Shown here: positions 1 to 64,000 of the stretch, piece after piece
Layout: each line of letters begins with the position of its first letter
Numbering within the stretch: the stretch's first letter is position 1
Sequence record: PQ724393.1
From: a phage
Reading direction: 5' to 3' (one strand)
DNA: 64,000 nt
Made by a program: the position numbers and the translations under genes
Notes under the pieces: generated by a model
Database searches by the model: none
What the model saw: the letters and a program-made list of their open reading frames with translations, nothing else
Told to the model about the DNA's origin: nothing

Positions 1-72
1 GAAAGTCTTTAAAGAAGAACTTAGATTTAGTCGAGTTTTTAACCAGGGCCATCAAGTTATCATATAATTCAA

Positions 73-486
73 TCATTGCTTTATCCTATGTTGGGTATTC
101 CAAGGTGGATTAAATTTCTTTATGAACATTGGCTCTTCAAGAGACATGGTCTCAACTGACATAGTTCCAAGTTCGTTAGTCATCGACAGATTAAAGCACT
201 GTCTAGCATAGAACTCTACCTTTTTACCAGCCATTAATGCTTCATGAATCAGAATGGACTTGGTCGAATCCGACGTTTGGTCCTTACGATTAATAGCGGT
301 TCGGTAGTAGTTGATGCGCTTACGAAGATTTTTAGTCTTCCCGATGTAGACTAGTATATCATCAACCGCTATAGCATATATGACATTTTGTTTATTTGGT
401 ACTGTGAGTGGAGCTATGGTGGCGTCATCTTGGAGCTCCAGTGTAACGTACTTGATAAAGCTAAATTCATCTGCGATTTCTTTCAT
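73..486 (-). CDS. denA: Endonuclease II (DenA), GIY-YIG nuclease; track ORF extends to 510 but the extension overlaps a hairpin, so start placed at MKEIADEF
   Basis: GIY-YIG motif (VIYAIAVDD...LVYIGKT...RINYY); position directly downstream of nrdB as in T4. Confidence 0.6.
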   Translation of the reverse strand: MKEIADEFSFIKYVTLELQDDATIAPLTVPNKQNVIYAIAVDDILVYIGKTKNLRKRINYYRTAINRKDQTSDSTKSILIHEALMAGKKVEFYARQCFNLSMTNELGTMSVETMSLEEPMFIKKFNPPWNTQHRIKQ

Positions 487-494
487 AGCAATAA

Positions 495-508
495 GGGGCC
501 GAAGCCCC
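495..508 (-). other. Stem-loop GGGGC-UUCG-GCCCC (as read on minus-strand RNA) between nrdB and denA
   Basis: Perfect 5-bp GC stem with tetraloop seen directly; no strong U tract. Confidence 0.35.
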
Positions 509-513
509 ATTCC

Positions 514-1683
514 TTAAAAATATTTCTTGTATGACGCCATTACTTTTTCATCGACATCATTATCAATTTGTGCTACAAGGTAAGAACTGATTTCCACTTC
601 CTGAGGAGCCGCCTGTACAGCATCAGAGTTCAGGTATTCGCGAATCCAAGGATAAGGATGGCGAGTAGGAGCATCAGTAATAGGACACGGTAAGCCACAT
701 TGCTTCATACGAGAAACTGTCAGGTAATCGACAAAAGCACCCATGTTCTGAGTATTTAATCCAGGGCAAGTACCATCTTTGAACAGGTGAGCAGCCCATT
801 CTTTTTCTTGACGGTTAACTTCCATGAAAATATCAACTGCTTCTTGTTCACACTCTTGAGCAATTTTAACCCATTCATCACCATCTGTACCAAGCTGGAG
901 TTGACGGATAATGTACTGGGTGCCTTTAAGGTGAAGCTGTTCATCACGTGCAATGAACTTCATAATCTTAGCATTACCTTCCATGATTTCCATGTTTTTA
1001 TGGAAGTTAAAGGTGCATGCGAAAGATACATAAAAACGAATAGCTTCCAATGCGTTGATTACATGCAGGCAGAGGTAAAGAGAGCGCATTAGTTCGTATT
1101 TAGCGGTTTTAAGACCTTCACTGAACTCATGGTATTCTTCTAAAGCATTTTGGTATTTACGTGTTTTTTCAATAACGTCATCGTAATAACGACCAATAGA
1201 TTCGGCACGTTTCATGATAGCGTCGTCCAACAGAATTTCATCAAATACCTTAGATGGGTCTGTATAGAGGTTACGCATGATATGGGTATATGAACGAGAG
1301 TGAATGGTTTCACTAAATGTCCATGTTGCCACCCAAGTATCAAGGCTAGGGTCGGAAATCAAGGCTTGAAGTGCAGCAGAAGGAGCACGACCTTGAATAC
1401 TATCCAGAAGTGATTGATACTTCAGATTATTGGTAAAAATATTTTGCTGGAATTGTGGAAGCTTATTAAACTGGGCAGCATCCATCATCAAGTTGACTTC
1501 TTCTGGACGCCAGAAAAAACTCAACTGCTTCTCACAAAGCTCTTCGAATACTTTATGGCGTTGGATATCATATCGAGCAATACCCAATCCTGAACCAAAG
1601 AACATCGGTTCGACTAAAACATCAACTGGGGTAGTATTAAAAACTGTAGACATGTTATTCTCATTTGTTAGTGACTCATCCAT
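514..1683 (-). CDS. nrdB: Ribonucleotide reductase beta subunit, uninterrupted (no intron)
   Basis: 389 aa ORF with class I RNR small-subunit features; adjacent to nrdA. Confidence 0.9.
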   Translation of the reverse strand: MDESLTNENNMSTVFNTTPVDVLVEPMFFGSGLGIARYDIQRHKVFEELCEKQLSFFWRPEEVNLMMDAAQFNKLPQFQQNIFTNNLKYQSLLDSIQGRAPSAALQALISDPSLDTWVATWTFSETIHSRSYTHIMRNLYTDPSKVFDEILLDDAIMKRAESIGRYYDDVIEKTRKYQNALEEYHEFSEGLKTAKYELMRSLYLCLHVINALEAIRFYVSFACTFNFHKNMEIMEGNAKIMKFIARDEQLHLKGTQYIIRQLQLGTDGDEWVKIAQECEQEAVDIFMEVNRQEKEWAAHLFKDGTCPGLNTQNMGAFVDYLTVSRMKQCGLPCPITDAPTRHPYPWIREYLNSDAVQAAPQEVEISSYLVAQIDNDVDEKVMASYKKYF

Positions 1684-1705
1684 GAGTCAATTATAATCAG
1701 ATTTA

Positions 1706-3961
1706 TTAAAGCTTACAAGCTGCACAATCGTCGGCTTTAGGAGTTTCGATTTCGTAATCGTCTGTACCAGAGCCATCACGGGTATTGTGGTAGTAAAAAT
1801 TCTTGAGCCCATAATACCATCCGTACAGCAGGTCATCAAGCATTACGGACATCGGAACTTTTCCTTTCTCATAGTTCTGAGGGTCGTAATACGTATTCGC
1901 TGACGCCGATTGGCAAACCCATTTCAACATAATTGCTACTTGGGTAAGATAAGGTTTATTACCTTTCTTAGCGAGGCTCCAAGCGTAATCATAGAGGCCT
2001 TGGTTATGTTCTACATTAGGAACTACCTGACGGAAGTTACCTTCTTTAGATTCTTTAATACTTACCGGCCCACGCGGAGGTTCGATACCGTTGGTAGAGT
2101 TGGAAACTTGGCTGCTTGACTCGCATGGCATAAGTGCTGATAATGTGCTATTACGGATGCCATGTTTAGCCAGGTCTTCCCGCAACGACGACCAGTCACA
2201 AACATAGTTTGGGGCTGCGATTTGGTCAATCTTTTTATTGTACCAGTCGATAGGAAGCTCGCCTCGAGACCACTTAGTGTCTGAATAATACTCGCAAGGT
2301 CCTTTTTCTTCGGCCAACTTGATTGATGCTCGGATAAGTCCATATTGTAATCTCTCAAACAGTTCATGAGTTAAATCGTTTGCGTCTTCATAAGAAGCAA
2401 AGTTGCTTGCCAACCATGCAGCGTAGTTGGTAACACCTACACCCAAGTTACGACGTTTCTTAGCCTTCAAAGCTTCAGGAACAGGATAGCTTTGATAATC
2501 TAATAGGTTATCAAGTGCACGTACCTGTACTTCAGCGAGTTCGTTGATTTTGTCTTGGTCTTGCCAATCAAAGTTATCCAACACGAATGCAGACAGCGTA
2601 CACAATCCGATTTCAGCGTCCGGACTATTCACATCGGTAGTCGGGATAGCAATTTCACAACACAGGTTACTCTGGCGAATAGGAGCCTTTTCACGAATAA
2701 ATGGGGTGAAGTTGTTAGTGTTATCAACAAACTGAGGATAAATTCGTGCAGTGCCTGAACGTTCGGTCATAAACAATTCGAAGAGGTCGCGTGCTTTAAT
2801 ACGTTTCTTACGAATACTAGAGTCTTTTTCAGCCGCTTCATACAATTCACGGAAACGTTCTTGGTCTTCAAAATAAGAATAATAAAGCTCACCACCCATT
2901 TCATGAGGACTGAACAGCGTGATGTAATCATTTTTACCGAAACGTTCCATCATAAGGTCGTTCAACTGGATTCCGTAGTCCATATGGCGAATACGGTTCT
3001 CGTCGACACCTTTGTTGTTTTTCAGAACGAGCAGATTTTCAACTTCCAAATGCCAAATAGGATAATAAGCAGTAGCAGCGCCGCCACGGATTCCACCTTG
3101 TGAACATGATTTAACAGCAGTCTGGAAATGTTTCCAGAATGGAATAACGCCTGTATGTTTGACTTCACCCATGCCAATACGAGAACCTTCAGCACGAATC
3201 ATACCAACGTTGATACCAATACCTGCACGTTTAGAAATGTATTCAATTATTGAGTTAGCAGTTTTGTTAATAGATTTCAGTGAGTCGCCTGCTTCAATAA
3301 CCACACAAGAACTAAATTGACGGGTTGGTGTACGTGCCCCAGCCATAATAGGAGTTGGTAATGAAACCTGACGGGTACTTACAGCATCATAAAAACGAAT
3401 AATATGGGCTAAACGGTTCCCTGGCTCGTCTTGGTGTAAGGCCATGCCAATACACATGATAGCGAACTGAGGGGTTTCATAGATTTTACCGGTTGTTTTA
3501 TCTTTAACCAGATATTTCTCTTTAAGCTGCATTGCGCCAGCGTAAGTCAATTCAAAGTCACGTTCATGCTTGATATGAGATTCTAAGAAAGTAATTTCTT
3601 CTGCAGAATATCGAGACAGCAATTCTGGGTCATATTTACCTTCGTTAACACAATAGGAAATATGGTCAATAAAACTACGCGGTTCAAACTGGCCATAAAC
3701 TTCTTTACGCAGGGCAAACATCAATTGCTTTGCAGCAACATACTGATAATCAGGCTCTTCAACCGAGATAAGGTTGGCCGCGACCTTAACAGTCAAATTC
3801 TGGATATCTTTGGTAGTCATACCATCACGAAGGTGGGATTTGATTTCTTCGTATAATTCGTAGGGATCGATTTGGGTTCCTTCACAACCCCAAGTCAGAA
3901 CTTTAATAATTTTTTGTGCGTCAAAATCTTGGGATACACCACTACTCTTTTGTACTTGCAT
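1706..3961 (-). CDS. nrdA: Ribonucleotide reductase alpha subunit
   Basis: 751 aa ORF, class Ia RNR large subunit with C-terminal CxxC tail; synteny with nrdB/td. Confidence 0.9.
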   Translation of the reverse strand: MQVQKSSGVSQDFDAQKIIKVLTWGCEGTQIDPYELYEEIKSHLRDGMTTKDIQNLTVKVAANLISVEEPDYQYVAAKQLMFALRKEVYGQFEPRSFIDHISYCVNEGKYDPELLSRYSAEEITFLESHIKHERDFELTYAGAMQLKEKYLVKDKTTGKIYETPQFAIMCIGMALHQDEPGNRLAHIIRFYDAVSTRQVSLPTPIMAGARTPTRQFSSCVVIEAGDSLKSINKTANSIIEYISKRAGIGINVGMIRAEGSRIGMGEVKHTGVIPFWKHFQTAVKSCSQGGIRGGAATAYYPIWHLEVENLLVLKNNKGVDENRIRHMDYGIQLNDLMMERFGKNDYITLFSPHEMGGELYYSYFEDQERFRELYEAAEKDSSIRKKRIKARDLFELFMTERSGTARIYPQFVDNTNNFTPFIREKAPIRQSNLCCEIAIPTTDVNSPDAEIGLCTLSAFVLDNFDWQDQDKINELAEVQVRALDNLLDYQSYPVPEALKAKKRRNLGVGVTNYAAWLASNFASYEDANDLTHELFERLQYGLIRASIKLAEEKGPCEYYSDTKWSRGELPIDWYNKKIDQIAAPNYVCDWSSLREDLAKHGIRNSTLSALMPCESSSQVSNSTNGIEPPRGPVSIKESKEGNFRQVVPNVEHNQGLYDYAWSLAKKGNKPYLTQVAIMLKWVCQSASANTYYDPQNYEKGKVPMSVMLDDLLYGWYYGLKNFYYHNTRDGSGTDDYEIETPKADDCAACKL

Positions 3962-4089
3962 AATTTCCTCAATATGTTAGGTTCTACATCTATAATAACA
4001 TAGAACCTGTTAAGCATGGACTGATATTTATAGAATGAAATTCAGTCCGACCATAATAACCAAAAACAGAGTACAGATTATTTGAATTT

Positions 4090-5744
<1,655 letters not shown>

Positions 5745-5767
<23 letters not shown>

Positions 5768-6101
5768 AATTAGACCGTAGCTTTTTAATGGCAGTAAAAT
5801 CTTTGCGAATATCGAGAACCAATTTGTAAAGATGTTTAATTGTATCTGTATCAAAATATGATACCGCGCAACGTGATTGGCGAATATCTTCTAATGAATA
5901 TTTGCTTTCGCAAGACCCGTATCCAATGATACCACTAATGCACTTGTCATTAAGCGTATATTTCTGTGGGCCATCAATATTATTTTTAGGATAGATATAA
6001 AGGCTCCAATCAAATTTTTGTTCAAGCGTATTAACCTTAACTTCAAGAATCAGTTCAGGATGGGCATCATCTTTAGCAAAGCAAGTGTATTCAGTAAGCA
6101 T
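5745..6101 (-). CDS. Hypothetical protein
   Basis: 118 aa ORF, SD-like GAGGTG upstream, stop/start overlap with upstream gene. Confidence 0.45.
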
Positions 6102-6346
6102 TATAGCACCTCAACATGTGTGATATCGTTTGGCCAAATGATGTCATGATGGTTATAATAGGAAATATCGCCCTTAACAAAACGATAATTATTACCACGG
6201 CCTTGCTCCCAGGCCAAAGATACCTTATGGAGGTTTTCATAACGGTCCCTGACCCAAAAGGATTCGTCATATGCTGTATTATTATAAAGTCTATCCAATT
6301 CTGCTTCGGTACCAGTAAACTCTTTTAAATTGATAGTAATTTGCAT
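6101..6346 (-). CDS. Hypothetical protein, 81 aa (track ORF 6101-6583 trimmed to internal Met)
   Basis: Strong SD GAGGAAAA 6 nt before internal ATG; longer reading overlaps neighbouring gene. Confidence 0.4.
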   Translation of the reverse strand: MQITINLKEFTGTEAELDRLYNNTAYDESFWVRDRYENLHKVSLAWEQGRGNNYRFVKGDISYYNHHDIIWPNDITHVEVL

Positions 6347-6356
6347 TATATTTTCC

Positions 6357-6596
6357 TCACGCTTTCTTAGCGATTTTCCAGTCAGCTTTAAATTGGTCGA
6401 CATCAGAGTGGTGAATCCAGAAACCAGACGAGCTACCATCTTCATAAAGAGGACAACCATCACACTCATCTTTCCAACCCATCGCGCATAAAGCTTGTTC
6501 AGCTTTTTCCAGAGCTTCCGGGTTATTACCTTGGATTGTGAAGTACCATTTGCCTTTAACTTCAGAATCGTTGATTGATTCACGTTGTAATTTCAT
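6357..6596 (-). CDS. Hypothetical protein, 79 aa
   Basis: SD AAGGAGAA before ATG at 6596; early promoter just upstream. Confidence 0.45.
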   Translation of the reverse strand: MKLQRESINDSEVKGKWYFTIQGNNPEALEKAEQALCAMGWKDECDGCPLYEDGSSSGFWIHHSDVDQFKADWKIAKKA

Positions 6597-6620
6597 TTTA
6601 TTCTCCTTAGTTGACAAGGC

Positions 6621-6651
6621 TATAGTATCACTACCATAGCCTGATGTAAAC
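6621..6651 (-). promoter_or_regulatory. T4-type early promoter (GTTTAC -35, 18 nt spacer, TG-extended TACTAT -10)
   Basis: Minus-strand GTTTAC at 6646-6651 and the conserved TGATACTATAG block. Confidence 0.5.
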
Positions 6652-6879
6652 TTATTTTTGAATTAAGCCCATATAAAATTTAGTGTCTTCCGGGTGCATA
6701 CCGTCGCAATACTCGTCAGCCATAAAGCGGGTAAGGTCTTCAAGAGGACCTTGGACTTCAATTTGCATACTACAGAATTGAGTATCTTTAATATGGGTCA
6801 CAACTAAAGAAGGATAACGATTACGGATAACTTCGTAAGTGTATTCAAAATCAACGATATCAATATTAACCTTAGCCAT
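6652..6879 (-). CDS. Hypothetical protein, 75 aa (start moved to MAKVNID)
   Basis: SD GAGGAAAA before the internal ATG; upstream ATG lies in the leader. Confidence 0.45.
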
Positions 6880-6910
6880 TTTATTTTCCTCACTCATTAG
6901 TTGATAGGTC

Positions 6911-6940
6911 TATAGTATCATGTTTAAAGGCGTTGTAAAC
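6911..6940 (-). promoter_or_regulatory. T4-type early promoter
   Basis: GTTTAC (6935-6940), 17 nt spacer, TGATACTATAGACCTATCAACT block. Confidence 0.55.
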
Positions 6941-6942
6941 AT

Positions 6943-7215
6943 TTATTTTTGAATTTTATCAAGCCATTTACCAAGTTTAATCATTTCTTTGGTAGCTTTT
7001 TCCATACTTCTGAATTTAACCAGTAAAGGTTGTGAATCAACACCCATAACTAAGGTGGTTACAAGACTATGTTCACCTACAAGCCATAATGAATAAGTTT
7101 GGATATCGAGCCCGTAATTTCGGTCTTTATGAACTCGTACGCCCATAACTTCAAACTGTTCGCTGGCTTTTTCTACGGCATCCAGGAAATCATCTTTAGT
7201 CATGTTAAATTCCAA
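6943..7215 (-). CDS. Hypothetical protein
   Basis: 90 aa ORF, overlaps upstream gene by 11 nt (coupled). Confidence 0.45.
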   Translation of the reverse strand: MEFNMTKDDFLDAVEKASEQFEVMGVRVHKDRNYGLDIQTYSLWLVGEHSLVTTLVMGVDSQPLLVKFRSMEKATKEMIKLGKWLDKIQK

Positions 7216-7567
7216 AGGTAGCTTTAATCAAGGCAACAACTTCTGCCGCATTTTTATGATTGACTTGTACATGAATGGTTTGGGTATCTATTACAGGGGT
7301 ATCATCTACTTCTATGAAGTGTTTGAATTCCCATTCAGCGAGTTCAAAATATTCATCAGCATTATCTAGGCTATCTAAGATAGTACCGTCTTTCATTTCA
7401 ACTTTTTCAACAAAATAATCACCGTCGATATAACACATATCCAGGACTTTAAAGGAACCACCGTGTTGTTCCATCAGTTTGACCATACGTGAGTTATCGT
7501 CAGGACTACCCTCAATGAATTTTCTTTTAGAAGAAGGGTCTAATGCGTAAGTTTTACCAGTTTCCAT
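7205..7567 (-). CDS. Hypothetical protein
   Basis: 120 aa ORF, SD GAGGAAAT upstream, downstream of an early promoter. Confidence 0.45.
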   Translation of the reverse strand: METGKTYALDPSSKRKFIEGSPDDNSRMVKLMEQHGGSFKVLDMCYIDGDYFVEKVEMKDGTILDSLDNADEYFELAEWEFKHFIEVDDTPVIDTQTIHVQVNHKNAAEVVALIKATFGI

Positions 7568-7594
7568 TTTTATTTCCTCATGTAGTTGATAAGT

Positions 7595-7625
7595 CTATAG
7601 TATCATGTTTAAAGGCATTGTAAAC
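7595..7625 (-). promoter_or_regulatory. T4-type early promoter
   Basis: GTTTAC (7620-7625) plus TGATACTATAGACTTATCAACTAC block. Confidence 0.55.
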
Positions 7626-7641
7626 CATTAAATGCCAAAAA

Positions 7642-7661
7642 GGGAAGACCGAAGTCTTCCC
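7642..7661 (-). terminator. Hairpin GGGAAGAC-UUCG-GUCUUCCC downstream of gene 32
   Basis: 8-bp stem with UUCG tetraloop immediately 3-prime of the gp32 stop, followed by a U-rich stretch. Confidence 0.5.
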
Positions 7662-7677
7662 ATTATAAATCAATAAC

Positions 7678-8583
7678 TTATAGACCAGCTAACAAATCGT
7701 CCAGACCGTCGTCATCAGAAGGACTTACTGACGGCTCAGGAGTAGTGGAACGAGCAGGTGTAGACGGTTTGGAATCATATGCATCAAGGTCTGCACTGAA
7801 TGCGTCCAGGTCATCACCAATCTTATCAGCGGCTGCAGAAGCTTTAGCGGCAGCACCACCAAGAGCAGCTGTACCAACAACTTTCTTAAACTTGGCTTCG
7901 TTAGTTTCGAATGATTTGAAATCGAGCAGTTTAGAAAGGTCGTGCATTTCTTCCATCAATTTAGCTTGGTAAGCTTCGTCATTGATGTTAGGAATTTCAG
8001 ACTGACCCATGAATTTGGAATCGTCGTAGTTTTTGAAGTCGCCAACTTTCTTAGATTTCAGTACGAAGTTCGCACCATCAAACGGACATGTTACGTCAAC
8101 CGGCACTTCACCAATATCAGTATCAACTTCAACCATCTGGTTGATTTTATCCATAATTTTCTGACCGAAACGGAATTTAAACACTTTACCTTCGTTAGCA
8201 GGCACTGCACTATCCTTAATAACAAGGATGTTAGCCCAGAAGGAAGTTTTACGTTTCATCAGTTTGTATTCGGCATTATTAGTATTAAAAGTATCGTTCT
8301 GGTTCATGTATTTACATACAGGACAAGAATCGAAATCACCGTGAGTAGACGTACAGTTTTCAATATACCATTGACCATTTTTCTTAAAGCCGTGGTTAAC
8401 GAGCTTAATGAATGGAGATGGATTTTCTTCGTTTTTCGAAGGTAGGAAACGAATTACCGCAGTACCAACACCATTGTCATCTTTCAATTTCCATTCAGCT
8501 TTATCATCGGAAGAGAAAGAAGAACCACCTTTCATTGCAGACAGTTGAGCAGCCAGTTGGGAAGGGTCTTTACGTTTAAACAT
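7678..8583 (-). CDS. 32: Single-stranded DNA-binding protein gp32
   Basis: 301 aa, Zn-binding Cys/His region and acidic Asp/Ser-rich C-terminus typical of gp32; synteny 32-59-33. Confidence 0.9.
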
Positions 8584-8672
8584 ATTATTTACCTTAGCAG
8601 ATTTATCAGTTGTATTTTATTGACAGTTTTTAACAGATTGAGTTAGTATATTAACACAGTTGATTTGAAGCA

Positions 8673-9326
8673 TTAAAACTTGCAAGATTTGATAGTTTCA
8701 ATGAACAATTTACGAGCTTCTAAATTATCGATTATAAGAATTTTCTTATAAGCATTTAATTTAGTCGAATACTTAGACCACACTAAATCGTTGGTCTGTT
8801 CATCATGTTTATTTATTATATCCATAAATGAATCAAGCAAAATAAACGTTTCGAACGAAATAACATTCGATTGAAGGAGCTTAAAAATATAGCTCGAGTT
8901 AACTTTTTTATTATACTCAAAAATTTCAGAAAGCGCTTGAACTTCCACTTTCTTACTAAAATAATAAATGTTTTTGATATCATCCTCAAAAACTTGTTTT
9001 ATTCTTTTAAGTCTACCGATATATTCTCGGTAAAAGACTAAGGCGTCAGCATCACTGATGTCGCCAATCCATGCGTCTTGGTTAGCCACCAAGTTACTCA
9101 TGAAGATAAGAGCAAGCTCTTTCAAAGTGTATTTATCACTCAATTTCTCGAAGAAATATTTGTCACGACGTTTTTGGTAAGCCGTATCAGAGATTCGCAT
9201 GACCCAGTTATATTTTATAACGTCGTATTTGGCATTGAAGTGATGTTTGAGCATTAAGTATAGTGAATATACGCTCTTACCATTCACCATACGGTTATTG
9301 TTTGGTGGCATGCGAATCTTAATCAT
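8673..9326 (-). CDS. 59: Helicase loader gp59
   Basis: 217 aa, same length and position as T4 gp59. Confidence 0.75.
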   Translation of the reverse strand: MIKIRMPPNNNRMVNGKSVYSLYLMLKHHFNAKYDVIKYNWVMRISDTAYQKRRDKYFFEKLSDKYTLKELALIFMSNLVANQDAWIGDISDADALVFYREYIGRLKRIKQVFEDDIKNIYYFSKKVEVQALSEIFEYNKKVNSSYIFKLLQSNVISFETFILLDSFMDIINKHDEQTNDLVWSKYSTKLNAYKKILIIDNLEARKLFIETIKSCKF

Positions 9327-9625
9327 AACAAGAAATCCAAGGTATTAGTTTTTTGCGTTCGTGCCATTGAAGGACGAAGCAAGTTATCATCAATGGCTTC
9401 GTTCATAATTTTATCAATAATTCCTGCAGGCAAATAACGAGCAAAGTTACCTTCAGGGATGCTGTTCTCTTCCAACCATGCGGTAGCCGCTTCGAGGTAA
9501 CTACAACCTTCAGCCTCAACAAAGGCCTCAATATCAAGGCCATTCTGTTGTTTATTTACCAATACATGGACAGGTTCAGAAGCGGTATTAACCGCTCCAT
9601 CAAAATCATTCAAAGATTGTGTCAT
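9323..9625 (-). CDS. 33: Late transcription co-activator gp33
   Basis: 100 aa acidic protein in the T4 gene 33 position. Confidence 0.55.
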   Translation of the reverse strand: MTQSLNDFDGAVNTASEPVHVLVNKQQNGLDIEAFVEAEGCSYLEAATAWLEENSIPEGNFARYLPAGIIDKIMNEAIDDNLLRPSMARTQKTNTLDFLL

Positions 9626-9884
9626 ACAGTTCTACCACTTCAGTTTTTTCGTCTTCGAAACGTTCACGAGTGCCTTTATGATACAGTGAGAACAGCTGGT
9701 TAAACATTTTACCGTCGACACCAAGTTCAGTCTTAGCACGGTCTTTGATATCTTTAATTTCATCGCCATAGGCTTCCATTTTTAATTTAGTATCGGAAGC
9801 AGACTTAATCAGTTGTGCCAATGTGTTACCATGTTCTTCTTGATTGAATTCAACTTTCACTTTTTCTTTAGCCATTATATTCAC
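9606..9884 (-). CDS. dsbA: dsDNA-binding protein DsbA
   Basis: 92 aa, position between 33 and rnh. Confidence 0.5.
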   Translation of the reverse strand: MNIMAKEKVKVEFNQEEHGNTLAQLIKSASDTKLKMEAYGDEIKDIKDRAKTELGVDGKMFNQLFSLYHKGTRERFEDEKTEVVELYDTIFE

Positions 9885-9885
9885 C

Positions 9886-10833
9886 TTAATAAAAATCAGC
9901 TACCGTAGCAGTTAGTTTAGACAAACCAGATTTAACGAAATAAGGATAGACTTTAGATTTCGAAGGTTTGTTATACGTATTATATCTTTCGGTAATTAAA
10001 GCAACAATATCATCTGGAATAAAGTCCATATCAATTAAGATTTGGTTTTCACAGAAACGTTCATATTGTTCCTCAGTAAGAAGTGTTTTAATTATATCAT
10101 GGTCATAATAATTCAGAGCAATTGCTTCAAGTTCCTTGGCACGAGTGCTAGGAGTACGTTCGCCTTCAACCATAGTCAACCAATAATCACCACGAACTTT
10201 AATACTTGCAACGTTATCCTTGCGGTCGCCTTTAACAACCTTAGTTACACAATCAAGCAAGGCATCACCGGATTTTGTTTTGACGAATTTTTTCTGCATT
10301 GGAGACCATTGTTTTACACCAGGGAATTTATGAAGTTGGGTAAAGTCACCATCCGAAGAACCGATCATAACAGGATGACCTAAAGCCGTAAGGATACGAG
10401 TCAATACAGCAATATGGTCATCAGCCTCGATTGTATCGATATTCATAACAATATAAGGCATATTATGTTCAAGCTCATCAACAATAATATGCATTGCCGT
10501 GAATAAACCTTCCCAATCAAATGGTGATTCATCACGTGCCTTAGCACGGTTTTTCTTATAATAAGAGGAATAACGACGGCGCCAATAACCTGATTTAGAG
10601 TTATCAACACAAATGATTAGTTGGTTGTAACCTTGTTTACGGAAGTCTTTAATGTTTTTCTTAATTGAATTCAACACGAGGTGTCGAAGCATTGCTGTGG
10701 TTACTTTAGGAAATCCAGCGTTTTCACCAAATTCTTGGAAGGCCGCCGCCATAATGATTTGGCTGAAATCCAGGAGTAAAAATCCGTCTTTTTGTTGGTC
10801 TTCTTCAGGAAGTAAAAAATCTAAATCGTTCAT
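9886..10833 (-). CDS. rnh: RNase H / 5-prime-3-prime flap exonuclease (start set at MNDLDFLL; track ORF extends to 10866)
   Basis: FEN-like acidic motifs (CVDNSKSGYWRR, IGSSDGDFTQL); SD AGAGG before internal ATG. Confidence 0.8.
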   Translation of the reverse strand: MNDLDFLLPEEDQQKDGFLLLDFSQIIMAAAFQEFGENAGFPKVTTAMLRHLVLNSIKKNIKDFRKQGYNQLIICVDNSKSGYWRRRYSSYYKKNRAKARDESPFDWEGLFTAMHIIVDELEHNMPYIVMNIDTIEADDHIAVLTRILTALGHPVMIGSSDGDFTQLHKFPGVKQWSPMQKKFVKTKSGDALLDCVTKVVKGDRKDNVASIKVRGDYWLTMVEGERTPSTRAKELEAIALNYYDHDIIKTLLTEEQYERFCENQILIDMDFIPDDIVALITERYNTYNKPSKSKVYPYFVKSGLSKLTATVADFY

Positions 10834-10864
10834 ATGAACCTCTGTCCAATTAGTGTAGAGGTTC

Positions 10865-10893
10865 ATTATATCATGACCCTAGAAGAAGTAAAC
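10865..10893 (-). promoter_or_regulatory. Early promoter for rnh (GTTTAC -35, 17 nt, TATAAT -10)
   Basis: Minus-strand GTTTAC and exact TATAAT with canonical spacing. Confidence 0.5.
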
Positions 10894-10900
10894 ACTTTGC

Positions 10901-10908
10901 TATAAATA
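10901..10908 (+). promoter_or_regulatory. T4 late promoter TATAAATA upstream of gene 34
   Basis: Exact octamer about 32 nt before the gp34 ATG. Confidence 0.6.
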
Positions 10909-10940
10909 GTTCTATACCCTGAAAACGAAAAGGAAATAAA

Positions 10941-13900
10941 ATGGCCGATATTTTAAAACCTGCATTCCGTGCTACATCCGGACTCGATGCTGCGGGCGAG
11001 AAAGTTATCAATGTTGCCAAAGCCGATTACAATGTATTAGATGATGGCGTCAACGTTGAATTCTTTATAGATGAGAACACCATCCAGGCGTACGACGAGA
11101 CGCGCGGATATAAGAATGGGTTTGCCGTAATCCATGACCAACGTATCTGGGTTGCTCAACGTGATATCGCTGCACCAGCCGGAACTTTTGTACCTGGTTA
11201 TTGGACCGCTACCCGTACCGACCCTAAATGGATTACCGTAGCGTCTCCTACACGCCAGCTGGCTTCCGGTGAATATATTGCGGTGGATTCTGCTGCTAGC
11301 TTTACTACATTTACCCTGCCTCCGAACCCTACTGACGGTGATACAATCGTAATCAAGGATATTGGTGGTCGTGTAGGTTATAATGAAATTAAGCTCCAGT
11401 CTAGTTCTGCTCCAGGCGGCGGTAATCAGAAAATTGTTCGTTTTGGTAATCAGTTCACTGAGACCTTAATTACGAAGCCTTTTTCTTATAATATGATTAT
11501 CTTTGCCAACCGTTTATGGCATTTCTGGGAAGCAGCTAATGAAGAACGTGGTATTCGTGTAGAACCGAACACCGCTCAGTTCCAATCACAAGCGGGTGAT
11601 AACGTTTTGCGCCGTTATACTTCAGGTGCAGTAATTAAGTTTACTCTTCCTAAGTATGCGAACCAAGGTGATATTATTAAAACCGTTGATATCGATGGTT
11701 TAGGAAGTAAGTTCCACTTAATTGTAGAAACGTTTGATGCTTCGTCTGCATTAGGTAAACCTGGGCAGCATAGTATGGAATTCCGTACCTCCGGCGATGG
11801 ATTCTTTGTTTATAACTCTACCGAAAAATTATGGTATGTTTGGGACGGTGATCGTCAAACTCGTTTACGCGTAATTCGTGACGATGTTGAACTCTTGGCT
11901 AACGAAAGCGTTATTGTTTTTGGTCCTAATAACACGACACCACAGACAATTAATATCACATTACCTACAGGCGTAGCCCAGGGTGATGTAGTCAAGATTG
12001 CTCTGAACTATCTCCGTAAAGCTCAGACGGTAAATATTAAGGCCGCTGTAGGAGATAAAATAGCTTCTTCGGTTCAATTGCTCCAGTTCCCTAAACGTTC
12101 TGAATATCCGCCAGATACTGAATGGGTATTGAATGATGTATTGACCTTCAATGGTAACTTAAGTTATACTCCGGTTATTGAACTGAGTTATATTGAAGAC
12201 TCCACTACAGGTGGCAAATATTGGGTTGTTGCTCAGAACGTTCCTACTGTAGAACGTGTAGATTCTAAAGATGATTTAACCCGTGCTCGTCTTGGTGTTA
12301 TTGCTCTGGCGTCTCAGACCCAAGCAAACGTCGACCATGAAAATAATCCTGAAAAAGAACTGGCTATCACCCCACAGACTTTAGCCAATCGTGTAGCTAC
12401 CGAATCACGTCGTGGTATTGCTCGTATTGCTACTACTGCTCAGGTAAACCAGAACACAACTTTCGCGTTCCAGGACGATTTGATTATTTCTCCTAAGAAA
12501 TTAAACGAACGTACTGCAACCGAAACTCGTCGTGGTGTTGCTGAAATTGCTACGCAAGTTGAAACTGATGCCGGTGTTGATGATACAACCATTATCACTC
12601 CTAAGAAGCTACAGACGCGCCAGGGAACTGAAAGCCTGTCTGGTATAGTAAAATATGTATCTACCACAGGAACCACTCCTGCGACTTCTAGAGCAACTGT
12701 AGGTACTAACGTTTATAATAAGAACACAACTACTTTAGTTATTTCTCCTAAAGCTTTAGACCAATATAAAGCCGATCAAAATAACCAAGGTGCTGTATAT
12801 CTTGCTACGCAAGCCGAAGTTAATGCGGGTGCTACTAACCCAGGTTTTAGTAACTCGGTTGTCACACCTGAAACATTGGGTGCTCGTCGTGCTACTGATA
12901 CTAATCATGGTTTAATTGAAATTGCTACGCAAGCAGAGACTGATACTGGAACTGATTATACTCGTGCGGTAACGCCTAAGACGTTAAATGACAGGAATGC
13001 TACTCAAACACTTACTGGTATTGCTCGTATTGGTACTCAAGTAGAATTTGATGCAGGTGTATTAGATAATGTTATTTCAACTCCGTTGAAAGTTAAAACA
13101 AGATTTAATGATACTGCTAGAACTTCTGTCTCAGCAGCCAGTGGTTTGATTGAATCAGGAACCTTATGGAACCATTATACACTAGATATCCGTGAAGCAA
13201 GTAATACTCAACGTGGTACAGCTCGTTTGGCGACCCAAACTGAAGTTAATACTGGTACCGATGATAAAACAATCATCACTCCGCTTAAGCTTCAAGCTAA
13301 AAAGGCTACCGAAAACGCTGAAGGTATTATCCAACTCGCTACTCAGGCCGAAGTTATTGCGGGTACGATAAGTAATAAAGCGTTTAGTCCCAAGCATTAC
13401 AAATATGTCGTCCAACAGGAAAAATCCTGGGAAGCTACTTCTGCTCGTAGAGGATATGTTAAATTAACCACAGGTACCGCCACTTGGGAAGGCGATGATA
13501 CTAATGGCTCTGTTGCTAACCTGGCTAAATTTGAAGACGATGGTTTTGCTATTTCACCACTTCAGATGAACACCGCATTAACTCACTATCTTCCTATTAA
13601 AGGTAAGGCTTTTGACTCCGATAAATTGGACAACCTGGATAGCTCTCAGTTCGTCAGGAGAGATATCGACCAAATAGTTGAAGGAACATTAACCCTTCGT
13701 AAAAACATCAGAATCGATGGCCAGTTAACTACAGGTGGTACAGGTGAGTTTGGTGGTTCTTTAGCTGCTAATTCTACATTTACTATTCGTAATACAGGTG
13801 CTTCAACTCGTTTGGTATTTGAAAAAGGACCACAAACTGGAAATAACCCGTTTCAAACCATGAATATCCGAGTATGGGGTAACCAGTTTAGCGGTGGAAG

Positions 13901-14840
13901 TAATACAAGTCGTTCTACTATATTTGAAGTTGGTGATGAAACGTCTAATCACTTCTATTCACAGCGTAACGACGCTGGTAATATTACTTTTAGTATCAAC
14001 GGCACAGTTCAACCGATTAACGTTGATGCATCCGGAACATTGAATGCTAATGGTGCGGCGACATTTGGACGTTCAGTGACTGCACAGGGTGAATTCACAT
14101 CTTATAGTTCAAACGCATTTAGAGCAATTAACGGTAATTATGGTTTTATTATTCGTAATGCCGGTAATGACACCTATTTTATGCTCACCGCGGCGGGTGA
14201 ACAGACCGGTGGATTTAATGGATTACGTCCATTAATAATTAATAACCAATCGGGCCAAGTAACTATTGGTGAAAGCTTAATCATTGCCAAAGGTGCTACT
14301 ATAAATTTGGGTGGTTTAACAGTTAACTCGAGAATTCGTTCGCAGGGTACTAAACCTGCTGACCTTTATTCGAGAAAACCTAATGCCGATAATACAGGCT
14401 TCTGGTCCGTTGAAGTTAATGATTCAGCTACATATAATCAGTTCCCTGGTTATTTTGAAATGGTCGAAAAAGTTAACGAAGTAACAGGATTGCCTTACTT
14501 AGAACGTGGTGCAGAGATTAAATCCCCTGGCACATTGACCCAGTTTGGTAATACCCTGAATTCGTTATACCAAGATTGGATTACTTATCCTGCTAATGCC
14601 AACGCACGTACTACTCGTTGGACCCGTACATGGCAGCAAAGTAAAAATGCATGGTCGGGTTTTGTTCAGGTGTTTGATGGCGGTAACCCTCCTCAACCTT
14701 CTGATATCGGCGCCCTTCCGGCGGATAACGCTTCGATGAGTAACTTGACCATTCGTGACTGGTTACGTATTGGTAACGTTCGTATAGTTCCTGACCCGGT
14801 AACTCGTTCTGTTAAATTCGAATGGATTGATACACCATAA
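10941..14840 (+). CDS. 34: Long tail fiber proximal subunit gp34
   Basis: 1299 aa, repeated beta-rich fibre motifs, first gene of the 34-38 late block. Confidence 0.85.
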   Translation: MADILKPAFRATSGLDAAGEKVINVAKADYNVLDDGVNVEFFIDENTIQAYDETRGYKNGFAVIHDQRIWVAQRDIAAPAGTFVPGYWTATRTDPKWITVASPTRQLASGEYIAVDSAASFTTFTLPPNPTDGDTIVIKDIGGRVGYNEIKLQSSSAPGGGNQKIVRFGNQFTETLITKPFSYNMIIFANRLWHFWEAANEERGIRVEPNTAQFQSQAGDNVLRRYTSGAVIKFTLPKYANQGDIIKTVDIDGLGSKFHLIVETFDASSALGKPGQHSMEFRTSGDGFFVYNSTEKLWYVWDGDRQTRLRVIRDDVELLANESVIVFGPNNTTPQTINITLPTGVAQGDVVKIALNYLRKAQTVNIKAAVGDKIASSVQLLQFPKRSEYPPDTEWVLNDVLTFNGNLSYTPVIELSYIEDSTTGGKYWVVAQNVPTVERVDSKDDLTRARLGVIALASQTQANVDHENNPEKELAITPQTLANRVATESRRGIARIATTAQVNQNTTFAFQDDLIISPKKLNERTATETRRGVAEIATQVETDAGVDDTTIITPKKLQTRQGTESLSGIVKYVSTTGTTPATSRATVGTNVYNKNTTTLVISPKALDQYKADQNNQGAVYLATQAEVNAGATNPGFSNSVVTPETLGARRATDTNHGLIEIATQAETDTGTDYTRAVTPKTLNDRNATQTLTGIARIGTQVEFDAGVLDNVISTPLKVKTRFNDTARTSVSAASGLIESGTLWNHYTLDIREASNTQRGTARLATQTEVNTGTDDKTIITPLKLQAKKATENAEGIIQLATQAEVIAGTISNKAFSPKHYKYVVQQEKSWEATSARRGYVKLTTGTATWEGDDTNGSVANLAKFEDDGFAISPLQMNTALTHYLPIKGKAFDSDKLDNLDSSQFVRRDIDQIVEGTLTLRKNIRIDGQLTTGGTGEFGGSLAANSTFTIRNTGASTRLVFEKGPQTGNNPFQTMNIRVWGNQFSGGSNTSRSTIFEVGDETSNHFYSQRNDAGNITFSINGTVQPINVDASGTLNANGAATFGRSVTAQGEFTSYSSNAFRAINGNYGFIIRNAGNDTYFMLTAAGEQTGGFNGLRPLIINNQSGQVTIGESLIIAKGATINLGGLTVNSRIRSQGTKPADLYSRKPNADNTGFWSVEVNDSATYNQFPGYFEMVEKVNEVTGLPYLERGAEIKSPGTLTQFGNTLNSLYQDWITYPANANARTTRWTRTWQQSKNAWSGFVQVFDGGNPPQPSDIGALPADNASMSNLTIRDWLRIGNVRIVPDPVTRSVKFEWIDTP

Positions 14841-14848
14841 GAGGTAAT

Positions 14849-15973
14849 ATGGAAAGATTTATGGCTGAATTTGGACAAGATTACGTTCAAATTCCTGTAC
14901 TATCTGAAAATAATGCCGTTAGTTATAAACTTAGTATAGCAGGGAGCTGTACTAAGTCTACTAAAAAGGCTTATATCAAATTTCAAGATGAGGACTTCGG
15001 TCCTCAGAATTTCCAATCCGGCCTAAATTTGGTTGAAATAGACCCGACAAATAACACAATAGTAACTACAAAATCATACTCATTTACCAAAGACCATGAT
15101 GTTATTTCCCAAGCGTTTATAACTTATATTTCATCTATACCTGCTGGTAGAATTGTTTGCATTATTTCTTCCGGCAAATTAAACGCCTCACAAGTATTAA
15201 TTGATTGGTTTAGGGCTTCCGGTTCTACAGCATTTCCGGATAAATGGCTTATTGATAAAGTGGATACTTCTTATTCAGCTTTTTATGTTTCAGGAAGAAA
15301 TGCTATTGTAATGGAACATGTGCTTTATAACGATGGCGTTTTGGTAGAAGATGTTTCCACTCCATTAGAAGTCGTTTATGATAACTTTAATGATGTAGGT
15401 GGGACCGGGTTCCCTGTTAGAGTCATTGAAGATGAAAATACTTACTATAGCGGAGCTACTCAAGAAATTAAAAGGTTTCCTACCAATTCCGCCATAACTC
15501 CTTGTGCCGGTTATAATATGGTCCCTGGAGATTTCTTTTATCTTAAATTCCAAATGACCTATGACCAGGCTTTAAAAGATTTGGGGACGACTCAGATGTC
15601 CATACGATTTTTTAATGGCCAAGAAATGCTTCAATCCACTGATATCAATATTCCTGTAGGAGCAGGCTCTCCACCGGCAGGCGCATGGATGACTTTTGAG
15701 CGCGTAATAGAAGTTCCGCCAAATGCCAATGGTTTTACATTATATTGTAGAAAAACTGTCTCAGGCGGAGTAGGAGGTGTTAGGAATGTTATGTTTGGTG
15801 AAATAGCTAGACCTGAAGATACCCCTAAATCCGCTGAAATCGGTGTTAATGGTATTCGTATGAGCTATGGTACCGAAACCCGTTCAATGGGTAATGTTAT
15901 TGCACAATTGAATGACAAATCATCTGGTAACGCAGGTAAAGTATTTGTTCAAGAATTTAAAGAAAAATATTAA
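14849..15973 (+). CDS. 35: Long tail fiber hinge protein gp35
   Basis: 374 aa, size and synteny. Confidence 0.7.
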   Translation: MERFMAEFGQDYVQIPVLSENNAVSYKLSIAGSCTKSTKKAYIKFQDEDFGPQNFQSGLNLVEIDPTNNTIVTTKSYSFTKDHDVISQAFITYISSIPAGRIVCIISSGKLNASQVLIDWFRASGSTAFPDKWLIDKVDTSYSAFYVSGRNAIVMEHVLYNDGVLVEDVSTPLEVVYDNFNDVGGTGFPVRVIEDENTYYSGATQEIKRFPTNSAITPCAGYNMVPGDFFYLKFQMTYDQALKDLGTTQMSIRFFNGQEMLQSTDINIPVGAGSPPAGAWMTFERVIEVPPNANGFTLYCRKTVSGGVGGVRNVMFGEIARPEDTPKSAEIGVNGIRMSYGTETRSMGNVIAQLNDKSSGNAGKVFVQEFKEKY

Positions 15974-15994
15974 GGGACCGTAAGGTCCCTTTTT
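15974..15994 (+). terminator. Intrinsic terminator GGGACC-GUAA-GGUCCC + UUUUU after gene 35
   Basis: GC stem, GNRA loop and T-run seen directly right after the gp35 stop. Confidence 0.65.
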
Positions 15995-15996
15995 GC

Positions 15997-16004
15997 TATA
16001 AATA
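15997..16004 (+). promoter_or_regulatory. T4 late promoter TATAAATA upstream of gene 36
   Basis: Exact octamer about 26 nt before the gp36 ATG. Confidence 0.6.
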
Positions 16005-16029
16005 CGTTATCTAATAAAGAGGAATAACT

Positions 16030-16677
16030 ATGGCTGATTTAAAATTAGGCTCAACCGCCGGAGGTTCCGTTATATGGCACCAAGGCAACTTTCCGCTGAC
16101 GCCGGTATCAAATGATATTTTATATAAAACCTACAAAATCTATACCGAATTTAATAAGCCTCAAGCTACAGATAACGACTTTGTTTCTAAGGCAGCCGGA
16201 GGTACATATAAAGGTACTGTTAATTTTGAAAAAGGTATAACTTTTAACGACTCTGCCGGGTATGCTATTAAATTGGGTGCCAGAGAAGGCGGGCAACCTT
16301 TTACCGCTTCATTTAAGATTAAAGGGTCTTTTGGCCTTGAAACTGAAACGGGGACCCCATTTGTAATCTTCAACCCGAGCACTACAGTAGGAGCTAACCG
16401 TCTTACAGTAATGGGTGATATCCTTGGTCGTCAAATTAAAGACGAATCAGGCCGAGTGTTTTCTCCAGGGAATGCTCCGACAAAAGCCCAGGTAGGATTA
16501 AGTGATGTGGATAACGCAAAACAGGTCCAAATAAATAATAGTAACATACAATCCATGGCTGGTGTTCTTTCAGCCCCAAATTTCATATCTAGGAACCCAG
16601 GTACATTGAACGAACACGTTCCTCGTATTGACCAGGTTGTTCTTAGAGGTACATCTGAAGATTTTGGATATTATTAA
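16030..16677 (+). CDS. 36: Long tail fiber distal connector gp36
   Basis: 215 aa, size and synteny. Confidence 0.7.
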   Translation: MADLKLGSTAGGSVIWHQGNFPLTPVSNDILYKTYKIYTEFNKPQATDNDFVSKAAGGTYKGTVNFEKGITFNDSAGYAIKLGAREGGQPFTASFKIKGSFGLETETGTPFVIFNPSTTVGANRLTVMGDILGRQIKDESGRVFSPGNAPTKAQVGLSDVDNAKQVQINNSNIQSMAGVLSAPNFISRNPGTLNEHVPRIDQVVLRGTSEDFGYY

Positions 16678-16685
16678 GAGGCATT

Positions 16686-19600
16686 ATGGCTACTTTAAAA
16701 TCGATACAATTTAAAAGAAGTAAAATAGCAGGAGCCAAGCCTACTGCAGCCCAGTTAGATGAAGGTGAACTGGCTATTAACTTGCGTGACCGTACCATTT
16801 TTACTAAGTCAGACCAGGGACAGATTATTGACCTTGGTTTTGCAAAGGGTGGTACTGTCGATGGCGATGTAACTATTAATGGGACCCTGAATTTAAACGG
16901 TCCTGAAATTGTTGCCTCTGGTGGTTATATAGAATTTAACTATCGTACGACAGGTAGTGGCTCTTGGGCAGGCCAGCACAGGGCCAAAGCTCCTATTTTT
17001 GCTGATTTAAGTGCGGCTGCATCTACTTCAGAATACAACCCACTGATTAAACAACGCTTTAAAGATGGAACATTTTCAGCAGGCACATTAGTTTCGGAAG
17101 GTAGTTTTAAATTCCACTATATTAATGAAGCTGGTGATTCAAAATATTGGACCTTTAATCGTAATGGTAATTTTCAAGTTGATACCGGTAGTTTAATGGT
17201 ATCAGCAGGTAATATTTCTGCATCAGGCAACATAAATTCGGCTAATGGTATTATCACCGGTCCTGAAATTGTTACCAAAAATATTAATTTCAGTACAAAA
17301 TCATTTGTAGCTAATGCAAATATAGGATACGACTGGGTTTCATTACCTACCTGGGTTTATAATCCTCCTGCTGATGGTTCTGATGATACTACTAACGGTT
17401 TAAACTATTTGCGTAAATTGCGTGCATCAAGTGCATCAAGTATTTTCCATGAAATTGCTGATTGTCGCAAAGGTAAACCACAAGAAATTTCTTGGTGGAC
17501 CGGCGTAGGACCATCGTCTTTCCAATGGGCTTTTGATAACTCTGGACGTATTACCGCAGGTAAATCAATTTCTGTAGGTCTTCCTGATAATGGTACAAAT
17601 GGTCGTTACCCACTAGATTCAGCAATTTCTATTGGTATTGCAATTGGTGATAATGACACCGGTATTAAATGGGTTCGTGACGGCGTTATTGATTTCATGG
17701 CTAACAGTATTTCAACCGCTACCATTTTGAATAACGGTATTAACAGTACTAAAAAATTGACGGTCGGTTATAGCCGTGATTCCGGCTCTACTTGGGATTT
17801 CCCAAATAACAACCAGGCAATGTTTACTGCTCGTACCGATATTGATGGTAATAATAATGGTGACGGTCAGACTCATATCGGTTATAGCAGCAATGCCAAG
17901 ATGTATCACTATTTCCGTGGCACAGGTCGTATGTCTGTTAGTATGGGTGATGGACTTCTTGTTGAACCGGGTATTTTAGATATTAAAACCGGTTCAAATT
18001 CATTAAATTTACGTGCTGACGGTACTGTTGCTTCAACGAAAAGAATTAAACTTGATAATGGATTGGTTCTTACCGGTTCTAGACCTGATGGTATTCAACT
18101 TGATGCACCCACATCAGTAGATGGCACTAAATCTATTTTGTGGGCTGGTGGTACTCGCGCAGGTCAGAATAAAAACTATGTAACTATTAAAGCATGGGGT
18201 AATGCATTCAACTCAACTGGTGATAAAACCCGTGAAACCGTATTTGAAGTTGGAGATGGACAAGGATACCATTTTTATTCACAGCGCATATCCCCTACCG
18301 GAGTTGAAACAGTTGGCCCTGTGATTATTCAAATGGCAGGTAGTTTATTGGCTCGTGGTACGTTAAACACTGATGGCAATCTTTATGTGAAAGGATTAAG
18401 TACACATGAAGGTACTGTGACCATGAATAATGGCCTTCGTTTAACTGGCGGCGCTAATATAAGCGGCCAGGTTAAAATTGGTGGTGTTAACGATGCATTG
18501 AGAATTTGGAACGACCGATATGGTGCTATTTTCCGTCGCTCAGAAACATCATTACATATTATCCCGACCAATGAAAATGAAGGTGAAAACGGTCCGATAA
18601 GCAACCTTCGCCCGTTTAGTATTGAATTAGGTACTGGTGCCATTAATATGGGCCATTCTTTAATGATAGGCAACTCGGCCCGCGGTGATGGCCTGCTGAA
18701 TATTGATACCAAAGCATTCTTGATTACAATTAACAGTCATTCGAAAATTAAACCTAATTATCGTATGGACTTAGAAAACGGTGCTTATATAAATGCTTTA
18801 ATGGATGCAAACGGTCGTTCAGCTGGCGCAGGTTCATTCGCGTCCCAGAATAATGAAAACGTCCGCGCTCCATTCTACATGAATATCGACCGTGATGATA
18901 CCAGCACTTATGTTCCAATGATAAAGCAACGTTATGTTCAGGGTAATGGATGTTTTTCAATAGGTACTTTGTTGAATAATGGCAACTTCCGCGTCCATTA
19001 TCACGCTGGTGGTGACGGTGGTTCGACTGGTGCTCAGATTGCAGATTACGGTTGGGAATTCACTAAATCCGGTGATTTTGTATCTCCACGACGTGTCTCG
19101 GCAGGTGGTTCGGTTTATCTAGGTACGGATGGTAATATCACTGGTGGTTCTGGTAATTTCTCTAACCTGAATACTACTTTAGACCGCAAAGTTACCACGG
19201 GGTGGATTAACTATTCTTCTGAAAGTGGCTGGTATAAATTGGCAACAGTAAATATGCCTCAAGGTGCAGCTACGGTCCAATTTAAAATAACAGGCGGTTC
19301 CGGTTTTAACGTTGGTATTTTTAGACAAGCAACAATTAATGAAATTGTATTGCGTTCCGGTAATAATACACCTAAAGGAATTAACGGTGTTTTATGGCAG
19401 CGCGAAACTGATGCTATTAAAGACATTGCATATATTAATACCTCAGACGATGAGTATGATGTTTATATTAATTGTGGTACTTATTTAAATAGACTTACCC
19501 TAGAATATAGCACTTCAGAAAACGCTTCGGTAGTAGTTTATGGATTATATGGGCCTACGCAATCACCGGTAGAAGAGCTTCCTGTAGATATTGTTAAAGG

Positions 19601-20663
19601 TCGTGTTTTTAAACTTCTTAATAATAGCTCAGATGTTTTTGACGCTGGTAGTTCTAATATTTCTACAAATGCCACCTTTGTTGCTAATACAACTGTAGGT
19701 TTCCGCCATAAATCCAATGGTGATGAAAGTGGTTCTGCCGCTACTCTGTTTTATAATGATGGTACTACGTTCCATATATTATTAACAGATAAGAACACCG
19801 ACACAGATAAAACTAAAGCCTCTGGTTCTAACAACAGTTTAAGGCCTTTTTCTATCAATATTGCTTCTGGTAAAGTAACTATTTCAAACTCTATGAGTGT
19901 TTCTGGTGTTGCAGAGTTTTATAACGGTCTTAATATCAAAAACAATGGAAGCATTAATTTTGATAAGTCTGGTGCGAACCCGAGAAACATGCGTATATTC
20001 CATGCCGGTGATGCTTCACGTGGAAACCGTATTGAAGTTGCGGATGAGTCTAATTACTTAGTTTATTGGGAAAAAACTCCGGGCGGCGCAAACCGTTCTT
20101 CATATAACCAATGTGAAGTTAATGGTATAACTACTCTTAACGTTAATACTAAAGTGAACACCCCACAAATTGGAGCATTTGGTGTTAACACAACTAATGG
20201 ATTTGGTGGTAACTCAATTGTAATAGGTGATACCGATACAGGTTTCAGACAAGTTGGCGATGGACTTTTAGAAGTTTGGACCAATGCCGTTCGCCGGATG
20301 CGATTCCAGAGTGGTGACACTTATTCTGATATGAATATAAATGCTCCAAACGTTTATATTCGTTCGGATATCAGATTGAAATCTAACTTCAAACCTATTG
20401 AAAATGCTCTTGAAAAGGTTGAACAGCTCGACGGTTTAATCTATGATAAAGCTGATTATATTGGTGGAGAGGTTGTTCACACTGAAGCAGGTGTTATTGC
20501 ACAGAGCCTGGAAAAAGTATTACCTGAAGCTATTCGTGAAGTTGAAGATATCAAAGGTAATAAAGTTCTGACCGTTTCGACTCAGGCCCAAGTGGCGCTG
20601 TTACTTGAAGCGGTTAAAACCCTGTCGGCTAAAGTTAGAGAACTTGAAGCTAAATTAAATTAA
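16686..20663 (+). CDS. 37: Long tail fiber distal subunit gp37 with C-terminal intramolecular chaperone-like domain
   Basis: 1325 aa; C-terminal ~110 aa carries SDIRLK (S74-type autoproteolysis signature) and a coiled-coil tail. Confidence 0.85.
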   Translation: MATLKSIQFKRSKIAGAKPTAAQLDEGELAINLRDRTIFTKSDQGQIIDLGFAKGGTVDGDVTINGTLNLNGPEIVASGGYIEFNYRTTGSGSWAGQHRAKAPIFADLSAAASTSEYNPLIKQRFKDGTFSAGTLVSEGSFKFHYINEAGDSKYWTFNRNGNFQVDTGSLMVSAGNISASGNINSANGIITGPEIVTKNINFSTKSFVANANIGYDWVSLPTWVYNPPADGSDDTTNGLNYLRKLRASSASSIFHEIADCRKGKPQEISWWTGVGPSSFQWAFDNSGRITAGKSISVGLPDNGTNGRYPLDSAISIGIAIGDNDTGIKWVRDGVIDFMANSISTATILNNGINSTKKLTVGYSRDSGSTWDFPNNNQAMFTARTDIDGNNNGDGQTHIGYSSNAKMYHYFRGTGRMSVSMGDGLLVEPGILDIKTGSNSLNLRADGTVASTKRIKLDNGLVLTGSRPDGIQLDAPTSVDGTKSILWAGGTRAGQNKNYVTIKAWGNAFNSTGDKTRETVFEVGDGQGYHFYSQRISPTGVETVGPVIIQMAGSLLARGTLNTDGNLYVKGLSTHEGTVTMNNGLRLTGGANISGQVKIGGVNDALRIWNDRYGAIFRRSETSLHIIPTNENEGENGPISNLRPFSIELGTGAINMGHSLMIGNSARGDGLLNIDTKAFLITINSHSKIKPNYRMDLENGAYINALMDANGRSAGAGSFASQNNENVRAPFYMNIDRDDTSTYVPMIKQRYVQGNGCFSIGTLLNNGNFRVHYHAGGDGGSTGAQIADYGWEFTKSGDFVSPRRVSAGGSVYLGTDGNITGGSGNFSNLNTTLDRKVTTGWINYSSESGWYKLATVNMPQGAATVQFKITGGSGFNVGIFRQATINEIVLRSGNNTPKGINGVLWQRETDAIKDIAYINTSDDEYDVYINCGTYLNRLTLEYSTSENASVVVYGLYGPTQSPVEELPVDIVKGRVFKLLNNSSDVFDAGSSNISTNATFVANTTVGFRHKSNGDESGSAATLFYNDGTTFHILLTDKNTDTDKTKASGSNNSLRPFSINIASGKVTISNSMSVSGVAEFYNGLNIKNNGSINFDKSGANPRNMRIFHAGDASRGNRIEVADESNYLVYWEKTPGGANRSSYNQCEVNGITTLNVNTKVNTPQIGAFGVNTTNGFGGNSIVIGDTDTGFRQVGDGLLEVWTNAVRRMRFQSGDTYSDMNINAPNVYIRSDIRLKSNFKPIENALEKVEQLDGLIYDKADYIGGEVVHTEAGVIAQSLEKVLPEAIREVEDIKGNKVLTVSTQAQVALLLEAVKTLSAKVRELEAKLN

Positions 20664-20668
20664 GAAAA

Positions 20669-20682
20669 GGGCCTTCGGGCCC
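20669..20682 (+). other. Hairpin GGGCC-UUCG-GGCCC in the 37-38 spacer, abutting the gp38 SD
   Basis: Perfect stem and tetraloop seen; no U tract. Confidence 0.4.
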
Positions 20683-20694
20683 TAAGGATTTATT

Positions 20695-21495
20695 ATGGCA
20701 ATCGTAGGATTACCCGGTTGGGTCGGCCAATCTGCAGTTGACGAAACAGGTCAACGTTGGATGGATGCAGCAATGCGTGATGTTCGTGTAGCTGTTCCGG
20801 GTTGGATGGGTTCGATGGCTAACCAATCAAAAGAAATTTACTTATCTATAGGGGCTAATCATAACTATGATAGGAATACCCTTATAAACTGGATGAGAGC
20901 ACAAGGTGGTGCGCCTGTGGTTATTACAATTACCGGCGACTTGGTATCAAATAGCCGCGGAAACCCTTGCCTGGAATTCCCTAGCAATCTTCCTAACGCA
21001 TATATTCAACTTACCATTAATAGCGGTGTGACTGTTTATGGCCGAGGAGGCCGAGGAGGCTGGACCCATAGCAACGGCAATGGTAATGGTGAGGCCGGCG
21101 GAATAGCCATACAAAACAATGCCGGAACTAAACTTCGTATCCGTAATAATGGCGCTATAGCCGGTGGTGGTGGCGGTGGCGGTGGCATCGCGTATAGGCC
21201 CCATTCAGGTGCTAACTGGCAAGATATAGGCGCTGGCGGCGGTAGACCATTTGGTGCAGCTGGTGGCGGAGGATACTCCGGTGGGGCGGCATCTCTTACC
21301 GGAGCAGGTGGTGGTTATAATTATGGTAACGCGCATTCCGGTGCTGGTGGGAATGTCGGTGCTAAAGGCCAAAACGCTTGGAATGATGGAGGTAAAGTGC
21401 TTAAAGTTGGCGCTGGTGGTAATGCTGGGGCAGCAGTCGCCGGTAATGCTCCTAACTGGCAAAACGTTGGTACGATATACGGAAGCAGAGTATAA
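20695..21495 (+). CDS. 38: T2-type receptor-binding adhesin gp38 with glycine-rich motifs
   Basis: N-terminus MAIVGLPGWVGQSAVDETGQRW, poly-Gly blocks, C-terminal WQNVGTIYGSRV. Confidence 0.8.
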   Translation: MAIVGLPGWVGQSAVDETGQRWMDAAMRDVRVAVPGWMGSMANQSKEIYLSIGANHNYDRNTLINWMRAQGGAPVVITITGDLVSNSRGNPCLEFPSNLPNAYIQLTINSGVTVYGRGGRGGWTHSNGNGNGEAGGIAIQNNAGTKLRIRNNGAIAGGGGGGGGIAYRPHSGANWQDIGAGGGRPFGAAGGGGYSGGAASLTGAGGGYNYGNAHSGAGGNVGAKGQNAWNDGGKVLKVGAGGNAGAAVAGNAPNWQNVGTIYGSRV

Positions 21496-21505
21496 TACCC
21501 CATAT

Positions 21506-21513
21506 TATAAATA
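21506..21513 (+). promoter_or_regulatory. T4 late promoter TATAAATA upstream of holin t
   Basis: Exact octamer followed by AAGGAG SD and ATG. Confidence 0.6.
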
Positions 21514-21531
21514 TCTTTAAAGGAGAAAAGT

Positions 21532-22185
21532 ATGGAACCAAAAGTAGGATTTTCATTATCAGACCTACTTTTTGGACTTCTTGATAGAATTTTTAAAGAT
21601 ACTTCTTCCGGGAAAGTAGTTTTTTCCCGGGTCCTAGTCGTAATATTATTGTTCTTTATGGCACTGGTTTGGTATAAAGGCGAGTATATTCTAAACTTTT
21701 ACAAAGAGACAACTTATGCCTCTTATACTGAAATGATTAGACAAGACCAGGACAATAGATTTAAAATTGCGGCTATCGAGCAGCTCCGAATAGTGCATTC
21801 TTCTTCAGGCGCGGACTTCACAGCAATATATTCTTTTAGACCAACCAACATGAATTATTTTGTGGATATGGTTGCTTACGAGGGTAAATTACCGGAAACG
21901 GTAGACGCAAAAAATACGGGAGGGTTTCCAATTGACAAAACGTCAGTAGAATATATGGCGGGAGTTAACGGGAACTATTTTGAATCAAGTACCGAAACTG
22001 TATTCCTTCCTACAAAGAAGAAAACACAATTCACATATATGTTTTCATGCCCGTTTTTTAATTTGGATAACGTCTACGCCGGCTCGATATCGTTGTACTG
22101 GTACGATATCAAACCGGATTTAGGATTTCCTAGACTTTCGTCTATGTGTGGTCAAGCCGGGAGGACATTAGGTCGAACACGTTAG
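21532..22185 (+). CDS. t: Holin T
   Basis: 217 aa, N-terminal TM segment plus large periplasmic domain, T-holin-like; after gene 38 as in T4. Confidence 0.8.
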   Translation: MEPKVGFSLSDLLFGLLDRIFKDTSSGKVVFSRVLVVILLFFMALVWYKGEYILNFYKETTYASYTEMIRQDQDNRFKIAAIEQLRIVHSSSGADFTAIYSFRPTNMNYFVDMVAYEGKLPETVDAKNTGGFPIDKTSVEYMAGVNGNYFESSTETVFLPTKKKTQFTYMFSCPFFNLDNVYAGSISLYWYDIKPDLGFPRLSSMCGQAGRTLGRTR

Positions 22186-22457
22186 AAATTGGAGGTATAC
22201 ATCATTAAATAACGGTGTATATCTTCATATCCTTCATTAAATTGCTCTATAAGAGTATCACGTTCATCTTCAGTTAAAGACTTAAATAATTTGTTATAAG
22301 ACAAACCATTAAGTTCCTTTCCATGTTCATTACGAATACCTAACTCATTCAAAAAGGCAATAAACTCATCACGACGTTGCATGATGTCTTCACAATCCGT
22401 TTTAATCAAAATGGAAACAATAGTAGCAATTTCGGAAACGATTTCAATTTTAGTCAT
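22182..22457 (-). CDS. asiA: Anti-sigma-70 factor AsiA
   Basis: 91 aa; IASILIK...FIAFLNE...FNEG...YRYL pattern as in T4 AsiA. Confidence 0.75.
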   Translation of the reverse strand: MTKIEIVSEIATIVSILIKTDCEDIMQRRDEFIAFLNELGIRNEHGKELNGLSYNKLFKSLTEDERDTLIEQFNEGYEDIHRYLMMYTSNF

Positions 22458-22498
22458 AATATTCTCTTCAATTCAGTACGACATCATCTGATAGGGCT

Positions 22499-22527
22499 AT
22501 ACTAACATATCCTTAGGGATTGTAAAC
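22499..22527 (-). promoter_or_regulatory. T4-type early promoter upstream of asiA
   Basis: GTTTAC (22522-22527), 17 nt spacer, TAGTAT -10. Confidence 0.5.
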
Positions 22528-22671
22528 ATGTTCTTCGTTCTTTTTAACATATTCCTGATACATCTCTTCTATTGGTTCCTGGAACTTAAAATCAGCTCCC
22601 AGGAATTCCTCAAAGCACTCCTGCTCACGTGTACGCATGCCTGTTACGGTATTCTCTAAGTTATGACTCAT
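22513..22671 (-). CDS. Small hypothetical ORF, 52 aa
   Basis: Hand-translated; ATGA-coupled to upstream small ORF. Confidence 0.25.
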   Translation of the reverse strand: MSHNLENTVTGMRTREQECFEEFLGADFKFQEPIEEMYQEYVKKNEEHVYNP

Positions 22672-22780
22672 AGCCTTTACCCTTATGTTTCTGTTTACGT
22701 TTAGACTCTTTAAGATTTTTCTTCTTGTCCTTATGGACAGAAGCCTTATTGAAATCGTGCTTAGCTACCAGATTGTTCAT
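22661..22780 (-). CDS. Small basic hypothetical ORF, 39 aa
   Basis: Hand-translated lysine-rich ORF. Confidence 0.2.
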   Translation of the reverse strand: MNNLVAKHDFNKASVHKDKKKNLKESKRKQKHKGKGYES

Positions 22781-23045
22781 CACGTAATTTCCTTAATTGA
22801 TATTCAAGAGAGCTAATAATTTCTTTATTAGTCGCAATATACATATCACGTAGGAATGGCTTCAACCCTTCCATATTCCCATGAATTGTCTTGGAACTAA
22901 TATTCTTTATATATTCATGGTCTAATGCATCCCAAGCCGGTTGGTTGACATAAGTTCCCCAGTTGTCTTCCACCATGACATTCAGTCGTTTAATATGATT
23001 AATATGGGCTTCGATTGCATCAATCTGGAGTTGTTTAAGATTCAT
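22761..23045 (-). CDS. Hypothetical protein (asiA-motA interval)
   Basis: 94 aa ORF. Confidence 0.45.
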   Translation of the reverse strand: MNLKQLQIDAIEAHINHIKRLNVMVEDNWGTYVNQPAWDALDHEYIKNISSKTIHGNMEGLKPFLRDMYIATNKEIISSLEYQLRKLRDEQSGS

Positions 23046-23533
23046 TAGTAAAGGTCCTCAGAGTAAAGTTCTTTTTCACTACCACCACGTTCAATACGAA
23101 CTTGATTAGCATATGTTGCAATTACCATTGCTTCTTCGCGAGTCCAATAGTTTGAGTATTGGTCGATAAATCCTTGGTCATCACCACAGACGTGCTCGGA
23201 TACAAGTTTATCACTTACCTGGTCAAGCACTTCTGCCATATCTTTAGAATAATGACGAGCTCCTGGAATAACCAATGTCCCACCGTCTTTTAACTTAAAA
23301 CGGTTGGCCGCGCATACAATTCGACGTTGGTATTTTTCATTGTTGTTCCAATAGGCAATCTGCCAACAGATTTCTGGGACTTCATTCAAAACATCCTCTT
23401 CTGTATATTCGGTGTAATCGCCATAGGCCTGTAATTTAGCTGCTAGACTTTCAGGCGTCTCGCGAGAAAGAGCTTTATCTAACAAGGCCATTCGGTCTTT
23501 GAAGGATAATTCTTTACCTTTTAATGGATTCAT
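23045..23533 (-). CDS. Hypothetical protein
   Basis: 162 aa ORF, coupled to neighbours. Confidence 0.45.
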
Positions 23534-23889
23534 TTAACAATTACCTTATAGCCTTTAACTTTAGAAAATGATTGGATTTTGGAACCGGTTTCTATTAACA
23601 TATCTTCATTAGAAGAAGATAGCATGATATCCACGATTTGACCTTTACCGTATGGGTTGATAGAAACTTCTTCCTTGGCAATCATAGCTAAAAATCTATT
23701 TAACTGCATACCAAATTCAAGACTCACTTCATGAATACGAAGGTTAAGCTGGTATACTTTCTTAACACCGTTAACTAAGGAAGCCATTTCATTCCATGCA
23801 TTACGTTGTTCTTCGCGAGGCTCTTCAATCAATTTAAGGGAGTGGCCTTCGCCGTCCCAGTTAAGTTCCATCGGAATCATTTGAACCAT
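23530..23889 (-). CDS. Hypothetical protein
   Basis: 119 aa ORF. Confidence 0.45.
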
Positions 23890-24206
23890 CCTTTAACACG
23901 TTGCCAGAGGCTTTTCTGTTGGGCTTTATTAACACCAATTGAACGAATAACCGGCTGTGATTCCTGGTATTCTTTGTAGTCGGCTTTATAGACTTCATAA
24001 GCGGCTGGAACAAAGGTGCTGATTGCTGCCATAAAGTTCTTACGAATTCCCATAGAAGCTTCAGAACCGCCACGGATGATTAAGTATTTACCTGCTTTAA
24101 TCTTAACAATAGTGCCGAGATAAGCACCATGGTACCAAATGTCCCAACCTTCTTGAGTAGGTTCTGCACAACGACGAAGTTCATTAACAATATTCAGCTT
24201 GTTCAT
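23877..24206 (-). CDS. Hypothetical protein
   Basis: 109 aa ORF immediately downstream of motA. Confidence 0.45.
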   Translation of the reverse strand: MNKLNIVNELRRCAEPTQEGWDIWYHGAYLGTIVKIKAGKYLIIRGGSEASMGIRKNFMAAISTFVPAAYEVYKADYKEYQESQPVIRSIGVNKAQQKSLWQRVKGWFK

Positions 24207-24224
24207 AATAATTTCCTCAGTCAG

Positions 24225-24857
24225 TTAAATTGCGTTGGTTACGGTTTTGATAACTTCAGATGATACGTTTTGGAAGTCGATATAAGTATTCTTACCACCA
24301 GTCTTAATCTTAACATCAAGGTTCAAGGAAGTAAACACTTGTTTTTCTTTATCAGTCATATTATAACCGAAGATACGCATCATTCCATCACGACGGACTT
24401 CGATTTGACGAATACCATTGGTGCGTTTAGCGAATCGAACTTCAAGGTTGCTACGGTTTTCAGCAATTTCACGAATCTCGATACGGTCTTCCAACAAAGA
24501 TTTAACTTCATCAGCCAATACCACCATTTCAGGAGTAACACCACGTGAGCTACGCGTTTTACGTTTTTCCAACATCTCTGGAGCATTTTCAGAAGCGAAC
24601 AGGTCGGCAGCTTTTTGAACTAGGTCCATTGCTTCACCTGTAGCCACCAGTCCATCACCAGATTTTTCGATGAATCCTTTCTTAATCAATACACCGATGT
24701 TAGAGTTAACTACCGCAGCACTAAATTGCTCACTCAGGGCTTCACGGACTTCGCCTGAAGTGATGAAGTTATTCTTGATGATATGTACTAAGATAGAAGC
24801 GGTTTTTTCATTCAGGACGTCTTCAGAAGCTTTGATGATGTAAGTAATTTTAGACAT
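24225..24857 (-). CDS. motA: Middle transcription activator MotA
   Basis: 210 aa; MSKITYIIKAS...VNSNIGVLIKKGFIEKSGDGL...RTNGIR...MRIFGY resembles T4 MotA. Confidence 0.8.
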   Translation of the reverse strand: MSKITYIIKASEDVLNEKTASILVHIIKNNFITSGEVREALSEQFSAAVVNSNIGVLIKKGFIEKSGDGLVATGEAMDLVQKAADLFASENAPEMLEKRKTRSSRGVTPEMVVLADEVKSLLEDRIEIREIAENRSNLEVRFAKRTNGIRQIEVRRDGMMRIFGYNMTDKEKQVFTSLNLDVKIKTGGKNTYIDFQNVSSEVIKTVTNAI

Positions 24858-24889
24858 TTTGTATCTCCGATAACCATTTATTTGATAGG

Positions 24890-24921
24890 TCTATAGTATC
24901 ACGTTTAAAGCAGAAGTAAAC
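24890..24921 (-). promoter_or_regulatory. T4-type early promoter upstream of motA
   Basis: GTTTAC (24916-24921) plus TGATACTATAGACCTATCAAAT block. Confidence 0.55.
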
Positions 24922-24944
24922 ACCTTTTTGCACTAAACCAAAAA

Positions 24945-24962
24945 AGGAACCCTAAGGTTCCT
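24945..24962 (-). terminator. Intrinsic terminator AGGAACC-UUAG-GGUUCCU + U5
   Basis: Stem-loop followed by U-run on the minus-strand transcript. Confidence 0.55.
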
Positions 24963-25066
24963 TACTTTTTAAAGTGGGCTGCTATTAAACCTATAGCTAA
25001 GCCTGTCGCCAGGCCTAGGATAACAGCAAAGATACAGAGTAACAAGAACTCGACTCCAAGGCTCAT
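24962..25066 (-). CDS. Small hydrophobic membrane peptide, 34 aa
   Basis: Hand-translated ORF with ATGA overlap to gene 52 stop. Confidence 0.3.
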   Translation of the reverse strand: MSLGVEFLLLCIFAVILGLATGLAIGLIAAHFKK

Positions 25067-26442
25067 AGAGCCTCCAAATCTTTAACATACTCGGTTACAA
25101 CATCAGTGGTTTTCCAATATTGATGCTCTTCTTTCTTAGCCTTGGCTTCTAAGGCCAATTTCTTAGCTTCATCTGATGTGATATGGAAAATGTTCATGGC
25201 TACTAGTTTATCAGCATACTCGCCGTAGACTTTATTACTAGCCAATTCTTCGGTTAAAACCTTACGAGTCTTACCTTGGATAACCACTACGCCATCAATA
25301 ACATCTTTGATAAATGTGGCTTTAGCCAATGCCAGTTTGAAAGCTTCTTCAGTTTCGATGATTTTACCATCAATACGTTTCTGTACAAAGGTCTTACGGA
25401 CCTCAACGAAATCACGAATCAGTTCAACTGCATCTTCGTAAACCTTAAGTTTACCTTTCTCATTAATGACAGTCAGGTTTTGTGAACGGCGTTCGATTAA
25501 CCCGAAGTCCTTCATGATTTTTTCATGCTTCTTGTTTTCTTCGGTAGGCAATTCATATTCTTTACGAATCTTAACCTTGAAGCCGAAACCGTTCTCGTCA
25601 CAGTCATCGTCATACGTGATATACCCTTTGTCTTCTAAAGGGTCTAATACCTTGGCCACGTACGTTTCACGATCATATTTGTATGGGATTTCCGTGATAT
25701 GCATTTGGGTTCGAGATGTGAACTTATAGGTCCCACGAATCTCATAACTACCTGGTTCAGTCTCAACAACATCACCACGGAATTCAGGATAAGCCACTTT
25801 AGGCTTGGTTACACGTTTTTCCTGAAGAACTTGTAATACAGCTTTCTTAACAGAATCAAAACTATGAGGAAGAATATTAGTTGCATAACCAGTTGCAATA
25901 CCGGAAACGCCATTAAGAAGAACAGTAGGAATAATAGGCAGATAAAAAGCCGGTGGCTTATGTTCGACATCCGCATGAACCGGAGCATATTCTGTGTCCT
26001 TATAAACTTTTGCAAAGTTACTTCCAATACGAGCAAAAATATAACGAGAGGCCGCCGCCTTTTGAACCAAACGAGAACCAAAGTTACCCTGGCCATCCAA
26101 CAGTGGGAAGTTGTTGTTCCATGTGTTAGCCATCAAAGCCCCTGCTTCCTGAGCAGAACCTTCACCATGATGATATCCAAGGTCGGCTACGCCACCAGCG
26201 ATAGAAGCCAGTTTGTGGAATTTTTCTTTATTACCACGAGCCATATCAAGACAACGAGCAACTACAAAACGTTGTACAGGTTTAAAGCCGTCAATCATAT
26301 TTGGAATGGCACGGTTTTCGACAGTATACATTGCATAAGCCAATGCTTCGTTGTCGATAATACTTTTTAAGTCGCGAGGAGTAAAAGTATCGTCGTAAAC
26401 ATCTAAAGCCTGTTTAAAAAGGGTATCAATTACATCAGCCAT
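25063..26442 (-). CDS. 52: DNA topoisomerase II medium subunit gp52 (GyrA-like)
   Basis: 459 aa; GyrA N-terminal motifs (GFKPVQRFVV, active-site Tyr region). Confidence 0.85.
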   Translation of the reverse strand: MADVIDTLFKQALDVYDDTFTPRDLKSIIDNEALAYAMYTVENRAIPNMIDGFKPVQRFVVARCLDMARGNKEKFHKLASIAGGVADLGYHHGEGSAQEAGALMANTWNNNFPLLDGQGNFGSRLVQKAAASRYIFARIGSNFAKVYKDTEYAPVHADVEHKPPAFYLPIIPTVLLNGVSGIATGYATNILPHSFDSVKKAVLQVLQEKRVTKPKVAYPEFRGDVVETEPGSYEIRGTYKFTSRTQMHITEIPYKYDRETYVAKVLDPLEDKGYITYDDDCDENGFGFKVKIRKEYELPTEENKKHEKIMKDFGLIERRSQNLTVINEKGKLKVYEDAVELIRDFVEVRKTFVQKRIDGKIIETEEAFKLALAKATFIKDVIDGVVVIQGKTRKVLTEELASNKVYGEYADKLVAMNIFHITSDEAKKLALEAKAKKEEHQYWKTTDVVTEYVKDLEAL

Positions 26443-26446
26443 AATT

Positions 26447-26587
26447 TTACCATACTAGTGAATGAATAGCCATAATAACATCGGAAATAAAAAGCACAAC
26501 TTGGATAAGTCCGAACATTACTCCATAATACAGCGCTACTAATAAAGCAGCAAGGACTAACGAGTAGCCCAGGATTTGTTTAATCAT
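26447..26587 (-). CDS. Small hydrophobic membrane peptide, 46 aa (T4 ac position)
   Basis: Hand-translated; 5 nt upstream of gene 52. Confidence 0.3.
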   Translation of the reverse strand: MIKQILGYSLVLAALLVALYYGVMFGLIQVVLFISDVIMAIHSLVW

Positions 26588-26748
26588 TTCTTGACCAAGG
26601 CTTCCAGAAATTTAACGATTGCATCAATTACGAACCAAGTGCAAATAAATCCAACAGCGAAAGGACCTGGAACCCACACACCAGCAGCAAAAAGGGTTAC
26701 CCACACAATAACAATCACGAGCCAGATAAAAGTATAAATCGGTAGCAT
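26584..26748 (-). CDS. Small hydrophobic membrane peptide, 54 aa
   Basis: Hand-translated; ATGA overlap with next ORF. Confidence 0.3.
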   Translation of the reverse strand: MLPIYTFIWLVIVIVWVTLFAAGVWVPGPFAVGFICTWFVIDAIVKFLEALVKK

Positions 26749-26835
26749 ATTTTCCTCATTAGCGTCCGAAGACGCCTTTAGTTTTAAGATTGTTACGATA
26801 GAACTGCATCACATGTTCGTTATGGAAATTACTCA

Positions 26836-27285
26836 TTAGTAAGCCTGCAGAACGAATTTGAAGTTATCAGCCAACATACGGTTCATTTCTTCCAGGGTCT
26901 GGAGATCTGAACTATGGTTGCGAGTGAAAGCCATTGCAATTTGTCCTTTACCAAAACCTGTAGTCAGAGGTTTCATTTTAGAAGCCGGTACATAAAGAAC
27001 TTCATACAGGATACTGTTAGTTTTCATGGTACGGTTGGCTTGAGAACGAGCTGAACGAATATTCTTAAGAACACCATCCAGACCTTGTCCTGAACGCTGA
27101 TTACCTACATAGAAGCGAGCAGCTACGATGCGGTTTTCGCCAACACCTTTAACAAAGAAATAGAAGCCTGGCTGGGCAGAGATTTCTTTAGAAGGCTTAC
27201 CGTTTTGGTATTCACCATTCTTAACATAAGCAACAGTAGTAGCACCTGCAGACAGAACGTTACGGCGAGTCATATAAGTATTCAT
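26836..27285 (-). CDS. ndd: Nucleoid disruption protein Ndd
   Basis: 149 aa, T4 Ndd-like size and position; C-terminus [16 protein letters not shown] recalled as Ndd-like. Confidence 0.5.
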
Positions 27286-27362
27286 ATCAATTTCCTCAGT
27301 AGATTAATGTTTTGTTATCCAGTCAACGAGAACCATTATAACATGATTCTCGAGGTTGTAAA

Positions 27363-27731
27363 CTATTTTTGTAGCTGTTCTAAAATAAATCCGCTCGTAT
27401 AAAAGGAAGCATTATAAACCTTATTCAGTGGGTGCAAAGCACGTCCGTATGTATCACGTAGTTCTTTGATAACATTTTCATAGCTCACATAGTAAGCACT
27501 ACGATAGTCCGGGTCCATGCTCATACGGAATTTGATGAACCGATAAAAGCCTGTTTCCGGATCTTGAACGAAAACGAAATCCGCGCTTGCCATAGTTTTT
27601 GGATTTACGCCTGGAATCATACTTTGATTGAATGATACCGTTGCCTCCTGAAGGCTGAGTTGTTTAAAGAACATAACTTTAGAGTTACCAAAAAATACTT
27701 TAGACATGATATTTTCCTTATTCAGCGTCAA
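27363..27731 (-). CDS. Hypothetical protein
   Basis: 122 aa ORF. Confidence 0.45.
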   Translation of the reverse strand: MTLNKENIMSKVFFGNSKVMFFKQLSLQEATVSFNQSMIPGVNPKTMASADFVFVQDPETGFYRFIKFRMSMDPDYRSAYYVSYENVIKELRDTYGRALHPLNKVYNASFYTSGFILEQLQK

Positions 27732-27930
27732 CAGAAATAGCCATCAGTTCATCAACGGTAAGACATTGTACACTTGGCCCTACACAAAAGCGCTTAGTTG
27801 AATCATAGAGGTCTGTAGCATTTACAGGCTGCAATTCAGTACCAACTTGCAAAGGAGAAATGCGAATCAGTTGTTGGCCGTTATGTAATACAAAGCTCTC
27901 ACCAACTGCGACATCTTTAAAAAGTTTCAT
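27718..27930 (-). CDS. Hypothetical protein, 70 aa (start at MKLFKD; track ORF to 27972)
   Basis: SD GAGGAAAA before internal ATG. Confidence 0.4.
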   Translation of the reverse strand: MKLFKDVAVGESFVLHNGQQLIRISPLQVGTELQPVNATDLYDSTKRFCVGPSVQCLTVDELMAISVDAE

Positions 27931-28074
27931 AATATTTTCCTCAGAAGTTAAAGAATACACGTACATGGTCAATCATAAAAACGATTGGGAAAATGCTCAA
28001 TACTACTAACAACACAAACATGTTCCAAATTGCTTTAAGTAAGTTTTTCATAATCATCTCCATTAGTTGATAGG

Positions 28075-28106
28075 TCTATAATATCATGTCTAATGGAGAT
28101 GTAAAC
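28075..28106 (-). promoter_or_regulatory. T4-type early promoter
   Basis: GTTTAC (28101-28106) plus TGATATTATAGACCTATCAACT block. Confidence 0.5.
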
Positions 28107-28196
28107 TGATTTATGCCAATTTCCACAACAATAAACTAAAACATACACAAATCACCGGGATACAGGTCAACCAAATAAGGCACCACATTTTGCTGC

Positions 28197-28454
28197 TCAT
28201 AATTCCACCTCAATGATTTCAATCTTCTTGGCTTTGATAGCTTTCTTCAAATCCGGGTAAACTTGAGTACAGTAAGAATTATTCAACTCGCCATTCACCA
28301 AACGTTGAATCTCTTCATGGGTGGTCAGATAAGGTTGGTCCGTCTCATATTTAGATAAATCCAGTCCGGTAATGCAAAAATCTTCTCCATCCGAAAAGGT
28401 TGAAAACGATACAAACTCACGGGTAATTTTATGTTTAGCGTAATAGAATTTCAT
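28197..28454 (-). CDS. Hypothetical protein
   Basis: 85 aa, SD GAGGAGAAA upstream. Confidence 0.45.
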   Translation of the reverse strand: MKFYYAKHKITREFVSFSTFSDGEDFCITGLDLSKYETDQPYLTTHEEIQRLVNGELNNSYCTQVYPDLKKAIKAKKIEIIEVEL

Positions 28455-28484
28455 TTTTGTTTCTCCTCATAAGTTGATAGGAAG

Positions 28485-28514
28485 ATAGTAACACCGTCCT
28501 TGGTGTATGTAAAC
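28485..28514 (-). promoter_or_regulatory. T4-type early promoter (variant with CAAGGA...GTGGTA spacer)
   Basis: GTTTAC (28509-28514), TACTAT -10. Confidence 0.45.
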
Positions 28515-28530
28515 TGTTTTGTGGAAAAAA

Positions 28531-29115
28531 TTATAAGGCGAGATACCAGCCGCTAAAATTACTCTTACGGACTAGCTTTTTGATGGCTTCTCTATCACCA
28601 GAGAATTTAGGAGTGAACAGGACGTCGCCTGCCTCATTTACTGAAGTGTTGAATATAATTATACAGTCTGCAACTTTATGATTCAGGAGTGGGCCTAGGT
28701 TAATCCCTGTTCCATAAGGGAAGTCACCGGAGTATCCTGTAGTACAGGAAATCCACTTAGAATCCGACTGATGGGTCTTGACCTCTACACGAAGTCCACA
28801 ATACATAGGATGGGCTAAAACATCCCATGCATAGGTATAAGGGTCGTCATGGTCTTCCAGACCGCTGTTAACATATCCTTTCAACCAATCCGCCACCATA
28901 TACTCGGCATACGTTGCAATGACACACCGAGTCAATACTTCTTTCTTATCTTGGGACGGGTCTTGACTTAAGGAATACAGTACAGTATCCTTAATCTTAA
29001 CCTTCATTTCGCCTGTTAAACCAGATGTCTTCAGGGTAAATGTCGGCATCGCTGCCAATCGGAGTAGTCCCGGGTTCGTCTTCACCATAAATGCCTCGAA
29101 TATGAAGTTCACCAT
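28531..29115 (-). CDS. Hypothetical protein in the T4 denB position; start uncertain (alternatives near 29049 or 29007)
   Basis: 194 aa ORF; its 5-prime part overlaps the upstream ORF. Confidence 0.35.
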   Translation of the reverse strand: MVNFIFEAFMVKTNPGLLRLAAMPTFTLKTSGLTGEMKVKIKDTVLYSLSQDPSQDKKEVLTRCVIATYAEYMVADWLKGYVNSGLEDHDDPYTYAWDVLAHPMYCGLRVEVKTHQSDSKWISCTTGYSGDFPYGTGINLGPLLNHKVADCIIIFNTSVNEAGDVLFTPKFSGDREAIKKLVRKSNFSGWYLAL

Positions 29116-29329
29116 AATAAATTCGGTCGTTAGGCTCTAAAGTATCGGAATCTACTAAAGGAAACTCGCCTTCAACCACCTCATCACATTCTAGAAAAGC
29201 GTAATGAACATCACCAGGGTGTTTAACGAGCTTAGCACAATAAACAGTGCCTGCTTTATGGAACCCACGCAAATTAGAAATCTTGATATCGCGTTCACCT
29301 ACATTCAGGTAATTAATCATTTTACTCAC
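28997..29329 (-). CDS. Hypothetical protein
   Basis: 110 aa ORF downstream of rIIB. Confidence 0.4.
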   Translation of the reverse strand: MSKMINYLNVGERDIKISNLRGFHKAGTVYCAKLVKHPGDVHYAFLECDEVVEGEFPLVDSDTLEPNDRIYYGELHIRGIYGEDEPGTTPIGSDADIYPEDIWFNRRNEG

Positions 29330-29519
29330 CGAAATAAGAAATACGAACCTCTAAACAATGAGCATAAGCACCCATCGCATCCAGTTGTGAAATAAGTAAC
29401 CCTTGTTGACGGATATCGAGAGTTTCAAAAACACCGCCTTTAATAAAGGTTTCTAGTGTATTAATTTTAAGAACCAACTGGTCGTATTCTTCAACTACAC
29501 GTGCTTGGTAACCTAACAT
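29322..29519 (-). CDS. Hypothetical protein
   Basis: 65 aa ORF, SD AAGAGGAAA upstream. Confidence 0.35.
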   Translation of the reverse strand: MLGYQARVVEEYDQLVLKINTLETFIKGGVFETLDIRQQGLLISQLDAMGAYAHCLEVRISYFGE

Positions 29520-29531
29520 AATTTCCTCTTA

Positions 29532-29547
29532 GGAGGCCGAAGCCTCC
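29532..29547 (-). other. Hairpin GGAGGC-UUCG-GCCUCC between rIIB and the next gene
   Basis: Perfect 6-bp stem and tetraloop; no U tract. Confidence 0.4.
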
Positions 29548-29554
29548 AATTAGT

Positions 29555-30586
29555 TTATTTGTATTCGTTTGCAAACTGTTCAGTGACGTCTTCCAGAACT
29601 TCATAATAACATACACGCATTTTAGCATCACCGTAATCGACTGGGATACTAACAACATCACGCGGGTTAACTTTACATGAAACTACTTTACAGTTTGAGC
29701 TACCAAAATGTCTGATATAGCTACGAGAGCAAACATGCAGACCTGTTGAACAAGTTACTTCGTCGTCATCATTTACACGCGAACGAGGCATTTTAACTGG
29801 TTTGCCTGGCGAGTTATCAAACGTACCGGTACGACAGTCGGTGTAATCGGAGTTAACTACCTTCCATGTAATAAAGTGGCCATCTTCAGTGATTTTGATA
29901 TCGTTTGCAACCAGGAAGTCGAACAGACGCTGTACAGCTTTTTCGCTTGGGTTTTCTAACAGATTCTCAAGGAACGGCAGGTAGAATTCGAAGTCTTCAC
30001 CATTTTCCATTGAGGTGATAATACGGTCAATCAACCCTGAACGCAATTCGATACCTTGATAAACCAGACGTCCACCTTCAATACGAACGTTACCTTTAAC
30101 GAAAGCCTTAACAGCTTCTTTAATGGAAATCAGTTTAATCGCATCATCGAAACGAGATTCTTTAAGAGCCTGTACGATGGCATCGAAATGTTTGTTCTTA
30201 TTAGTGGTGTTCCATACTGTACGGCCTTCAGTGATGGATACGAATTTAGAACTCGCGTTCCAAATAATTTCAGGACGAGAACCACCAATAGTAGCTTCAA
30301 CAGGAACTACACGAGGCTCGTTAGGAACTGTTACTTTGATATTTCCGGTAATAACCACTTCTGCCGGGGCATTAAGAGGTACAGTAGGTGCTTTTTTAAG
30401 AGATTCGGCTAATTCTTTAGCTACTTGCGAACGTTTAGCTTCTTCAGCATTTTTCAGGACTTTACGAATGGTATCAACCGAAACACCATACCAGTCAGCT
30501 AGTTCTTGCTGAGTATAATTACCAGATTTATAGAGGGAAACTACTTTCTCTTGTTCAGATTTAGCCAGGCACTTAATATTGTACAT
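29555..30586 (-). CDS. rIIB: rIIB membrane-associated protein
   Basis: 343 aa, T4 rIIB-like; directly downstream of rIIA. Confidence 0.8.
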   Translation of the reverse strand: MYNIKCLAKSEQEKVVSLYKSGNYTQQELADWYGVSVDTIRKVLKNAEEAKRSQVAKELAESLKKAPTVPLNAPAEVVITGNIKVTVPNEPRVVPVEATIGGSRPEIIWNASSKFVSITEGRTVWNTTNKNKHFDAIVQALKESRFDDAIKLISIKEAVKAFVKGNVRIEGGRLVYQGIELRSGLIDRIITSMENGEDFEFYLPFLENLLENPSEKAVQRLFDFLVANDIKITEDGHFITWKVVNSDYTDCRTGTFDNSPGKPVKMPRSRVNDDDEVTCSTGLHVCSRSYIRHFGSSNCKVVSCKVNPRDVVSIPVDYGDAKMRVCYYEVLEDVTEQFANEYK

Positions 30587-30600
30587 AATATTTCCTTAGA

Positions 30601-32811
30601 TTAAGCCGCTTCCACGGCTTTCATGAATTTAACGATTTGAGCTACAGAAGCCTCGGTAATGGATGTTCCACGACGATACATGTAGTCCGAAACTAAATGG
30701 TAATCAGATTCAAACTGTACAGTCATTTTATCATTGTTACTTGAAGCATTATTGGTTAGCGTATTGAACGTCGTGTTACAGATTTTCTTGATAACGGAAA
30801 GCTTATCATCAGTGATATAACCATGGAAATTCATATAACGGAATATATCATAGAAATTACTCAGACGAGTATATGCTTCAGACACCGGCTTGTCACTGAA
30901 ATACTTAGTCATGAAACCAAGCTCAGGGAACTTAGCAATGATTTCAAGGTAATACCTTGCACGGGTATTACTACCAATGTAGTCATCAATATCTACCGCA
31001 TCCAATGCTTCGGCATAAGCTTCTAATGTAGCTTCCATCAGGCATTCACATTGGCCTAACTTTTTAATCTTTTTGGCAATCTGAGGGCGAATGATATGGA
31101 ATTCGGTAGCACCAATCAAATTAGCCATACGACACATGGTAGTGGTGTTGATGTCAAAGATACCATAAGCTTCATCCATTCCCATGATATCAGAACGACT
31201 ACCAAACAGAACATAACCGGTAATTTCTTCTGCTTCAGCTGCGGTCAAATACATGGTCTCTTGTTGCCAGCGCCCGTCTTTAATGAACCAACGATAAGCA
31301 CTTGGTGTTTTAGGACGCGGTTCTGATGAACGGACAGTAACCGGAATCCATGGCTTAACAATTTTATTCAGTTCAGAGACTTTATAAAAATGAATTGTGT
31401 CACCTTTAAAAAGTTCTTTAACCTTTTCAAGTTGTTGCATTTGCAACATTGAATTCGGGTCGACGAAAATAAGGTCGGTCCCGGATTTAGGAATATTGTT
31501 CTCTTTAACAATTTTCTTGGCCGAAGCACTGTTGTCCATTGCTAAGGCCCAAAGTCCTCGAACTAATGGCACACGGCCCTTTTCATCGTCATAAACAATA
31601 TGGATTTCTTTATTATTAATGCCTAATAGGCCACTAAGTCCTGCTACCGAAGAAGTATTACTACTCGGCTTAATTCGTCTCAAACGTGGGTCCATACAAA
31701 CTTCGTAAACAACACCCAAATTAATAAGGTCGTTTTGAAGTGTATAACGTTGGTATAATTTCTCATATGTCAATTTTTCTGTAGTAAACAGGCTAGTCCC
31801 ACCTTTTTTGGTAAGATAGTCACGAGCACTGTAACCAAGGTTAGAAAGGTCACGATAAACATGGCGTGGATTATCAGATTCAACCCATTCCTGTGTATCG
31901 TTTTTAAAGACCAATGCATCCAAGGCTTCGATACGAGTTGCAATATTTTCCATTGTGCGTTTATCAAGAGACAACACTTCACGAGATGGAGCAATATCCA
32001 GCGAGCCCATAGGGAACTTAATATAAACTACATCATGGCGAGTACGCATCCATGTGCCTTTAATATAAGCCGAATCCAATGGATAAACAATACCACCATA
32101 AACGGCATAAAGTCCTGAACGTTCAAAATCTCTGTAACCGGTATCAGTTACAGCATAGTAGTCTTCGAATTCAGGGAAATAATCAACTTCGGCCCCATCA
32201 ACATCACCGAGTCCAATGAACGGTCGCATGATATAACGAACTTCAGTTTCAAACTTACGGAAATCTTCTTCATCAACAGGAACCGTGATTTCTATACCGG
32301 TTTTGTCACCTGGATTCATAGGTTCAACGAAAGTAGGTTTAATCTGAGGTCCATCACCATCCATATAAGCTACATAACCGCGAACTTCACCATTATGCCA
32401 CGAGGTAATATTAAACGTTTCGGTATAACTGAACGGAGATTTTGAACCAAGGCCAAAGCCACCGATGAAATCGTTAGAAGCTGTTTTGGATGATGCGAAA
32501 TAAGAGTTATACAAACCTGTTTCGTTTTCATCACCACGAATTTGGAAATCACTCATGCCTGGCCCGAAGTCACGGCATACAAAACGAGGGTCCAGTTTAC
32601 CAGGAACCTGTACTTTCCAACGTTCTTTATTACCATTCAGAATATGAGCATCAATCATATTGGTAATTAGTTCACGAACTACAGCACGCACCTTATTACT
32701 ATAAAGGTCTGATGAAAGAATTTTAAAGACCTTAGGCGAGGCCTGGATAGTAAAGCCTGTGGACTTAGCGCCATTACCAATGATTTGTTCTTTTTCGGTT
32801 TCAATAATCAT
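30601..32811 (-). CDS. rIIA: rIIA protein (GHKL ATPase-like N-terminal domain)
   Basis: 736 aa, T4 rIIA-like size and N-terminal ATPase-like motifs (GFGLGSKS). Confidence 0.85.
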   Translation of the reverse strand: MIIETEKEQIIGNGAKSTGFTIQASPKVFKILSSDLYSNKVRAVVRELITNMIDAHILNGNKERWKVQVPGKLDPRFVCRDFGPGMSDFQIRGDENETGLYNSYFASSKTASNDFIGGFGLGSKSPFSYTETFNITSWHNGEVRGYVAYMDGDGPQIKPTFVEPMNPGDKTGIEITVPVDEEDFRKFETEVRYIMRPFIGLGDVDGAEVDYFPEFEDYYAVTDTGYRDFERSGLYAVYGGIVYPLDSAYIKGTWMRTRHDVVYIKFPMGSLDIAPSREVLSLDKRTMENIATRIEALDALVFKNDTQEWVESDNPRHVYRDLSNLGYSARDYLTKKGGTSLFTTEKLTYEKLYQRYTLQNDLINLGVVYEVCMDPRLRRIKPSSNTSSVAGLSGLLGINNKEIHIVYDDEKGRVPLVRGLWALAMDNSASAKKIVKENNIPKSGTDLIFVDPNSMLQMQQLEKVKELFKGDTIHFYKVSELNKIVKPWIPVTVRSSEPRPKTPSAYRWFIKDGRWQQETMYLTAAEAEEITGYVLFGSRSDIMGMDEAYGIFDINTTTMCRMANLIGATEFHIIRPQIAKKIKKLGQCECLMEATLEAYAEALDAVDIDDYIGSNTRARYYLEIIAKFPELGFMTKYFSDKPVSEAYTRLSNFYDIFRYMNFHGYITDDKLSVIKKICNTTFNTLTNNASSNNDKMTVQFESDYHLVSDYMYRRGTSITEASVAQIVKFMKAVEAA

Positions 32812-32818
32812 ATTTTTC

Positions 32819-33022
32819 TCAATTCAGGTTACGTTTAAAAAGGTCTGCTACTTCAAGGAGCTCGTCCTTAGTAGCGATGTCGTTGAGTATTTTATATCTG
32901 ATTTCTTTAAAGCGTTCTTTAAAATCCTCAGCTGCATTGATATCAAAAAATCGTTGGATTAACCGGAATTCTTTATGGACGGCTTTATCGAACAAATCAA
33001 TATTCACTTTAAAGTTTGTCAT
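32819..33022 (-). CDS. Hypothetical protein
   Basis: 67 aa ORF. Confidence 0.4.
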   Translation of the reverse strand: MTNFKVNIDLFDKAVHKEFRLIQRFFDINAAEDFKERFKEIRYKILNDIATKDELLEVADLFKRNLN

Positions 33023-33359
33023 TTTTAACTACCTCATGTTGAACATATTCTCTGGTAGAACCGAGTTCAGCCAGAATTCTTCTCATAGAACCCATTGTAC
33101 TTTTGTGCTCTCTGTGGCGATACAATATCTCCAGAACCTTTTCCTGGACAACAGGAGAGAGCGCCTGGTTATCTTTAATCTTTAAGGCAATAGATTTTAC
33201 AGCCTTAAGATATTCTAGCCCCTTACCGCTTGTAATCACTACTCCTTCATCTTTACAGTTACGAATAGCGGTTTCCATAAAGGATAAAGCCAGGTTGTCA
33301 GTGTTCACTATACTGTTATCTTGCATAATCATATTCTCACCTCTAGATAATCCTATCAC
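33009..33359 (-). CDS. Hypothetical protein
   Basis: 116 aa ORF. Confidence 0.4.
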   Translation of the reverse strand: MIGLSRGENMIMQDNSIVNTDNLALSFMETAIRNCKDEGVVITSGKGLEYLKAVKSIALKIKDNQALSPVVQEKVLEILYRHREHKSTMGSMRRILAELGSTREYVQHEVVKNDKL

Positions 33360-33383
33360 AGTTTTGTTATGTTGTAAACCCCG

Positions 33384-33401
33384 AAAAGGGCCTTGCGGCC
33401 C
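33384..33401 (-). terminator. Intrinsic terminator GGGCC-GCAA-GGCCC + U4
   Basis: GC stem, tetraloop and U run on the minus-strand transcript. Confidence 0.5.
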
Positions 33402-33405
33402 TTAA

Positions 33406-33558
33406 TTATTCAATTTTGTAGACTTGTCCTCGAACTTGATAAAATTCGCCTTCCCAGGTTTCTACCATAATGGTCACATACTCTGCGAACAAAGGTCTCT
33501 TCTCGGCCCAGAGATATCCAAATTCACCGGTGGCTAGCGTTATCCAGTACTTTCTCAT
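33406..33558 (-). CDS. Hypothetical small protein, 50 aa (track ORF trimmed)
   Basis: SD AGGAG before internal ATG just downstream of gene 39 stop. Confidence 0.35.
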   Translation of the reverse strand: MRKYWITLATGEFGYLWAEKRPLFAEYVTIMVETWEGEFYQVRGQVYKIE

Positions 33559-33601
33559 AAAGTCTCCTAATTGTATGGCACTCATGTACCATACATATTT
33601 A

Positions 33602-35419
33602 TTACGACATCCAGGCCTTACGGAGTTGAGGGTCGTTCCCGAGGAGCATTTCGAACTGTTCTTTCCAATCTTCAGGCAATTGAACCACATCAAATTTAGG
33701 GTCTTGAATCATTCGACGGTATTCAGCCTTCTCAAGAGAACCTAAACCTTTAATATATCGAATAGAATGTTTTGGTAGAGAGTCCTTGGCTTTGGTATAA
33801 CTAGGAACATCATAAAACCATTCCTGTTCTTTACCAATCTGAGCAATAATCACCGGAGTTTTACAGAATCGTACTCGGCCTTGTTCGAATAATTCAGGCC
33901 ATTGGCTAAAGAAGGCTAGCAATGACGGATAAATCGAGCCTGTACCATCCACATCGGCATCAGTCATAATAGCGATATTACGATAGTTAGTTTTATCTGC
34001 AGGTTCGCCAATAACCAGTCCAGTGATTGCACAGATATCAAACAATTCTTTGTTCTTCATGATATCAACTGCAGGCATACCCCAGGTATTCATAACCTTA
34101 CCACGCAATGGATAACCGCCTTGAAGGTCTTTATTACGTACTTCAATGAAAGGACCCATTGCTGAATCACCTTCAGTCAAGAACAGAGTTGTATCGGCAT
34201 CTTTACCATACATATTGGCTTTAATATGCTTATGGACCTTAGCTTTCAAAGCTTTCTTAGCGGCTTTTGTTTCTGCTGCTTTTTCGGCTGCTAATTTACG
34301 TGCTAAAGCAGCTTCGACGATAGGCATAATCAACCCATCGACCTTAAGAATCATCGATGCAATTTTCTTAGCATCAATTTGGATATGGCTACGAATCTCG
34401 CCAAACGGGGAGGTCAAACGCTCTTTAGTCTGGGAATCAAAACGCATATTACTCATATCACGAATGAACATTACCATCGTAAGGCATTCTTTAACACGAG
34501 CCTTAGTTACTTCAATTCCACGATATTTCTTTTTAATACCAGGCAGAAGGTGCTCACAAATGTCATCGAATACACATTCAACGTGGTGGCCACCATTCTT
34601 GGTATGGATATTATTTACATACGTCAGTTGACGGAACCCATCCGGAGAAGGAGTAAATGCCATCGAAACATTATCAGTTTCTTGGATTACAAAGTCATCA
34701 CCAAATTGCTTAGCATACTTTTTAAAGTTGCCATCTACTTTTTTACCATTAAAAGTAAATTGAATATCAGGATAAATTACGGCCAGTGTTTGAAGACGGT
34801 CTAATGTAATATCCAGATAAATTTGGGTCAGGCTATTTTCTTCGAAATGGTTAAAGTCTGGGGTGAATATAACCGAAGTACCCTTACCTTTAGATTTCTT
34901 AGTAGTCCAACCTTTGTTTTCCATTCCGTTAGAACAGTTAACAGTAATCTCATTCTCGCCATCAGAGGTGATGCCTGTGAACAAAACAGAGAAGATATTA
35001 GTTAAACTACTACCGACACCATTCATGCCACCTGTCTTACGCTCTGAGTCATCTCCAAAGTTACCACCGGCCTTTGGAATAGTCCATGCAGCTACAGGAC
35101 CCGGAATTTGTTCGCCATTTTGGTCAGTAACCATTGCTTGTGGAATACCACGGCCATTATCGGAAACTGAAACCTGATTATTCTTAATTCGGACATCAAT
35201 TTTGTTTGCGAATTTAAAATTAGTACGAATAGCTTCATCGACAGAGTTATCAATGATTTCGTCAATTAATTTAACCAGTCCAGGAACATAGTTCACCTGG
35301 GTAAAATTACCAAACAGGAATCGACCGTGAGCTTCATTAGCACTTGAGCCAATATACATCCCACTACGTTTTTTGATATGTTCAATGTCGGACAGTACTT
35401 TAATTTCATTCTTAATCAT
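33602..35419 (-). CDS. 39: DNA topoisomerase II large subunit gp39, full-length GyrB-like
   Basis: 605 aa single ORF with ATPase and TOPRIM motifs; not split as T4 39 + 60. Confidence 0.85.
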   Translation of the reverse strand: MIKNEIKVLSDIEHIKKRSGMYIGSSANEAHGRFLFGNFTQVNYVPGLVKLIDEIIDNSVDEAIRTNFKFANKIDVRIKNNQVSVSDNGRGIPQAMVTDQNGEQIPGPVAAWTIPKAGGNFGDDSERKTGGMNGVGSSLTNIFSVLFTGITSDGENEITVNCSNGMENKGWTTKKSKGKGTSVIFTPDFNHFEENSLTQIYLDITLDRLQTLAVIYPDIQFTFNGKKVDGNFKKYAKQFGDDFVIQETDNVSMAFTPSPDGFRQLTYVNNIHTKNGGHHVECVFDDICEHLLPGIKKKYRGIEVTKARVKECLTMVMFIRDMSNMRFDSQTKERLTSPFGEIRSHIQIDAKKIASMILKVDGLIMPIVEAALARKLAAEKAAETKAAKKALKAKVHKHIKANMYGKDADTTLFLTEGDSAMGPFIEVRNKDLQGGYPLRGKVMNTWGMPAVDIMKNKELFDICAITGLVIGEPADKTNYRNIAIMTDADVDGTGSIYPSLLAFFSQWPELFEQGRVRFCKTPVIIAQIGKEQEWFYDVPSYTKAKDSLPKHSIRYIKGLGSLEKAEYRRMIQDPKFDVVQLPEDWKEQFEMLLGNDPQLRKAWMS

Positions 35420-35470
35420 GTTATTTCCTCATGTAGTAGGAGAATATTATCCCATTTCACTTAAAGCATA

Positions 35471-35485
35471 AAAGGGCCGAAGCCC
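35471..35485 (-). terminator. Hairpin GGGC-UUCG-GCCC + U-rich tail
   Basis: Short GC stem with tetraloop followed by UUUAUGCUUU. Confidence 0.4.
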
Positions 35486-35746
35486 TTAATCAAATCGAAT
35501 GGTCGACTTTTTAAAGAATAACCCAGAACAAACTGTTCCTTCAACCCTTTTACCTGTCGGCCCTACAGCAATAAAGCCTGTACGCTGGAAATCATCTTCA
35601 GAACAGCCGAATAAGTTGTATCCTGTGATTTGGATTTGTTCGTAGCCATTTGCATCCAATACACGGGTAGCATTATCGGCATCAGTACAACCAACCAACG
35701 AAACTGCTAGTACAAGAGCCGCAATAGAACGATTAACATATTTCAT
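35486..35746 (-). CDS. Putative lipoprotein, 86 aa
   Basis: Signal peptide with lipobox LVGC at residues 17-20. Confidence 0.5.
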   Translation of the reverse strand: MKYVNRSIAALVLAVSLVGCTDADNATRVLDANGYEQIQITGYNLFGCSEDDFQRTGFIAVGPTGKRVEGTVCSGLFFKKSTIRFD

Positions 35747-35752
35747 AATTTC

Positions 35753-35929
35753 TCACTTAGTTAGCAGGTCATAGAACCCGCCGTTAACATGTTTAGGAGC
35801 TGAAACTAACCGAACAGCCAGCCGATGGCAATCAGGGCAAACATCATTATCTCTTTCAGAGATTTTCTTGATTTTTTCGTATTCTTTTGCACAGTCTTCG
35901 GATTGGCATTTGTAATCATAAAGTGGCAT
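35753..35929 (-). CDS. Small zinc-ribbon protein, 58 aa
   Basis: Hand-translated; two CxxC pairs (CQSEDC ... CPDC). Confidence 0.35.
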   Translation of the reverse strand: MPLYDYKCQSEDCAKEYEKIKKISERDNDVCPDCHRLAVRLVSAPKHVNGGFYDLLTK

Positions 35930-35930
35930 A

Positions 35931-36317
35931 TTATTCCTTAAAGTGGGCTTTCAACATCTGGTAAACGGTCCAGGCTTCAGAATTATTGGAGATAGTGATT
36001 TTGGTCAAAGGGAAATCACTTGGTTCATATGGGGCTACATCTTCAGACTGGTCTTCGTCTTCACTGTCAACTTCAACCATTTCTGTAAAGAATTTACGCT
36101 CACTCGCGTATATAACCATATCTTTATTATCACCGTAAACCAGGTCGAAGTTGATTATGCATCCATTTGAAATTTTAACCGGAGAAAAACCTTCACCTTC
36201 AATAATAACATCGGCTACAATATTATTGATATCTCTACGACGGAATTCAGCTTCTGCCGCGTCATCTTTAAAATAGTACCATTTACCTTTTTCAAATTCG
36301 AGTTCTTGATTAAGCAT
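35931..36317 (-). CDS. Hypothetical acidic protein, 128 aa (track ORF trimmed)
   Basis: SD GGAAGGAAA before internal ATG. Confidence 0.4.
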   Translation of the reverse strand: MLNQELEFEKGKWYYFKDDAAEAEFRRRDINNIVADVIIEGEGFSPVKISNGCIINFDLVYGDNKDMVIYASERKFFTEMVEVDSEDEDQSEDVAPYEPSDFPLTKITISNNSEAWTVYQMLKAHFKE

Positions 36318-36549
36318 TGTAAGTTTCCTTCCAGAAGTCGGTGCCTTCAGCAGTGATTTCACGGAACACTGCGTAGATAGGATTTTTATCACCTTGATTT
36401 TCATATACATAAACCGACGATAAATGAGAAAACGTATCAGAATGTTCCTTTTGAACCACGATTAAATCAGGGTTGAACAAAACATCTTCAAATTCTTCAC
36501 GAGTCGAGTTTGCAGTGATTTTAGTAGTCATTTTAAATCTCCTTAACAA
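36310..36549 (-). CDS. Hypothetical protein
   Basis: 79 aa ORF, SD AAGGAG upstream. Confidence 0.4.
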   Translation of the reverse strand: MLRRFKMTTKITANSTREEFEDVLFNPDLIVVQKEHSDTFSHLSSVYVYENQGDKNPIYAVFREITAEGTDFWKETYNA

Positions 36550-36692
36550 GCTTTAATTAAAAGATACAGACAGATAACGATAACTGCAATCATAATATAA
36601 GGTGCAAACATTTTTATTCTCCATTTCACTCATTTGTTTTGATAGGGTAATCTTATCACTACCCTACCGTATTGTATACTGTTTTTTAAACT

Positions 36693-37259
36693 TTATGCAC
36701 GGTGAATGTTAGCATATTCAACAATAAAGCTTTCAGGAACAACCTTAAAGGTTCCAAGGAACACGATGTTATAGAGCTTAACGCCACCTTCAACCCACTG
36801 GTCTGTGATGTAACCAGACATGCTACTGGTTTCGTAAGTACCAAAAGGTTCGTCAACATATTTGAACGGTTTAGGAGTATTAAAACACACTCCTCGACCT
36901 AATTTCCATTTGAAATCAACGCCTACATGAGATTGGTCAATAGTTTCAACGTCTTGAGCTACTACGCCACGGATATCATTGCTTTCACATACATACCCAT
37001 CATGAGATTCAACTTCTTCAACTACAGGAGCGATGTATCCGGTAAATTCAGTCGATTCCAGGAATTTAGCGCGCACATAGCCGAATTGGGTTTCAGTCTG
37101 GCGATTTTTAGGAATGATACGAACTTTTACTTCATAATTTTCTTCACTGACACCTTCTTTAAGTTGGATGCTAACAACTTCAACTAAACTGCCCGCAGCT
37201 TTTGAACGAGACTTTTTGGATACACGAACGATACTGCCGATATCGGAAATAGTAATCAT
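36693..37259 (-). CDS. Hypothetical protein, paralog A of tandem pair
   Basis: 188 aa; C-terminal GYITDQWVEGGVKLYNIVFLGTFKVVP shared with the adjacent gene. Confidence 0.5.
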   Translation of the reverse strand: MITISDIGSIVRVSKKSRSKAAGSLVEVVSIQLKEGVSEENYEVKVRIIPKNRQTETQFGYVRAKFLESTEFTGYIAPVVEEVESHDGYVCESNDIRGVVAQDVETIDQSHVGVDFKWKLGRGVCFNTPKPFKYVDEPFGTYETSSMSGYITDQWVEGGVKLYNIVFLGTFKVVPESFIVEYANIHRA

Positions 37260-37332
37260 AATTTTTCTCTCTTGGTTAAAGGTTTATTCTCCATGAGAGC
37301 CATTATAACATGGCCCTCGATAAAGTAAACTA

Positions 37333-37884
37333 TTAATTCAATACGTTAACCACTGCACTACGAGGTACTACACTAAAATCACCAGCATGGACAACGTTCA
37401 GGAGTTCAACACCATCTTCAATCCACTGGTCTGTTACCCAACCGCAGATAGGGTTATCAAAAGGACGACGGATAGCCACAGCAGCACACAGAAGGTCGGT
37501 AGGGTCTTGTTCGACTTCGACTTCACGGAAAAGCCCAAATTCAGCTTCATAGACTAGGATTTTCTCTACTTTGTTATTATCTAACCGGCGGCCATGTATT
37601 ACGTAAGATTTAGTAAACCAGTCACTTTTGGCGAATTCTTCAACAATAAATTCGCCTTCGCCAAAAACATCAGTCAGAGTTTTATAACCGGAAATCAAGG
37701 CCTTAGTTTTAATTTCAGGTTCAACCAGTTTGTAGGTTTTGCCGATTTCGATAGTCTGAGTAGTCATAGCGGTTTCCTTAATTTCCAGTGGTTTAACAGG
37801 GCATACATAAGTGCTTAAAACATCAAAATCAATCAGTTTAGCTGCCGGATTCGGGGTGTATTTAGGGTTGTAATTAAATTTCAT
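37333..37884 (-). CDS. Hypothetical protein, paralog B of tandem pair
   Basis: 183 aa; C-terminal GWVTDQWIEDGVELLNVVHAGDFSVVP. Confidence 0.5.
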   Translation of the reverse strand: MKFNYNPKYTPNPAAKLIDFDVLSTYVCPVKPLEIKETAMTTQTIEIGKTYKLVEPEIKTKALISGYKTLTDVFGEGEFIVEEFAKSDWFTKSYVIHGRRLDNNKVEKILVYEAEFGLFREVEVEQDPTDLLCAAVAIRRPFDNPICGWVTDQWIEDGVELLNVVHAGDFSVVPRSAVVNVLN

Positions 37885-38390
37885 AATTTTCTCATTTCAA
37901 TAAAATCTACGAGTTCGGCATAGGATTTGCGGAACATTACTTGGCGGCCACCAATGACAACCTCATCTTCAGGTATTTCGTAAACAGCAAGGTAGAATCC
38001 TTTAGAAGATAATTCTTCGCGCTCTTCACGAGTGAACCAGCGCATCATATCATACTCACTGGCAAAAGCAAAATGGTAGAGGTTAACAAACCAGCCTGGA
38101 ATATAATCGTCGCAGCCTTCATAATCAGGCCGTTTCCACTTAGTTCTAATGGTTTTATTAGAATTTTCTACCAGCAACGTATCTTGACTTGGTAGTGGGA
38201 TATTTTTATTAATGCTATGATGATGTCTAAAAATAGGTCTGTCTAAACCTACTTCTAATAACCAGCCTTCACTCCACGAGTCTGTTGTACTTCTATACGG
38301 GGTCATTTGAGTACAGAGGTCTCGTCGTATTGTGATAGCGTTTCCATCATCTAAGATACTGAACGATGACTCAACTCGATAAATTTTCAT
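37881..38390 (-). CDS. Hypothetical protein (T4 motB position)
   Basis: 169 aa ORF downstream of an early promoter. Confidence 0.4.
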   Translation of the reverse strand: MKIYRVESSFSILDDGNAITIRRDLCTQMTPYRSTTDSWSEGWLLEVGLDRPIFRHHHSINKNIPLPSQDTLLVENSNKTIRTKWKRPDYEGCDDYIPGWFVNLYHFAFASEYDMMRWFTREEREELSSKGFYLAVYEIPEDEVVIGGRQVMFRKSYAELVDFIEMRKL

Positions 38391-38414
38391 TTTGTTCTCC
38401 TCATGTTGATAGGG

Positions 38415-38445
38415 TTATAGTATCATGCCATGAGGAGAAGTAAAC
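38415..38445 (-). promoter_or_regulatory. T4-type early promoter
   Basis: GTTTAC (38440-38445) plus TGATACTATAACCCTATCAAC block. Confidence 0.5.
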
Positions 38446-38449
38446 ACTT

Positions 38450-39124
38450 TTATCGATTTTTTACACTTAATGGGTCTGGATTCTCAGGAACATCTTCCAG
38501 GTTTAAAGCATATCGTTGGGCATATTTAAGCATCAAGATATCCTTAGCACAGTCATGGATAGAGTCATGAGCAACAAAGCCATTCAAGGTTCCGTTAGGC
38601 AGAGGGCACATGCTCAATCCGCGCGTTAGTGAGTACGCTTCAACGGCCGTACGGATATCGCGTTGGTTCCAGAATTTAACCGGTTCTAATTTACTGGTAT
38701 CAATTTCATTCTCAGGAACACCTTCAGAACGATAAGCATCGCGAATAAGGTCGACTAAGATAGGAAAGTCAAATGACATTCCACGACACCACATCTGTGA
38801 TTTCCACTGGTCTACATCATTTTTACGGCAATATTCTAAGAAGTTGCCGATGCCGATAGAAGTGCTCACATCCATTTCGGACGGCGCCAGGTTTTTACGT
38901 GCTTCGGGCCCTTGTTCTTTCCACCACTGTAAAGTGCTTTTAGAAAACAGTCGTTTATCACGTTGAGAAGCTAGGTCAAATTTAATACGAAGGCCTCGTT
39001 GAGTAAGCTCTTCAAACGTTTCTACTACCTCTGGATTTGGGTCGTAAGCAATTACGGCTAGGTCAATAACCGCCGCATTTTGGGTAGTGGCAAAGGTTTC
39101 GAAGTCAATAATTACATCTTTCAT
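38450..39124 (-). CDS. dexA: Exonuclease A (DnaQ-like 3-prime-5-prime exonuclease)
   Basis: 224 aa; Exo I motif IIDFETF; position next to dda. Confidence 0.75.
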   Translation of the reverse strand: MKDVIIDFETFATTQNAAVIDLAVIAYDPNPEVVETFEELTQRGLRIKFDLASQRDKRLFSKSTLQWWKEQGPEARKNLAPSEMDVSTSIGIGNFLEYCRKNDVDQWKSQMWCRGMSFDFPILVDLIRDAYRSEGVPENEIDTSKLEPVKFWNQRDIRTAVEAYSLTRGLSMCPLPNGTLNGFVAHDSIHDCAKDILMLKYAQRYALNLEDVPENPDPLSVKNR

Positions 39125-39411
39125 TTAACGTACCTCATAAGGTCACGGATTTGACCAACGGTGTAGTCTTCAATATAAACTGAAGAGATATTGTCGTCCA
39201 TTAGACGCTGTATTGCGATAAAATCACTTTCAATCTCTTTAAGAGAATGCAAGACCTTATGAGCCTTGCCACGGATATTTGTATCGTCTTGGTTGACCTT
39301 AATAATATATTCTGTTTCAAATTTCAACTTATAAAATTGGTCTTTAGTTACTTTAATCATATTTTCCTCAAACATAGTAGGCATCAGTACGAGCACGAGT
39401 AATACTAACAT
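39121..39411 (-). CDS. Hypothetical protein
   Basis: 96 aa ORF between dda and dexA. Confidence 0.4.
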   Translation of the reverse strand: MLVLLVLVLMPTMFEENMIKVTKDQFYKLKFETEYIIKVNQDDTNIRGKAHKVLHSLKEIESDFIAIQRLMDDNISSVYIEDYTVGQIRDLMRYVK

Positions 39412-40699
39412 AAGCTAGCTGTGAAGCTAAATTCGCATCAGCCATGTGCATACATGGGGTATAGATGAAACTGTTCCGGACAGTAAGACCCTGTGATTTA
39501 TGGACGGTACTCACCGGAAGAGCCCGAACCTTAGTGAACATTCGCTTGGCTTTCCAGAAATCAGCCCACTTAGGTTTCTTACCTGTTCCACGCATAGCTT
39601 TGTACTCTGTAGCAACCTTAGCCAAGAAATAATGGAACTTCTCAACTGAAGCCTCATCGATAACCTTTAAATGCTCTACATAGTACTCGTCGTCTTCATC
39701 AACAGATTCTACTTGTAGGTCCCAGTAATTAATCATTTGACGAGTGCCTACGTCCTTAGCAGACAAGAACAATGAGGTATGATTCACATCCAGAATACGA
39801 ACCATTTGCCCGTTATTAAAAATGGTTTCAGAGAATTTCTTACCGTCGTATTCGAGCTCCTTCATAAAAGGCTCTTGCATCACGAGGATTTCACCCTTGA
39901 TATAAGGTGCATCAGTTTCATAAAGCTTTTTACGAATAATGCTATTCAGCTTTTCAACCGATTTATTTGTATAAGCAAACATCCTATTTTCAAATAAGGC
40001 ATCCGCGTCTTTTACGATGGAAAAATAATTCATCATAAAATCTTTTAAAGCCGTTTGAGATTTAAAACCATGGACCCCGTGACCTTCGAATATACAATCT
40101 CGGAACCATCCACCATTACGGATTTCAGTAGCAACCTCAATGATAGGGGCATTACTACGCATTACTTCAGTAAGGTGCAGCTGTTTAATTTTAGGATGAG
40201 TAAAGAACGGAGATAACTGCGGACTACCATCACTTCCAGGTTCTACCGGTTGTAGCTGAGCTCTGTCGCCAATCCCTAATACAGTGCACCATGGTGGCAC
40301 GGAGGATTCAATAATCTTAAACAGCTTACCGTCAATCATCGAGCCTTCATCAACAACTAACACATTGCATTTGCTCAAGTCAGGAGCTTCGCGTTGTTCA
40401 AAGATATCCTGGTCCTCGTATGTAGTAGGGTTAATCTTTAAGATTCGGTGGATTGTTGATGCTTCTTGGCCTGCGAGTTTCGACAATACCTTCTTGGCCG
40501 CATGTGTAGGGGCGGTCAAAATAACTCCGAGTTCACCGTTCTTGACTAAGTGGTCAAGGATAAATTTAGTAAGGGTCGTTTTACCTGTACCCGCAGGACC
40601 ATTCAATGTAATCCATTCGCCCTTACGTCGTTTAATAGCTTCAATGATTTCTTTAAAGGCCGTCCGTTGCCCAATATTCAAGTCTTCAAATGTAATCAT
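39368..40699 (-). CDS. dda: DNA helicase Dda (SF1B)
   Basis: 443 aa; Walker A GPAGTGKTT, motif II VDEGSM, strong resemblance to T4 Dda. Confidence 0.85.
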   Translation of the reverse strand: MITFEDLNIGQRTAFKEIIEAIKRRKGEWITLNGPAGTGKTTLTKFILDHLVKNGELGVILTAPTHAAKKVLSKLAGQEASTIHRILKINPTTYEDQDIFEQREAPDLSKCNVLVVDEGSMIDGKLFKIIESSVPPWCTVLGIGDRAQLQPVEPGSDGSPQLSPFFTHPKIKQLHLTEVMRSNAPIIEVATEIRNGGWFRDCIFEGHGVHGFKSQTALKDFMMNYFSIVKDADALFENRMFAYTNKSVEKLNSIIRKKLYETDAPYIKGEILVMQEPFMKELEYDGKKFSETIFNNGQMVRILDVNHTSLFLSAKDVGTRQMINYWDLQVESVDEDDEYYVEHLKVIDEASVEKFHYFLAKVATEYKAMRGTGKKPKWADFWKAKRMFTKVRALPVSTVHKSQGLTVRNSFIYTPCMHMADANLASQLAYVSITRARTDAYYV

Positions 40700-40995
40700 G
40701 CCAATTTTACTCGCTTAACATATAAAGTGTCTAAAATCAATTTTAATTCTCGGGCCCGTTCTTTGGTAGGAAAAACTGTTTTAGTTTCCCACTTATCAAA
40801 CCACCATTTTCTTGGCGTGCACACTGTTTCAAGGCGTCCAAGCCGAAGATATCTTTTTGTTGAGATTTCATAAGCCTCTAAAGCAGTGTCGGCTCCAATC
40901 TTTGACGAATACAAAGTCACTTCACCGGCATCTTCTAATGGAATTTCATACCCGTCTTTGTCCTTGTGAACTAATACATATGCATAGTACATCAC
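40696..40995 (-). CDS. Hypothetical protein
   Basis: 99 aa ORF, ATGA-coupled. Confidence 0.45.
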   Translation of the reverse strand: MMYYAYVLVHKDKDGYEIPLEDAGEVTLYSSKIGADTALEAYEISTKRYLRLGRLETVCTPRKWWFDKWETKTVFPTKERARELKLILDTLYVKRVKLA

Positions 40996-40996
40996 G

Positions 40997-41746
40997 TTAA
41001 CCTCTAATCAGTGAAAAAATTGAAGCATTCAGCGGAAGACCTTTTTTCAACTTCAATTTGTCAATAAAAGAAAGGTGTTCTAAACGCTCCAGACCTTGGA
41101 TAATTTTATCATACATATCGTAACGCGTTTCTGCTTCAGACAATTTAAACTTGACGCGCCAATCGGGTCCACCAATTAAAGATTTAAGGCCTTTTTCCAT
41201 AGTACCGATTGAAGCGTTAGAACCATGGATACGAGCCTTAACCGCGATGACAGAAGGGGTCTTATCAGTAGCTCCTGATTTAATAAGGTCCTTAAGACGT
41301 TTTTCACGCTTTTTAAGGCCTCTTTGAGTATCTTTAATATTTTTAACTATTTTACGAATTTTATAATAGTTATCGGGGGTTACTTTAAAACTATTAGGCA
41401 TTTTAGAACTACCTGAAATACGGACCGCTAAACGGGTTTGTGCGCGTTTCAATTCGTCTAGAGACAAATCGGCACGTAAGCTGTTGTACTTAACTTTAAC
41501 CGGGATTACATTACCTTCAATATAACCGATATCATTATTAAAACGTTCAAATGAAATCTTATCACTAACTGAATTCTCATCAAAGCGCTCGCCTGAATAA
41601 GCACACACCTTTTGTTCGAGAAGTCTACGAACATACTTACTAGACAGGTTGAAGTCCTTACCACGTTTTTTGGCGGAAGCTTTAGTGTGTTCGCGACGTT
41701 TATAAACCTTTAATTCAAATTCATCGTTAGTTTTAATAGCAGGCAT
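40997..41746 (-). CDS. Hypothetical basic protein (T4 srd position)
   Basis: 249 aa Lys/Arg-rich ORF. Confidence 0.4.
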   Translation of the reverse strand: MPAIKTNDEFELKVYKRREHTKASAKKRGKDFNLSSKYVRRLLEQKVCAYSGERFDENSVSDKISFERFNNDIGYIEGNVIPVKVKYNSLRADLSLDELKRAQTRLAVRISGSSKMPNSFKVTPDNYYKIRKIVKNIKDTQRGLKKREKRLKDLIKSGATDKTPSVIAVKARIHGSNASIGTMEKGLKSLIGGPDWRVKFKLSEAETRYDMYDKIIQGLERLEHLSFIDKLKLKKGLPLNASIFSLIRG

Positions 41747-41784
41747 AATATTTTTCTCATCTTACGGACGATTAGTTGATATGT

Positions 41785-41815
41785 CTATAGTATCATGTTG
41801 TTTGGTAAAGTAAAC
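41785..41815 (-). promoter_or_regulatory. T4-type early promoter
   Basis: GTTTAC (41810-41815) plus TGATACTATAGACATATCAACT block. Confidence 0.5.
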
Positions 41816-41884
41816 ACTTTTTTGCTTTAAATTTTCGACGGTATAATGAATCAAGGACTTTGCCTTTCAATTAAACCGGGTGGT

Positions 41885-42499
41885 TCAGTAAGAAAGAACG
41901 GAAAGATTCCAAATGGTGTAATTATTCCATTTAGGATTTCTCTCAATAGAGTCTACGCGCAGCGTAGTTCCCGCAGGGAACATCATCTCATCTTCATCAT
42001 TGATTAATTGTAAGTTTGCTACACGGGTAGATTCAGGAAATGCACCTGGGAACTCTTCAGGGGGTGCAGCACATAACATTTTAAAGATTTCTTCCTGATA
42101 ATTGTATACAAATGGGGCATCATTAATACAAAAGATATTAAATGTTCCATAGAAGTTATAAGATGCAAAATTCCTTGCCACGTTGAAGTCTTTAGAGAAG
42201 CTCATTACTCGGTCGAATTCAATTACGGCACCTACACACATTGTGGACTCTAGGTACTTCATAGTCTTTTTAGATATACCGCGATAGAGCTTATCAGGCA
42301 CTACAGAAGTCAGGTTCTTACGGATGATTTTGTTCAGAGTTTCCTGGATACAGTCCGGTTTATTTTCCATACACTGCCAGAGGGTACTCTGTTCTAAATC
42401 AGAATACACCTCATCAATTTCTATCTGAGTATTCTCACGGAAATCATCGCATTTAGCGTTGTTGATAAATTCTGCTAATTTATGGCTTGGATATAACAT
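41885..42499 (-). CDS. modA: ADP-ribosyltransferase, ModA-like
   Basis: R-S-E ART triad: YRG, SFS, acidic DEDE motif; 204 aa. Confidence 0.55.
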   Translation of the reverse strand: MLYPSHKLAEFINNAKCDDFRENTQIEIDEVYSDLEQSTLWQCMENKPDCIQETLNKIIRKNLTSVVPDKLYRGISKKTMKYLESTMCVGAVIEFDRVMSFSKDFNVARNFASYNFYGTFNIFCINDAPFVYNYQEEIFKMLCAAPPEEFPGAFPESTRVANLQLINDEDEMMFPAGTTLRVDSIERNPKWNNYTIWNLSVLSY

Positions 42500-42524
42500 A
42501 TTATTCTCCTCAGTCGATAGAAAG

Positions 42525-42554
42525 ATAGTACCACAAGATTCCTTGCCTGTAAAC
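42525..42554 (-). promoter_or_regulatory. T4-type early promoter (variant family)
   Basis: GTTTAC (42549-42554), TACTAT -10. Confidence 0.45.
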
Positions 42555-43126
42555 TAAAAATCCAACATTTTTAAATGAATTGTTTTGTACTCGATTTCAT
42601 ACGGGTCTCTTTTGATAGTTTCGATTGCAACAATCTCAAATCGTGATAGGCTAGAGACCATGAACTCACATTCGGTTTCGACCATGTCATAGAGGTCGAT
42701 ACGTGTCTCGTTGATTCCATTGTCTTCTACATTACCTGCAAGAACAAGGTCGATAGCATGGTTGTAGTAATCGAAAATGAATGGCGCATTTCTGAGGCTT
42801 AAAATGGTTTTGGTTCCGTATTCCCATGCACCGGCGAATTGACGGGCTTGTGAGTACTGCGTGCTAAAAGAAGTAACACGCCCAGGAGACCATTGACAAC
42901 CTACCGTAAGAAATCTTAACTGTCTTAGTTCTTCTTGGGTAATCCCACGATACAACTCTACAGGAACAGCAGAAGTCATATGCTTACGAACCAGCTTGTC
43001 GAGGTCGTAATGGAAATTAGGGTCTTCTTTAGAATTCAGACATTTCTCTAACAACGCTTGTTCAGATTTTGAGAATTTGGAATTGATTCGGTCTTGATAA
43101 AGACACATTTCTTGTTCGATGTTCAT
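42554..43126 (-). CDS. modB: ADP-ribosyltransferase, ModB-like
   Basis: R-S-E ART triad: YRG, SFS, ECE; 190 aa; paralog of adjacent modA. Confidence 0.55.
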   Translation of the reverse strand: MNIEQEMCLYQDRINSKFSKSEQALLEKCLNSKEDPNFHYDLDKLVRKHMTSAVPVELYRGITQEELRQLRFLTVGCQWSPGRVTSFSTQYSQARQFAGAWEYGTKTILSLRNAPFIFDYYNHAIDLVLAGNVEDNGINETRIDLYDMVETECEFMVSSLSRFEIVAIETIKRDPYEIEYKTIHLKMLDF

Positions 43127-43150
43127 ATGACCTCCAGTGATTTAGAGGTC

Positions 43151-43179
43151 ATTATAACATGAAGGGAGGAGGTGTAAAC
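43151..43179 (-). promoter_or_regulatory. T4-type early promoter (GTTTAC, 17 nt, TATAAT)
   Basis: Exact GTTTAC and TATAAT hexamers on the minus strand. Confidence 0.5.
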
Positions 43180-43433
43180 TACTTAAACACACCAAGTGGG
43201 ACGCCAAACACTGCAATGTCAGCAGCTTGGCCTGTTAAGGATTGGGTATATGAAGTATAAGAGCTTTTTGGTTGATAAGAGCTTTTTATTTCCTGCGCCT
43301 TGGCTGTAATCTTAGGAGCTTTTGCCTGAATATTTTTTTGCTCGATTTCCTTATGAGCTTGTTTACGGTCGATATCTAATGCCGATGTAGGTATATTTGT
43401 TAGCCAATTCATTATTTTACCCAAGGTGCCCAT
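43179..43433 (-). CDS. Hypothetical protein
   Basis: 84 aa ORF. Confidence 0.4.
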   Translation of the reverse strand: MGTLGKIMNWLTNIPTSALDIDRKQAHKEIEQKNIQAKAPKITAKAQEIKSSYQPKSSYTSYTQSLTGQAADIAVFGVPLGVFK

Positions 43434-43600
43434 GGTGGAGGGTCTTGATAGTAAGAAGCAAGGTCAGCCAGGGCATCTTTAGGCAACTTAAAACCGTGCT
43501 TCTGTATAATCATATCAAGTTCATTGACAAGGTCAATAGGCGGCTCCTGAGTTGTTTCAGGCTCAGGATCCGGAATGACGAACATATCAAATAAGTCCAT
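43412..43600 (-). CDS. Hypothetical protein
   Basis: 62 aa ORF. Confidence 0.35.
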   Translation of the reverse strand: MDLFDMFVIPDPEPETTQEPPIDLVNELDMIIQKHGFKLPKDALADLASYYQDPPPWAPWVK

Positions 43601-44091
43601 TAGTAACCACCGATAGGACCATAACCATACATACGAGCTCGTAACTTAGCATCACGAATAGCTTCTTCGGTCGGGGTAAAACGCAAACCAATATCAAAGT
43701 GTTTCCAAATCTGACATTCTACCTCCGTCAGGTCTTCGACGGTAGAAATCAAATACGTACGGCCTTTAAGACGTTCATTGGACATTCTATCAGTATCTTT
43801 ATAGAAAATATCCATGGTTCCTTCGGCATACGGGTCTGCCGGGTAACGATAGCCTTTGATATGCAAGGCTTGAGCCACGCTAAAAGGGCATCCCTCAGCG
43901 ACATCAACATTTTTGTTATGGTAAGCCTTCATCAGAATATTTTCTGGCAGCTTAATATCTTTTAATCGTGTTTCTAACTGGGTTATAGAATTCATACCAT
44001 TGTCGACAAAGATAAGACACGCCGTAGCATCATAAGGACGCGTTTGGCCTGATGAATCACGTACACGGAATTCGAGTTCATAGACTTTCAT
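43600..44091 (-). CDS. Hypothetical protein
   Basis: 163 aa ORF. Confidence 0.45.
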
Positions 44092-44241
44092 TATGTTTTC
44101 CTCTTTTTAGTTTACCTACTAAAGGACCATCCGGAATATTATTTTCTCGGATGTATTTCTCGTTTTCTTCCATCATTTTACTACCAATTTTAAGAAGCAA
44201 ATCCAATGCCTCTTTAGCTTGTTTTTCGGCCTCTTCAGTAG

Positions 44242-44442
44242 TCATGATTTATCCCCATAGATGTCACGCATAATTCTAAGAGCTTCGCGTTCTAATTTCT
44301 TTTCGCGTTCTTCACGGATACCTTTAAGAATCCATTCTTCGGAGTCGCGTTTCATTTCTGCATTGGCTTGGTCTAACCACCCGTCATCAAGATAATCGCC
44401 AGGACGGTCTAGCCAATCTTTAAGCCATGATAAAGGTTTCAT
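44242..44442 (-). CDS. Hypothetical protein
   Basis: 66 aa ORF. Confidence 0.4.
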
Positions 44443-44777
44443 TAATCACACGAGCCGGACGATGAGTCACAGCTTCCTGAGTCATAAGACGAATAAGAAG
44501 AATCACCAGTCCAAGAACTGACAGCCGCCGCAACCATAATAGGAGTGGTATCAATATGGCTTGTGCGACGAGCTTCTAGATGTTCTTTTAACTTTTTAGA
44601 ATTCAATGGAAGAGCGCCAGGCCCCACATTACCTGCTTTTTCAGGTTGACGGATAACTTCTTCCATCATACCATCGCCTACATAAACATATTCCCTTAAC
44701 TTAACGTCTGATGGACTAATAGGAACCGGACCTTCGCCTGGGGTAATTTTGAATAAATTCTTAAGCCACTGAATCAT
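44442..44777 (-). CDS. Hypothetical protein with Ser/Asp/Cys-rich tail
   Basis: 111 aa ORF. Confidence 0.4.
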   Translation of the reverse strand: MIQWLKNLFKITPGEGPVPISPSDVKLREYVYVGDGMMEEVIRQPEKAGNVGPGALPLNSKKLKEHLEARRTSHIDTTPIMVAAAVSSWTGDSSYSSYDSGSCDSSSGSCD

Positions 44778-45007
44778 AGGAAACCTCTCACAAATTTTAC
44801 ATCGCCATTGTCTAAGCGGATTTCTGCATTAAATTCTACAGAATTATCTTCATACATCATAAAAGAATGCGTAATAACATCGTCATGATACCCTAACCCG
44901 TATTTAAGCGAAACTTCTTGAGCAATCAAAGCACCTACTGCATTATTAGGTTTAATCCAACGATTTAACATAGTGTTCTCCTCTATAAGATAAAACCATC
45001 TTATCAC
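44774..45007 (-). CDS. Hypothetical protein
   Basis: 77 aa ORF, SD GAGGAG upstream. Confidence 0.4.
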   Translation of the reverse strand: MIRWFYLIEENTMLNRWIKPNNAVGALIAQEVSLKYGLGYHDDVITHSFMMYEDNSVEFNAEIRLDNGDVKFVRGFL

Positions 45008-45027
45008 AGTCTGCTCGTAAAGTAAAC
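44998..45027 (-). promoter_or_regulatory. Early promoter (GTTTAC -35, TAAGAT -10)
   Basis: GTTTAC (45022-45027) with 18 nt spacer. Confidence 0.4.
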
Positions 45028-45036
45028 TGCTAAAAC

Positions 45037-45060
45037 GAAAAAAGGAACCCGAAGGTTCCT
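45037..45060 (-). terminator. Intrinsic terminator AGGAACC-UUCG-GGUUCCU + U6 downstream of soc
   Basis: 7-bp stem, UUCG loop, U-run on the minus-strand transcript. Confidence 0.6.
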
Positions 45061-45065
45061 TATAA

Positions 45066-45299
45066 TTAAACTACTGGGGTCGGTGTGAACATTGCTGCGT
45101 TCTTGGTCTTCCAGTCAGCAGCATCAGTCACTACAGTAGTATAGGCTGCAACGGCCGAAGGGAAAGTCTGATAATGAGAATCTGCAATACGGTGCTCGTT
45201 TGAATAAATCTCAAACGGGACAGACACTTCAACACCTTTAACTTCTTTACCTTCACCAGCTGGATGCGTAAAGGTTTTGATATTAACGAAACCACCCAT
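45066..45299 (-). CDS. soc: Small outer capsid protein Soc
   Basis: 77 aa; VNIKTF and HYQTFPS motifs as in T4 Soc. Confidence 0.75.
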   Translation of the reverse strand: MGGFVNIKTFTHPAGEGKEVKGVEVSVPFEIYSNEHRIADSHYQTFPSAVAAYTTVVTDAADWKTKNAAMFTPTPVV

Positions 45300-45330
45300 A
45301 ATAAACTCCTTTGTTGTTTAATTACAGGTG

Positions 45331-45338
45331 TATTTATA
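45331..45338 (-). promoter_or_regulatory. T4 late promoter TATAAATA upstream of soc
   Basis: Exact octamer on minus strand about 32 nt before the soc ATG. Confidence 0.55.
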
Positions 45339-45340
45339 AC

Positions 45341-45880
45341 TTAATAACCTCGGTCTTGACGAGCAAAGTTCTCGGCATTTTTCAGATAATACAGTTTAAA
45401 GATTTCTTCAGCAGTCAGACCAAGACCTTGGAACATATTCAGAACAAAGTGCAGAATATCAATCATTTCGAATTTAATTTCGAGCTGGTCTTCAGGAGAG
45501 AGTTCGTCAATACGACGATTACGGAATTCGGCATGTTGTGCCTTCCACGGCTTCCACACACTGGATGCGGCTTTCTCACCATTACTCATACCGCCAAGAG
45601 AAGTCAGAAGTTCACGGAATTCATCATCAATATAATCTTTCTGGTTGCGAAGCCAATCAACAACTTGACCTGCTGTAGCTAGTTCATCAGGATTGGTGTT
45701 GAATTCTGATTTTTCAGTAGCCAAACGAACCTGTAATGATTTCTGCATATCAAGCATAACCTGCAGAGGGTCTTTATCTTCGTGAATCAGAGCATTAAAA
45801 TAAGCTTCTTCAGCTTTATCAACACCTGCAATAAGTTGTGAGCATTCGTTAAAGTGTGCCATTATATTTTTCCTTTTCAA
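45341..45880 (-). CDS. 56: dCTP pyrophosphatase gp56 (MazG-like)
   Basis: 179 aa, T4 gene 56 position next to soc. Confidence 0.6.
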   Translation of the reverse strand: MKRKNIMAHFNECSQLIAGVDKAEEAYFNALIHEDKDPLQVMLDMQKSLQVRLATEKSEFNTNPDELATAGQVVDWLRNQKDYIDDEFRELLTSLGGMSNGEKAASSVWKPWKAQHAEFRNRRIDELSPEDQLEIKFEMIDILHFVLNMFQGLGLTAEEIFKLYYLKNAENFARQDRGY

Positions 45881-45952
45881 TTCATTAGTAAGTTAGATAA
45901 TTATAAACTGTTAGATTAAAGCGAATAAATATTAATTTAACAGGAGGATAAC

Positions 45953-46153
45953 ATGGGTAGTATTTTTTACCAAATCTGGAAATTGGCCGAAAAGAAAGAC
46001 AAGAAAATGATGTTAGGTTTTCTTGCGCTAGACGTATTCCTTTGGAATCTTTTAGTAGTCCCTGTAGCCGCTAGCCAAGGGATAATTTTACCAGCGGTTA
46101 CAATGGAACACGTATTAAGCATAATTGGATTCTTTAGCGGAGTTCCTGCCTAA
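45953..46153 (+). CDS. Small membrane protein, 66 aa, opposite strand to its neighbours
   Basis: Strong SD AGGAGG 7 nt before ATG; two hydrophobic segments. Confidence 0.45.
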   Translation: MGSIFYQIWKLAEKKDKKMMLGFLALDVFLWNLLVVPVAASQGIILPAVTMEHVLSIIGFFSGVPA

Positions 46154-47178
46154 ATTTTGGAATATTTAGAAAGTCTCATTTTGGCCATTAGACCTTGGGC
46201 TATATTAGCTTTCATATATGTCAGTACATCATTTATATCAGCTTTATCTTTCATAATCATATCATTTATATCTTTAGAAGGCCATGGAGCCTTGTCCCAG
46301 AATAGAACCCTTTCGCCAGCATCAACTAATCGTTGCATACGCTTAATTGTGTCAGGATGGCGGGGTTCATTGTCCATTACCCAGGCACGAGTTTCTTTAC
46401 ATGGAACTATAGCCAAATCTAACGACCCGCCAGTAATTGCTATTGCATTCGGTACGAATAATGAATCGATAGGACCTTCCATTACCCAGACCAATTGACG
46501 TTCGTCGACTGTATCCATTCCATATATTTTTGTAGCTTGGTCATGAGCTTTTATTGTAATATATTTTTGTGGAGCATCTTTACGCAAGGCTCGACCCTGA
46601 AAACTTTCTATTTGTTTATCCTTATTGAAAATAGGAATAACCAAACGAGGCTCAGGCATTTCTTTAGAATAGGTCCCTGGATTCACAGAGTTCACCAATG
46701 CCGGCCATTCTTTAGTAAACCACAGCCGGTTCCATTTGTTTTCAGGAATGCAACGTAGTGTTACATATTTGATAATAGGATGGTCCTTCGGCATTCTATC
46801 TAATCGTTCACAGAAATTAAGCTTTTCGATGACAGGCATCTTAGCTTTAATTTTTTCAGATATCTCCACCTTAGGTGCAGCTTGTCTCCCGAACGATTGC
46901 TCTTTATGTTTCTCAAGAATATATTCTCGATATAAATCCGGCTCATATTCGTATAGATACTTCTTAATTCCTGCTGAATAGTCGCAGTTAAAACAGTGCA
47001 GCATTACGGAGCCATCATTAGCCGGATAGGCCCAAAAACGAGCTTTGTTCTCATCTTTTTGGGAGTCGCCACATACACGACAACGACAGTTTAATTTAAA
47101 ATCACTACCGGTTACTTGTCTGAATTTAGGTTGGTAATTCAAGGCACGTACAGCAAATTCTCTATCGACATATGACAT
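46150..47178 (-). CDS. 61: DNA primase gp61
   Basis: 342 aa; N-terminal zinc ribbon (CRCRVCGD...CFNC) and TOPRIM-like region. Confidence 0.85.
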   Translation of the reverse strand: MSYVDREFAVRALNYQPKFRQVTGSDFKLNCRCRVCGDSQKDENKARFWAYPANDGSVMLHCFNCDYSAGIKKYLYEYEPDLYREYILEKHKEQSFGRQAAPKVEISEKIKAKMPVIEKLNFCERLDRMPKDHPIIKYVTLRCIPENKWNRLWFTKEWPALVNSVNPGTYSKEMPEPRLVIPIFNKDKQIESFQGRALRKDAPQKYITIKAHDQATKIYGMDTVDERQLVWVMEGPIDSLFVPNAIAITGGSLDLAIVPCKETRAWVMDNEPRHPDTIKRMQRLVDAGERVLFWDKAPWPSKDINDMIMKDKADINDVLTYMKANIAQGLMAKMRLSKYSKI

Positions 47179-47216
47179 TATTTTTCCTTGGGCTCTAAAT
47201 TAATAGAGCCATTATA

Positions 47217-47378
47217 TCATTCGTTTTCGGATTTTTCTTTACGCTTTTTAGATGGGATTTGTTCAGGCCCTTTGTTGACGACTGCGCCTGAGGTAGTTCC
47301 GGAGGCAATATTAGATGGATTTCCACCAGCATCGCCTGCGACCATATCTTCGTTCATAACTTCTTTAAAAGATTTCAT
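47217..47378 (-). CDS. Small Gly/Lys-rich hypothetical ORF, 53 aa
   Basis: Hand-translated; SD AGGAG upstream; TATAAATA octamer at 47392-47399 (minus). Confidence 0.25.
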   Translation of the reverse strand: MKSFKEVMNEDMVAGDAGGNPSNIASGTTSGAVVNKGPEQIPSKKRKEKSENE

Positions 47379-47394
47379 AGGCTCCTGGCCTTAT

Positions 47395-47586
47395 TTATAT
47401 TACGAAAATAGCTTTATCACCATTTGCATCAGTGACTTCATAGGTATCTTCGTGGTAAAGTGGGATAATCCAAGTCACACCATCACCAGCAATAATATGG
47501 ATAGCTTCTTGGTCTTTTGATACGATTTCATATTCTTCGAACAATTCGAATACAGAAATCTTAGAGCCCGTACACATTGCACTCAT
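47395..47586 (-). CDS. Hypothetical protein
   Basis: 63 aa ORF. Confidence 0.35.
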   Translation of the reverse strand: MSAMCTGSKISVFELFEEYEIVSKDQEAIHIIAGDGVTWIIPLYHEDTYEVTDANGDKAIFVI

Positions 47587-47782
47587 ATTGTTCCCTTCTT
47601 TTAATCAGTTGACGATGAGCCTTTTTAAGTTTACGAAGCTGGCGCTTAGTCGGCCGTGCAACATAAGCTTGAGTAGTTACTCGTCCAAAAACACCATACT
47701 TAGGTGAAGGAGAATCAATAAAGACTTCCCACTGGCAGGAGTATCCGTATACCGCTTTAGAGAATTGAGTTAAGACAAACAT
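47561..47782 (-). CDS. Hypothetical small basic protein, PTKRQ-motif family member 1
   Basis: 73 aa; ARPTKRQLRKLKK motif shared with ORF 48573-48812. Confidence 0.4.
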   Translation of the reverse strand: MFVLTQFSKAVYGYSCQWEVFIDSPSPKYGVFGRVTTQAYVARPTKRQLRKLKKAHRQLIKRREQYECNVYGL

Positions 47783-47783
47783 A

Positions 47784-48218
47784 TTAACCTCGATTCATAA
47801 AGGCATTAAAAATCTGGTCGTCAATTGAATAAACTGGAGCTTCCAGAATTTTCAACAGACTGTTTTTGATATACTTGCTAGGGATATCCATATTAACGCG
47901 GTCGTTCAATTCGTTGTCCGGGTGGATATCTTTAAATTCGAATCCTTCAAATTCAACCTTGTCCGGAAACCCGTCAGCGAAAAAATAAACCAATTGGTGC
48001 ATTGCATTGAGCGAAAATAATTTAGACTTAACAGCAATAAGTTCTTGCCAATGGTTTAATTCTCTGTTAAGAAGTTTATGAGCGAATACAATTCTATCGT
48101 CGCTATCAACAATAAAATAACCTAGGTACTGATGGTCGTCGCTCCAAAACATCCTGTATGCTTGTGCATTCGGATTTTTACAACGAAGCTTTTTAATAAC
48201 CAAAGTTCTGTTAATCAT
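47784..48218 (-). CDS. Hypothetical protein, 144 aa (track ORF trimmed to MINRTL)
   Basis: Longer reading would overlap sp. Confidence 0.4.
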   Translation of the reverse strand: MINRTLVIKKLRCKNPNAQAYRMFWSDDHQYLGYFIVDSDDRIVFAHKLLNRELNHWQELIAVKSKLFSLNAMHQLVYFFADGFPDKVEFEGFEFKDIHPDNELNDRVNMDIPSKYIKNSLLKILEAPVYSIDDQIFNAFMNRG

Positions 48219-48219
48219 T

Positions 48220-48513
48220 TTACTCACCTGTAACCTCTTTAACGATGTTTTTGTTATCGAAATTAGCGTCACAATACAAAACATAGTTGTACTGCATAAC
48301 ACCGGTTGAAGCTAATTGGTCGGACACTTCTTTAACCATGTCAGGACGGTCACGTTTAGTGATGTTCATGATATCGGCATAAATCTGATGTTCAACATCA
48401 GTTTGGTCGGCAGTCATAGACCACTCACAAAGGTCTTTATCCAATCCGGCCGTTACTGGAGCTGTACCACATGATGCTACGGTAATAATTGCTGCGATTA
48501 ATAACTTTTTCAT
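48220..48513 (-). CDS. sp: Periplasmic superinfection-exclusion protein Spackle
   Basis: 97 aa; signal peptide then DKDLCEWSMTADQT...VMQYNYVLYCD as in T4 Sp. Confidence 0.7.
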   Translation of the reverse strand: MKKLLIAAIITVASCGTAPVTAGLDKDLCEWSMTADQTDVEHQIYADIMNITKRDRPDMVKEVSDQLASTGVMQYNYVLYCDANFDNKNIVKEVTGE

Positions 48514-48540
48514 TTCAATCTCCTCGTTAGTTGATAGGTC

Positions 48541-48571
48541 TATAGTATCACCACCATAGACCGTTGTAAAC
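48541..48571 (-). promoter_or_regulatory. T4-type early promoter upstream of sp
   Basis: GTTTAC (48566-48571) plus TGATACTATAGACCTATCAACTAAC block. Confidence 0.55.
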
Positions 48572-48572
48572 T

Positions 48573-48812
48573 TTATTTTAACGAATCTTCCAAATAAATT
48601 TTACGGAATTTACGTTTTGTCTGACGAATCTGACGTTTAGTAGGCTTCACAGGAAATTCGAAGAACTCCACGTATTCCTGTTCATAATCATTATGACCTA
48701 CTGAAAGAACTAGTTCCCAGCTGCTTACGGTGCGTTGGATAAACATATTATGCTTACCAAAAGATTTATTCCAAAAAGAACTAGGAGTTGGCTTCATTAG
48801 TACAATATTCAT
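48573..48812 (-). CDS. Hypothetical small basic protein, PTKRQ-motif family member 2
   Basis: 79 aa; VKPTKRQIRQTKRKFRK motif. Confidence 0.4.
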   Translation of the reverse strand: MNIVLMKPTPSSFWNKSFGKHNMFIQRTVSSWELVLSVGHNDYEQEYVEFFEFPVKPTKRQIRQTKRKFRKIYLEDSLK

Positions 48813-48953
48813 TTATTCCTCGCCTTCATGTTTATGAGCAAATTCTTCTAATTCACGGTCACAATCTAAACAGGTTGCATTATCCCAAGCATCAAATACT
48901 GCTCGGTCTTCACTTACTGAACAACCACACACTTCACATTCAACTTCTTCCAT
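48813..48953 (-). CDS. Small zinc-ribbon protein, 46 aa
   Basis: Hand-translated; CxxC ... CxxC (CEVCGC ... CLDC). Confidence 0.3.
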   Translation of the reverse strand: MEEVECEVCGCSVSEDRAVFDAWDNATCLDCDRELEEFAHKHEGEE

Positions 48954-49157
48954 TTAGATTTCCTCAATGCGGGCATCATATTCAAAAACTTTATTGTCAT
49001 TAACAAAGGCTTTCACCAGTGCATTATTCACTTCTGCATACTGCACTGTAACCCATTCAATCATTTTTTGGTCACTAACATCCAGCGCAGTTTCTTTGGT
49101 AAACATATTACCGTTTTCAAACCAACCAATAAATACTACGATCTCTAATTTAAACAT
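48954..49157 (-). CDS. Hypothetical protein
   Basis: 67 aa ORF. Confidence 0.4.
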   Translation of the reverse strand: MFKLEIVVFIGWFENGNMFTKETALDVSDQKMIEWVTVQYAEVNNALVKAFVNDNKVFEYDARIEEI

Positions 49158-49487
49158 TTAGATTTCCTCGCAGAAGGCCCATTCAGCATGATAAACCGTA
49201 GCGCCTTTAGTATCATTTAAACAAACCACATCTACCGGAGCAATTACACGATAAAGACGGGGTTCTCCTCCCACTGAACGAGCTGCACGTCCAGCATAAA
49301 TCTTAGCCAAACCGATATCTTCAGTAAAGAACACTCGATTCAGGTTTTTCTTACGACCGGTTTCAGACAAAACTCCTGTTTCCTCAGGAGGACAAAGCAT
49401 ATTACCGATATTAGCAACACTACAACTTCCATGGTAATACACTTTATATTCTGCTTTACAGTCGATGGTTTTCATTTTGTTCTCCAA
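49158..49487 (-). CDS. Hypothetical protein with HGS ... Y ... E pattern
   Basis: 109 aa ORF downstream of an early promoter. Confidence 0.45.
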   Translation of the reverse strand: MENKMKTIDCKAEYKVYYHGSCSVANIGNMLCPPEETGVLSETGRKKNLNRVFFTEDIGLAKIYAGRAARSVGGEPRLYRVIAPVDVVCLNDTKGATVYHAEWAFCEEI

Positions 49488-49496
49488 GTTGATAGG

Positions 49497-49528
49497 CCTA
49501 TAGTATCATGCCTATAGGAGATGTAAAC
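49497..49528 (-). promoter_or_regulatory. T4-type early promoter
   Basis: GTTTAC (49523-49528) plus TGATACTATAGGCCTATCAACT block. Confidence 0.55.
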
Positions 49529-49536
49529 CCTTAAAA

Positions 49537-49557
49537 CAAAAAAGGAGCCGAAGCTCC
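49537..49557 (-). terminator. Intrinsic terminator GGAGC-UUCG-GCUCC + U6 downstream of gene 41
   Basis: Stem-loop immediately after gp41 stop, followed by U-run. Confidence 0.6.
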
Positions 49558-50997
49558 TTAAAATTTGATAGATGCTGCTAAATCGTCTAAATCGCTTCTA
49601 TTAACACGCGACTGGCGATTGACCTCGGCTTGACGATTCATCTCACCTGTAGCCTCACGAACGGTGTTCACTGGGCCTGGGTTAGAATCATCTTCAACTT
49701 CGTACCAACGTTGATTTCCTTTCTTAACACCAATCTTAAATTTGTTGTAGTAGCTCTTATCGCCATAACGAGATTTAAGCTGCTTAACCATCTGCATACC
49801 CATCTGAGCAAACTCTTCTGTCTCGACCACGCCTAACATGAAGTCTGCAGTATGTGCAATACCAAAGGATTCAGCGATATCAGCCATATCGATTTCGGCT
49901 GCAACGTTCGCGCCACGAGTAGTCTGGGCCGCGGTCCACAGCAATAATTTCTTCTCTACTGCAAGGCCACGTAGTTCTTCGGCAACCATCTTAATCAATC
50001 CGTAACTGTTTTCAGAGAAAACTTTCGTACGAGACGATGCACAGATAGCCAAGTAGTCAACGATAACAACCTGAGGGACAAAGTTTTGTTTGAGCTTGTA
50101 TTCGTTTAATAATGCACGGAAGGTATCAGCATTAGCACCACCAGTAGGATACTGTTTAATCTTTAAACGACCTAAAGTAGCAGTTGAACGCCATTTATCC
50201 ATCTTAGCTTTATATTCGGGCCACGAGACATGACCATCATCGATATCATCCAGTGATACGTCCAGAAGGTTGGCATCAATACGCTTAGCACATACTTCCT
50301 CTGCCATCTCCATGGAGATATAAAGAACATCGTAACCGGATTGAAGGTAATCAGCAGCCAATGAACAAAGACCAAGAGACTTACCTACGTTTGTTCCTGC
50401 CAACAATACGTTTTCAGTACCAAACTCGGCACCGCCCTTGGTAATCTTATTCAGAATATTAAGTCGGAATGGAACTTTACGTGCTTTATCGGAATAACTT
50501 TTGAATCGTTCTTCATAGTCATCCATCCAGTCATGACCTAATTCAGAATCGAAACAAATCGATAATGCATCACGCATGATATCTGGAATAGCACCGATAC
50601 CTGGAAGTTTTCTATTTTGTTGCTCAACCGGAAGGTCGGCATTAGTTTGGATTTCAATGATTTTTGAAGTTGCATTATACATCGCTGCTTTCTGAACGTA
50701 TTTCTCCGTCTCTTTAACCAACCATTCTTGGTCTTCAGGTCCGGCATTCAGCGAACTTAAAAGCTCTTTAGCGCCTTGGTGTTCAACTTCCGAAAGCGTA
50801 CTGTTATCTAATGCAATGCTCAGCGCGTTCTTAGAAGGCACTGCATTATATTCATTGACATGTTTTTTAATTTCTTTGAAAAGGGTCTTTGCAGGACCCT
50901 GGTCAAAATAAGAATCATTCATATAAGGCCAGACCTTAGTGAAATAATCACTATTGCCTAGCAGTTGAGCCAAAATAGTTTCTACCACTTCCACCAC
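49558..50997 (-). CDS. 41: Replicative DNA helicase gp41 (DnaB-like)
   Basis: 479 aa; Walker A GTNVGKS and DnaB-family motifs. Confidence 0.9.
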   Translation of the reverse strand: MVEVVETILAQLLGNSDYFTKVWPYMNDSYFDQGPAKTLFKEIKKHVNEYNAVPSKNALSIALDNSTLSEVEHQGAKELLSSLNAGPEDQEWLVKETEKYVQKAAMYNATSKIIEIQTNADLPVEQQNRKLPGIGAIPDIMRDALSICFDSELGHDWMDDYEERFKSYSDKARKVPFRLNILNKITKGGAEFGTENVLLAGTNVGKSLGLCSLAADYLQSGYDVLYISMEMAEEVCAKRIDANLLDVSLDDIDDGHVSWPEYKAKMDKWRSTATLGRLKIKQYPTGGANADTFRALLNEYKLKQNFVPQVVIVDYLAICASSRTKVFSENSYGLIKMVAEELRGLAVEKKLLLWTAAQTTRGANVAAEIDMADIAESFGIAHTADFMLGVVETEEFAQMGMQMVKQLKSRYGDKSYYNKFKIGVKKGNQRWYEVEDDSNPGPVNTVREATGEMNRQAEVNRQSRVNRSDLDDLAASIKF

Positions 50998-51311
50998 CTC
51001 TTAGATTTAATTTTATCCAGTTCTTCTTGTATTTGCATTGTAACACATTTTTCTACATGAAGCGCTAGCTCTTCTTTTCGGTCTTCGGAAGGTGTTCCGA
51101 AATCAACCGACACTTTTCCATCTTTCTCAATAACAATATTCATCACATAAACGATGTGAGCAGTGCCATCGGGTAAAGTAAGCATAATTTCCTGCTTAAC
51201 CGAACCCATTGACTTACGGATTATATCTAATGATTTCTCATAATAACGAGGGTCACTAGGACCCTCTTCGGTATCTTTAACAAAATTATCTAAATCAGAT
51301 AAATCAGTCAT
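50982..51311 (-). CDS. 40: Hypothetical protein in the T4 gene 40 position
   Basis: 109 aa ORF between uvsX and 41. Confidence 0.4.
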   Translation of the reverse strand: MTDLSDLDNFVKDTEEGPSDPRYYEKSLDIIRKSMGSVKQEIMLTLPDGTAHIVYVMNIVIEKDGKVSVDFGTPSEDRKEELALHVEKCVTMQIQEELDKIKSKRWWKW

Positions 51312-52485
51312 GGTCGCTCACAAAATTCATATTTTCTAAATCGTTTTCTATATCAGCGGCGCTTTGGGTATTTCCACCTAATTTAACAGCAACGTTCTTA
51401 GAGACACGAGAGTTAATAAGGTCGTTCACCGCATCGTCAACTTCTTTAATAGAATTAATTGCACCGAGCTTATACTTATTCTCGATTGCTTCACGGAACG
51501 GAGCATGTTTAAACAGCGGTCCCCAGAACTCGACACAATCGGTAGCTTTAGCACGCCATGATTTTTCTTCTTGAACCATTTCACCTGTGGTTTCGTCAAG
51601 GAATGCACGATTATACCAACCAGCTTTAGGTTTCACAACAAAGCCAATATCAGTAGCCATTTCAAGCAATCCACTGAATGGGTCGATACCACCTTCAAAG
51701 TTCACAGTAATTGGGAACGTTGATTTCTCTTTAACAGTACGAGATTTTTCGGCCTTCAGGGTGAAGTCATAACCAGTGAGCTCGGTGCCATCTTTAACCT
51801 GACGTTTAGAGATAAAGAATACGGTAGAAGCAGAGTACAGAATACCGGTACCGCCACCCATAATCTCTTTAGGATACATTCCACCAATTTCCATAGCCGT
51901 ATGGTTAATTGCTACACAAGGGATATCCTTGATGGTCAGATAAGGTGTTACGATACGGAACAGAGATTTCAGTGACTTAGCACGGGTCATATCACCTACA
52001 ACTTTCTCGTTCAAAGCATCTTCGGTTTCTTTCTTAGAAGCGGTGTTACCGATGGAGTCGATAAAGATAATAACCTTTTCACCACGAGTAATTTCTTCTA
52101 ATTGGTTGGTCATGTCAACCTTCAGTTGTTCAACTGACTGGATTGGCGTATGAACCACACGTTCCAGGTCAACACCCATTGAACGGAAATAAGATTCTGA
52201 AGCACCGAACTCAGAGTCATAGAACAAGCAAATTGCGTCTGGATATTTCTTCATATATGCCGCAACCATAGTTAATCCAAACAACGTTTTAAAGTGTTTA
52301 GACGGCGCAGCAAAGATTGTCAAACCTGATTGTAAGCCTGCATTCAACGCACCACCCAATGCAATATTAAGCATAGGAATACGAGTAGGAACTTCGTCAC
52401 GACCATTAAACAATTTAGATTTGGTCAGGTCGGCAGTCATTTTAGAAGTAGAAGCTTTAATCAAACGGGATTTTAAATCAGACAT
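51304..52485 (-). CDS. uvsX: Recombinase UvsX (RecA-like)
   Basis: 393 aa; RecA core motifs, strong resemblance to T4 UvsX. Confidence 0.9.
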   Translation of the reverse strand: MSDLKSRLIKASTSKMTADLTKSKLFNGRDEVPTRIPMLNIALGGALNAGLQSGLTIFAAPSKHFKTLFGLTMVAAYMKKYPDAICLFYDSEFGASESYFRSMGVDLERVVHTPIQSVEQLKVDMTNQLEEITRGEKVIIFIDSIGNTASKKETEDALNEKVVGDMTRAKSLKSLFRIVTPYLTIKDIPCVAINHTAMEIGGMYPKEIMGGGTGILYSASTVFFISKRQVKDGTELTGYDFTLKAEKSRTVKEKSTFPITVNFEGGIDPFSGLLEMATDIGFVVKPKAGWYNRAFLDETTGEMVQEEKSWRAKATDCVEFWGPLFKHAPFREAIENKYKLGAINSIKEVDDAVNDLINSRVSKNVAVKLGGNTQSAADIENDLENMNFVSDHD

Positions 52486-52562
52486 TATATTTTTCCATAG
52501 GCATCATTATATTTTACTCACGTTTTAAGATAGGGTAATTATATCACTTCACATTTACAGCG

Positions 52563-53456
52563 TTAAAGGACCACGTCCTCATAACTTGGCATTTCGTGCC
52601 CAGAATGGATATGGGCACCGAAATAAATGAATTCAGCCAGACCAGGATGGAATACTAAACCTGGGTTCTCATGATAAATGATATGCGGTCTTGATTTCAG
52701 AATCTGATAATACTCAACCTTACTCGGTTTGAATTTAACAATCTCTACATCAGGACGATAGTCTTCACGCTTAAATGAATCATTAGGGTTGGTGATATAA
52801 AGACGAGCACCTTCAGCCGCAGCTTGGTCTACAACTCTTTCGAATTGATAGCACTTATCCGAAATACGGAATGGATGGAAAATACCATCAATTTTAATAG
52901 GCGCTAGACCTTCAGAGTAACGCTCAATTACTGCAGGATTAATTACCTTTTGGTCTACAAAAATCTTATCAGAGGATGCACCTCGTGACACCAGGACGTC
53001 TTTCTGGCATTGATTCAGGACTGTAGTATAAAGTGAACGTTCAACTGAAGCCACATCAATATCAATGAACTCGTCGATATAATAACGAGGAACTTCAGGG
53101 TCCATTGTGATATTAAAGTTGAATTGTACAGTATGAGCACCATCATAACCTGTGATATCGGTTACCAGTCCTGAGCAATCATAGTATTCGATTAGTGAAT
53201 CGACTACAAACTCATTTTCAGACCAGAAATGTTTACGGGTTTCATAAGCATTTTCTTTATACCAAAGTGGTACGAAATTCAGTTCTGGGAATAATTCAAT
53301 GCATTCTTTGATATCGCTCGAATTTCTAGGATAAGCCAGATAATCACCTGGACGAGCACGATTTAAATGGAGTTGAAAATTGCCGTCCTTAAGGACGGCA
53401 TATTCACCTGTTTCGTAACTACGCATACTGAAAATAGGAACGATAAACAAACTCAT
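52563..53456 (-). CDS. Unrecognised protein in the T4 beta-glucosyltransferase position; candidate DNA glycosyltransferase
   Basis: 297 aa, ATGA-coupled to gene 42; no resemblance to T4 Bgt that I can recognise; possible DxD-like FIDIDV. Confidence 0.35.
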   Translation of the reverse strand: MSLFIVPIFSMRSYETGEYAVLKDGNFQLHLNRARPGDYLAYPRNSSDIKECIELFPELNFVPLWYKENAYETRKHFWSENEFVVDSLIEYYDCSGLVTDITGYDGAHTVQFNFNITMDPEVPRYYIDEFIDIDVASVERSLYTTVLNQCQKDVLVSRGASSDKIFVDQKVINPAVIERYSEGLAPIKIDGIFHPFRISDKCYQFERVVDQAAAEGARLYITNPNDSFKREDYRPDVEIVKFKPSKVEYYQILKSRPHIIYHENPGLVFHPGLAEFIYFGAHIHSGHEMPSYEDVVL

Positions 53457-54151
53457 TTCAGGAAACCTCGGACGTAGTCAAAATCACGTTCAAACACGTG
53501 TGCACTTACCATGGTGTGGGAATACGTACCTAAACCAACACCACACTGTTCAGCAATAAATGCCATCAGTTTACCCTGCAGATAGAAATCCAGCTGCATA
53601 ACAACAGCGCAGTTTTGTGAACGCATATGGGTGTGTGCATACAAACGCCCGTCACGAATATAATACGTTACCGAATCGGTGCAAGGGTATTCTAAGGATT
53701 CGTCAGAATCAAGGAGGGCTTGGTCTTGTTCTTGGAGAATCTGGAACACAACTCTTCGCGAGTTGGCCTTTTCTTTAAGCTCTTTAAGTAGGGCTGGGAG
53801 TTGGGCCGCAATTCGAGGTCCATAGAAAGTGTTGAAGTTTGCAGGCAATACGTCACTTTTCGGCTTATCAATGAACTTAGCAACATTAGGGTATTCCTTA
53901 AATGCTTCGGCAGCGTCAGTACCACCAGAAATCATAAATTTCCAAAAGGATTCGGCATATTCATAACTGATACGATTGATACGTGGGTCGGTGAATTTAT
54001 AGGTGCTGACATCCAGTACTTCTATAGAAGCAGAACCAATTTCATAACAACGTCCGATACGAGAATCAACTGCAAACTGTGGAGCTTCCAGGATTTCTTC
54101 GTTCATTTGTTTAAATGCATTTTCAAAACTAACAGCGGTAATGTGTTTCAT
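53453..54151 (-). CDS. 42: dCMP hydroxymethylase gp42 (thymidylate-synthase fold)
   Basis: 232 aa; SRRVVFQI and CTDSVTYYIRDGRLYAHTHMRSQN regions align with T4 gp42 motifs. Confidence 0.7.
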   Translation of the reverse strand: MKHITAVSFENAFKQMNEEILEAPQFAVDSRIGRCYEIGSASIEVLDVSTYKFTDPRINRISYEYAESFWKFMISGGTDAAEAFKEYPNVAKFIDKPKSDVLPANFNTFYGPRIAAQLPALLKELKEKANSRRVVFQILQEQDQALLDSDESLEYPCTDSVTYYIRDGRLYAHTHMRSQNCAVVMQLDFYLQGKLMAFIAEQCGVGLGTYSHTMVSAHVFERDFDYVRGFLK

Positions 54152-54684
54152 TTATTCACCTTATTTTCAATATATTCGTTCAGACGTTTTAATTCTACCA
54201 TATCAACATTAAGCAAATTATTATGGCCGTCATGATTTAAGATTTTAAACACGTTTTCAAAACATGTTTCGTATTGCTGGATAGTTAGGTTGAACTCATC
54301 TTTGGTTAATTTAATAAGGTCATCTTCGAAGTCTTCGTCTAATGGGTTGCGAGTTAAAATAACTTCGATAACGTTAAATTCAGATTTAAACCCTTTCCAA
54401 TCTTCCAGTTCTACATAAGGGTCCATTTCACCACGAAGGAATCCCGAGTAAACAATATTACTAGGATACCCACGGTCTAAGATGTAGACAAAATTAGGGT
54501 CTAAAAACTTATACAGAGTTTCAACTAAAGCCTTGTCATTATCAGTCCCTAATGAAATGCATTTGCCATTAATCTTTTTAGGGAAATCAATAAGACGATA
54601 TTTCTTATCAGATAAAAGTGATTCAATTAAAGTAGACTTCCCGGAATTATCCGGGCCGTCGATAACAATGATTTTTGGTTTCAC
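54148..54684 (-). CDS. Thymidylate-kinase-like P-loop kinase
   Basis: Walker A IIVIDGPDNSGKST; TMPK-like DRG...SNIVYSG region; ATGA-coupled both sides. Confidence 0.6.
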   Translation of the reverse strand: MKPKIIVIDGPDNSGKSTLIESLLSDKKYRLIDFPKKINGKCISLGTDNDKALVETLYKFLDPNFVYILDRGYPSNIVYSGFLRGEMDPYVELEDWKGFKSEFNVIEVILTRNPLDEDFEDDLIKLTKDEFNLTIQQYETCFENVFKILNHDGHNNLLNVDMVELKRLNEYIENKVNK

Positions 54685-55079
54685 GGATGATATGCCTTAT
54701 AACTATCAAGAGTTCCTTCACGAACCAATTCTTTAAAGTGGTCTGGACGGATTGCTCGGTCATCGATGATAAAAGTATAACTCGGCTTGTGTGTAAGCAA
54801 ATTGTGATATTTCAATCCAATTTTTTCAAGGTTCTTAACCAATGCAGGAACTACTTCAACCAAGATTCGACCTGGGCCACATGAAGTCATGCCACGGGCA
54901 GTGAATAATGTAATCTCGTACCCTTCATCATAAAGCTTATTAATCATGGACACCATTTCGGTGTCCGGTTTAAAGTTCTCATAATCACGGTCATGGTTCC
55001 AAATCGTGATTGTGTTATCGATATCAAAACATAAATGTGGCTTATTTTCTACTCGATGCGACATTAAATTTTCTTCCAT
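54681..55079 (-). CDS. Small HAD-superfamily phosphatase
   Basis: HAD motif I FDIDNTIT, motif II LFTAR, Lys in THKP, motif IV FIIDD. Confidence 0.6.
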   Translation of the reverse strand: MEENLMSHRVENKPHLCFDIDNTITIWNHDRDYENFKPDTEMVSMINKLYDEGYEITLFTARGMTSCGPGRILVEVVPALVKNLEKIGLKYHNLLTHKPSYTFIIDDRAIRPDHFKELVREGTLDSYKAYHP

Positions 55080-56767
55080 TGTTTGTGGAGTTCAGTAGAA
55101 CCTGTAGGTTTATATTTTACACCAGTTTCCTGGTCAAGCAAAACCCACTTATCAGGACAACGAGTAATAATTTGAGCCGTGATAGGGTCACGAACTTCAT
55201 CGACAAATTCACCAGTAATAAGCTTACGCTTACGAGGATGCCGCTTCAGCAGCACACTCAGTTGGTACAAACCGTTATAATAAGCACCCAGAGCTTTCAG
55301 AGGGTTATTCTTAAAGTAACCTGCCAGAGCCATCCAAATAACAGCAATCCAGAGCTTGTGCTTAAATGTGCACATAGGAATATCGTCTAAAGGCATAACC
55401 TTTTCAATATCAACGAATACACGAGTTCCATTACGAGTTAATCCACCCCATAGAGGGTCTGAGTTAAATTTGTCATAGCCATCGATAGAATAAAGCACCT
55501 TAGCTTCATCATAAATCGCAGGGCCTTTAGAACTATTACCGAAATAACCACGTGGGTCGATGATTTTAATATCACCTTCGTCCGACAGCATAATATTACT
55601 GTAGTGCGGGTCGCCATGAATAAGTTGGTACGGCTCTTTATGTTCAGACAGAATTTCTAGTGCGTGGCGGAGAAGTTTTTCAGGGTCGCCTACTTTGAAA
55701 TCGTTAACATGGGTAATGCCTTGTGGAGCAAAGCCTTCAATCAATCCAGCAATAGAAGCATTACGAATAAGGACCTTGTCCAATACTTCTTTCTTAACAT
55801 CAGAATACCATTGCTCATCGGACGGATTATCGATAGTTCCACCAAATGAACGTAATGCACTAATGACCTTATAAACCATGAGGACTTTAGTTTCTTTAGA
55901 CATAAACCGGTAGGCATCTGCCATGGTGCGACCAAAGATACGTTCCATTTTAATGAATTCGCCTGGAGCAAAGTCTACAATGCTCGGAACAAATTCAGAA
56001 TCAATAGAATTATACCAATTGATTTCTTTAGATTGGATTTCTTTACCTAATTCGTTGGTAGGTACTTTAATAGCCAGATTCTCAGTGAACTCTAATTTAT
56101 TAAATTCACGGTTAATTTCAGAATCTTCATGGGCCCTAGCCAGTTTCAATTTGTCACCGACATCAACCACAAAGTCCAGCTTACGTTCAGTCAAATGGAC
56201 CATCGAATCCAGGTTGTCTGCAAGGTCTTCGCCATAATTAGAACGGTCGAAACCTGTCCAATTAGCCACCTGATACAAACCAACCACACCACCGCCAGTA
56301 CCAATTTCACGCAAGTACGGTTCTTCAAATGTAAAACGACAGTCGGTCCCATAGGTATAACAGTAGTCGTTATCCCACTCAACTTTATGACCTTCAGGAA
56401 TAATATCACACCAGTTAAACAAGACATTATGCCCGATGATATCTTCGGCAATGCAATCGATAGCATGAGCTGAACCGTTGGCCACATCTACGTTACGAAT
56501 AGTGAATTTAGGCTTATCACTGGTAATCATGTTAATGGATTTAATGTAACCCTTAACGAGGTCATTAAATTTGCTGTGAATAACCAGAATAATTTCATCT
56601 GATTGGTTACTATACAAATCATACAAATGTTTTAGTACTGTATGCTGTTTGTAGTTAACCAATACCTTCGGGATTTCGTTAGTAATTGGATACAACCGTG
56701 AGCCAAGACCCGCGCCTAAAATAACAACCTTTTTCATTATCTGTTCCTCAAGTGAATGTAGGTACAT
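55064..56767 (-). CDS. Bifunctional sugar-1-phosphate nucleotidyltransferase / APH-like sugar kinase (start may be at the internal MKKVV)
   Basis: N-terminal RmlA-like ILGAGLGSRLYPITNEIPK; C-terminal kinase Brenner-type motif LIHGDPHYSNIM and IIDPRG. Confidence 0.65.
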   Translation of the reverse strand: MYLHSLEEQIMKKVVILGAGLGSRLYPITNEIPKVLVNYKQHTVLKHLYDLYSNQSDEIILVIHSKFNDLVKGYIKSINMITSDKPKFTIRNVDVANGSAHAIDCIAEDIIGHNVLFNWCDIIPEGHKVEWDNDYCYTYGTDCRFTFEEPYLREIGTGGGVVGLYQVANWTGFDRSNYGEDLADNLDSMVHLTERKLDFVVDVGDKLKLARAHEDSEINREFNKLEFTENLAIKVPTNELGKEIQSKEINWYNSIDSEFVPSIVDFAPGEFIKMERIFGRTMADAYRFMSKETKVLMVYKVISALRSFGGTIDNPSDEQWYSDVKKEVLDKVLIRNASIAGLIEGFAPQGITHVNDFKVGDPEKLLRHALEILSEHKEPYQLIHGDPHYSNIMLSDEGDIKIIDPRGYFGNSSKGPAIYDEAKVLYSIDGYDKFNSDPLWGGLTRNGTRVFVDIEKVMPLDDIPMCTFKHKLWIAVIWMALAGYFKNNPLKALGAYYNGLYQLSVLLKRHPRKRKLITGEFVDEVRDPITAQIITRCPDKWVLLDQETGVKYKPTGSTELHKQWKKI

Positions 56768-56797
56768 TATACACTATTTTTAATAAATTGGTATTGC

Positions 56798-57298
56798 TTA
56801 AATCTTATCTTTACCGATTTCAATACACCGTTCTATTGCCGCCGGTACTTTGGTCTTGAGCTTATTGATTTGTTTCTTATAATCACGGGCTTTATCGAAG
56901 CTCTCGGTTTCGAGCATTTCGTAATAACGAGCCTCGTGGATGGAAATCTGTAGATTGATATGGTTTACGCACATCGCATACAGTTTCTGCTTTTTGTACA
57001 AATCATCTTGACGCTTCATTTCTGCCTGGTGTTTGGCTAGTACCGCTTCACGCTTAGACTCTTGTTCACGTTGGAATTCGATTTCCCTTTGAGCATATTT
57101 TGCACAGTTATTACCGCATTGATTATTAGCTCGGGTATACACAAGCCCAGAACCAGCACGGAATTTCATTTCACCGTCATATTGTTTCTGTTCAGCTGCG
57201 ATACGAGCTTTACCAACTTCATCAGCCGAAACTGCATCGCCATATTGGACCGCGCAACCTGATAGGAGCATACTCATTGCGATAATTAACTTTTTCAT
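56798..57298 (-). CDS. Putative lipoprotein with coiled-coil region
   Basis: Signal peptide with lipobox LLSGC; charged helical region. Confidence 0.5.
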   Translation of the reverse strand: MKKLIIAMSMLLSGCAVQYGDAVSADEVGKARIAAEQKQYDGEMKFRAGSGLVYTRANNQCGNNCAKYAQREIEFQREQESKREAVLAKHQAEMKRQDDLYKKQKLYAMCVNHINLQISIHEARYYEMLETESFDKARDYKKQINKLKTKVPAAIERCIEIGKDKI

Positions 57299-57307
57299 GG
57301 AATTCCC

Positions 57308-57544
57308 TTACTGTTTAACAATAATGATTTGTGCATTTGATTTACGTTCAGCGACGATGGCCCAGATTAAAGCCACTACCCAACCAATCATCGTCCAACC
57401 CAACAGGAGGTTTAGGAAGAAAATTCCGACATTACTACGAGTGCCTCGCAGAAGAGCCAGAATCCATGGTAAAAAGTAACCGATGAACATAATAACCAGA
57501 GAACCGAATCCTAAAACACCAGCACTAACGATTAAAGCTTCCAT
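57308..57544 (-). CDS. imm: Superinfection immunity membrane protein Imm
   Basis: 78 aa, two TM segments, NLLLGWTMIGWVVALIWA motif; position next to gene 43. Confidence 0.55.
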   Translation of the reverse strand: MEALIVSAGVLGFGSLVIMFIGYFLPWILALLRGTRSNVGIFFLNLLLGWTMIGWVVALIWAIVAERKSNAQIIIVKQ

Positions 57545-57574
57545 TGTAATTTCCTCATGTAGTTGATAGGAAGG

Positions 57575-57604
57575 ATACTACCACGTTCCTTGTGGTATGT
57601 AAAC
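57575..57604 (-). promoter_or_regulatory. T4-type early promoter upstream of imm (variant family)
   Basis: GTTTAC (57599-57604), 18 nt spacer, TAGTAT -10. Confidence 0.5.
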
Positions 57605-57606
57605 AC

Positions 57607-60318
57607 TTAAAAGTCGAACATATCAAATAATGTTGCTTTTTTCTCGTAGTCGATTTTAGCAGACTCAGTAAAACCAGTCAGAGGCTTGATAAAGGTCTTT
57701 TGGAACAGTACGTTGTAGTCCATCCAACGGAGGACTTGGTCACGAATCTGAATCGGAAGTTCAATACCTGACGGCCATGCCATACAAGCTTCACCGAACG
57801 GGTTGCCTTCTTTAAGCGGCAGTACATATACCTTTTCACCATCAACGATACGAGGCATAGTCAAATCACCTGCAGAAGCACGCATGTAAGCTAAGCAACC
57901 TTTGATGTGGTACGGGCATTTAGAACCAGGGAATCCGCCTTCATTATATTTCTCGATGTTGTTAGCACTGGATACTGCTGCAATGCTTACATAGTTGAGT
58001 TCGTTAAATTCCTTATTAAACTGTTTGAAATATTCTTGCAAAGATGCCTCACCTTCCTGAAGCATACGACGGATACATTCCTTCAGAGCTTTCTGAACTG
58101 CTTTAGGTGTACTTGATTTCTGAGTTTCGAGGCCCATGATTTTCAAGTGTGGTTCGGCATAACGAGTACCTTCCATGTCCCAAACGTTCAGTGCATAACG
58201 TTTCTTACCTGTCCAGAATCCACCAAGACCTTTAGAACCAAGTGGAGGACCTGCGATAGCTTCTCGGTCCATGAACATCAAGTGCTGTTTGTTGTTCATG
58301 TACTCGCACATCTCACGGAAGCCTGCATCAATAGCCGGTTCCATACGTTCACGTGCAAATTTATCTAAGAAGTCAACCCAGTGGTTAGTATCACGGAATT
58401 TGTCTTCGCCTACTTTATTGATGATTGCATCAGCCTTAACATAAATGGAGTCAGTATCACCATAGAGCACGAACTTCTGGTTTTCAGTCTTGCACACACC
58501 ATTCAGGTATTCGTTAACCTTACGTTCAATCCATTGGAGGGCCATTTGACCAAACAGTGTGATTGCAGTTGCGTTCCTGAGGTCGTAATAACGGAACCAT
58601 ACGTTACCAAGTGCACCATAAAGGGAGTTGATAAGCAACTTACGGTTAATCTGAGCAGTCATACCTGCAACTTCGGTACGTTCAGCTCTGAACAACATTT
58701 CTCTTAAAGAAGGTGCTGACAGCGTTTTAATCTTGGCTTTGATTTCGTCAGAGAAGTCAAAACGATAATCGATATCCAGTGGACTATCAGCCGAGAGATT
58801 AGGATTTTCTAATGCTTCTTTAATTAACTCACCATTACGTTGAGCTGCAAGCATATAACCTTTATGTTCTTTACGTTGTAAGAACACCTTAGTGATTTCT
58901 GTAGGAATAACACCATCGCGGTCTTTATAGTACATCATGCCGTTAGGAGAGCAACTGTAGACGTCGCTAGGACGCGGAGCTGTTCCGGCAATATATTCAT
59001 GTATCGGTGCGTTAGCGAATGTCCCTGCGATGGTCTCTGGGCTTATATTCACTTGTCGAATGATACTCGGGTACAGAGATGTAAGGTCGAAACTCATTAC
59101 ATATTTGTAAGCGTTAGGAATCGGTTCCTTAACGAAAGCACCAGGATAAGGTTGAACCACGTGTGAACGAGCTTGTGGAATTACCTTGCCTTGTTCTTTA
59201 AGGCTATTAAAGATAATAGCGTCCCAAGTCTTAATTGGACTAAACACCGACTGAATCTGCATCTTGGCATAATAACCCATGTCCAAACTCAGAAGAATGA
59301 ACTGACGCTTCATATCAATCTGCACTACACGATATACGTCGATAATGTTATAGGAAATATATCGTTGGTGGTTCGTCTCACGTAACTTAGAGATTGGACC
59401 ATCATATTTCAACTTACCCACTTTCAATTCATATTCAGAAACATAATCCAGAGAATAAGAAGGCTGGTTGGTGAAGCTGAATTTTTTATAGAGGTCGATA
59501 TAATCCAGAACAGAGATACCGAACAATGTAATGATTTCACGAGCACCGTACATGTTCTCAATAACTTTAACACGAGTTTTACGATGTGGGCTTAATCGCT
59601 TAGCAGTGTTCTCACCGAACAGATTTTTCAGACGGTTATAAACGTACGGTACGTCAAACGACTCAACGTTCCATCCAGTCAAAATCACAGGAGTTTTCTG
59701 TTGCCAGAAATTCAAGTACTCAAGCATCATTTCTTCTTCAGAATTAAACGGAAGATAAACGATTTTGTCAATGATTTCCTGTGGAACTTCGTCACCACCT
59801 TCGTCTTGGAGTTTCTCAGCGATTTTAATCGACCACTCTTCAACAGTACCATAAGGCGAAACTAAAAGGTCGAATACATAGAATTTATCGTCAATCGAGT
59901 CGTAGTGGGTAATGGCATCGATAGGATGTTTAGCCTGAGCTGGTTCAGGGAATCCATCAGGAGATGTTACCTCGATGTCGAAGTTAGCAATACGAATCTT
60001 AGAAGAATCATATTTGATTTCTTTACGATAGGTATCAGACAAATAGGCTAATTTATAGTCGTCCATACCCAGGGCTTCGAGACCCATATCATCCATACGT
60101 TTCATCCATTGGGATGCATCACGCATAGAATCGAATTCTTTCTTAACACAACCCTTACCATAGATATCAATGTATTTTACGGCTTGCTCTGGGTTAGCAT
60201 GCATAAACATTGTGGGCTTGTATGGAACTTCACGACTACGTTCGTTACCATTTTTATCGATGTAACGTTCGAGAATATTATCACCGATTTGTTCGACTGT
60301 CAAATAGAATTCTTGCAT
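57607..60318 (-). CDS. 43: DNA polymerase gp43 (family B), start at MQEFYLTVEQIG; track ORF extends to 60378
   Basis: Exo and Pol motifs (FDIEV, YGDTDS); close resemblance to RB69 gp43 along the whole length; SD AAGGAAA before ATG. Confidence 0.9.
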   Translation of the reverse strand: MQEFYLTVEQIGDNILERYIDKNGNERSREVPYKPTMFMHANPEQAVKYIDIYGKGCVKKEFDSMRDASQWMKRMDDMGLEALGMDDYKLAYLSDTYRKEIKYDSSKIRIANFDIEVTSPDGFPEPAQAKHPIDAITHYDSIDDKFYVFDLLVSPYGTVEEWSIKIAEKLQDEGGDEVPQEIIDKIVYLPFNSEEEMMLEYLNFWQQKTPVILTGWNVESFDVPYVYNRLKNLFGENTAKRLSPHRKTRVKVIENMYGAREIITLFGISVLDYIDLYKKFSFTNQPSYSLDYVSEYELKVGKLKYDGPISKLRETNHQRYISYNIIDVYRVVQIDMKRQFILLSLDMGYYAKMQIQSVFSPIKTWDAIIFNSLKEQGKVIPQARSHVVQPYPGAFVKEPIPNAYKYVMSFDLTSLYPSIIRQVNISPETIAGTFANAPIHEYIAGTAPRPSDVYSCSPNGMMYYKDRDGVIPTEITKVFLQRKEHKGYMLAAQRNGELIKEALENPNLSADSPLDIDYRFDFSDEIKAKIKTLSAPSLREMLFRAERTEVAGMTAQINRKLLINSLYGALGNVWFRYYDLRNATAITLFGQMALQWIERKVNEYLNGVCKTENQKFVLYGDTDSIYVKADAIINKVGEDKFRDTNHWVDFLDKFARERMEPAIDAGFREMCEYMNNKQHLMFMDREAIAGPPLGSKGLGGFWTGKKRYALNVWDMEGTRYAEPHLKIMGLETQKSSTPKAVQKALKECIRRMLQEGEASLQEYFKQFNKEFNELNYVSIAAVSSANNIEKYNEGGFPGSKCPYHIKGCLAYMRASAGDLTMPRIVDGEKVYVLPLKEGNPFGEACMAWPSGIELPIQIRDQVLRWMDYNVLFQKTFIKPLTGFTESAKIDYEKKATLFDMFDF

Positions 60319-60375
60319 TTCATTTCCTTTATAGACGAGTGATTGTCTTTTGTTTGTTGATGAATCATTATACTC

Positions 60376-60395
60376 CAAAAAGGGACCGAAGTCCC
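60376..60395 (-). terminator. Hairpin GGGAC-UUCG-GUCCC + U5, followed by TGGAGTATAAT
   Basis: Stem-loop and U-run seen; TATAAT hexamer immediately 3-prime. Confidence 0.5.
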
Positions 60396-60400
60396 TTTGC

Positions 60401-60616
60401 TTAAATTTCTATTGTTTGACGTTTAATGGTTGAATTACCATCTTCGTCTTTAGTTTTAATCATAGCCTGGAAGACTTTCTGACCTGGATGTAGCAACTTA
60501 TGGAGTTCTTTTTGAAATTCTAGTTGGAGCTCTTCGGAAAGGTCAAAAACAGTTTGAGTTGGTGAAAGTCCGTATACCTCTTTAAGACGTTCACACGTTT
60601 CAATTTCAAGAATCAT
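60401..60616 (-). CDS. Hypothetical protein, 71 aa (track ORF trimmed)
   Basis: ORF between regA and 43; longer reading overlaps regA. Confidence 0.35.
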   Translation of the reverse strand: MILEIETCERLKEVYGLSPTQTVFDLSEELQLEFQKELHKLLHPGQKVFQAMIKTKDEDGNSTIKRQTIEI

Positions 60617-60617
60617 A

Positions 60618-60980
60618 TTAATTACCAATGCTATACTTAGACAGTAGTTCCCAGTCATTTTTCTGTTTAAAGGAAATGACACGGAAATTATTAGTGATTT
60701 CGAACAGCTCAGAGTCGTCTACGATATCAATAAGTCCCCAATCCTTAAGAAGCTGGGCGATAGAATCGCGGCGTTGGTAGTCTTCACCATCGATATCTAC
60801 CTGGCGACCGTCCATACGCAACATCTCTTTAAAGTGGACAATATAATACCGTCCTTGCTTTTGCAAAATGTGGCAGGATTGATATAGTTTCTTTTCTTTA
60901 TTATTGGCGATACCCATACGAGTCAGGGTCTCTTTCACTTTTAGGAAGTCTTCAGGTTGCTTCAGAGTAATTTCAATCAT
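60618..60980 (-). CDS. regA: Translational repressor RegA
   Basis: 120 aa; MIEITLKQPEDFLKVKETLTRMGIANN...NNFRVISFKQK nearly as in T4 RegA. Confidence 0.85.
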   Translation of the reverse strand: MIEITLKQPEDFLKVKETLTRMGIANNKEKKLYQSCHILQKQGRYYIVHFKEMLRMDGRQVDIDGEDYQRRDSIAQLLKDWGLIDIVDDSELFEITNNFRVISFKQKNDWELLSKYSIGN

Positions 60981-60986
60981 TTTAAT

Positions 60987-61559
60987 TTACCATTCCAATG
61001 CTTTCTTTTTCAAGTCTTTTTGTTCTTTCACATTTTTGGTCACGGATTTCAAGAACTCGTCCGTAACCAACCCTTTCATCTTCTTAAGCATTGCCGGAAG
61101 ATGGCCTTTAATTTTATAAGTCTCGAGATAACGATAAGCGTCATCATTATTAATTGAATGGTATTTCATCAATAAACGAGTAATAAAAACTACACTAACT
61201 TCATCATCATGGGCCTTAGCCCATTTACCAAATCTCTTACCCTTAGGAACAGCATGTAAAAGATAGTTGAAGTGACTTTGGTCGTCAAGTTTAAGACAGT
61301 TAACCATCGCGGCTTGCATAATGCAATCTACGTGTTGGCTCAAACTATTATCTAGCCAAAATTGATTATAGTTTTCTGATTGGGCCAAGTTACGTTGTTT
61401 TTTACCGTATGTGATATCGTTCATAATGGCAAACAATTCGTTTTCAGCCTTTTCTTTAAATGAATCGGCTAAGGCTTGAATAGCAGCGTCGTTACGTTGT
61501 TTCCAAGCAACTTCATGTTCATTCAGTTCAACGTCATCATCAAAAAGACTTATAGCCAT
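60987..61559 (-). CDS. 62: Clamp loader small subunit gp62
   Basis: 190 aa; overlaps gene 44 stop; synteny 45-44-62-regA. Confidence 0.75.
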   Translation of the reverse strand: MAISLFDDDVELNEHEVAWKQRNDAAIQALADSFKEKAENELFAIMNDITYGKKQRNLAQSENYNQFWLDNSLSQHVDCIMQAAMVNCLKLDDQSHFNYLLHAVPKGKRFGKWAKAHDDEVSVVFITRLLMKYHSINNDDAYRYLETYKIKGHLPAMLKKMKGLVTDEFLKSVTKNVKEQKDLKKKALEW

Positions 61560-62509
61560 TGGAGCTCCAGAGCAAGTTGGATAAACAGATAAGTCAGGTG
61601 AATTTCTGGGTTAGCCGCAATACCATGGTATTGGTTATTTTCACCGACGATTTCATACATTCTAACAATGCTTGGCCCGGGCAATTTACCATAGAGTTCG
61701 TTAGCCAATGTCATAATAAAGTTGGCATAATCATTGACATGACGTGGAGCTAATGCACGGAGTTCTTTAAAGTTTTTATCTTTCAGTGCGGCCACTACTT
61801 CATCAATAGGCGAATTGGTATTCATTACAATACTCAAAATGCCTGTATCGATTTTACCACTTGAGGAATAACGGTCTAGTTGGTTAATTGTTTTACGGAA
61901 GTCAGGGAAGTTTTGTTTAACTAAAGCAGCAATAACTTTAAGGTCTTCGACTTCGATATTTTCGTTTTTACAAATTGCTACTGCACGATGAATCATTTCT
62001 TTCATCATGGCAGTTTGGTCAGCTGGAGTGGCTTCACCAAATTTAATTACACGGCAACGAGATTGAAGTGGACCGATAATACCATCAATATTGTTTGCTG
62101 TAATAATTACAGAACAGTTTGAGGAATAGGCCTCTAAGAATGAACGAAGGTGGCGTTGAGCTTCAGCAACACCAGCACGGTCGAATTCGTCAATAACAAT
62201 TACCTTACGTTTACCTTCGATAGATTTAGAAGATGCAAAACGAGTAAGTTCGTTACGAACGAAATCAATACGGCAGTCAGAACCGTTAACAAACAACATG
62301 TCTGAATTTGTATCAGCACACAATGCTTTAGCTACGGTAGTTTTACCTGTGCCTGGTGAAGCAGAGACTAGGATAATGTTAGGGATTAGGCCCTTATTAA
62401 CAATTGCTTGGAGAGTTTCTTTATCATGAGCAGGCAGAATACACTCAGATAAAGTACCTGGACGATATTTCTGTTCGAACATGAATTCATTATTGTTTAC
62501 TGTAAGCAT
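61550..62509 (-). CDS. 44: Clamp loader ATPase gp44 (AAA+)
   Basis: 319 aa; Walker A SPGTGKTT, DEFD Walker B, SRC motif. Confidence 0.9.
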   Translation of the reverse strand: MLTVNNNEFMFEQKYRPGTLSECILPAHDKETLQAIVNKGLIPNIILVSASPGTGKTTVAKALCADTNSDMLFVNGSDCRIDFVRNELTRFASSKSIEGKRKVIVIDEFDRAGVAEAQRHLRSFLEAYSSNCSVIITANNIDGIIGPLQSRCRVIKFGEATPADQTAMMKEMIHRAVAICKNENIEVEDLKVIAALVKQNFPDFRKTINQLDRYSSSGKIDTGILSIVMNTNSPIDEVVAALKDKNFKELRALAPRHVNDYANFIMTLANELYGKLPGPSIVRMYEIVGENNQYHGIAANPEIHLTYLFIQLALELQWL

Positions 62510-62547
62510 ATTAATTTCCTCAGGTTTGTTTTTACATTATACTCCAA

Positions 62548-62564
62548 GGGAGGAATATCCTCCC
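62548..62564 (-). other. Hairpin GGGAGGA-loop-UCCUCCC followed by TGGAGTATAAT upstream of gene 44
   Basis: 7-bp stem; same hairpin-then-TATAAT arrangement as upstream of gene 43. Confidence 0.4.
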
Positions 62565-62570
62565 TATGCT

Positions 62571-63269
62571 TTAGAACGAGTGGCTTGAGCCTGCTTCCAT
62601 GGCCAATACATAAGAAGCTTGTGAACCTTCAAACTTAGCTGCAAAACGAGCATCCTGACCTTCACCGCGGGCCCATAACAACACATGATAATCGGCTGGC
62701 ATCATTTTCATATTGGTTTTGTTAATGATGAACTTAAAGTCAGGACCATCATGGTCAGCTACTACCAAAGAATACAGTGGACGAGTTAATTCTTTATCGT
62801 CGACTTGTTTATAACCGTTGATAACAATTTTACCATCGTCTACAGTGATTGCAAATGTATCAATACTCAGACCAGAGGACACTCGCATCAGCTGCTGGTA
62901 ATCTTCGGCTTTAAGGTCGAAAATAACTTCAGCCACAGGGAACGGGATAGCTTTGCTTGGGAATGCGATTGTGCTTGGGTCAGCAATAGGCCACTTAATT
63001 GTTGAACGTTGGTCTTTAATAATTAATGTGGTTTGGTCTTCACTTACCGAAACTTCAGCACTTTCCGATACCAAAGACAGAATACTTAAGAAGCCATTCA
63101 AATCATAGATTGCTGCTTCGATATCGAAGGTGTCGCTTACAGTGGCTTCACCATAACTTGCACCGGTAACAGATCGGGTCAGAATGGTGTTACCCGGTTT
63201 AAGCATAATGCCTGGGTTAATACCGGAGAAGTTTTTAAGAATGTTCAGGGTTTCTTTAGAGAATTTCAT
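62571..63269 (-). CDS. 45: Sliding clamp gp45
   Basis: 232 aa; close to T4 gp45 (LNGFL, FNFIINKTNMKM regions). Confidence 0.85.
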   Translation of the reverse strand: MKFSKETLNILKNFSGINPGIMLKPGNTILTRSVTGASYGEATVSDTFDIEAAIYDLNGFLSILSLVSESAEVSVSEDQTTLIIKDQRSTIKWPIADPSTIAFPSKAIPFPVAEVIFDLKAEDYQQLMRVSSGLSIDTFAITVDDGKIVINGYKQVDDKELTRPLYSLVVADHDGPDFKFIINKTNMKMMPADYHVLLWARGEGQDARFAAKFEGSQASYVLAMEAGSSHSF

Positions 63270-63293
63270 AATGTTTCCTTATCAAGTCAAAAA

Positions 63294-63749
63294 TTAAGCA
63301 ATAACGATCATTTGTTTACGGATTGATTCAGGCAGAGATTCAATATACTCTGGAATCTGGGAAGCAACAATAGCGCCGGCTTCAAGCAACTGCTCATCAG
63401 GGTCGACGCAATAATCATCTTCTAAACGTTCAGAACCGTCGCGGTCGATAACAAGTTTAGCACCTGCAGCCAGTGAATCATTATAATGGCGACGCATAAT
63501 TTCTACCCACTTATCAGATACGTCGTTATCAATAATACCGTAGAGCATGAACTTAGTTTCTTGTGGAAGAGACTGCAATCGACGTGCGGAGTTGGTATCA
63601 ATATTCAGTACCCATGATTTACGGATACGGTTCTGATTATGTGGGTTGGAGTCAGTACGAATGGTTTTAACTTGGATATCTTTAACAGTAATAGCGTTAG
63701 CAAACATAATATTTTCTCTCATTTGGTTGGTAGATGTATTATAAATCAA
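63294..63749 (-). CDS. rpbA: Hypothetical protein in the T4 rpbA position (start may be internal)
   Basis: 151 aa ORF between 46 and 45. Confidence 0.4.
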   Translation of the reverse strand: MIYNTSTNQMRENIMFANAITVKDIQVKTIRTDSNPHNQNRIRKSWVLNIDTNSARRLQSLPQETKFMLYGIIDNDVSDKWVEIMRRHYNDSLAAGAKLVIDRDGSERLEDDYCVDPDEQLLEAGAIVASQIPEYIESLPESIRKQMIVIA

Positions 63750-63769
63750 TATTTTAAAGCACTTAACGT

Positions 63770-64000
63770 TTAATCAAAGTATTCATAAACGAACCAGGCA
63801 GGGTTCCTGTTCGACATGATTCTATCATACTCTGACTTAAAAGCATTTCGGAGATAATCTTCAGTAACAAGATGTTCGTCTCCAGAGAAGTTGTTAACTA
63901 AAACATACCGCTTTAGTTCAGGAACGGCCAACAAATGCTGGCCTGTTATAAAATCACTCATTCTATCACCGTGAATCGTCCAACTTTCTTCATTTGAAGA
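63770..64000 (-). CDS. 46: Partial CDS, probable 3-prime end of gene 46 (recombination nuclease subunit); continues beyond the window
   Basis: Reading frame stays open from 63961 to the window edge; position matches T4 46. Confidence 0.35.
   Translation of the reverse strand, partial: SSNEESWTIHGDRMSDFITGQHLLAVPELKRYVLVNNFSGDEHLVTEDYLRNAFKSEYDRIMSNRNPAWFVYEYFD

Follow-up and report, generated by a model that had tools for sequence, protein, structure and literature searches.

A nucleotidyltransferase fused to a sugar-phosphate kinase in a Dhakavirus gene cluster, very probably an AfhE-type enzyme of DNA arabinosylation

What use does a phage have for a single polypeptide that seems equipped both to phosphorylate a sugar and to activate it with a nucleotide? 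The question is raised by a minus-strand open reading frame of 567 codons (55064..56767) in the 64,000-nucleotide stretch of phage DNA analysed here (record PQ724393.1), hereafter called the window. A sequence-only reading had described its product as a fusion of an RmlA-like nucleotidyltransferase with a protein-kinase-like sugar kinase.

Results

Two enzyme domains in one chain

Both halves of the protein are recognized by curated domain models. Pfam NTP_transferase (PF00483) matches residues 13–110 (E = 3e-8, 34 bits; curated cut-off 21.2) and Pfam APH (PF01636) residues 356–427 (E = 8e-6, 26.2 bits; curated cut-off 23.2). Since both matches lie above the curated cut-offs, the assignment is more than pattern matching. 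In an alignment of 30 homologues with identities down to 30%, the residues (numbered from here on from the Met11 start at 56737, see below) G10, R14, L15, P17, P23 and K24, which make up the GxGxRLxPxT...PK signature of the N-terminal domain, are invariant, as are G88, S89, A92, W109, D111, D192, G194, D195 and K198. The C-terminal domain retains K224 and E238 throughout, fitting the Lys-Glu pair of protein-kinase-like folds, as well as the catalytic-loop residues H374, G375, D376 and N381 and, where the DFG motif would lie, D394, P395, R396 and G397. The RmlA-like signature GAGLGSRLYPITNEIPK, the HGD...N Brenner motif and the IDPRG stretch, all noted beforehand from the letters of the DNA, translate exactly (Table 1) and have their key residues fixed in all 30 homologues. 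The N-terminal half displays the signature, the acidic metal/substrate ligands and the Rossmann-like α/β fold of PF00483 nucleotidyltransferases, and the C-terminal half the N-lobe Lys-Glu pair, the Brenner HxDxxxxN loop and the Asp at the DFG position of the APH/choline kinases (PF01636).

An AlphaFold2 model computed from the homologue alignment displays two domains with a mean pLDDT of 91.6 and a pTM of 0.87. In Foldseek searches against the PDB, the N-terminal half matched RmlA, inositol-1-phosphate cytidylyltransferase, GalU and MurU, and the C-terminal half APH(2'')-IIIa; maltokinase and glucosamine kinase are also among the nearest folds of the kinase half. The N-terminal domain is 13–21% identical in sequence to solved nucleotidyltransferases, and none of the PDB structure matches spans both halves. 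These data confirm the two-domain nucleotidyltransferase-kinase architecture, and the domain search and the structure prediction that had been proposed as checks both bear out the fusion, the model being a confident one that matches RmlA/MurU and choline-kinase/APH folds. The C-terminal tail, modelled with pLDDT values of 70–87, is present in the first 15 rows of the alignment of 30 and in proteins P0062 and P0064, and missing from the 13 remaining homologues.

An N-terminal domain of this kind could also belong to an enzyme that itself glycosylates DNA, a GT-A-like transferase, as was earlier considered for the protein TH1_060 of Shewanella phage Thanatos and initially for RB69 ORF053c, in line with the GT-A superfamily name that CDD gives to the N-terminus (PMC6024577, PMC12838424). 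Yet the nucleotidyltransferase signature is invariant, the best structure matches are all nucleotidyltransferases, the score against glucosyltransferase HMMs is poor (PMC6024577), and the operon has its own, separate GT-B-type transferase. We regard a DNA glycosyltransferase as extremely unlikely and dropped this reading on the strength of the signature, the folds and the separate GT-B gene.

The fusion stands, and its assumed length of 567 residues probably does not: translation is predicted to begin at Met11 (56737), giving 557 residues. This start is preferred because a GAGG site lies 8 nt before its ATG, because the JS10 and KIT01 annotations use the equivalent ATG and because the N-termini of all 29 aligned homologues coincide with it. 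The ATG at 56767 sits within a TATAAT-like hexamer and is without a ribosome-binding site. Public records of the protein contain both lengths. A consensus scan for promoters and terminators returned 17 sites with 15.7 expected, which is background level, and was left out of the argument.

Genomic context and operon

The neighbours of the gene in the window encode gp41 helicase, gp40, UvsX, Imm, DNA polymerase gp43, RegA, gp62 and gp44. Over 5.1 kb around the gene, the DNA is 96% identical to Dhakavirus genomes, for example fDHCT2, JS10, JS98 and IME281, and the window is colinear with JS10, running across the ends of the linear JS10 record. By its sequence, the window is assigned to a T-even-type coliphage of the genus Dhakavirus (JS10/JS98-like).

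The gene is part of a run of five head-to-tail minus-strand genes whose stop and start codons overlap, in order, as TAATG, GTGA, ATGA and ATGA, and the AfhE-like gene and its downstream neighbours are, judged by their arrangement, translationally coupled. The TAATG overlap with the stop codon of the AfhE-like gene involves an alternative start of the HAD phosphatase, the ATG at 55064, which would give a protein of 127 residues; GTGA joins the phosphatase gene to that of the thymidylate-kinase-like protein. The phosphatase bears DIDNT and IIDD motifs. All five operon genes match genes of the RB69 uvsX-to-polymerase cluster in tblastn searches (Table 1), so that homologues of an AfhF-type HAD phosphatase, a 5-hydroxy-dCMP synthase and a DNA arabinosyltransferase all lie in the same cluster as the AfhE-like gene. 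The function of the 297-residue transferase is assigned from RB69 gp46:47, 'arabinosyltransferase 1' (PMC13326640). RB69 gp52/gp53 and gp46/gp47 are each one gene, divided in GenBank through sequencing errors (PMC6024577, PMC13326640).

Table 1. Coordinates of the AfhE-like gene, its parts and its operon neighbours in the window
Feature	Position	Strand	Details
AfhE-like bifunctional nucleotidyltransferase-kinase gene	55064..56737	-	557 aa from Met11 (probable start); longest ORF up to 56767
AfhE-like N-half / C-half	55064..56737	-	RB69 gp53 44% / gp52 41% identity, E 2.6e-111
N-terminal sugar-1-phosphate nucleotidyltransferase domain	56123..56737	-	residues 1-205 of 557-aa protein
Nucleotidyltransferase signature GAGLGSRLYPITNEIPK (GxGxRLxPxT...PK)	56666..56716	-	translation; G, R, L, P, P, K invariant in 30 homologues
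C-terminal protein-kinase-like (APH/choline kinase fold) sugar-phosphate kinase domain	55244..56122	-	residues 206-498
Catalytic loop HGDPHYSN (Brenner motif HxDxxxxN; H374, G375, D376, N381)	55595..55618	-	translation and alignment
IDPRG at DFG metal-binding motif position (D394; P395, R396, G397 invariant too)	55547..55561	-	translation and alignment
59-aa C-terminal tail (…ITRCPDKWVLLDQETGVKYKP…QWKKI)	55067..55243	-	confined to T4-like-phage clade of family
HAD-type phosphatase (AfhF-like)	54681..55079	-	RB69 gp51 62% identity, E 1e-56; 132 aa; phrog_1238
P-loop thymidylate-kinase-like protein, 178 aa	54148..54684	-	RB69 gp45 38% identity, E 1e-31; phrog_761
Thymidylate-synthase-family 5-hydroxy-dCMP synthase, 232 aa	53453..54151	-	RB69 gp48 80% identity over 231 aa, E 2e-130; Pfam Thymidylat_synt
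Putative DNA arabinosyltransferase, 297 aa	52563..53456	-	RB69 gp47 70% / gp46 63%, E 3.7e-112; phrog_3891

Published relatives

The AfhE-like protein matches phrog_4098 over positions 1–557 of 559 in the profile (E = 6.5e-269). It is 99.5% identical to IME08 gp43, 47% to a protein of Serratia phage 92A1, 44% to Thanatos TH1_060 and, over its full length, 41–44% to RB69 ORF53_52c (gp52:53). Thomas et al. (2018) re-sequenced RB69 ORF053c-052c as a single protein of 561 residues, described its nucleotidyltransferase-like composition, proposed a role in UDP-arabinose synthesis and listed full-length homologues, IME08 gp43 among them (PMC6024577). Lee et al. (NAR 2026) report that the modified base of RB69 is arabinosylated 5-hydroxycytosine, not hydroxymethylcytosine, that RB69 gp48 makes 5-hydroxy-dCMP, as shown experimentally, and that gp52:53 is modelled with a nucleotidyltransferase N-domain and a kinase C-domain; Dhakaviruses are among the genera for which they describe a syntenic arabinosylation cluster (PMC13326640).

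The enzyme that has been assayed is AfhE of phage HY126. As cited by Lee et al., He et al. (Nat Chem Biol 2026) found it to be a bifunctional D-arabinose-5-phosphate 1-kinase and UDP-arabinofuranose pyrophosphorylase, with a Mg-dependent HAD phosphatase, AfhF, acting in between to turn arabinose-1,5-bisphosphate into arabinose-1-phosphate; the citing paper's account also equates RB69 gp52:53 with AfhE (PMC13326640). The link from the Dhakavirus protein to this assayed enzyme would therefore run by homology via RB69 and via that secondary citation. HY126 is absent from the best 60 phage records in the tblastn search and from the named members of the cluster. Thanatos TH1_060 is essential to phage propagation, and the purified protein had no pyrophosphorylase activity on xylose-1-phosphate (PMC12838424), a result that is uninformative on arabinose and is no contradiction. 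The protein studied here is an ordinary member of a family already described and partly characterised in publications of 2018, 2025 and 2026: a relative has been characterised, IME08 gp43 was named in 2018 and Dhakaviruses were listed as carriers in 2026.

Discussion

Proposed pathway

On the basis of the two folds, the intact catalytic motifs, the full-length homology to RB69 gp52:53 and the gene-for-gene match of the neighbours, we propose that the protein is very probably an AfhE-type bifunctional enzyme of a phage pathway that makes arabinosyl-5-hydroxycytosine DNA. For the substrates, the sequence of reactions and the choice of UTP we rely on published work on relatives, the nearest studied of which are 41–47% identical. 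According to this model, the C-terminal kinase domain would use ATP to phosphorylate the C1 hydroxyl of D-arabinofuranose-5-phosphate, and the HAD phosphatase, encoded directly downstream, would take the 5-phosphate off the resulting arabinose-1,5-bisphosphate to leave arabinose-1-phosphate. The RmlA/MurU-like N-terminal domain would then join arabinofuranose-1-phosphate and UTP to form UDP-arabinofuranose, from which the 297-residue glycosyltransferase may pass the arabinose on, once the phage DNA has been replicated, to its 5-hydroxycytosine, a base presumably supplied by the ThyA-like 5-hydroxy-dCMP synthase of the same operon. The succession from sugar to 1-phosphate to NDP-sugar that the sequence-only reading foresaw is retained as regards the kinase-transferase pair, but the published route begins with arabinose-5-phosphate, and the phosphatase of the adjacent gene has to act after the kinase and before the transferase.

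A route closer to that expectation would have the kinase phosphorylate C1 of free arabinose and the N-terminal domain convert the product directly to the NDP-sugar, the HAD enzyme acting earlier to release arabinose from arabinose-5-phosphate. Such a salvage order parallels AmgK/MurU and LicA/LicC, agrees with the presence of anomeric and free-sugar kinases (maltokinase, glucosamine kinase) among the nearest kinase folds and is retained as an alternative in Table 1 of PMC13326640, where Ara5P is dephosphorylated by RB69 gp51 before the gp52:53 C-domain phosphorylates free arabinose. We consider it unlikely, because it would be a less economical, futile cycle of dephosphorylation and rephosphorylation, because a SIS isomerase, a maker of 5-phosphates, that is fused or adjacent to relatives fits a phosphorylated substrate, and because the HY126 enzymes, in the account of the citing paper, proceed via arabinose-1,5-bisphosphate with AfhF after the kinase (PMC13326640).

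Pentose supply in Dhakavirus

The Dhakavirus cluster shares with RB69 its slot between uvsX and the DNA polymerase gene as well as the HAD phosphatase, the 5-hydroxy-dCMP synthase and the arabinosyltransferase. It differs in four genes that RB69 has: homologues of the arabinose-5-phosphate isomerase gp55 (E ≤ 0.1), the peptidase-like gp50, gp49 and the second arabinosyltransferase gp3 were found neither in the window nor in the complete JS10 genome, and the JS10 gap between rIIA.1 and gene 39, the site of gp3 in RB69, holds no annotated gene. With a single arabinosyltransferase, the product in Dhakavirus is probably the mono-arabinosyl form. The 166-residue product of the upstream gene (56798..57298) was considered as a substitute for the isomerase and rejected; it has a lipoprotein-type signal sequence and no SIS or other enzyme domain, and belongs to phrog_1754 (function unknown). 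As no phage isomerase was found, we infer that host KdsD/GutQ must supply the arabinose-5-phosphate of Dhakavirus. E. coli produces arabinose-5-phosphate constitutively (KdsD) for Kdo synthesis.

The missing isomerase bears on a further reading, in which the kinase takes a pentose phosphate of the host other than arabinose-5-phosphate (ribose-5-phosphate, for instance, with ribose-1,5-bisphosphate as intermediate), so that both the NDP-pentose and the glycosyl-5-hydroxycytosine would differ. The absence of a gp55 homologue from the JS10 genome is in keeping with it, as is the identity of 41–44% to the RB69 enzyme, and a literature search brought up no chemical characterisation of Dhakavirus DNA. 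Against it stand the constitutive host supply of arabinose-5-phosphate and the 62–70% identity of the phosphatase and the glycosyltransferase to their RB69 counterparts, which favours the same sugar. Thanatos DNA, reported to carry a pentose of unassigned configuration (PMC12838424), speaks for another sugar as well; the placing of Dhakaviruses with the arabinosylation clusters (PMC13326640) speaks against it. Altogether, we judge another sugar to be very unlikely and retain arabinose. There is likewise only a slim chance that the Dhakavirus pathway is a stripped-down version that either depends wholly on the Kdo precursor pool of the host or, through a kinase acting on another pentose phosphate, puts a non-arabinose sugar on 5-hydroxycytosine. 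The identity of the pentose in a Dhakavirus without its own isomerase is the only residual novelty of the locus.

Comparison with known systems

HY126 AfhE, RB69 ORF53_52c and DLP3 gp82 resemble the Dhakavirus protein as single chains of ~560 residues in which a nucleotidyltransferase is followed by a kinase. In RB69 and DLP3 a phage-encoded SIS isomerase typically accompanies the enzyme as an accessory, which is not the case in Dhakavirus. The analogy to AmgK/MurU drawn at the outset holds for fold and logic only. In Pseudomonas, the anomeric MurNAc kinase AmgK and the MurNAc-1-phosphate uridylyltransferase MurU are two proteins that recycle cell-wall material and take a free amino sugar as substrate, whereas the phage enzyme is a single fused polypeptide of a DNA-modification operon, with a pentose 5-phosphate as its proposed substrate, an intervening phosphatase step and a product destined for DNA. 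The choline kinase LicA and the CTP:phosphocholine cytidylyltransferase LicC of Streptococcus pneumoniae are likewise separate proteins, act on choline with CTP instead of UTP and serve teichoic acid decoration. Compared with RmlA and GalU (PF00483), the phage N-terminal domain is a minimal core of 205 residues that lacks the oligomerisation and allosteric elements of RmlA and is fused to a kinase. T4 uses the same genomic slot to the same end, with gp42 and the α- and β-glucosyltransferases: a glycosylated modified cytosine protects the DNA after replication. However, T4 draws on host UDP-glucose and has no sugar-activating enzyme, whereas Dhakavirus has to produce the NDP-pentose itself; the base is 5-hydroxymethylcytosine in T4 and 5-hydroxycytosine in the pathway proposed here (PMC13326640). 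The activated pentose would feed a hypermodification of the DNA that guards the genomes of T4-like phages against restriction enzymes and CRISPR nucleases, which makes the enzyme relevant to the choice of therapy phages and to phage engineering.

Distribution and annotation

The fusion had been called unusual for a phage, which is contradicted by tblastn: 368 of 50,697 phage records contain a copy that spans 80% or more of the protein, and the architecture is common in large phages. Hosts among the 368 include Escherichia (177 records), Acinetobacter (57), Klebsiella (25) and Vibrio (17), besides Shigella, Serratia, Proteus and Yersinia; remoter copies are found in Tenacibaculum and Synechococcus phages. 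The metagenomic proteins P0071 (922 residues) and P0089 (946 residues) unite HAD, SIS and nucleotidyltransferase-kinase in a single chain, and a SIS-domain gene lies directly upstream of a homologue of 32% identity on a phage-like contig of 315 kb. These HAD-SIS fusions and the adjoining SIS gene tie the AfhE family to pentose-5-phosphate chemistry well outside the T4-like phages, too.

The practical gain of the analysis lies in annotation and adds no new biology: among the matches listed, the Dhakavirus copies of the gene are named 'hypothetical protein' or stand in unannotated records, and the phosphatase is mislabelled. PHROGs gives phrog_4098 as of unknown function, and the HAD phosphatase is wrongly named 'phosphoheptose isomerase' in both RefSeq and PHROGs.

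Putative arabinosylation genes of the Dhakavirus cluster

Homologues of RB69 gp55 (arabinose-5-phosphate isomerase), gp50 (peptidase-like), gp49 and gp3 (the second arabinosyltransferase) were all absent across the whole genome of Dhakavirus JS10 (L005-L008), and these absences were carried over to the window by homology. Because none of the four is present in JS10, the cluster is, judged by its gene content, a pared-down form of the pathway for arabinosylation. The slot that holds the arabinose-5-phosphate isomerase in RB69 is filled in the window by a 166-aa protein that has no RB69 counterpart (see table). The spacing between the gene for this protein and imm is only ~13 nt; here, at 57298..57312, the window lacks ~145 nt of JS10 (L005 26604..26748), which encode the 36-aa ORF EpJS10_0044, a homologue of RB69p054, described as '42-imm intercistronic region'.

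Features of the window and of a jumbo-phage-like contig
Feature	Location	Strand	Remarks
Second, distant thymidylate-synthase-family match	4294..4713	-	22% identity to RB69 gp48
HAD-type phosphatase	54681..55079	-	RB69 gp51/AfhF homologue; DIDNT motif
59-aa C-terminal tail of the nucleotidyltransferase-kinase	55067..55243	-	ITRCPDKWVLLDQETGVKYKP...QW; kept among T4-like phage homologues
166-aa protein	56798..57298	-	Lipoprotein-type signal sequence MKKLIIAMSMLLSGC; phrog_1754
SIS-domain gene and nucleotidyltransferase-kinase	L009 7297..9665		JACCDQ012122952.1 (315 kb), jumbo-phage-like contig

The HAD-type phosphatase is named 'phosphoheptose isomerase' by RefSeq records and phrog_1238. Since the protein has no isomerase domain, this name looks like a propagated misannotation.

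Comparison with other phages

The C-terminal tail of the nucleotidyltransferase-kinase is missing in more distant homologues and is modelled with lower confidence (pLDDT 70-87). A homologue 32% identical to the window protein is encoded on contig L009 with the SIS-domain gene immediately upstream; genes for type II topoisomerase and for a member of the Fapy-DNA-glycosylase family are found close by. This gene neighbourhood suggests that the same DNA-sugar pathway occurs outside T4-like phages.

Results from the Shewanella phage Thanatos are hard to square with the functions given to the RB69 and HY126 proteins: UDP-xylose pyrophosphorylase activity was reported for TH1_063, a 300-aa protein with a glycosyltransferase-like fold, and the AfhE-like TH1_060 showed no activity on xylose-1-phosphate (PMC12838424).

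Other regions of the window

Little or no alignment with JS10 was obtained over 13330..21506, which holds the long-tail-fibre genes 34-37; identity is 73% over 14703..16861, with gaps flanking both sides. The divergence probably reflects host-range variation. The distant thymidylate-synthase-family match corresponds to the canonical td thymidylate synthase, and the phage therefore possesses both a true ThyA and its 5-hydroxy-dCMP synthase paralogue.

Follow-up and report, generated by a model that had tools for sequence, protein, structure and literature searches.

What does a small lipoprotein do when it is encoded beside the superinfection immunity gene of a T4-like phage, and does it belong with the proteins of superinfection exclusion? 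Research on T4 goes back 70 years, and imm.1 and its relatives lie beside the classic immunity gene. We analyzed such a gene in a stretch of phage DNA of 64,000 nt (sequence record PQ724393.1), which is referred to as the window. Its source is a Dhakavirus, a JS98/IME08-like T4-type E. coli phage. The 901 bases around the gene matched 52 phage records with 80-99% identity (mostly 95-98%), and the matches listed are Dhakavirus or Dhakavirus-like phages. The gene and its upstream neighbors are the following.

57607-60378, minus strand: DNA polymerase gp43, the upstream end of the locus.
57308-57544, minus strand: imm, superinfection immunity membrane protein, 78 aa (PF14373, E 5e-18; phrog_1039, E 3e-32).
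56798-57298, minus strand: coding sequence of the Imm.1-family lipoprotein, ATG start, 166 aa plus stop (ORF list, PHROG 1754, dN/dS).

After the lipoprotein gene, the minus strand codes, in this order, for a nucleotidyltransferase-kinase (557/567 aa), a HAD-like protein, a P-loop kinase and a thymidylate-synthase-like dCMP hydroxymethylase.

A previous interpretation, made from the DNA letters without database searches (the sequence-only reading), had placed an ORF of 166 aa at this position. Its coordinates, its length and its N-terminus (MKKLIIAMSMLLSGC) agree exactly with the ORF list and with the sequence, from which the translation is read to begin with MKKLIIAMSMLLSGCAVQ. Among six Dhakaviruses, dN/dS of the gene is 0.03-0.12, which is similar to that of the neighboring genes. 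The gene is under purifying selection in all of its modules (delineated below), with pN/pS in Dhakavirus being 0.09 in the N-terminal module, 0.04 in the stalk and 0.13 in the head. Across ~50 Dhakavirus (JS98/IME08-like) genomes, the protein is 95-99% identical. A chance ORF is ruled out by the dN/dS values together with the occurrence of homologs in 131 phage records (tblastn). A gene on the opposite strand was also considered and was rejected, as the two ORFs on the plus strand (57062-57262 and 56752-56859) run across a gene whose own frame is under strong purifying selection.

The annotation of this gene in public records is heterogeneous. In the Dhakavirus records listed, the product is mostly a "hypothetical protein". 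Spurious product names are "DNA endonuclease IV" in ESCO10 and "capsid and scaffold protein" in vB_EcoM_FB. For distant homologs, "lipoprotein" is used as product name in a few records.

The N-terminus carries the features of a bacterial lipoprotein signal.

57254-57298, minus strand: signal peptide, aa 1-15 (MKKLIIAMSMLLSG, followed by C), assigned by a PS51257-style rule, with Ala at +2.
57254-57265, minus strand: lipobox L-S-G-C, with Cys15 predicted to be lipidated and to begin the mature protein.

The PROSITE PS51257-style rule was applied as a regular expression (charged n-region, uncharged h-region, [LVI][ASTVI][GAS]C, Cys at position 15-35). The N-terminus (MKK-LIIAMSML-LSG-C15) conforms to it, with K2 and K3 in the n-region, six uncharged residues, and L12-S13-G14-C15. 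The classic lipobox that had been claimed (LLSG before C15) thus stands, and the same rule applies to 28 of the 29 family representatives. The rule is not fully specific, since the regular expression also matches Sp/spackle (phrog_1586), which is encoded in the same window (48220-48513) and is described as a soluble periplasmic protein. In E. coli, Asp at +2 disfavors sorting to the outer membrane (Lol avoidance). The window protein has Ala at +2, and none of the 29 representatives has Asp there. From the lipobox and the absence of Asp at +2, we predict an outer membrane lipoprotein that faces the periplasm. That the window protein is a processed outer membrane lipoprotein of the Imm.1 family is highly probable. 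In P0036, a distant member, an ordinary signal peptide takes the place of the lipobox, which again implies a periplasmic location.

Assignment to a family relies on profiles, because a pairwise BLASTP comparison of the window protein with T4 Imm.1 (imm.1, T4p046, UniProt P18057) was not significant (E 7.9). PHROG 1754 matches the window protein with an E-value of 1.5e-51 (residues 1-163) and T4 Imm.1 with an E-value of 6.1e-43 (residues 1-124). Upon profile-profile comparison with hhalign, the Dhakavirus group matched the T4 group with a probability of 96.3% (E 1.8e-9), to which the signal peptide contributes in part; the probability was 98.9% for the Gelderlandvirus group. In addition, P0040 is an intermediate sequence, which bridges the T4-type and the other members. 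The Pfam family DUF5481 (PF17578) matches T4 Imm.1 (5e-72) and does not match the window protein even at E <= 10; this model is narrow, covering only Tequatrovirus-type sequences.

The two proteins share ~20% sequence identity and differ in length (166 aa for the window protein, 125 aa for T4 Imm.1). T4 Imm.1 also has an N-terminal lipobox (LAG before Cys). Both proteins have the motif Q-G-x-V-x-x-S/E-V-G-K after the lipobox Cys, and both have two C-terminal cysteines. The T4 gene has the same neighborhood as the window gene, consisting of gene 43, imm, and the dCMP-hydroxymethylase/modification genes. Together, the profile matches, the intermediate P0040, the common motif, the C-terminal Cys pair and the neighborhood make homology convincing, so that, judged by sequence comparison, the window gene is taken as the Dhakavirus homolog of T4 imm.1 in PHROG 1754. 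T4 imm.1 is assigned to phrog_1754 in the CRISPRi-ART supplement (PMC11879866).

The family comprises 27 clusters at 50% identity among 1.84 billion proteins. Among the phage records that code for homologs, those listed are T4-like phages of Enterobacterales, and the members come from phages of Escherichia, Salmonella, Serratia, Edwardsiella, Pectobacterium, Enterobacter and Citrobacter. On present evidence, this is a small family that is restricted to phages. A survey of the literature on the function of imm.1/DUF5481 returned only a mention in which Imm.1 serves as a marker gene of the T4 group. The family is already delineated in PHROGs; what is new here is its modular architecture and the exchange of a head cassette.

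The architecture is based on an AlphaFold model, computed from an alignment of 29 sequences (mean pLDDT 83.9). It supersedes an earlier run with 20 sequences, which had a poor N-terminus (pLDDT 68.5). The features are as follows.

57116-57253, minus strand: N-terminal module, aa 16-61 (AlphaFold model and alignments).
56984-57115, minus strand: charged helical stalk, aa 62-105 (model), which includes C65 of the CxxxC pair.
56801-56983, minus strand: head, aa 106-166, an antiparallel helical hairpin (pLDDT 95-98).
56969-56971, minus strand: C110, head bracket, invariant.
56825-56827, minus strand: C158, head bracket, invariant.

In the model, the N-terminal module consists of a tether (16-26), a helix (27-39) and a beta-hairpin (42-47/51-56). 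The hairpin carries the family motif G-[ST]-G-L-x-Y-x-R-x-x-N-Q-C-G-x-N-C, and Y54 is invariant in the family alignment. Across the family, conservation is highest in this module and lowest in the head. A single helix of 70 residues (62-131) follows, and the stalk is its first part. The head is formed by the end of this helix (to 131) and by two return helices (134-149 and 151-163).

The sequence-only reading had proposed a charged coiled-coil body. Helicity and charge hold, with D/E/K/R accounting for 43% of residues 62-105 and for 33% of residues 106-166. The coiled coil needs revision. In the stalk, the best a/d register is only 33% hydrophobic, hence there is no heptad pattern, and with its high charge the stalk resembles a charged rod more than it does a classical coiled coil. 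In residues 100-163, the a/d hydrophobic periodicity is good (78% and 63%), which is consistent with an antiparallel hairpin formed within the molecule.

The cysteines, which come in pairs, support a periplasmic location. C110 and C158 are invariant in all 29 representatives, the T4 type included. C61 and C65 are both present in 17 and both absent in 11 of 28 representatives; the remaining sequence, which is of the T4 type, has an extra Cys pair at another place. In T4 Imm.1, the G-[ST]-G-L-x-Y / QCGxNC hairpin is not recognizable. The paired pattern is as expected for two disulfides that form in the periplasm, and we predict C61-C65 and C110-C158. Thus folded, the protein would be a tethered rod that projects into the periplasm. 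Its small conserved knob, made of the helix and the beta-hairpin and held by the C61-C65 disulfide, would be followed by the charged helix of ~70 residues (~100 Å), and a distal helical hairpin would be clamped by the C110-C158 disulfide.

No likeness in fold or sequence was found outside the family in the PDB, Pfam or BFVD. Searches of the window protein against Pfam, NCBIfam and PADLOC returned nothing meaningful. The matches to MTBP_mid, FlgB and RT_UG34 were all far below the cut-offs, and the PADLOC models for anti-phage defense gave no match for the window protein and one meaningless weak match for T4 Imm.1. A sequence-profile search of the PDB pointed to a stretch of a LysM receptor kinase, which is taken as a chance match (E 1.5, not significant). 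The exhaustive search for representatives returned P0041, a protein of 1550 aa with Big_9/cadherin repeats, in which the beta-hairpin motif matched nine times. This was rejected as a short-motif resemblance that is amplified by repeats and does not reflect homology.

The modules differ strongly in their divergence. Identity to the window protein in the N-terminal module, stalk and head is 98, 78 and 28% for P0004, 85, 72 and 33% for P0005, and 62, 50 and 28% for the Gaprivervirus type. P0004 is encoded on a metagenomic Dhakavirus contig (L015), which has the same gene order as the window. At the nucleotide level, identity between this contig and the window is 93-97% up to nt 300 of the lipoprotein gene, only 50-58% over nt 300-480, and 100% directly after the stop codon. 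As the drop in identity is confined to nt 300-480, it represents a sharply bounded replacement of the head. In this comparison, the head behaves as a swappable cassette in a background of 93-100% identity. A replacement is also indicated for the ESCO10 allele, with a dS of ~1.0-1.3 for the lipoprotein gene versus 0.2-0.45 for the flanking genes. Replacement of the head, combined with constraint within a lineage, is typical of specificity modules.

A head that varies could be thought to follow Imm. In ESCO10, Imm has ~2 non-synonymous differences to that of the window, versus ~29 in the lipoprotein (17 aa). On L015, nucleotide identity to the window is 97% in the upstream block with imm. Thus, imm is nearly unchanged where the lipoprotein differs, and the head does not co-evolve with Imm.

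At the level of transcription, imm and the lipoprotein gene appear to be linked.

57575-57603, minus strand: T4 early-type promoter-like site between the gene 43 stop codon and imm (consensus scan, pattern match only).
57299-57310, minus strand: imm/lipoprotein junction with a 9-nt spacer, as read from the sequence.
57304-57309, minus strand: Shine-Dalgarno (SD)-like AAGGGA, overlapping the imm stop codon TAA (57308-57310).

The promoter-like site has TTTACA within GTGTTTACA, 17 nt, and TG-n-TAGTAT; the same site can be written as GTTTACA, 17 nt, and TGGTAGTAT. It is the likely start of an imm-lipoprotein transcript. Terminator-like sites were not found on the minus strand from gene 43 to the modification cassette. 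The 9-nt gap, the SD-like element, the lack of a terminator and the early-type promoter upstream of imm support co-transcription well at the level of sequence, so that the transcript in common with imm, which had been proposed before, is very probable.

The gene had also been said to sit in the T4 imm.1 position. This is right for the family and the neighborhood, but compared with T4, imm and the lipoprotein gene have changed places. Gene 43 is followed by imm.1/lipoprotein, imm and 42 in T4, Salmonella phage Melville and Citrobacter phage Ursula, and by imm, a small 42.1-like ORF (in some cases) and the lipoprotein gene in Dhakavirus, Gaprivervirus and one metagenomic lineage. Counting both orders, imm adjoins the gene in Tequatrovirus, Gelderlandvirus, Ursula, Dhakavirus, Gaprivervirus and a metagenomic T4-like lineage. 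In Mosugukvirus, Kanagawavirus, Winklervirus and Kagamiyamavirus, the lipoprotein gene follows gene 43 and has no imm beside it. The lipoprotein gene of Serratia phage CHI14 (found at E 3e-41) is located directly after gene 43, and a six-frame HMM search of the complete 171 kb genome of this phage did not reveal an Imm homolog (best E 0.5). A lipoprotein without imm disfavors a strict dependence on Imm. The conserved position is just downstream of gene 43, so that 43, not imm, is the constant anchor, and the link of the lipoprotein to Imm is positional only.

Two supplements provide data for the T4 homolog. T4 imm.1 is listed with early RNA and early protein, in the same class as sp (PMC9697503), and its knock-down by dCas13d is scored as "Not Fit", meaning no fitness cost, on a laboratory host (PMC11879866). 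This lack of a knock-down cost fits an accessory role without identifying that role.

A role in competition between phages is favored by where the gene lies, by its timing and dispensability, by its repeated occurrence next to imm and by the cassette-like head. We propose that, early in infection, the promoter-like site between gene 43 and imm would drive transcription of both imm and the lipoprotein gene. By sequence rules, Sec would export the product, Cys15 would be lipidated, and signal peptidase II would remove the signal peptide. The protein may be a dispensable, accessory factor in the envelope of the infected cell and would act in the periplasm against competitors. Most likely, it would be a member of a superinfection-exclusion/envelope-protection set together with Imm (inner membrane) and Sp (periplasm). 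The variable head may contact a variable partner, e.g., a component of the tail tip of an incoming phage or ejected proteins, and the conserved N-terminal knob and the stalk would supply anchoring and reach. As a whole, with identity and function taken together, we put this explanation at somewhat less than an even chance. The exclusion-type function, or envelope protection alongside Imm and Sp, is a tentative assignment that we doubt somewhat more than we trust. The adjacency to imm could be inherited synteny, as gene order is generally conserved in T4-like phages, which speaks against an exclusion role. Also, Lu and Henning reportedly observed that cloned T4 imm alone confers immunity, in which case Imm needs no partner. 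We may go further and speculate that the Imm.1 family is a third component of T-even superinfection exclusion, an outer-membrane-tethered "periscope" whose helical head, clamped by a disulfide and swappable as a cassette, would recognize the variable injection machinery or the ejected proteins of incoming phages. It would thereby set the specificity of exclusion between T4-like phages and possibly bridge to Imm where this is present. This extended version is unlikely.

The main rival explanation is that the protein modulates the host envelope and is unrelated to exclusion. The rod would bind a conserved envelope component (peptidoglycan, Lpp/Pal/Tol, a protein of outer membrane assembly or stress sensing, or an envelope-located defense), and the envelope would be stabilized or re-programmed during infection, e.g., in prolonged lysis inhibition. 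The family indeed persists in CHI14, which lacks imm, and in the four genera without an adjacent imm. The conservation of the N-terminal knob and of the lipobox across phages of seven host genera fits a conserved enterobacterial target, and a T4 homolog that is early and dispensable on a laboratory host is compatible with this explanation as well. So is the length of the rod, since ~100 Å is on the order of the distance between outer membrane and peptidoglycan. For comparison, Lpp has a length of ~80 Å. A conserved host target, however, leaves unexplained why the head is replaced between near-identical phages, and there is no likeness in sequence or fold to known envelope-binding domains, the LysM-like stretch being not significant. 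We regard host-envelope modulation as possible and rather doubtful. The sequence-only reading had suggested, besides exclusion, receptor masking. Here, the protein would act like T5 Llp or phi80/N15 Cor and bind, from within the periplasm, the outer membrane receptor that the phage itself uses, so that adsorption of further phages is blocked and released progeny are protected from debris. An early lipoprotein of a lytic phage, directed to the outer membrane, is of the same general class as Llp, and changes in the head could, in principle, follow those in the receptor. An indirect test of this is provided by the adhesin gene of the window.

20695-21495: gp38 adhesin.

There is a single full-length match to gp38 with high identity (98%, DCP80). 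In ABTNLS3, LQ5 and LHE83, gp38 is only ~62% identical, whereas the lipoprotein locus is 97% identical in nucleotides (95.8% for the ABTNLS3 protein). An adhesin that varies (~62%) where the lipoprotein is constant (96-97%) means that, by this indirect test, the two do not co-vary, which disfavors receptor masking. Moreover, comparisons with PHROG, Pfam and the PDB gave no similarity to Llp or Cor, the sole match to a Cor PHROG being due to the signal peptide of the VR7 homolog (E 0.025). To our knowledge, the receptors of T-even phages (porins, OmpA, Tsx, LPS) do not have a periplasmic plug like that of FhuA, which also weighs against masking. We consider it improbable. Finally, a lipoprotein with helices and periplasmic cysteines resembles spanins, and the protein could be a lysis component (o-spanin-like or unimolecular-spanin-like) that helps to disrupt the outer membrane when infection ends. 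Spanins are expressed late, whereas the T4 homolog is early in RNA and protein. There is no C-terminal transmembrane or hydrophobic segment, the neighbors are Imm and the nucleotidyltransferase-kinase rather than an i-spanin, and T4-like phages have separate spanin genes (pseT.2/pseT.3 locus), which are annotated in CHI14. Together, these four observations in effect exclude a spanin role, and knock-down of T4 imm.1 had no fitness effect; we rate such a role as extremely improbable.

As it stands, this is an ordinary conserved accessory gene for which the lipoprotein call is correct. The family now has a defined, predicted architecture, composed of a lipid anchor, a conserved knob, a charged rod and a disulfide-clamped variable head. 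A "hypothetical protein" is thereby turned into a testable candidate specificity factor in competition between phages. If true, this would be relevant to the design of cocktails from T4-like phages, since these limit co-infection by excluding each other. If the protein instead modulates the host envelope, it would represent a new class of small periplasmic effector.

Among known systems, T5 Llp and phi80/N15 Cor are outer membrane lipoproteins of phages that inactivate FhuA, and they provide the functional precedent for exclusion at the envelope. They are not similar to the window protein in sequence or fold: Llp and Cor are a small compact domain, whereas the window protein is mostly a long helix. 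Unlike what is expected from Llp and Cor, it does not co-vary with the adhesin. Ltp from Streptococcus phage TP-J34 is a lipoprotein that reportedly blocks DNA injection, its exposed domain being thought to intercept the incoming phage. A sequence relationship between Ltp and the window protein was not detected, and Ltp differs in having a Gram-positive host, a temperate phage and an anchor in the cytoplasmic membrane. Both are, however, membrane-tethered, largely helical phage lipoproteins. Closest in setting are T4 Imm (PF14373), an inner membrane protein, and Sp, a soluble periplasmic inhibitor of the gp5 lysozyme. Both are unrelated in sequence to the window lipoprotein, and both are, like it, early envelope proteins, with Imm being encoded by the gene immediately upstream.

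In a metagenome contig (SRR25011185_2070), the C-terminal head of the lipoprotein, a predicted helical hairpin (aa 106-166), has been exchanged as a cassette with sharp boundaries, the rest of the Dhakavirus locus being syntenic. Between 4001-4498 of this locus (L015) and 56798-57298 of the window, nucleotide identity is 93-97%, then 50-58% and, directly past the stop codon, 100%. The lipoprotein gene of phage ESCO10 (L012 4001-4501) differs from those of other Dhakaviruses with a dS of ~1.0-1.3, whereas dS is 0.2-0.45 for imm and for the polymerase and transferase genes that flank it. This suggests that in ESCO10 the lipoprotein gene alone was replaced by recombination.

Most Dhakaviruses (QL01, JS98, ESCO10) code for a 45-aa hydrophobic protein between imm and the lipoprotein gene, assigned to phrog_3610 (T4 "42.1"-like), and its start codon overlaps the imm stop codon (ATGA). 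The window and IME08 are devoid of this ORF and have a 9-nt junction instead, which contains GAATTC. The positions in the window and in three loci from related phages are:

57299-57307 (window), 9-nt imm-lipoprotein junction
3600-3744 (L002), site of the phrog_3610 ORF
3856-3993 (L013), site of the phrog_3610 ORF
3611-3751 (L006), site of the phrog_3610 ORF

Because the phrog_3610 ORF is also found one gene downstream of the lipoprotein gene in PM2, PEi26, LC53 and EcS1, it moves together with this neighbourhood.

On the other side, the lipoprotein gene is followed by a spacer and a modification cassette:

56737-56797, minus strand, 60-nt spacer 3' of the lipoprotein stop codon
53453-56767, minus strand, nucleotidyltransferase plus kinase, HAD-like protein, P-loop kinase and TS-like hydroxymethylase

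The spacer holds an extended -10-like box (TGTATAAT, 56766-56773), and the first ATG of the 567-aa ORF (56767) is located inside this box. Related records start at the ATG at 56737 (MKKVV…, 557 aa), with GAGGAA ahead of the start codon. By annotation the cassette resembles RB69 orf045c-052c; its product is presumably an hmC hypermodification of the sugar type. PM2-like phages have an additional gene, for an arabinose-5-phosphate isomerase, immediately 3' of the lipoprotein gene.

Three other ORFs of the window are:

20695-21495, plus strand, gp38-type adhesin
48220-48513, minus strand, homologue of spackle (Sp; phrog_1586, E 2.5e-42)
35486-35746, minus strand, 86-aa lipobox ORF (phrog_902)

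Upon searching 50,697 phage records, the adhesin has a single full-length high-identity match (DCP80, 98%), and most remaining matches, including the Dhakaviruses listed, are ~60-64% identical, so that, within its genus, this phage has an unusual allele of the receptor-binding tip. The signal peptide of the Sp homologue (…ITVASC|G) also passes the simple lipobox regex, so that this rule is not fully specific. The 86-aa ORF (MKYVNRSIAALVLAVSLVGC…) is a second small lipobox ORF, its function being unassigned in PHROG.

Serratia phage CHI14 codes for both spackle and an Imm.1-family lipoprotein (26729-27142), and a PF14373-type Imm homologue was not detected in any frame of its complete genome (NC_041996). 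"DNA endonuclease IV" is a misannotation of the lipoprotein gene in the ESCO10 record. In RefSeq, the product of T4 imm.1 (NC_000866 26636-27013) is named "iduronate sulfatase", for which our searches gave no support; it is a 125-aa lipobox protein (Pfam DUF5481).

Follow-up and report, generated by a model that had tools for sequence, protein, structure and literature searches.

The polymerase gene 43 and the clamp-loader gene 44 of this phage are each preceded by a stable hairpin and, directly 3' of it, by the identical 13-mer TTGGAGTATAATG with a perfect TATAAT. Most probably (we would put it at roughly 70%), each of these two sites is a compact transcription punctuation cassette of the replication gene cluster in which a hairpin is coupled to a -10 element. 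The earlier note had described a hairpin followed by a short shared sequence upstream of both genes and an ACAAAC in the leader of each, and both observations are borne out by the sequence. The layout as such has been known in T4 since the 1980s, so that the finding is real and mostly ordinary.

The window, i.e., the whole stretch of 64,000 nucleotides that was analysed, comes from a Dhakavirus (JS98/JS10-like) with 97-98.7% identity to Dhakavirus genomes over the gene 43/44 region. Its replication cluster has the order 45-44-62-regA-(small ORF)-43 and is transcribed leftward, on the minus strand. Like T4, the phage encodes both proteins on which middle transcription depends, MotA at 24240-24857 (tblastn, 51% identity, E 8e-56) and AsiA at 22191-22448 (tblastn, 51% identity), and canonical MotA-box promoters are present elsewhere in the window. 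The features discussed below are the following:

60333..60348, minus strand: gp43 translational operator hairpin AGAC-AAUCACUC-GUCU, assigned from its MFE fold and T4 homology, adjoining the Shine-Dalgarno sequence and the start codon (ATG, 60318-60316)
60359..60362, minus strand: predicted P43-type transcription start, 5-7 nt past the hexamer, with the A at 60361 as the likeliest position
60366..60378, minus strand: the 13-mer TTGGAGTATAATG at site 1 (upstream of gene 43), its TATAAT being by T4 comparison the -10 of the T4 P43 orthologue
60379..60398, minus strand: hairpin 1, AAAGGGAC-TTCG-GTCCCTTT (as RNA, AAAGGGAC-UUCG-GUCCCUUU), -10.9 to -11.5 kcal/mol
60395..60404, plus strand: inverted MotA-box match CTTTGCTTAA (PWM score 8.1) at -44..-35 of site 1, overlapping the stop codon and the first hairpin bases
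62504..62523, minus strand: gene 44 translation initiation region GAGGAAAUUAAUAUG with the ATG at 62509-62507, outside the shared element
62535..62547, minus strand: the 13-mer TTGGAGTATAATG at site 2 (upstream of gene 44), a candidate clade-specific "P44" -10, a RegB-type site, or both
62547..62565, minus strand: hairpin 2, AGGGAGGA-TAT-TCCTCCCT (as RNA, AGGGAGGA-UAU-UCCUCCCU), -12.5 kcal/mol
62564..62573, plus strand: inverted MotA-box match CTATGCTTTA at -44..-35 of site 2 (PWM score 10.4), matching site 1 in register

Both sites are built in the same way, with a stable GC-rich stem-loop just past a stop codon and a perfect TATAAT shortly after it. At site 1, hairpin 1 starts 2 nt past the TAA (60403-60401) of the small ORF downstream of regA and is followed on the minus strand by TT, GGAG (60376-60373), TATAAT (60372-60367), and G. 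At site 2, hairpin 2 starts 5 nt past the gene 45 stop codon (TAA, 62573-62571) and is followed by T, GGAG (62545-62542), TATAAT (62541-62536), and G. Counted relative to the hexamer, the sites are alike in register at -45 to -32 and -25 to -6, with 10/11 identical positions in the flank AAGCA(A/T)AGGGA (-42..-32) and unbroken identity from GGAG through the G after TATAAT (-18..-6); the hairpin apex alone differs between them. No third copy of the exact 12-mer TGGAGTATAATG exists in the 64 kb, and the true extent of the repeat is the 13-mer. We rejected a repeated 12-mer alone as a significant signal because the window holds 551 of them compared to ca. 229 in Markov simulations. More telling is the arrangement, since a TATAAT lies within 10 nt downstream of only 2 of the 68 minus-strand hairpins with a dG of -8 or lower, and these two are sites 1 and 2. 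Folding of the 45-nt stretches gave modest z-scores (-2.06 and -2.13), and an Rfam search of 60200-62700 gave no match at E <= 1. Two further ideas about the shared letters were dropped: a mini-ORF starting from GGAG-N4-AUG in TATAATG, whose G is replaced by T in JS98/JS10-like loci and by A in T4 and whose frames are not conserved, and "TAA+GCA" as a general stop-codon context, which is found at just 4/95 minus-strand ORFs.

Conservation was followed across ca. 40 related loci. Upstream of gene 43, the order of stop codon, hairpin, T run, TATAAT, and operator hairpin is kept although stem sequences are diverse, and orthologous versions of hairpin 1 with compensatory stem changes are seen in ca. 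20 lineages. Stem pairs have changed on both sides at 5/6 positions at site 1 and 6/6 at site 2, while the "100% paired" state of these alignments is partly circular because they were assembled from hairpin calls. At gene 43, hardly any lineage departs from TATAAT, and the preceding GGAG varies (GTAG in VR26/VR7-like loci, AGAG in L016, GGGG in L034, L036, and L021). At the position of site 2, almost all lineages have a hairpin, yet the gene 44 copy of the shared block is restricted to the Dhakavirus clade: the block is unchanged throughout the Dhakavirus-like loci L003-L007 and L009, whereas other lineages have merely GGAGTA(T/A)T or nothing, and TATTGA, TATTAA, or TAATAA stand in place of the hexamer. 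In seven Dhakavirus-like loci, not one position varies in the 37-nt leader that runs from hairpin to gene 44 ATG, while several synonymous differences are seen in the neighboring gene 45 codons and the loop is variable, which points to constraint on the leader, though not specifically on the hexamer. A permutation test with 14 genomes gave no sign that the two sites evolve in concert within genomes (p = 0.52). Both junctions are indel hot spots, with a regA-43 gap that is bimodal within several lineages (75-98 nt vs 200-330+ nt) and a Seg-like ORF inserted between genes 45 and 44 in L008 and L011.

Comparison with T4 is most informative at site 1. The T4 spacer between regA and 43 reads AAGGGGC-TTCG-GCCCCTT ATT TGGAGTATAAT, and next comes the classical operator hairpin; the two phages share the location between the regA stop codon (or that of the small inserted ORF) and gene 43 as well as the succession of UUCG-loop hairpin, T run, TTGGAGTATAAT, gp43 operator hairpin, SD, and ATG. 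They differ in the stem (GGGAC/GUCCC at site 1, GGGGC/GCCCC in T4), the spacer between hairpin and -10 (6 nt vs 8 nt), the loop core (ACTT vs GCTT), and an extra 71-codon ORF between regA and the hairpin in the Dhakavirus. Table 1 of the Hinton review lists the mapped middle promoter P43 between regA and 43 with a start at 29933, which we place on the T4 sequence 5 nt past the same TATAAT; this listed start is 2 nt nearer to the hexamer than usual. Because 25 of 30 mapped T4 middle promoters have a 6-nt distance from hexamer to start, we predict the start at site 1 near 60361. A CUUCGG hairpin directly before a mapped middle promoter is also found in T4 at P39 (with CCGGAGTATAAT), P47, and PmobB. 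Two sequence records agree with this picture, as the 1984 T4 GenBank record X00769 marks the TATAATs of both g44 and g43 as -10 regions and the record of phage DalCa annotates both hairpins as rho-independent terminators.

The -10 elements at the two sites have no convincing partner of the usual kind. We scored MotA boxes with a PWM from 24 mapped T4 boxes, on which the known ones reach 0.5 to 11.6. The best forward match at allowed spacing scores -4.8 at site 1 (AGGGACTTCG, spacer 14) and -3.9 at site 2, close to the background median of -4.1 for all 76 TATAATs in the window, so that neither site has an (a/t)(a/t)(a/t)TGCTTtA near -30, 12 +/- 1 bp from the -10. T4 P43 itself scores just -0.1 at an atypical 15-bp spacing. 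The CUUCGG loop was considered as a MotA box and rejected, since its PWM score is at background level and the (G/A)CTT core alone is box-like, with ACTT as the whole resemblance at site 1. Other promoter classes fare no better: a sigma-70 early or extended -10 promoter is contradicted by the lack of a -35 (GGGACT at site 1 and GGGAGG at site 2) and of TGn, with neither site in the sigma-70 scan, and the late promoter motif TATAAATA is absent from both. We also considered that sites 1 and 2 together with T4 P43 and its compact orthologues might form a distinct class of MotA-dependent promoters with an inverted box at ca. -44..-35, in which the box may sit about one helical turn upstream of its usual place with the terminator hairpin between box and -10. 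Such a match is found in 14/14 compact lineages without a forward box (scores 6.3-11.0), is missing from 7/7 lineages with a forward box at -34/-33, and recurs at gene 44 of Dhakavirus in the very register of the gene 43 match. Still, we find this class highly doubtful, because the match drifts over 5 nt among lineages that are not independent of each other, takes three of its bases from the stop codon, is seen at no other mapped T4 middle promoter, and would conflict with the strongly oriented geometry of the MotA/AsiA complex in cryo-EM. A general enrichment of inverted boxes before -10-like hexamers was not found either, with 28 inverted and 28 forward matches before generic TAnnnT hexamers.

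Hairpin 1 is a candidate intrinsic terminator or 3'-end stabilizer. Its GC core is followed by UUUUU, three of these U's being able to pair with AAA. A terminator scan called neither site on the minus strand, and the plus-strand version of hairpin 1 scored as terminator-like. Hairpin 2, with the U tract merely UU before GGAG, is a poor classical terminator and is rather a candidate attenuator or 3'-end stabilizer. The T4 spacer between 45 and 44 resembles site 2 in its GC hairpin directly past the gene 45 stop codon, a TATAAT within a few bases, and an A-rich leader leading to GAGGAAAUU-AUG. It differs in that GGGC-UUCG-GCCC is directly followed by UUUAUAAUUU, a better U-rich tail without GGAG, whereas at site 2 the hairpin is GGGAGGA/UCCUCCC, its loop has 3 nt, and TTGGAGTATAATG is complete and identical to that at gene 43. 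T4 RNA-seq reads per nt are 91.8 for gene 45, 56.5 for 44, 36.4 for 62, 32.4 for regA, and 45.4 for 43, so that gene 43 is the sole rise (1.40-fold in wild type, 1.14-fold in motA-am), while the 44/45 ratio is 0.62-0.66 with or without MotA and gives no sign of a promoter there. These values are not specific for termination because the drop from 44 to 62 is equally large without a hairpin. We found no genome-wide map of T4 start sites or terminators in the literature.

Taken as punctuation, each GC-rich hairpin would be encoded at the end of the preceding message, the one at gene 43 being of the CUUCGG type with a U5 run. Such a hairpin would most likely stop or attenuate RNA polymerase arriving from upstream promoters and protect the 3' terminus of that message against exonucleases. 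In this reading, TATAAT, five or six bases past the hairpin, would serve as a sigma-70 -10 element, and AsiA/MotA-modified RNA polymerase would start ca. 6 nt downstream of it at site 1, near 60361, to give a short gene 43 mRNA with the separate gp43 operator hairpin (60348-60333) in its leader. From the analogy to P43, we infer that events in this phage would run as they do in T4. The hairpin at gene 44 would be the counterpart of the T4 45/44 hairpin, and the identical -10 block behind it may give a weak, clade-specific restart. The suggestion of a terminator/promoter pair in the earlier note thus holds up for gene 43, with P43 orthology, a hairpin past the stop codon, and compensatory changes. 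Its promoter half is uncertain at gene 44, where there is no MotA box, T4 has no mapped P44 (Table 1 of the Hinton review), and the TATAAT is not conserved beyond the clade. Dhakaviruses may have gained a clamp-loader promoter that T4 lacks.

Three other readings compete with the hairpin and -10 cassette. As its second option, the earlier note had named part of an RNA operator. The shared element would then serve gene 43 in autoregulation by gp43 and gene 44 in repression by RegA. Both genes are indeed translationally regulated in T4, as the note had stated, and the gp43 operator includes a hairpin (PMC3014915). That operator, described in the same source, is nevertheless a separate hairpin 20-40 nt downstream of and outside the shared element. 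Position and 8-nt loop of the Dhakavirus operator hairpin match those of T4 (GAGCC-UAAUAACUC-GGGCU), and a hairpin with this characteristic loop is conserved in nearly all lineages, whereas the shared element, which stops 60 nt short of the ATG, has a UUCG loop instead of an (A)AUAACUC-type loop by the SD. RegA targets lack structure, are rich in A and U, and include or adjoin the initiator AUG, with AAAUUAUGAUU as the site at T4 gene 44 (PMC3014915). By analogy, the start codon region of gene 44 (62504..62523) is the expected place of a RegA-type operator, but the site 2 element stops 25 nt short of the AUG and adjoins a stable hairpin. Moreover, RNA from a P43-type promoter would lack the shared element altogether, hairpin sequences are free to vary between lineages in a way that fits structural rather than sequence-specific recognition by a protein, and Rfam gave no match. 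With the gp43 operator in a separate downstream hairpin and a RegA-type site at the gene 44 start codon, the operator reading is unsupported, and we consider it extremely improbable. A better contender at the RNA level, though rather unlikely, is that RegB together with S1 cuts the single-stranded GGAG 3' of the hairpin on read-through RNA, leaving the upstream message capped by a protective 3' hairpin and releasing the downstream cistron. According to Durand et al. 2006 (PMC1702504), RegB cuts GG^AG in intergenic regions with the consensus GGAGRAYARAA and GGAGUAUAAAA as minimal motB substrate. Like such sites, ours have an intergenic GGAG that is predicted to be single-stranded and is followed by a C-free A/U stretch of 7 nt: GGAGUAUAAUG agrees with the motB substrate at 9/11 positions and with RAYARAA at 4/7 downstream positions, and the T4 site upstream of gene 43, GGAGUAUAAUA, agrees with motB at 10/11. 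RegB has been reported to stimulate gp43 synthesis (PMC3014915), a RegB homologue with 59.5% identity is found in the Dhakavirus-like phage MN04, five lineages keep GGAGUA(U/A)U at the gene 44 site though not the -10 hexamer, and a GGAG upstream of the -10 is not general among the 9 canonical middle-promoter candidates in the window. On the other hand, GGAGUAUAAUG departs from the consensus at position 11 (G in place of an A that is among the most conserved positions) and position 10 (U, rare with 3/26), the transcripts concerned are middle and not early ones, the GGAG varies at the gene 43 site as described above, and the T4 45-44 spacer has none. Two sources (PMC3014915, PMC1702504) further have RegB cutting just 26/68 of the GGAG/U motifs that were tested in intergenic regions of T4 and most middle transcripts resistant to it. 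Processing may also act alongside a promoter, so that TATAAT in DNA and GGAGUAUAAU in RNA would be one two-purpose sequence; if the -10 block doubles as a RegB cut site, a single sequence would tie transcription restart to RNA processing.

The remaining alternative concerns gene 44, where the copy of the block could be a passenger whose TATAAT has no promoter role. Recombination or conversion would have copied the flanks of the gene 43 cassette into the 45-44 spacer of a Dhakavirus ancestor, as has been proposed for PeSLs, the promoter-early stem-loop cassettes of RB49 and phi1 (Arbiol et al. 2010, PMC2839356). The near-identical flanks in register, the unrelated sequence that relatives carry at site 2, the indels at both junctions, the lack of a mapped P44 in T4, and the same paper's mention that the plastic g43 region of JS98 has PeSL-like sequences all fit this idea. 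A simple recent copy is nevertheless insufficient to explain a hairpin apex that is wholly different between the sites, the invariant 37-nt leader argues for constraint, and the permutation test saw no general resemblance of the two sites within genomes. We consider a passenger unlikely, slightly more so than RegB processing. Likeness to PeSLs themselves is partial. Both are composite intergenic cassettes of a terminator-like G/C stem-loop and a promoter, stem-loop and promoter boxes may overlap or adjoin each other (here, the hairpins end 5-6 nt before the -10), and both are associated with variable gene content, as relatives have insertions at both junctions. PeSLs, however, are present in many copies and carry strong early promoters of the sigma-70 type that have a -35 box and AT-rich DNA upstream, whereas sites 1 and 2 are two copies that have no -35, are not sigma-70-like early promoters by our scan, and sit within a conserved replication module.

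With the hairpin and -10 cassette as preferred reading, the map of this Dhakavirus replication cluster gains a likely end for the regA message, a likely start for that of gene 43, and the correct place of the gp43 operator. For annotators, it carries the warning that the hairpin adjoining TATAAT is not this operator. Neither the possible clamp-loader promoter nor the possible RegB cut would change the general picture of T4-type gene regulation. Separately, the window contains further cassettes of a hairpin followed by a promoter, e.g., at 35487, 49559, 45061, 24963, 7661, and 33403, and clearer PeSL-like cassettes with GTTTAC -35 boxes are also seen elsewhere in it.

Genes 45, 44, 62, regA and 43 lie on the minus strand in a region with 97-98.7% identity to genomes of Dhakavirus, a group of T4 relatives (e.g., JS10, JS98, dhabil and fDHCT2), and the window also encodes MotA and AsiA, each ca. 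51% identical to the T4 protein. As the earlier note had described and this analysis confirmed, a GC-rich hairpin followed by a shared sequence precedes both gene 43 (site 1) and gene 44 (site 2), and both sites could be read out in the direction of transcription:

62571-63269, minus strand: gene 45
62573 to 62535, minus strand: site 2, TAA-AGCAT-AGGGAGGA-TAT-TCCTCCCT-T-GGAG-TATAAT-G
61550-62509, minus strand: gene 44
60987-61559, minus strand: gene 62
60618-60980, minus strand: regA
60401-60616, minus strand: small ORF of 71 codons between regA and hairpin 1
60403 to 60366, minus strand: site 1, TAA-GC-AAAGGGAC-TTCG-GTCCCTTT-TT-GGAG-TATAAT-G
57607-60318, minus strand: gene 43

The predicted folding energies are about -11 kcal/mol for hairpin 1 and -12.5 kcal/mol for hairpin 2. 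The exactly repeated 13-mer, TTGGAGTATAATG, is confined to these two sites in the 64 kb. A repeated 12-mer alone carries little weight in a sequence of this length because 551 were observed against ca. 229 expected; what is unusual is the context, as among the 68 minus-strand hairpins with dG <= -8 only those of sites 1 and 2 have TATAAT within 10 nt downstream. Numbered relative to this hexamer, the sites correspond in register over positions -45 to -32 and -25 to -6, with the hairpin top alone differing. Hairpin 1 (60379-60398) is also terminator-like on the plus strand (AAAGGGACCGAAGTCCCTTT followed by GCTTAAATTT) and may thus work bidirectionally.

In T4, the regA-43 spacer reads TAA-GC-AAGGGGC-TTCG-GCCCCTT-ATT-TGGAGTATAAT-ATATC, followed further 3' by the gp43 operator hairpin GAGCC-TAATAACTC-GGGCT, SD and ATG, while its 45-44 spacer carries a GGGC-TTCG-GCCC hairpin directly followed by TTTATAATTT. 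The 1984 T4 record X00769 already annotates the two hexamers ("-10 region (g44)" and "-10 region (g43)"), and in the record of phage DalCa the two hairpins are annotated as predicted rho-independent terminators. Mapped T4 middle promoters listed in the Hinton review include P43 with its start at 29933, about 4-5 nt past the TATAAT (29943-29938, locus L085). This distance is shorter than the 6 nt typical of mapped T4 middle promoters (25 of 30), so the P43 start was either mapped ca. 2 nt off or is unusually near its hexamer. When the 30 mapped starts from the first 50 kb were placed on the T4 sequence, a CUUCGG hairpin directly followed by a middle promoter was also found at P39 (with CCGGAGTATAAT), P47 and PmobB.

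The initial idea that the CTTCGG loop serves as a MotA box was unsupported by scores from a PWM built on 24 mapped T4 boxes. On this scale, where known boxes range from 0.5 to 11.6, site 1 reaches -4.8 and site 2 -3.9 (median of all TATAATs in the window, -4.1), and T4 P43 reaches -0.1 with an unusual 15-bp spacing. In more distant relatives, a proper forward MotA box lies between hairpin and -10 (e.g., TTTTACTTTA or TTATGCTATC, with 12 bp to the hexamer in each case), and the P43-type promoters of the compact lineages are therefore atypical. Canonical MotA-box promoters do occur in the window, e.g., AAGTGCTTTA, 11 nt and TATAAT upstream of rpbA. The probable promoter status of site 1 thus rests on orthology with the mapped T4 start rather than on consensus. 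The proposal of a terminator/promoter pair was essentially right for gene 43 and is unproven for gene 44, where not even the CTT core is present at site 2 and P44 is absent from the Hinton review list; we estimate a probability of about one in three that site 2 acts as a promoter.

Indirect evidence comes from T4 RNA-seq read densities, in reads per nt (Table S1 of PMC6024815):
gene 45: wild type 91.8, motA-am 6.27
gene 44: wild type 56.5, motA-am 4.00
gene 62: wild type 36.4, motA-am 2.29
regA: wild type 32.4, motA-am 1.65
gene 43: wild type 45.4, motA-am 1.89

Gene 43 shows the sole rise along the T4 cluster (1.40-fold in wild type, 1.14-fold in motA-am), consistent with stimulation of P43 by MotA. 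The 44/45 ratio stays at 0.62-0.66 in all six conditions, so these data show no MotA-dependent restart at gene 44 in T4. Since the 62/44 drop is similar in size with no hairpin there, these data are not specific proof of termination at the 45/44 hairpin.

Among 80 loci anchored on RegA, about 40 from roughly 20 distinct lineages share a stop codon, GC hairpin, T run, TATAAT, operator-type hairpin, SD and ATG 5' of gene 43, with stems that vary by lineage (GGGAC, GGAGCC, GGGGC, GGGAG, GGGCC and others). Changes on both sides affect 5 of the 6 stem pairs at site 1 and all 6 at site 2, though the 100% pairing is partly circular because the alignments were made from hairpin calls; what argues for conservation is a strong predicted hairpin of differing sequence in the same place in every lineage. 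At site 1, TATAAT is nearly invariant and the preceding GGAG common (alternatives GTAG, AGAG, GGGG and TGGG). Across lineages, site 2 generally has the hairpin, and the sequence 3' of it varies: Dhakaviruses have the full 13-mer, the VR26-like, CIP9-like, L016 and L034 lineages only GGAGTA(T/A)T with no usable -10, T4-likes TATAAT without GGAG, and the remaining lineages neither.

The regA-43 gap is bimodal within several separate lineages (75-98 nt vs 200-330 nt, up to 780 nt, in loci L003-L043), as seen in Dhakavirus-like L006 vs the rest, VR26 vs VR7-like, T4-likes and CIP9-like loci, so the small ORF is variably present, always 5' of the hairpin/-10 cassette. In the relatives L008 (1995-2470) and L011 (1819-2469), an insertion of 476-617 nt takes the place of the 45-44 spacer, usually 46-75 nt, and the hairpin cassette is missing. 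The product begins ...YICYH..GRHR..YHGSG and resembles a GIY-YIG (Seg-type) homing endonuclease; its ORF forms an in-frame fusion with gene 44 in L008.

The earlier note had also considered the element as part of an RNA operator and suggested comparison with the T4 gene 43 operator. That operator is a separate hairpin 3' of the shared element, in the window AGAC-AAUCACUC-GUCU (60348-60333), which adjoins the SD and fits the published T4 and RB69 operators (PMC3014915). RegA sites are AU-rich, lack structure and sit at the AUG (PMC3014915), and the one expected at gene 44 is as follows:

62523-62504, minus strand: expected RegA-type site of gene 44, GAGGAAAUUAAUAUG

Because both operators lie outside the element and RNA initiated at a P43-type promoter would not include it, we reject the operator reading. 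An Rfam search of the region gave no match. A different RNA-level layer, in which the phage endoribonuclease RegB would cut at the GGAG of the motif (as RNA, GGAGUAUAAUG), would be compatible with the terminator/promoter reading rather than exclusive of it, and we consider it possible but unlikely. RegB cuts GG^AG with the consensus GGAGRAYARAA, and its minimal motB substrate GGAGUAUAAAA (PMC1702504) is matched at 9 of 11 positions by the window motif and at 10 of 11 by the T4 site 5' of gene 43. Synthesis of gp43 is reportedly stimulated by RegB (PMC3014915), and a Dhakavirus-like phage has a RegB homologue. GGAG ahead of the -10 does not characterise the nine canonical middle-promoter candidates in the window, and site 2 shows conservation of GGAGUA where the hexamer is not conserved, so some RNA-level role is plausible. 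However, RegB cut only 26 of 68 tested T4 motifs (PMC1702504), most middle RNAs are resistant, and motif positions 10-11 deviate from the consensus.

Considerably more doubtful is a putative inverted MotA box as a promoter feature. AAGCA(A/T) directly 5' of both hairpins is the complement of a high-scoring box (CTTTGCTTAA 8.1, CTATGCTTTA 10.4, both at -44..-35 in the same register), and this match occurs in 14 of 14 compact lineages without a forward box and 0 of 7 lineages with one. Yet three of its bases are the stop codon, its position varies over 5 nt between lineages, which are not independent of one another, and inverted hits are no commoner than forward ones before generic TAnnnT hexamers. 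Moreover, all other mapped T4 promoters lack the pattern, and the MotA/AsiA complex structure is strongly oriented. A third stop codon plus GCAA (TTTAAGCAATACC) at 56800-56764 (minus strand) is an inverted MotA-box match with a score of 9.4 at -44 from a TATAAT that overlaps the ATG of a 567-codon ORF (55064-56767), with no hairpin.

The hairpin/promoter arrangement was recognised in T4 as early as the 1980s and is part of a wider habit of T4-type phages to join stem-loops to promoters; new here are only the clade-specific full copy 5' of gene 44, the RegB-type match and the inverted MotA-box match. The window has several other hairpin-then-promoter cassettes, most of which have an early-type GTTTAC -35 box:

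49559-49497, 48562-48537, 45061-45000, 24963-24900, 7661-7600, 6642-6617 and 33403-33350, all minus strand: early-type promoters (GTTTAC ... GATACTAT) preceded by terminator-like hairpins, or stem-loops overlapping the -10 region
35487-35440, minus strand: canonical hairpin-then-MotA-box cassette, AAGGGC-TTCG-GCCCTT, then TTATGCTTTA, 12 nt and TAATAT, like T4 P39 and P47

The early-type cassettes look like the promoter-early stem-loop (PeSL) cassettes of RB49 and phi1, and PeSL-like sequences have been noted in the g43 region of JS98 (PMC2839356). Among the early-type cassettes, the block CATGATACTATAGACCTATCAACTAA is repeated in 3-5 copies.
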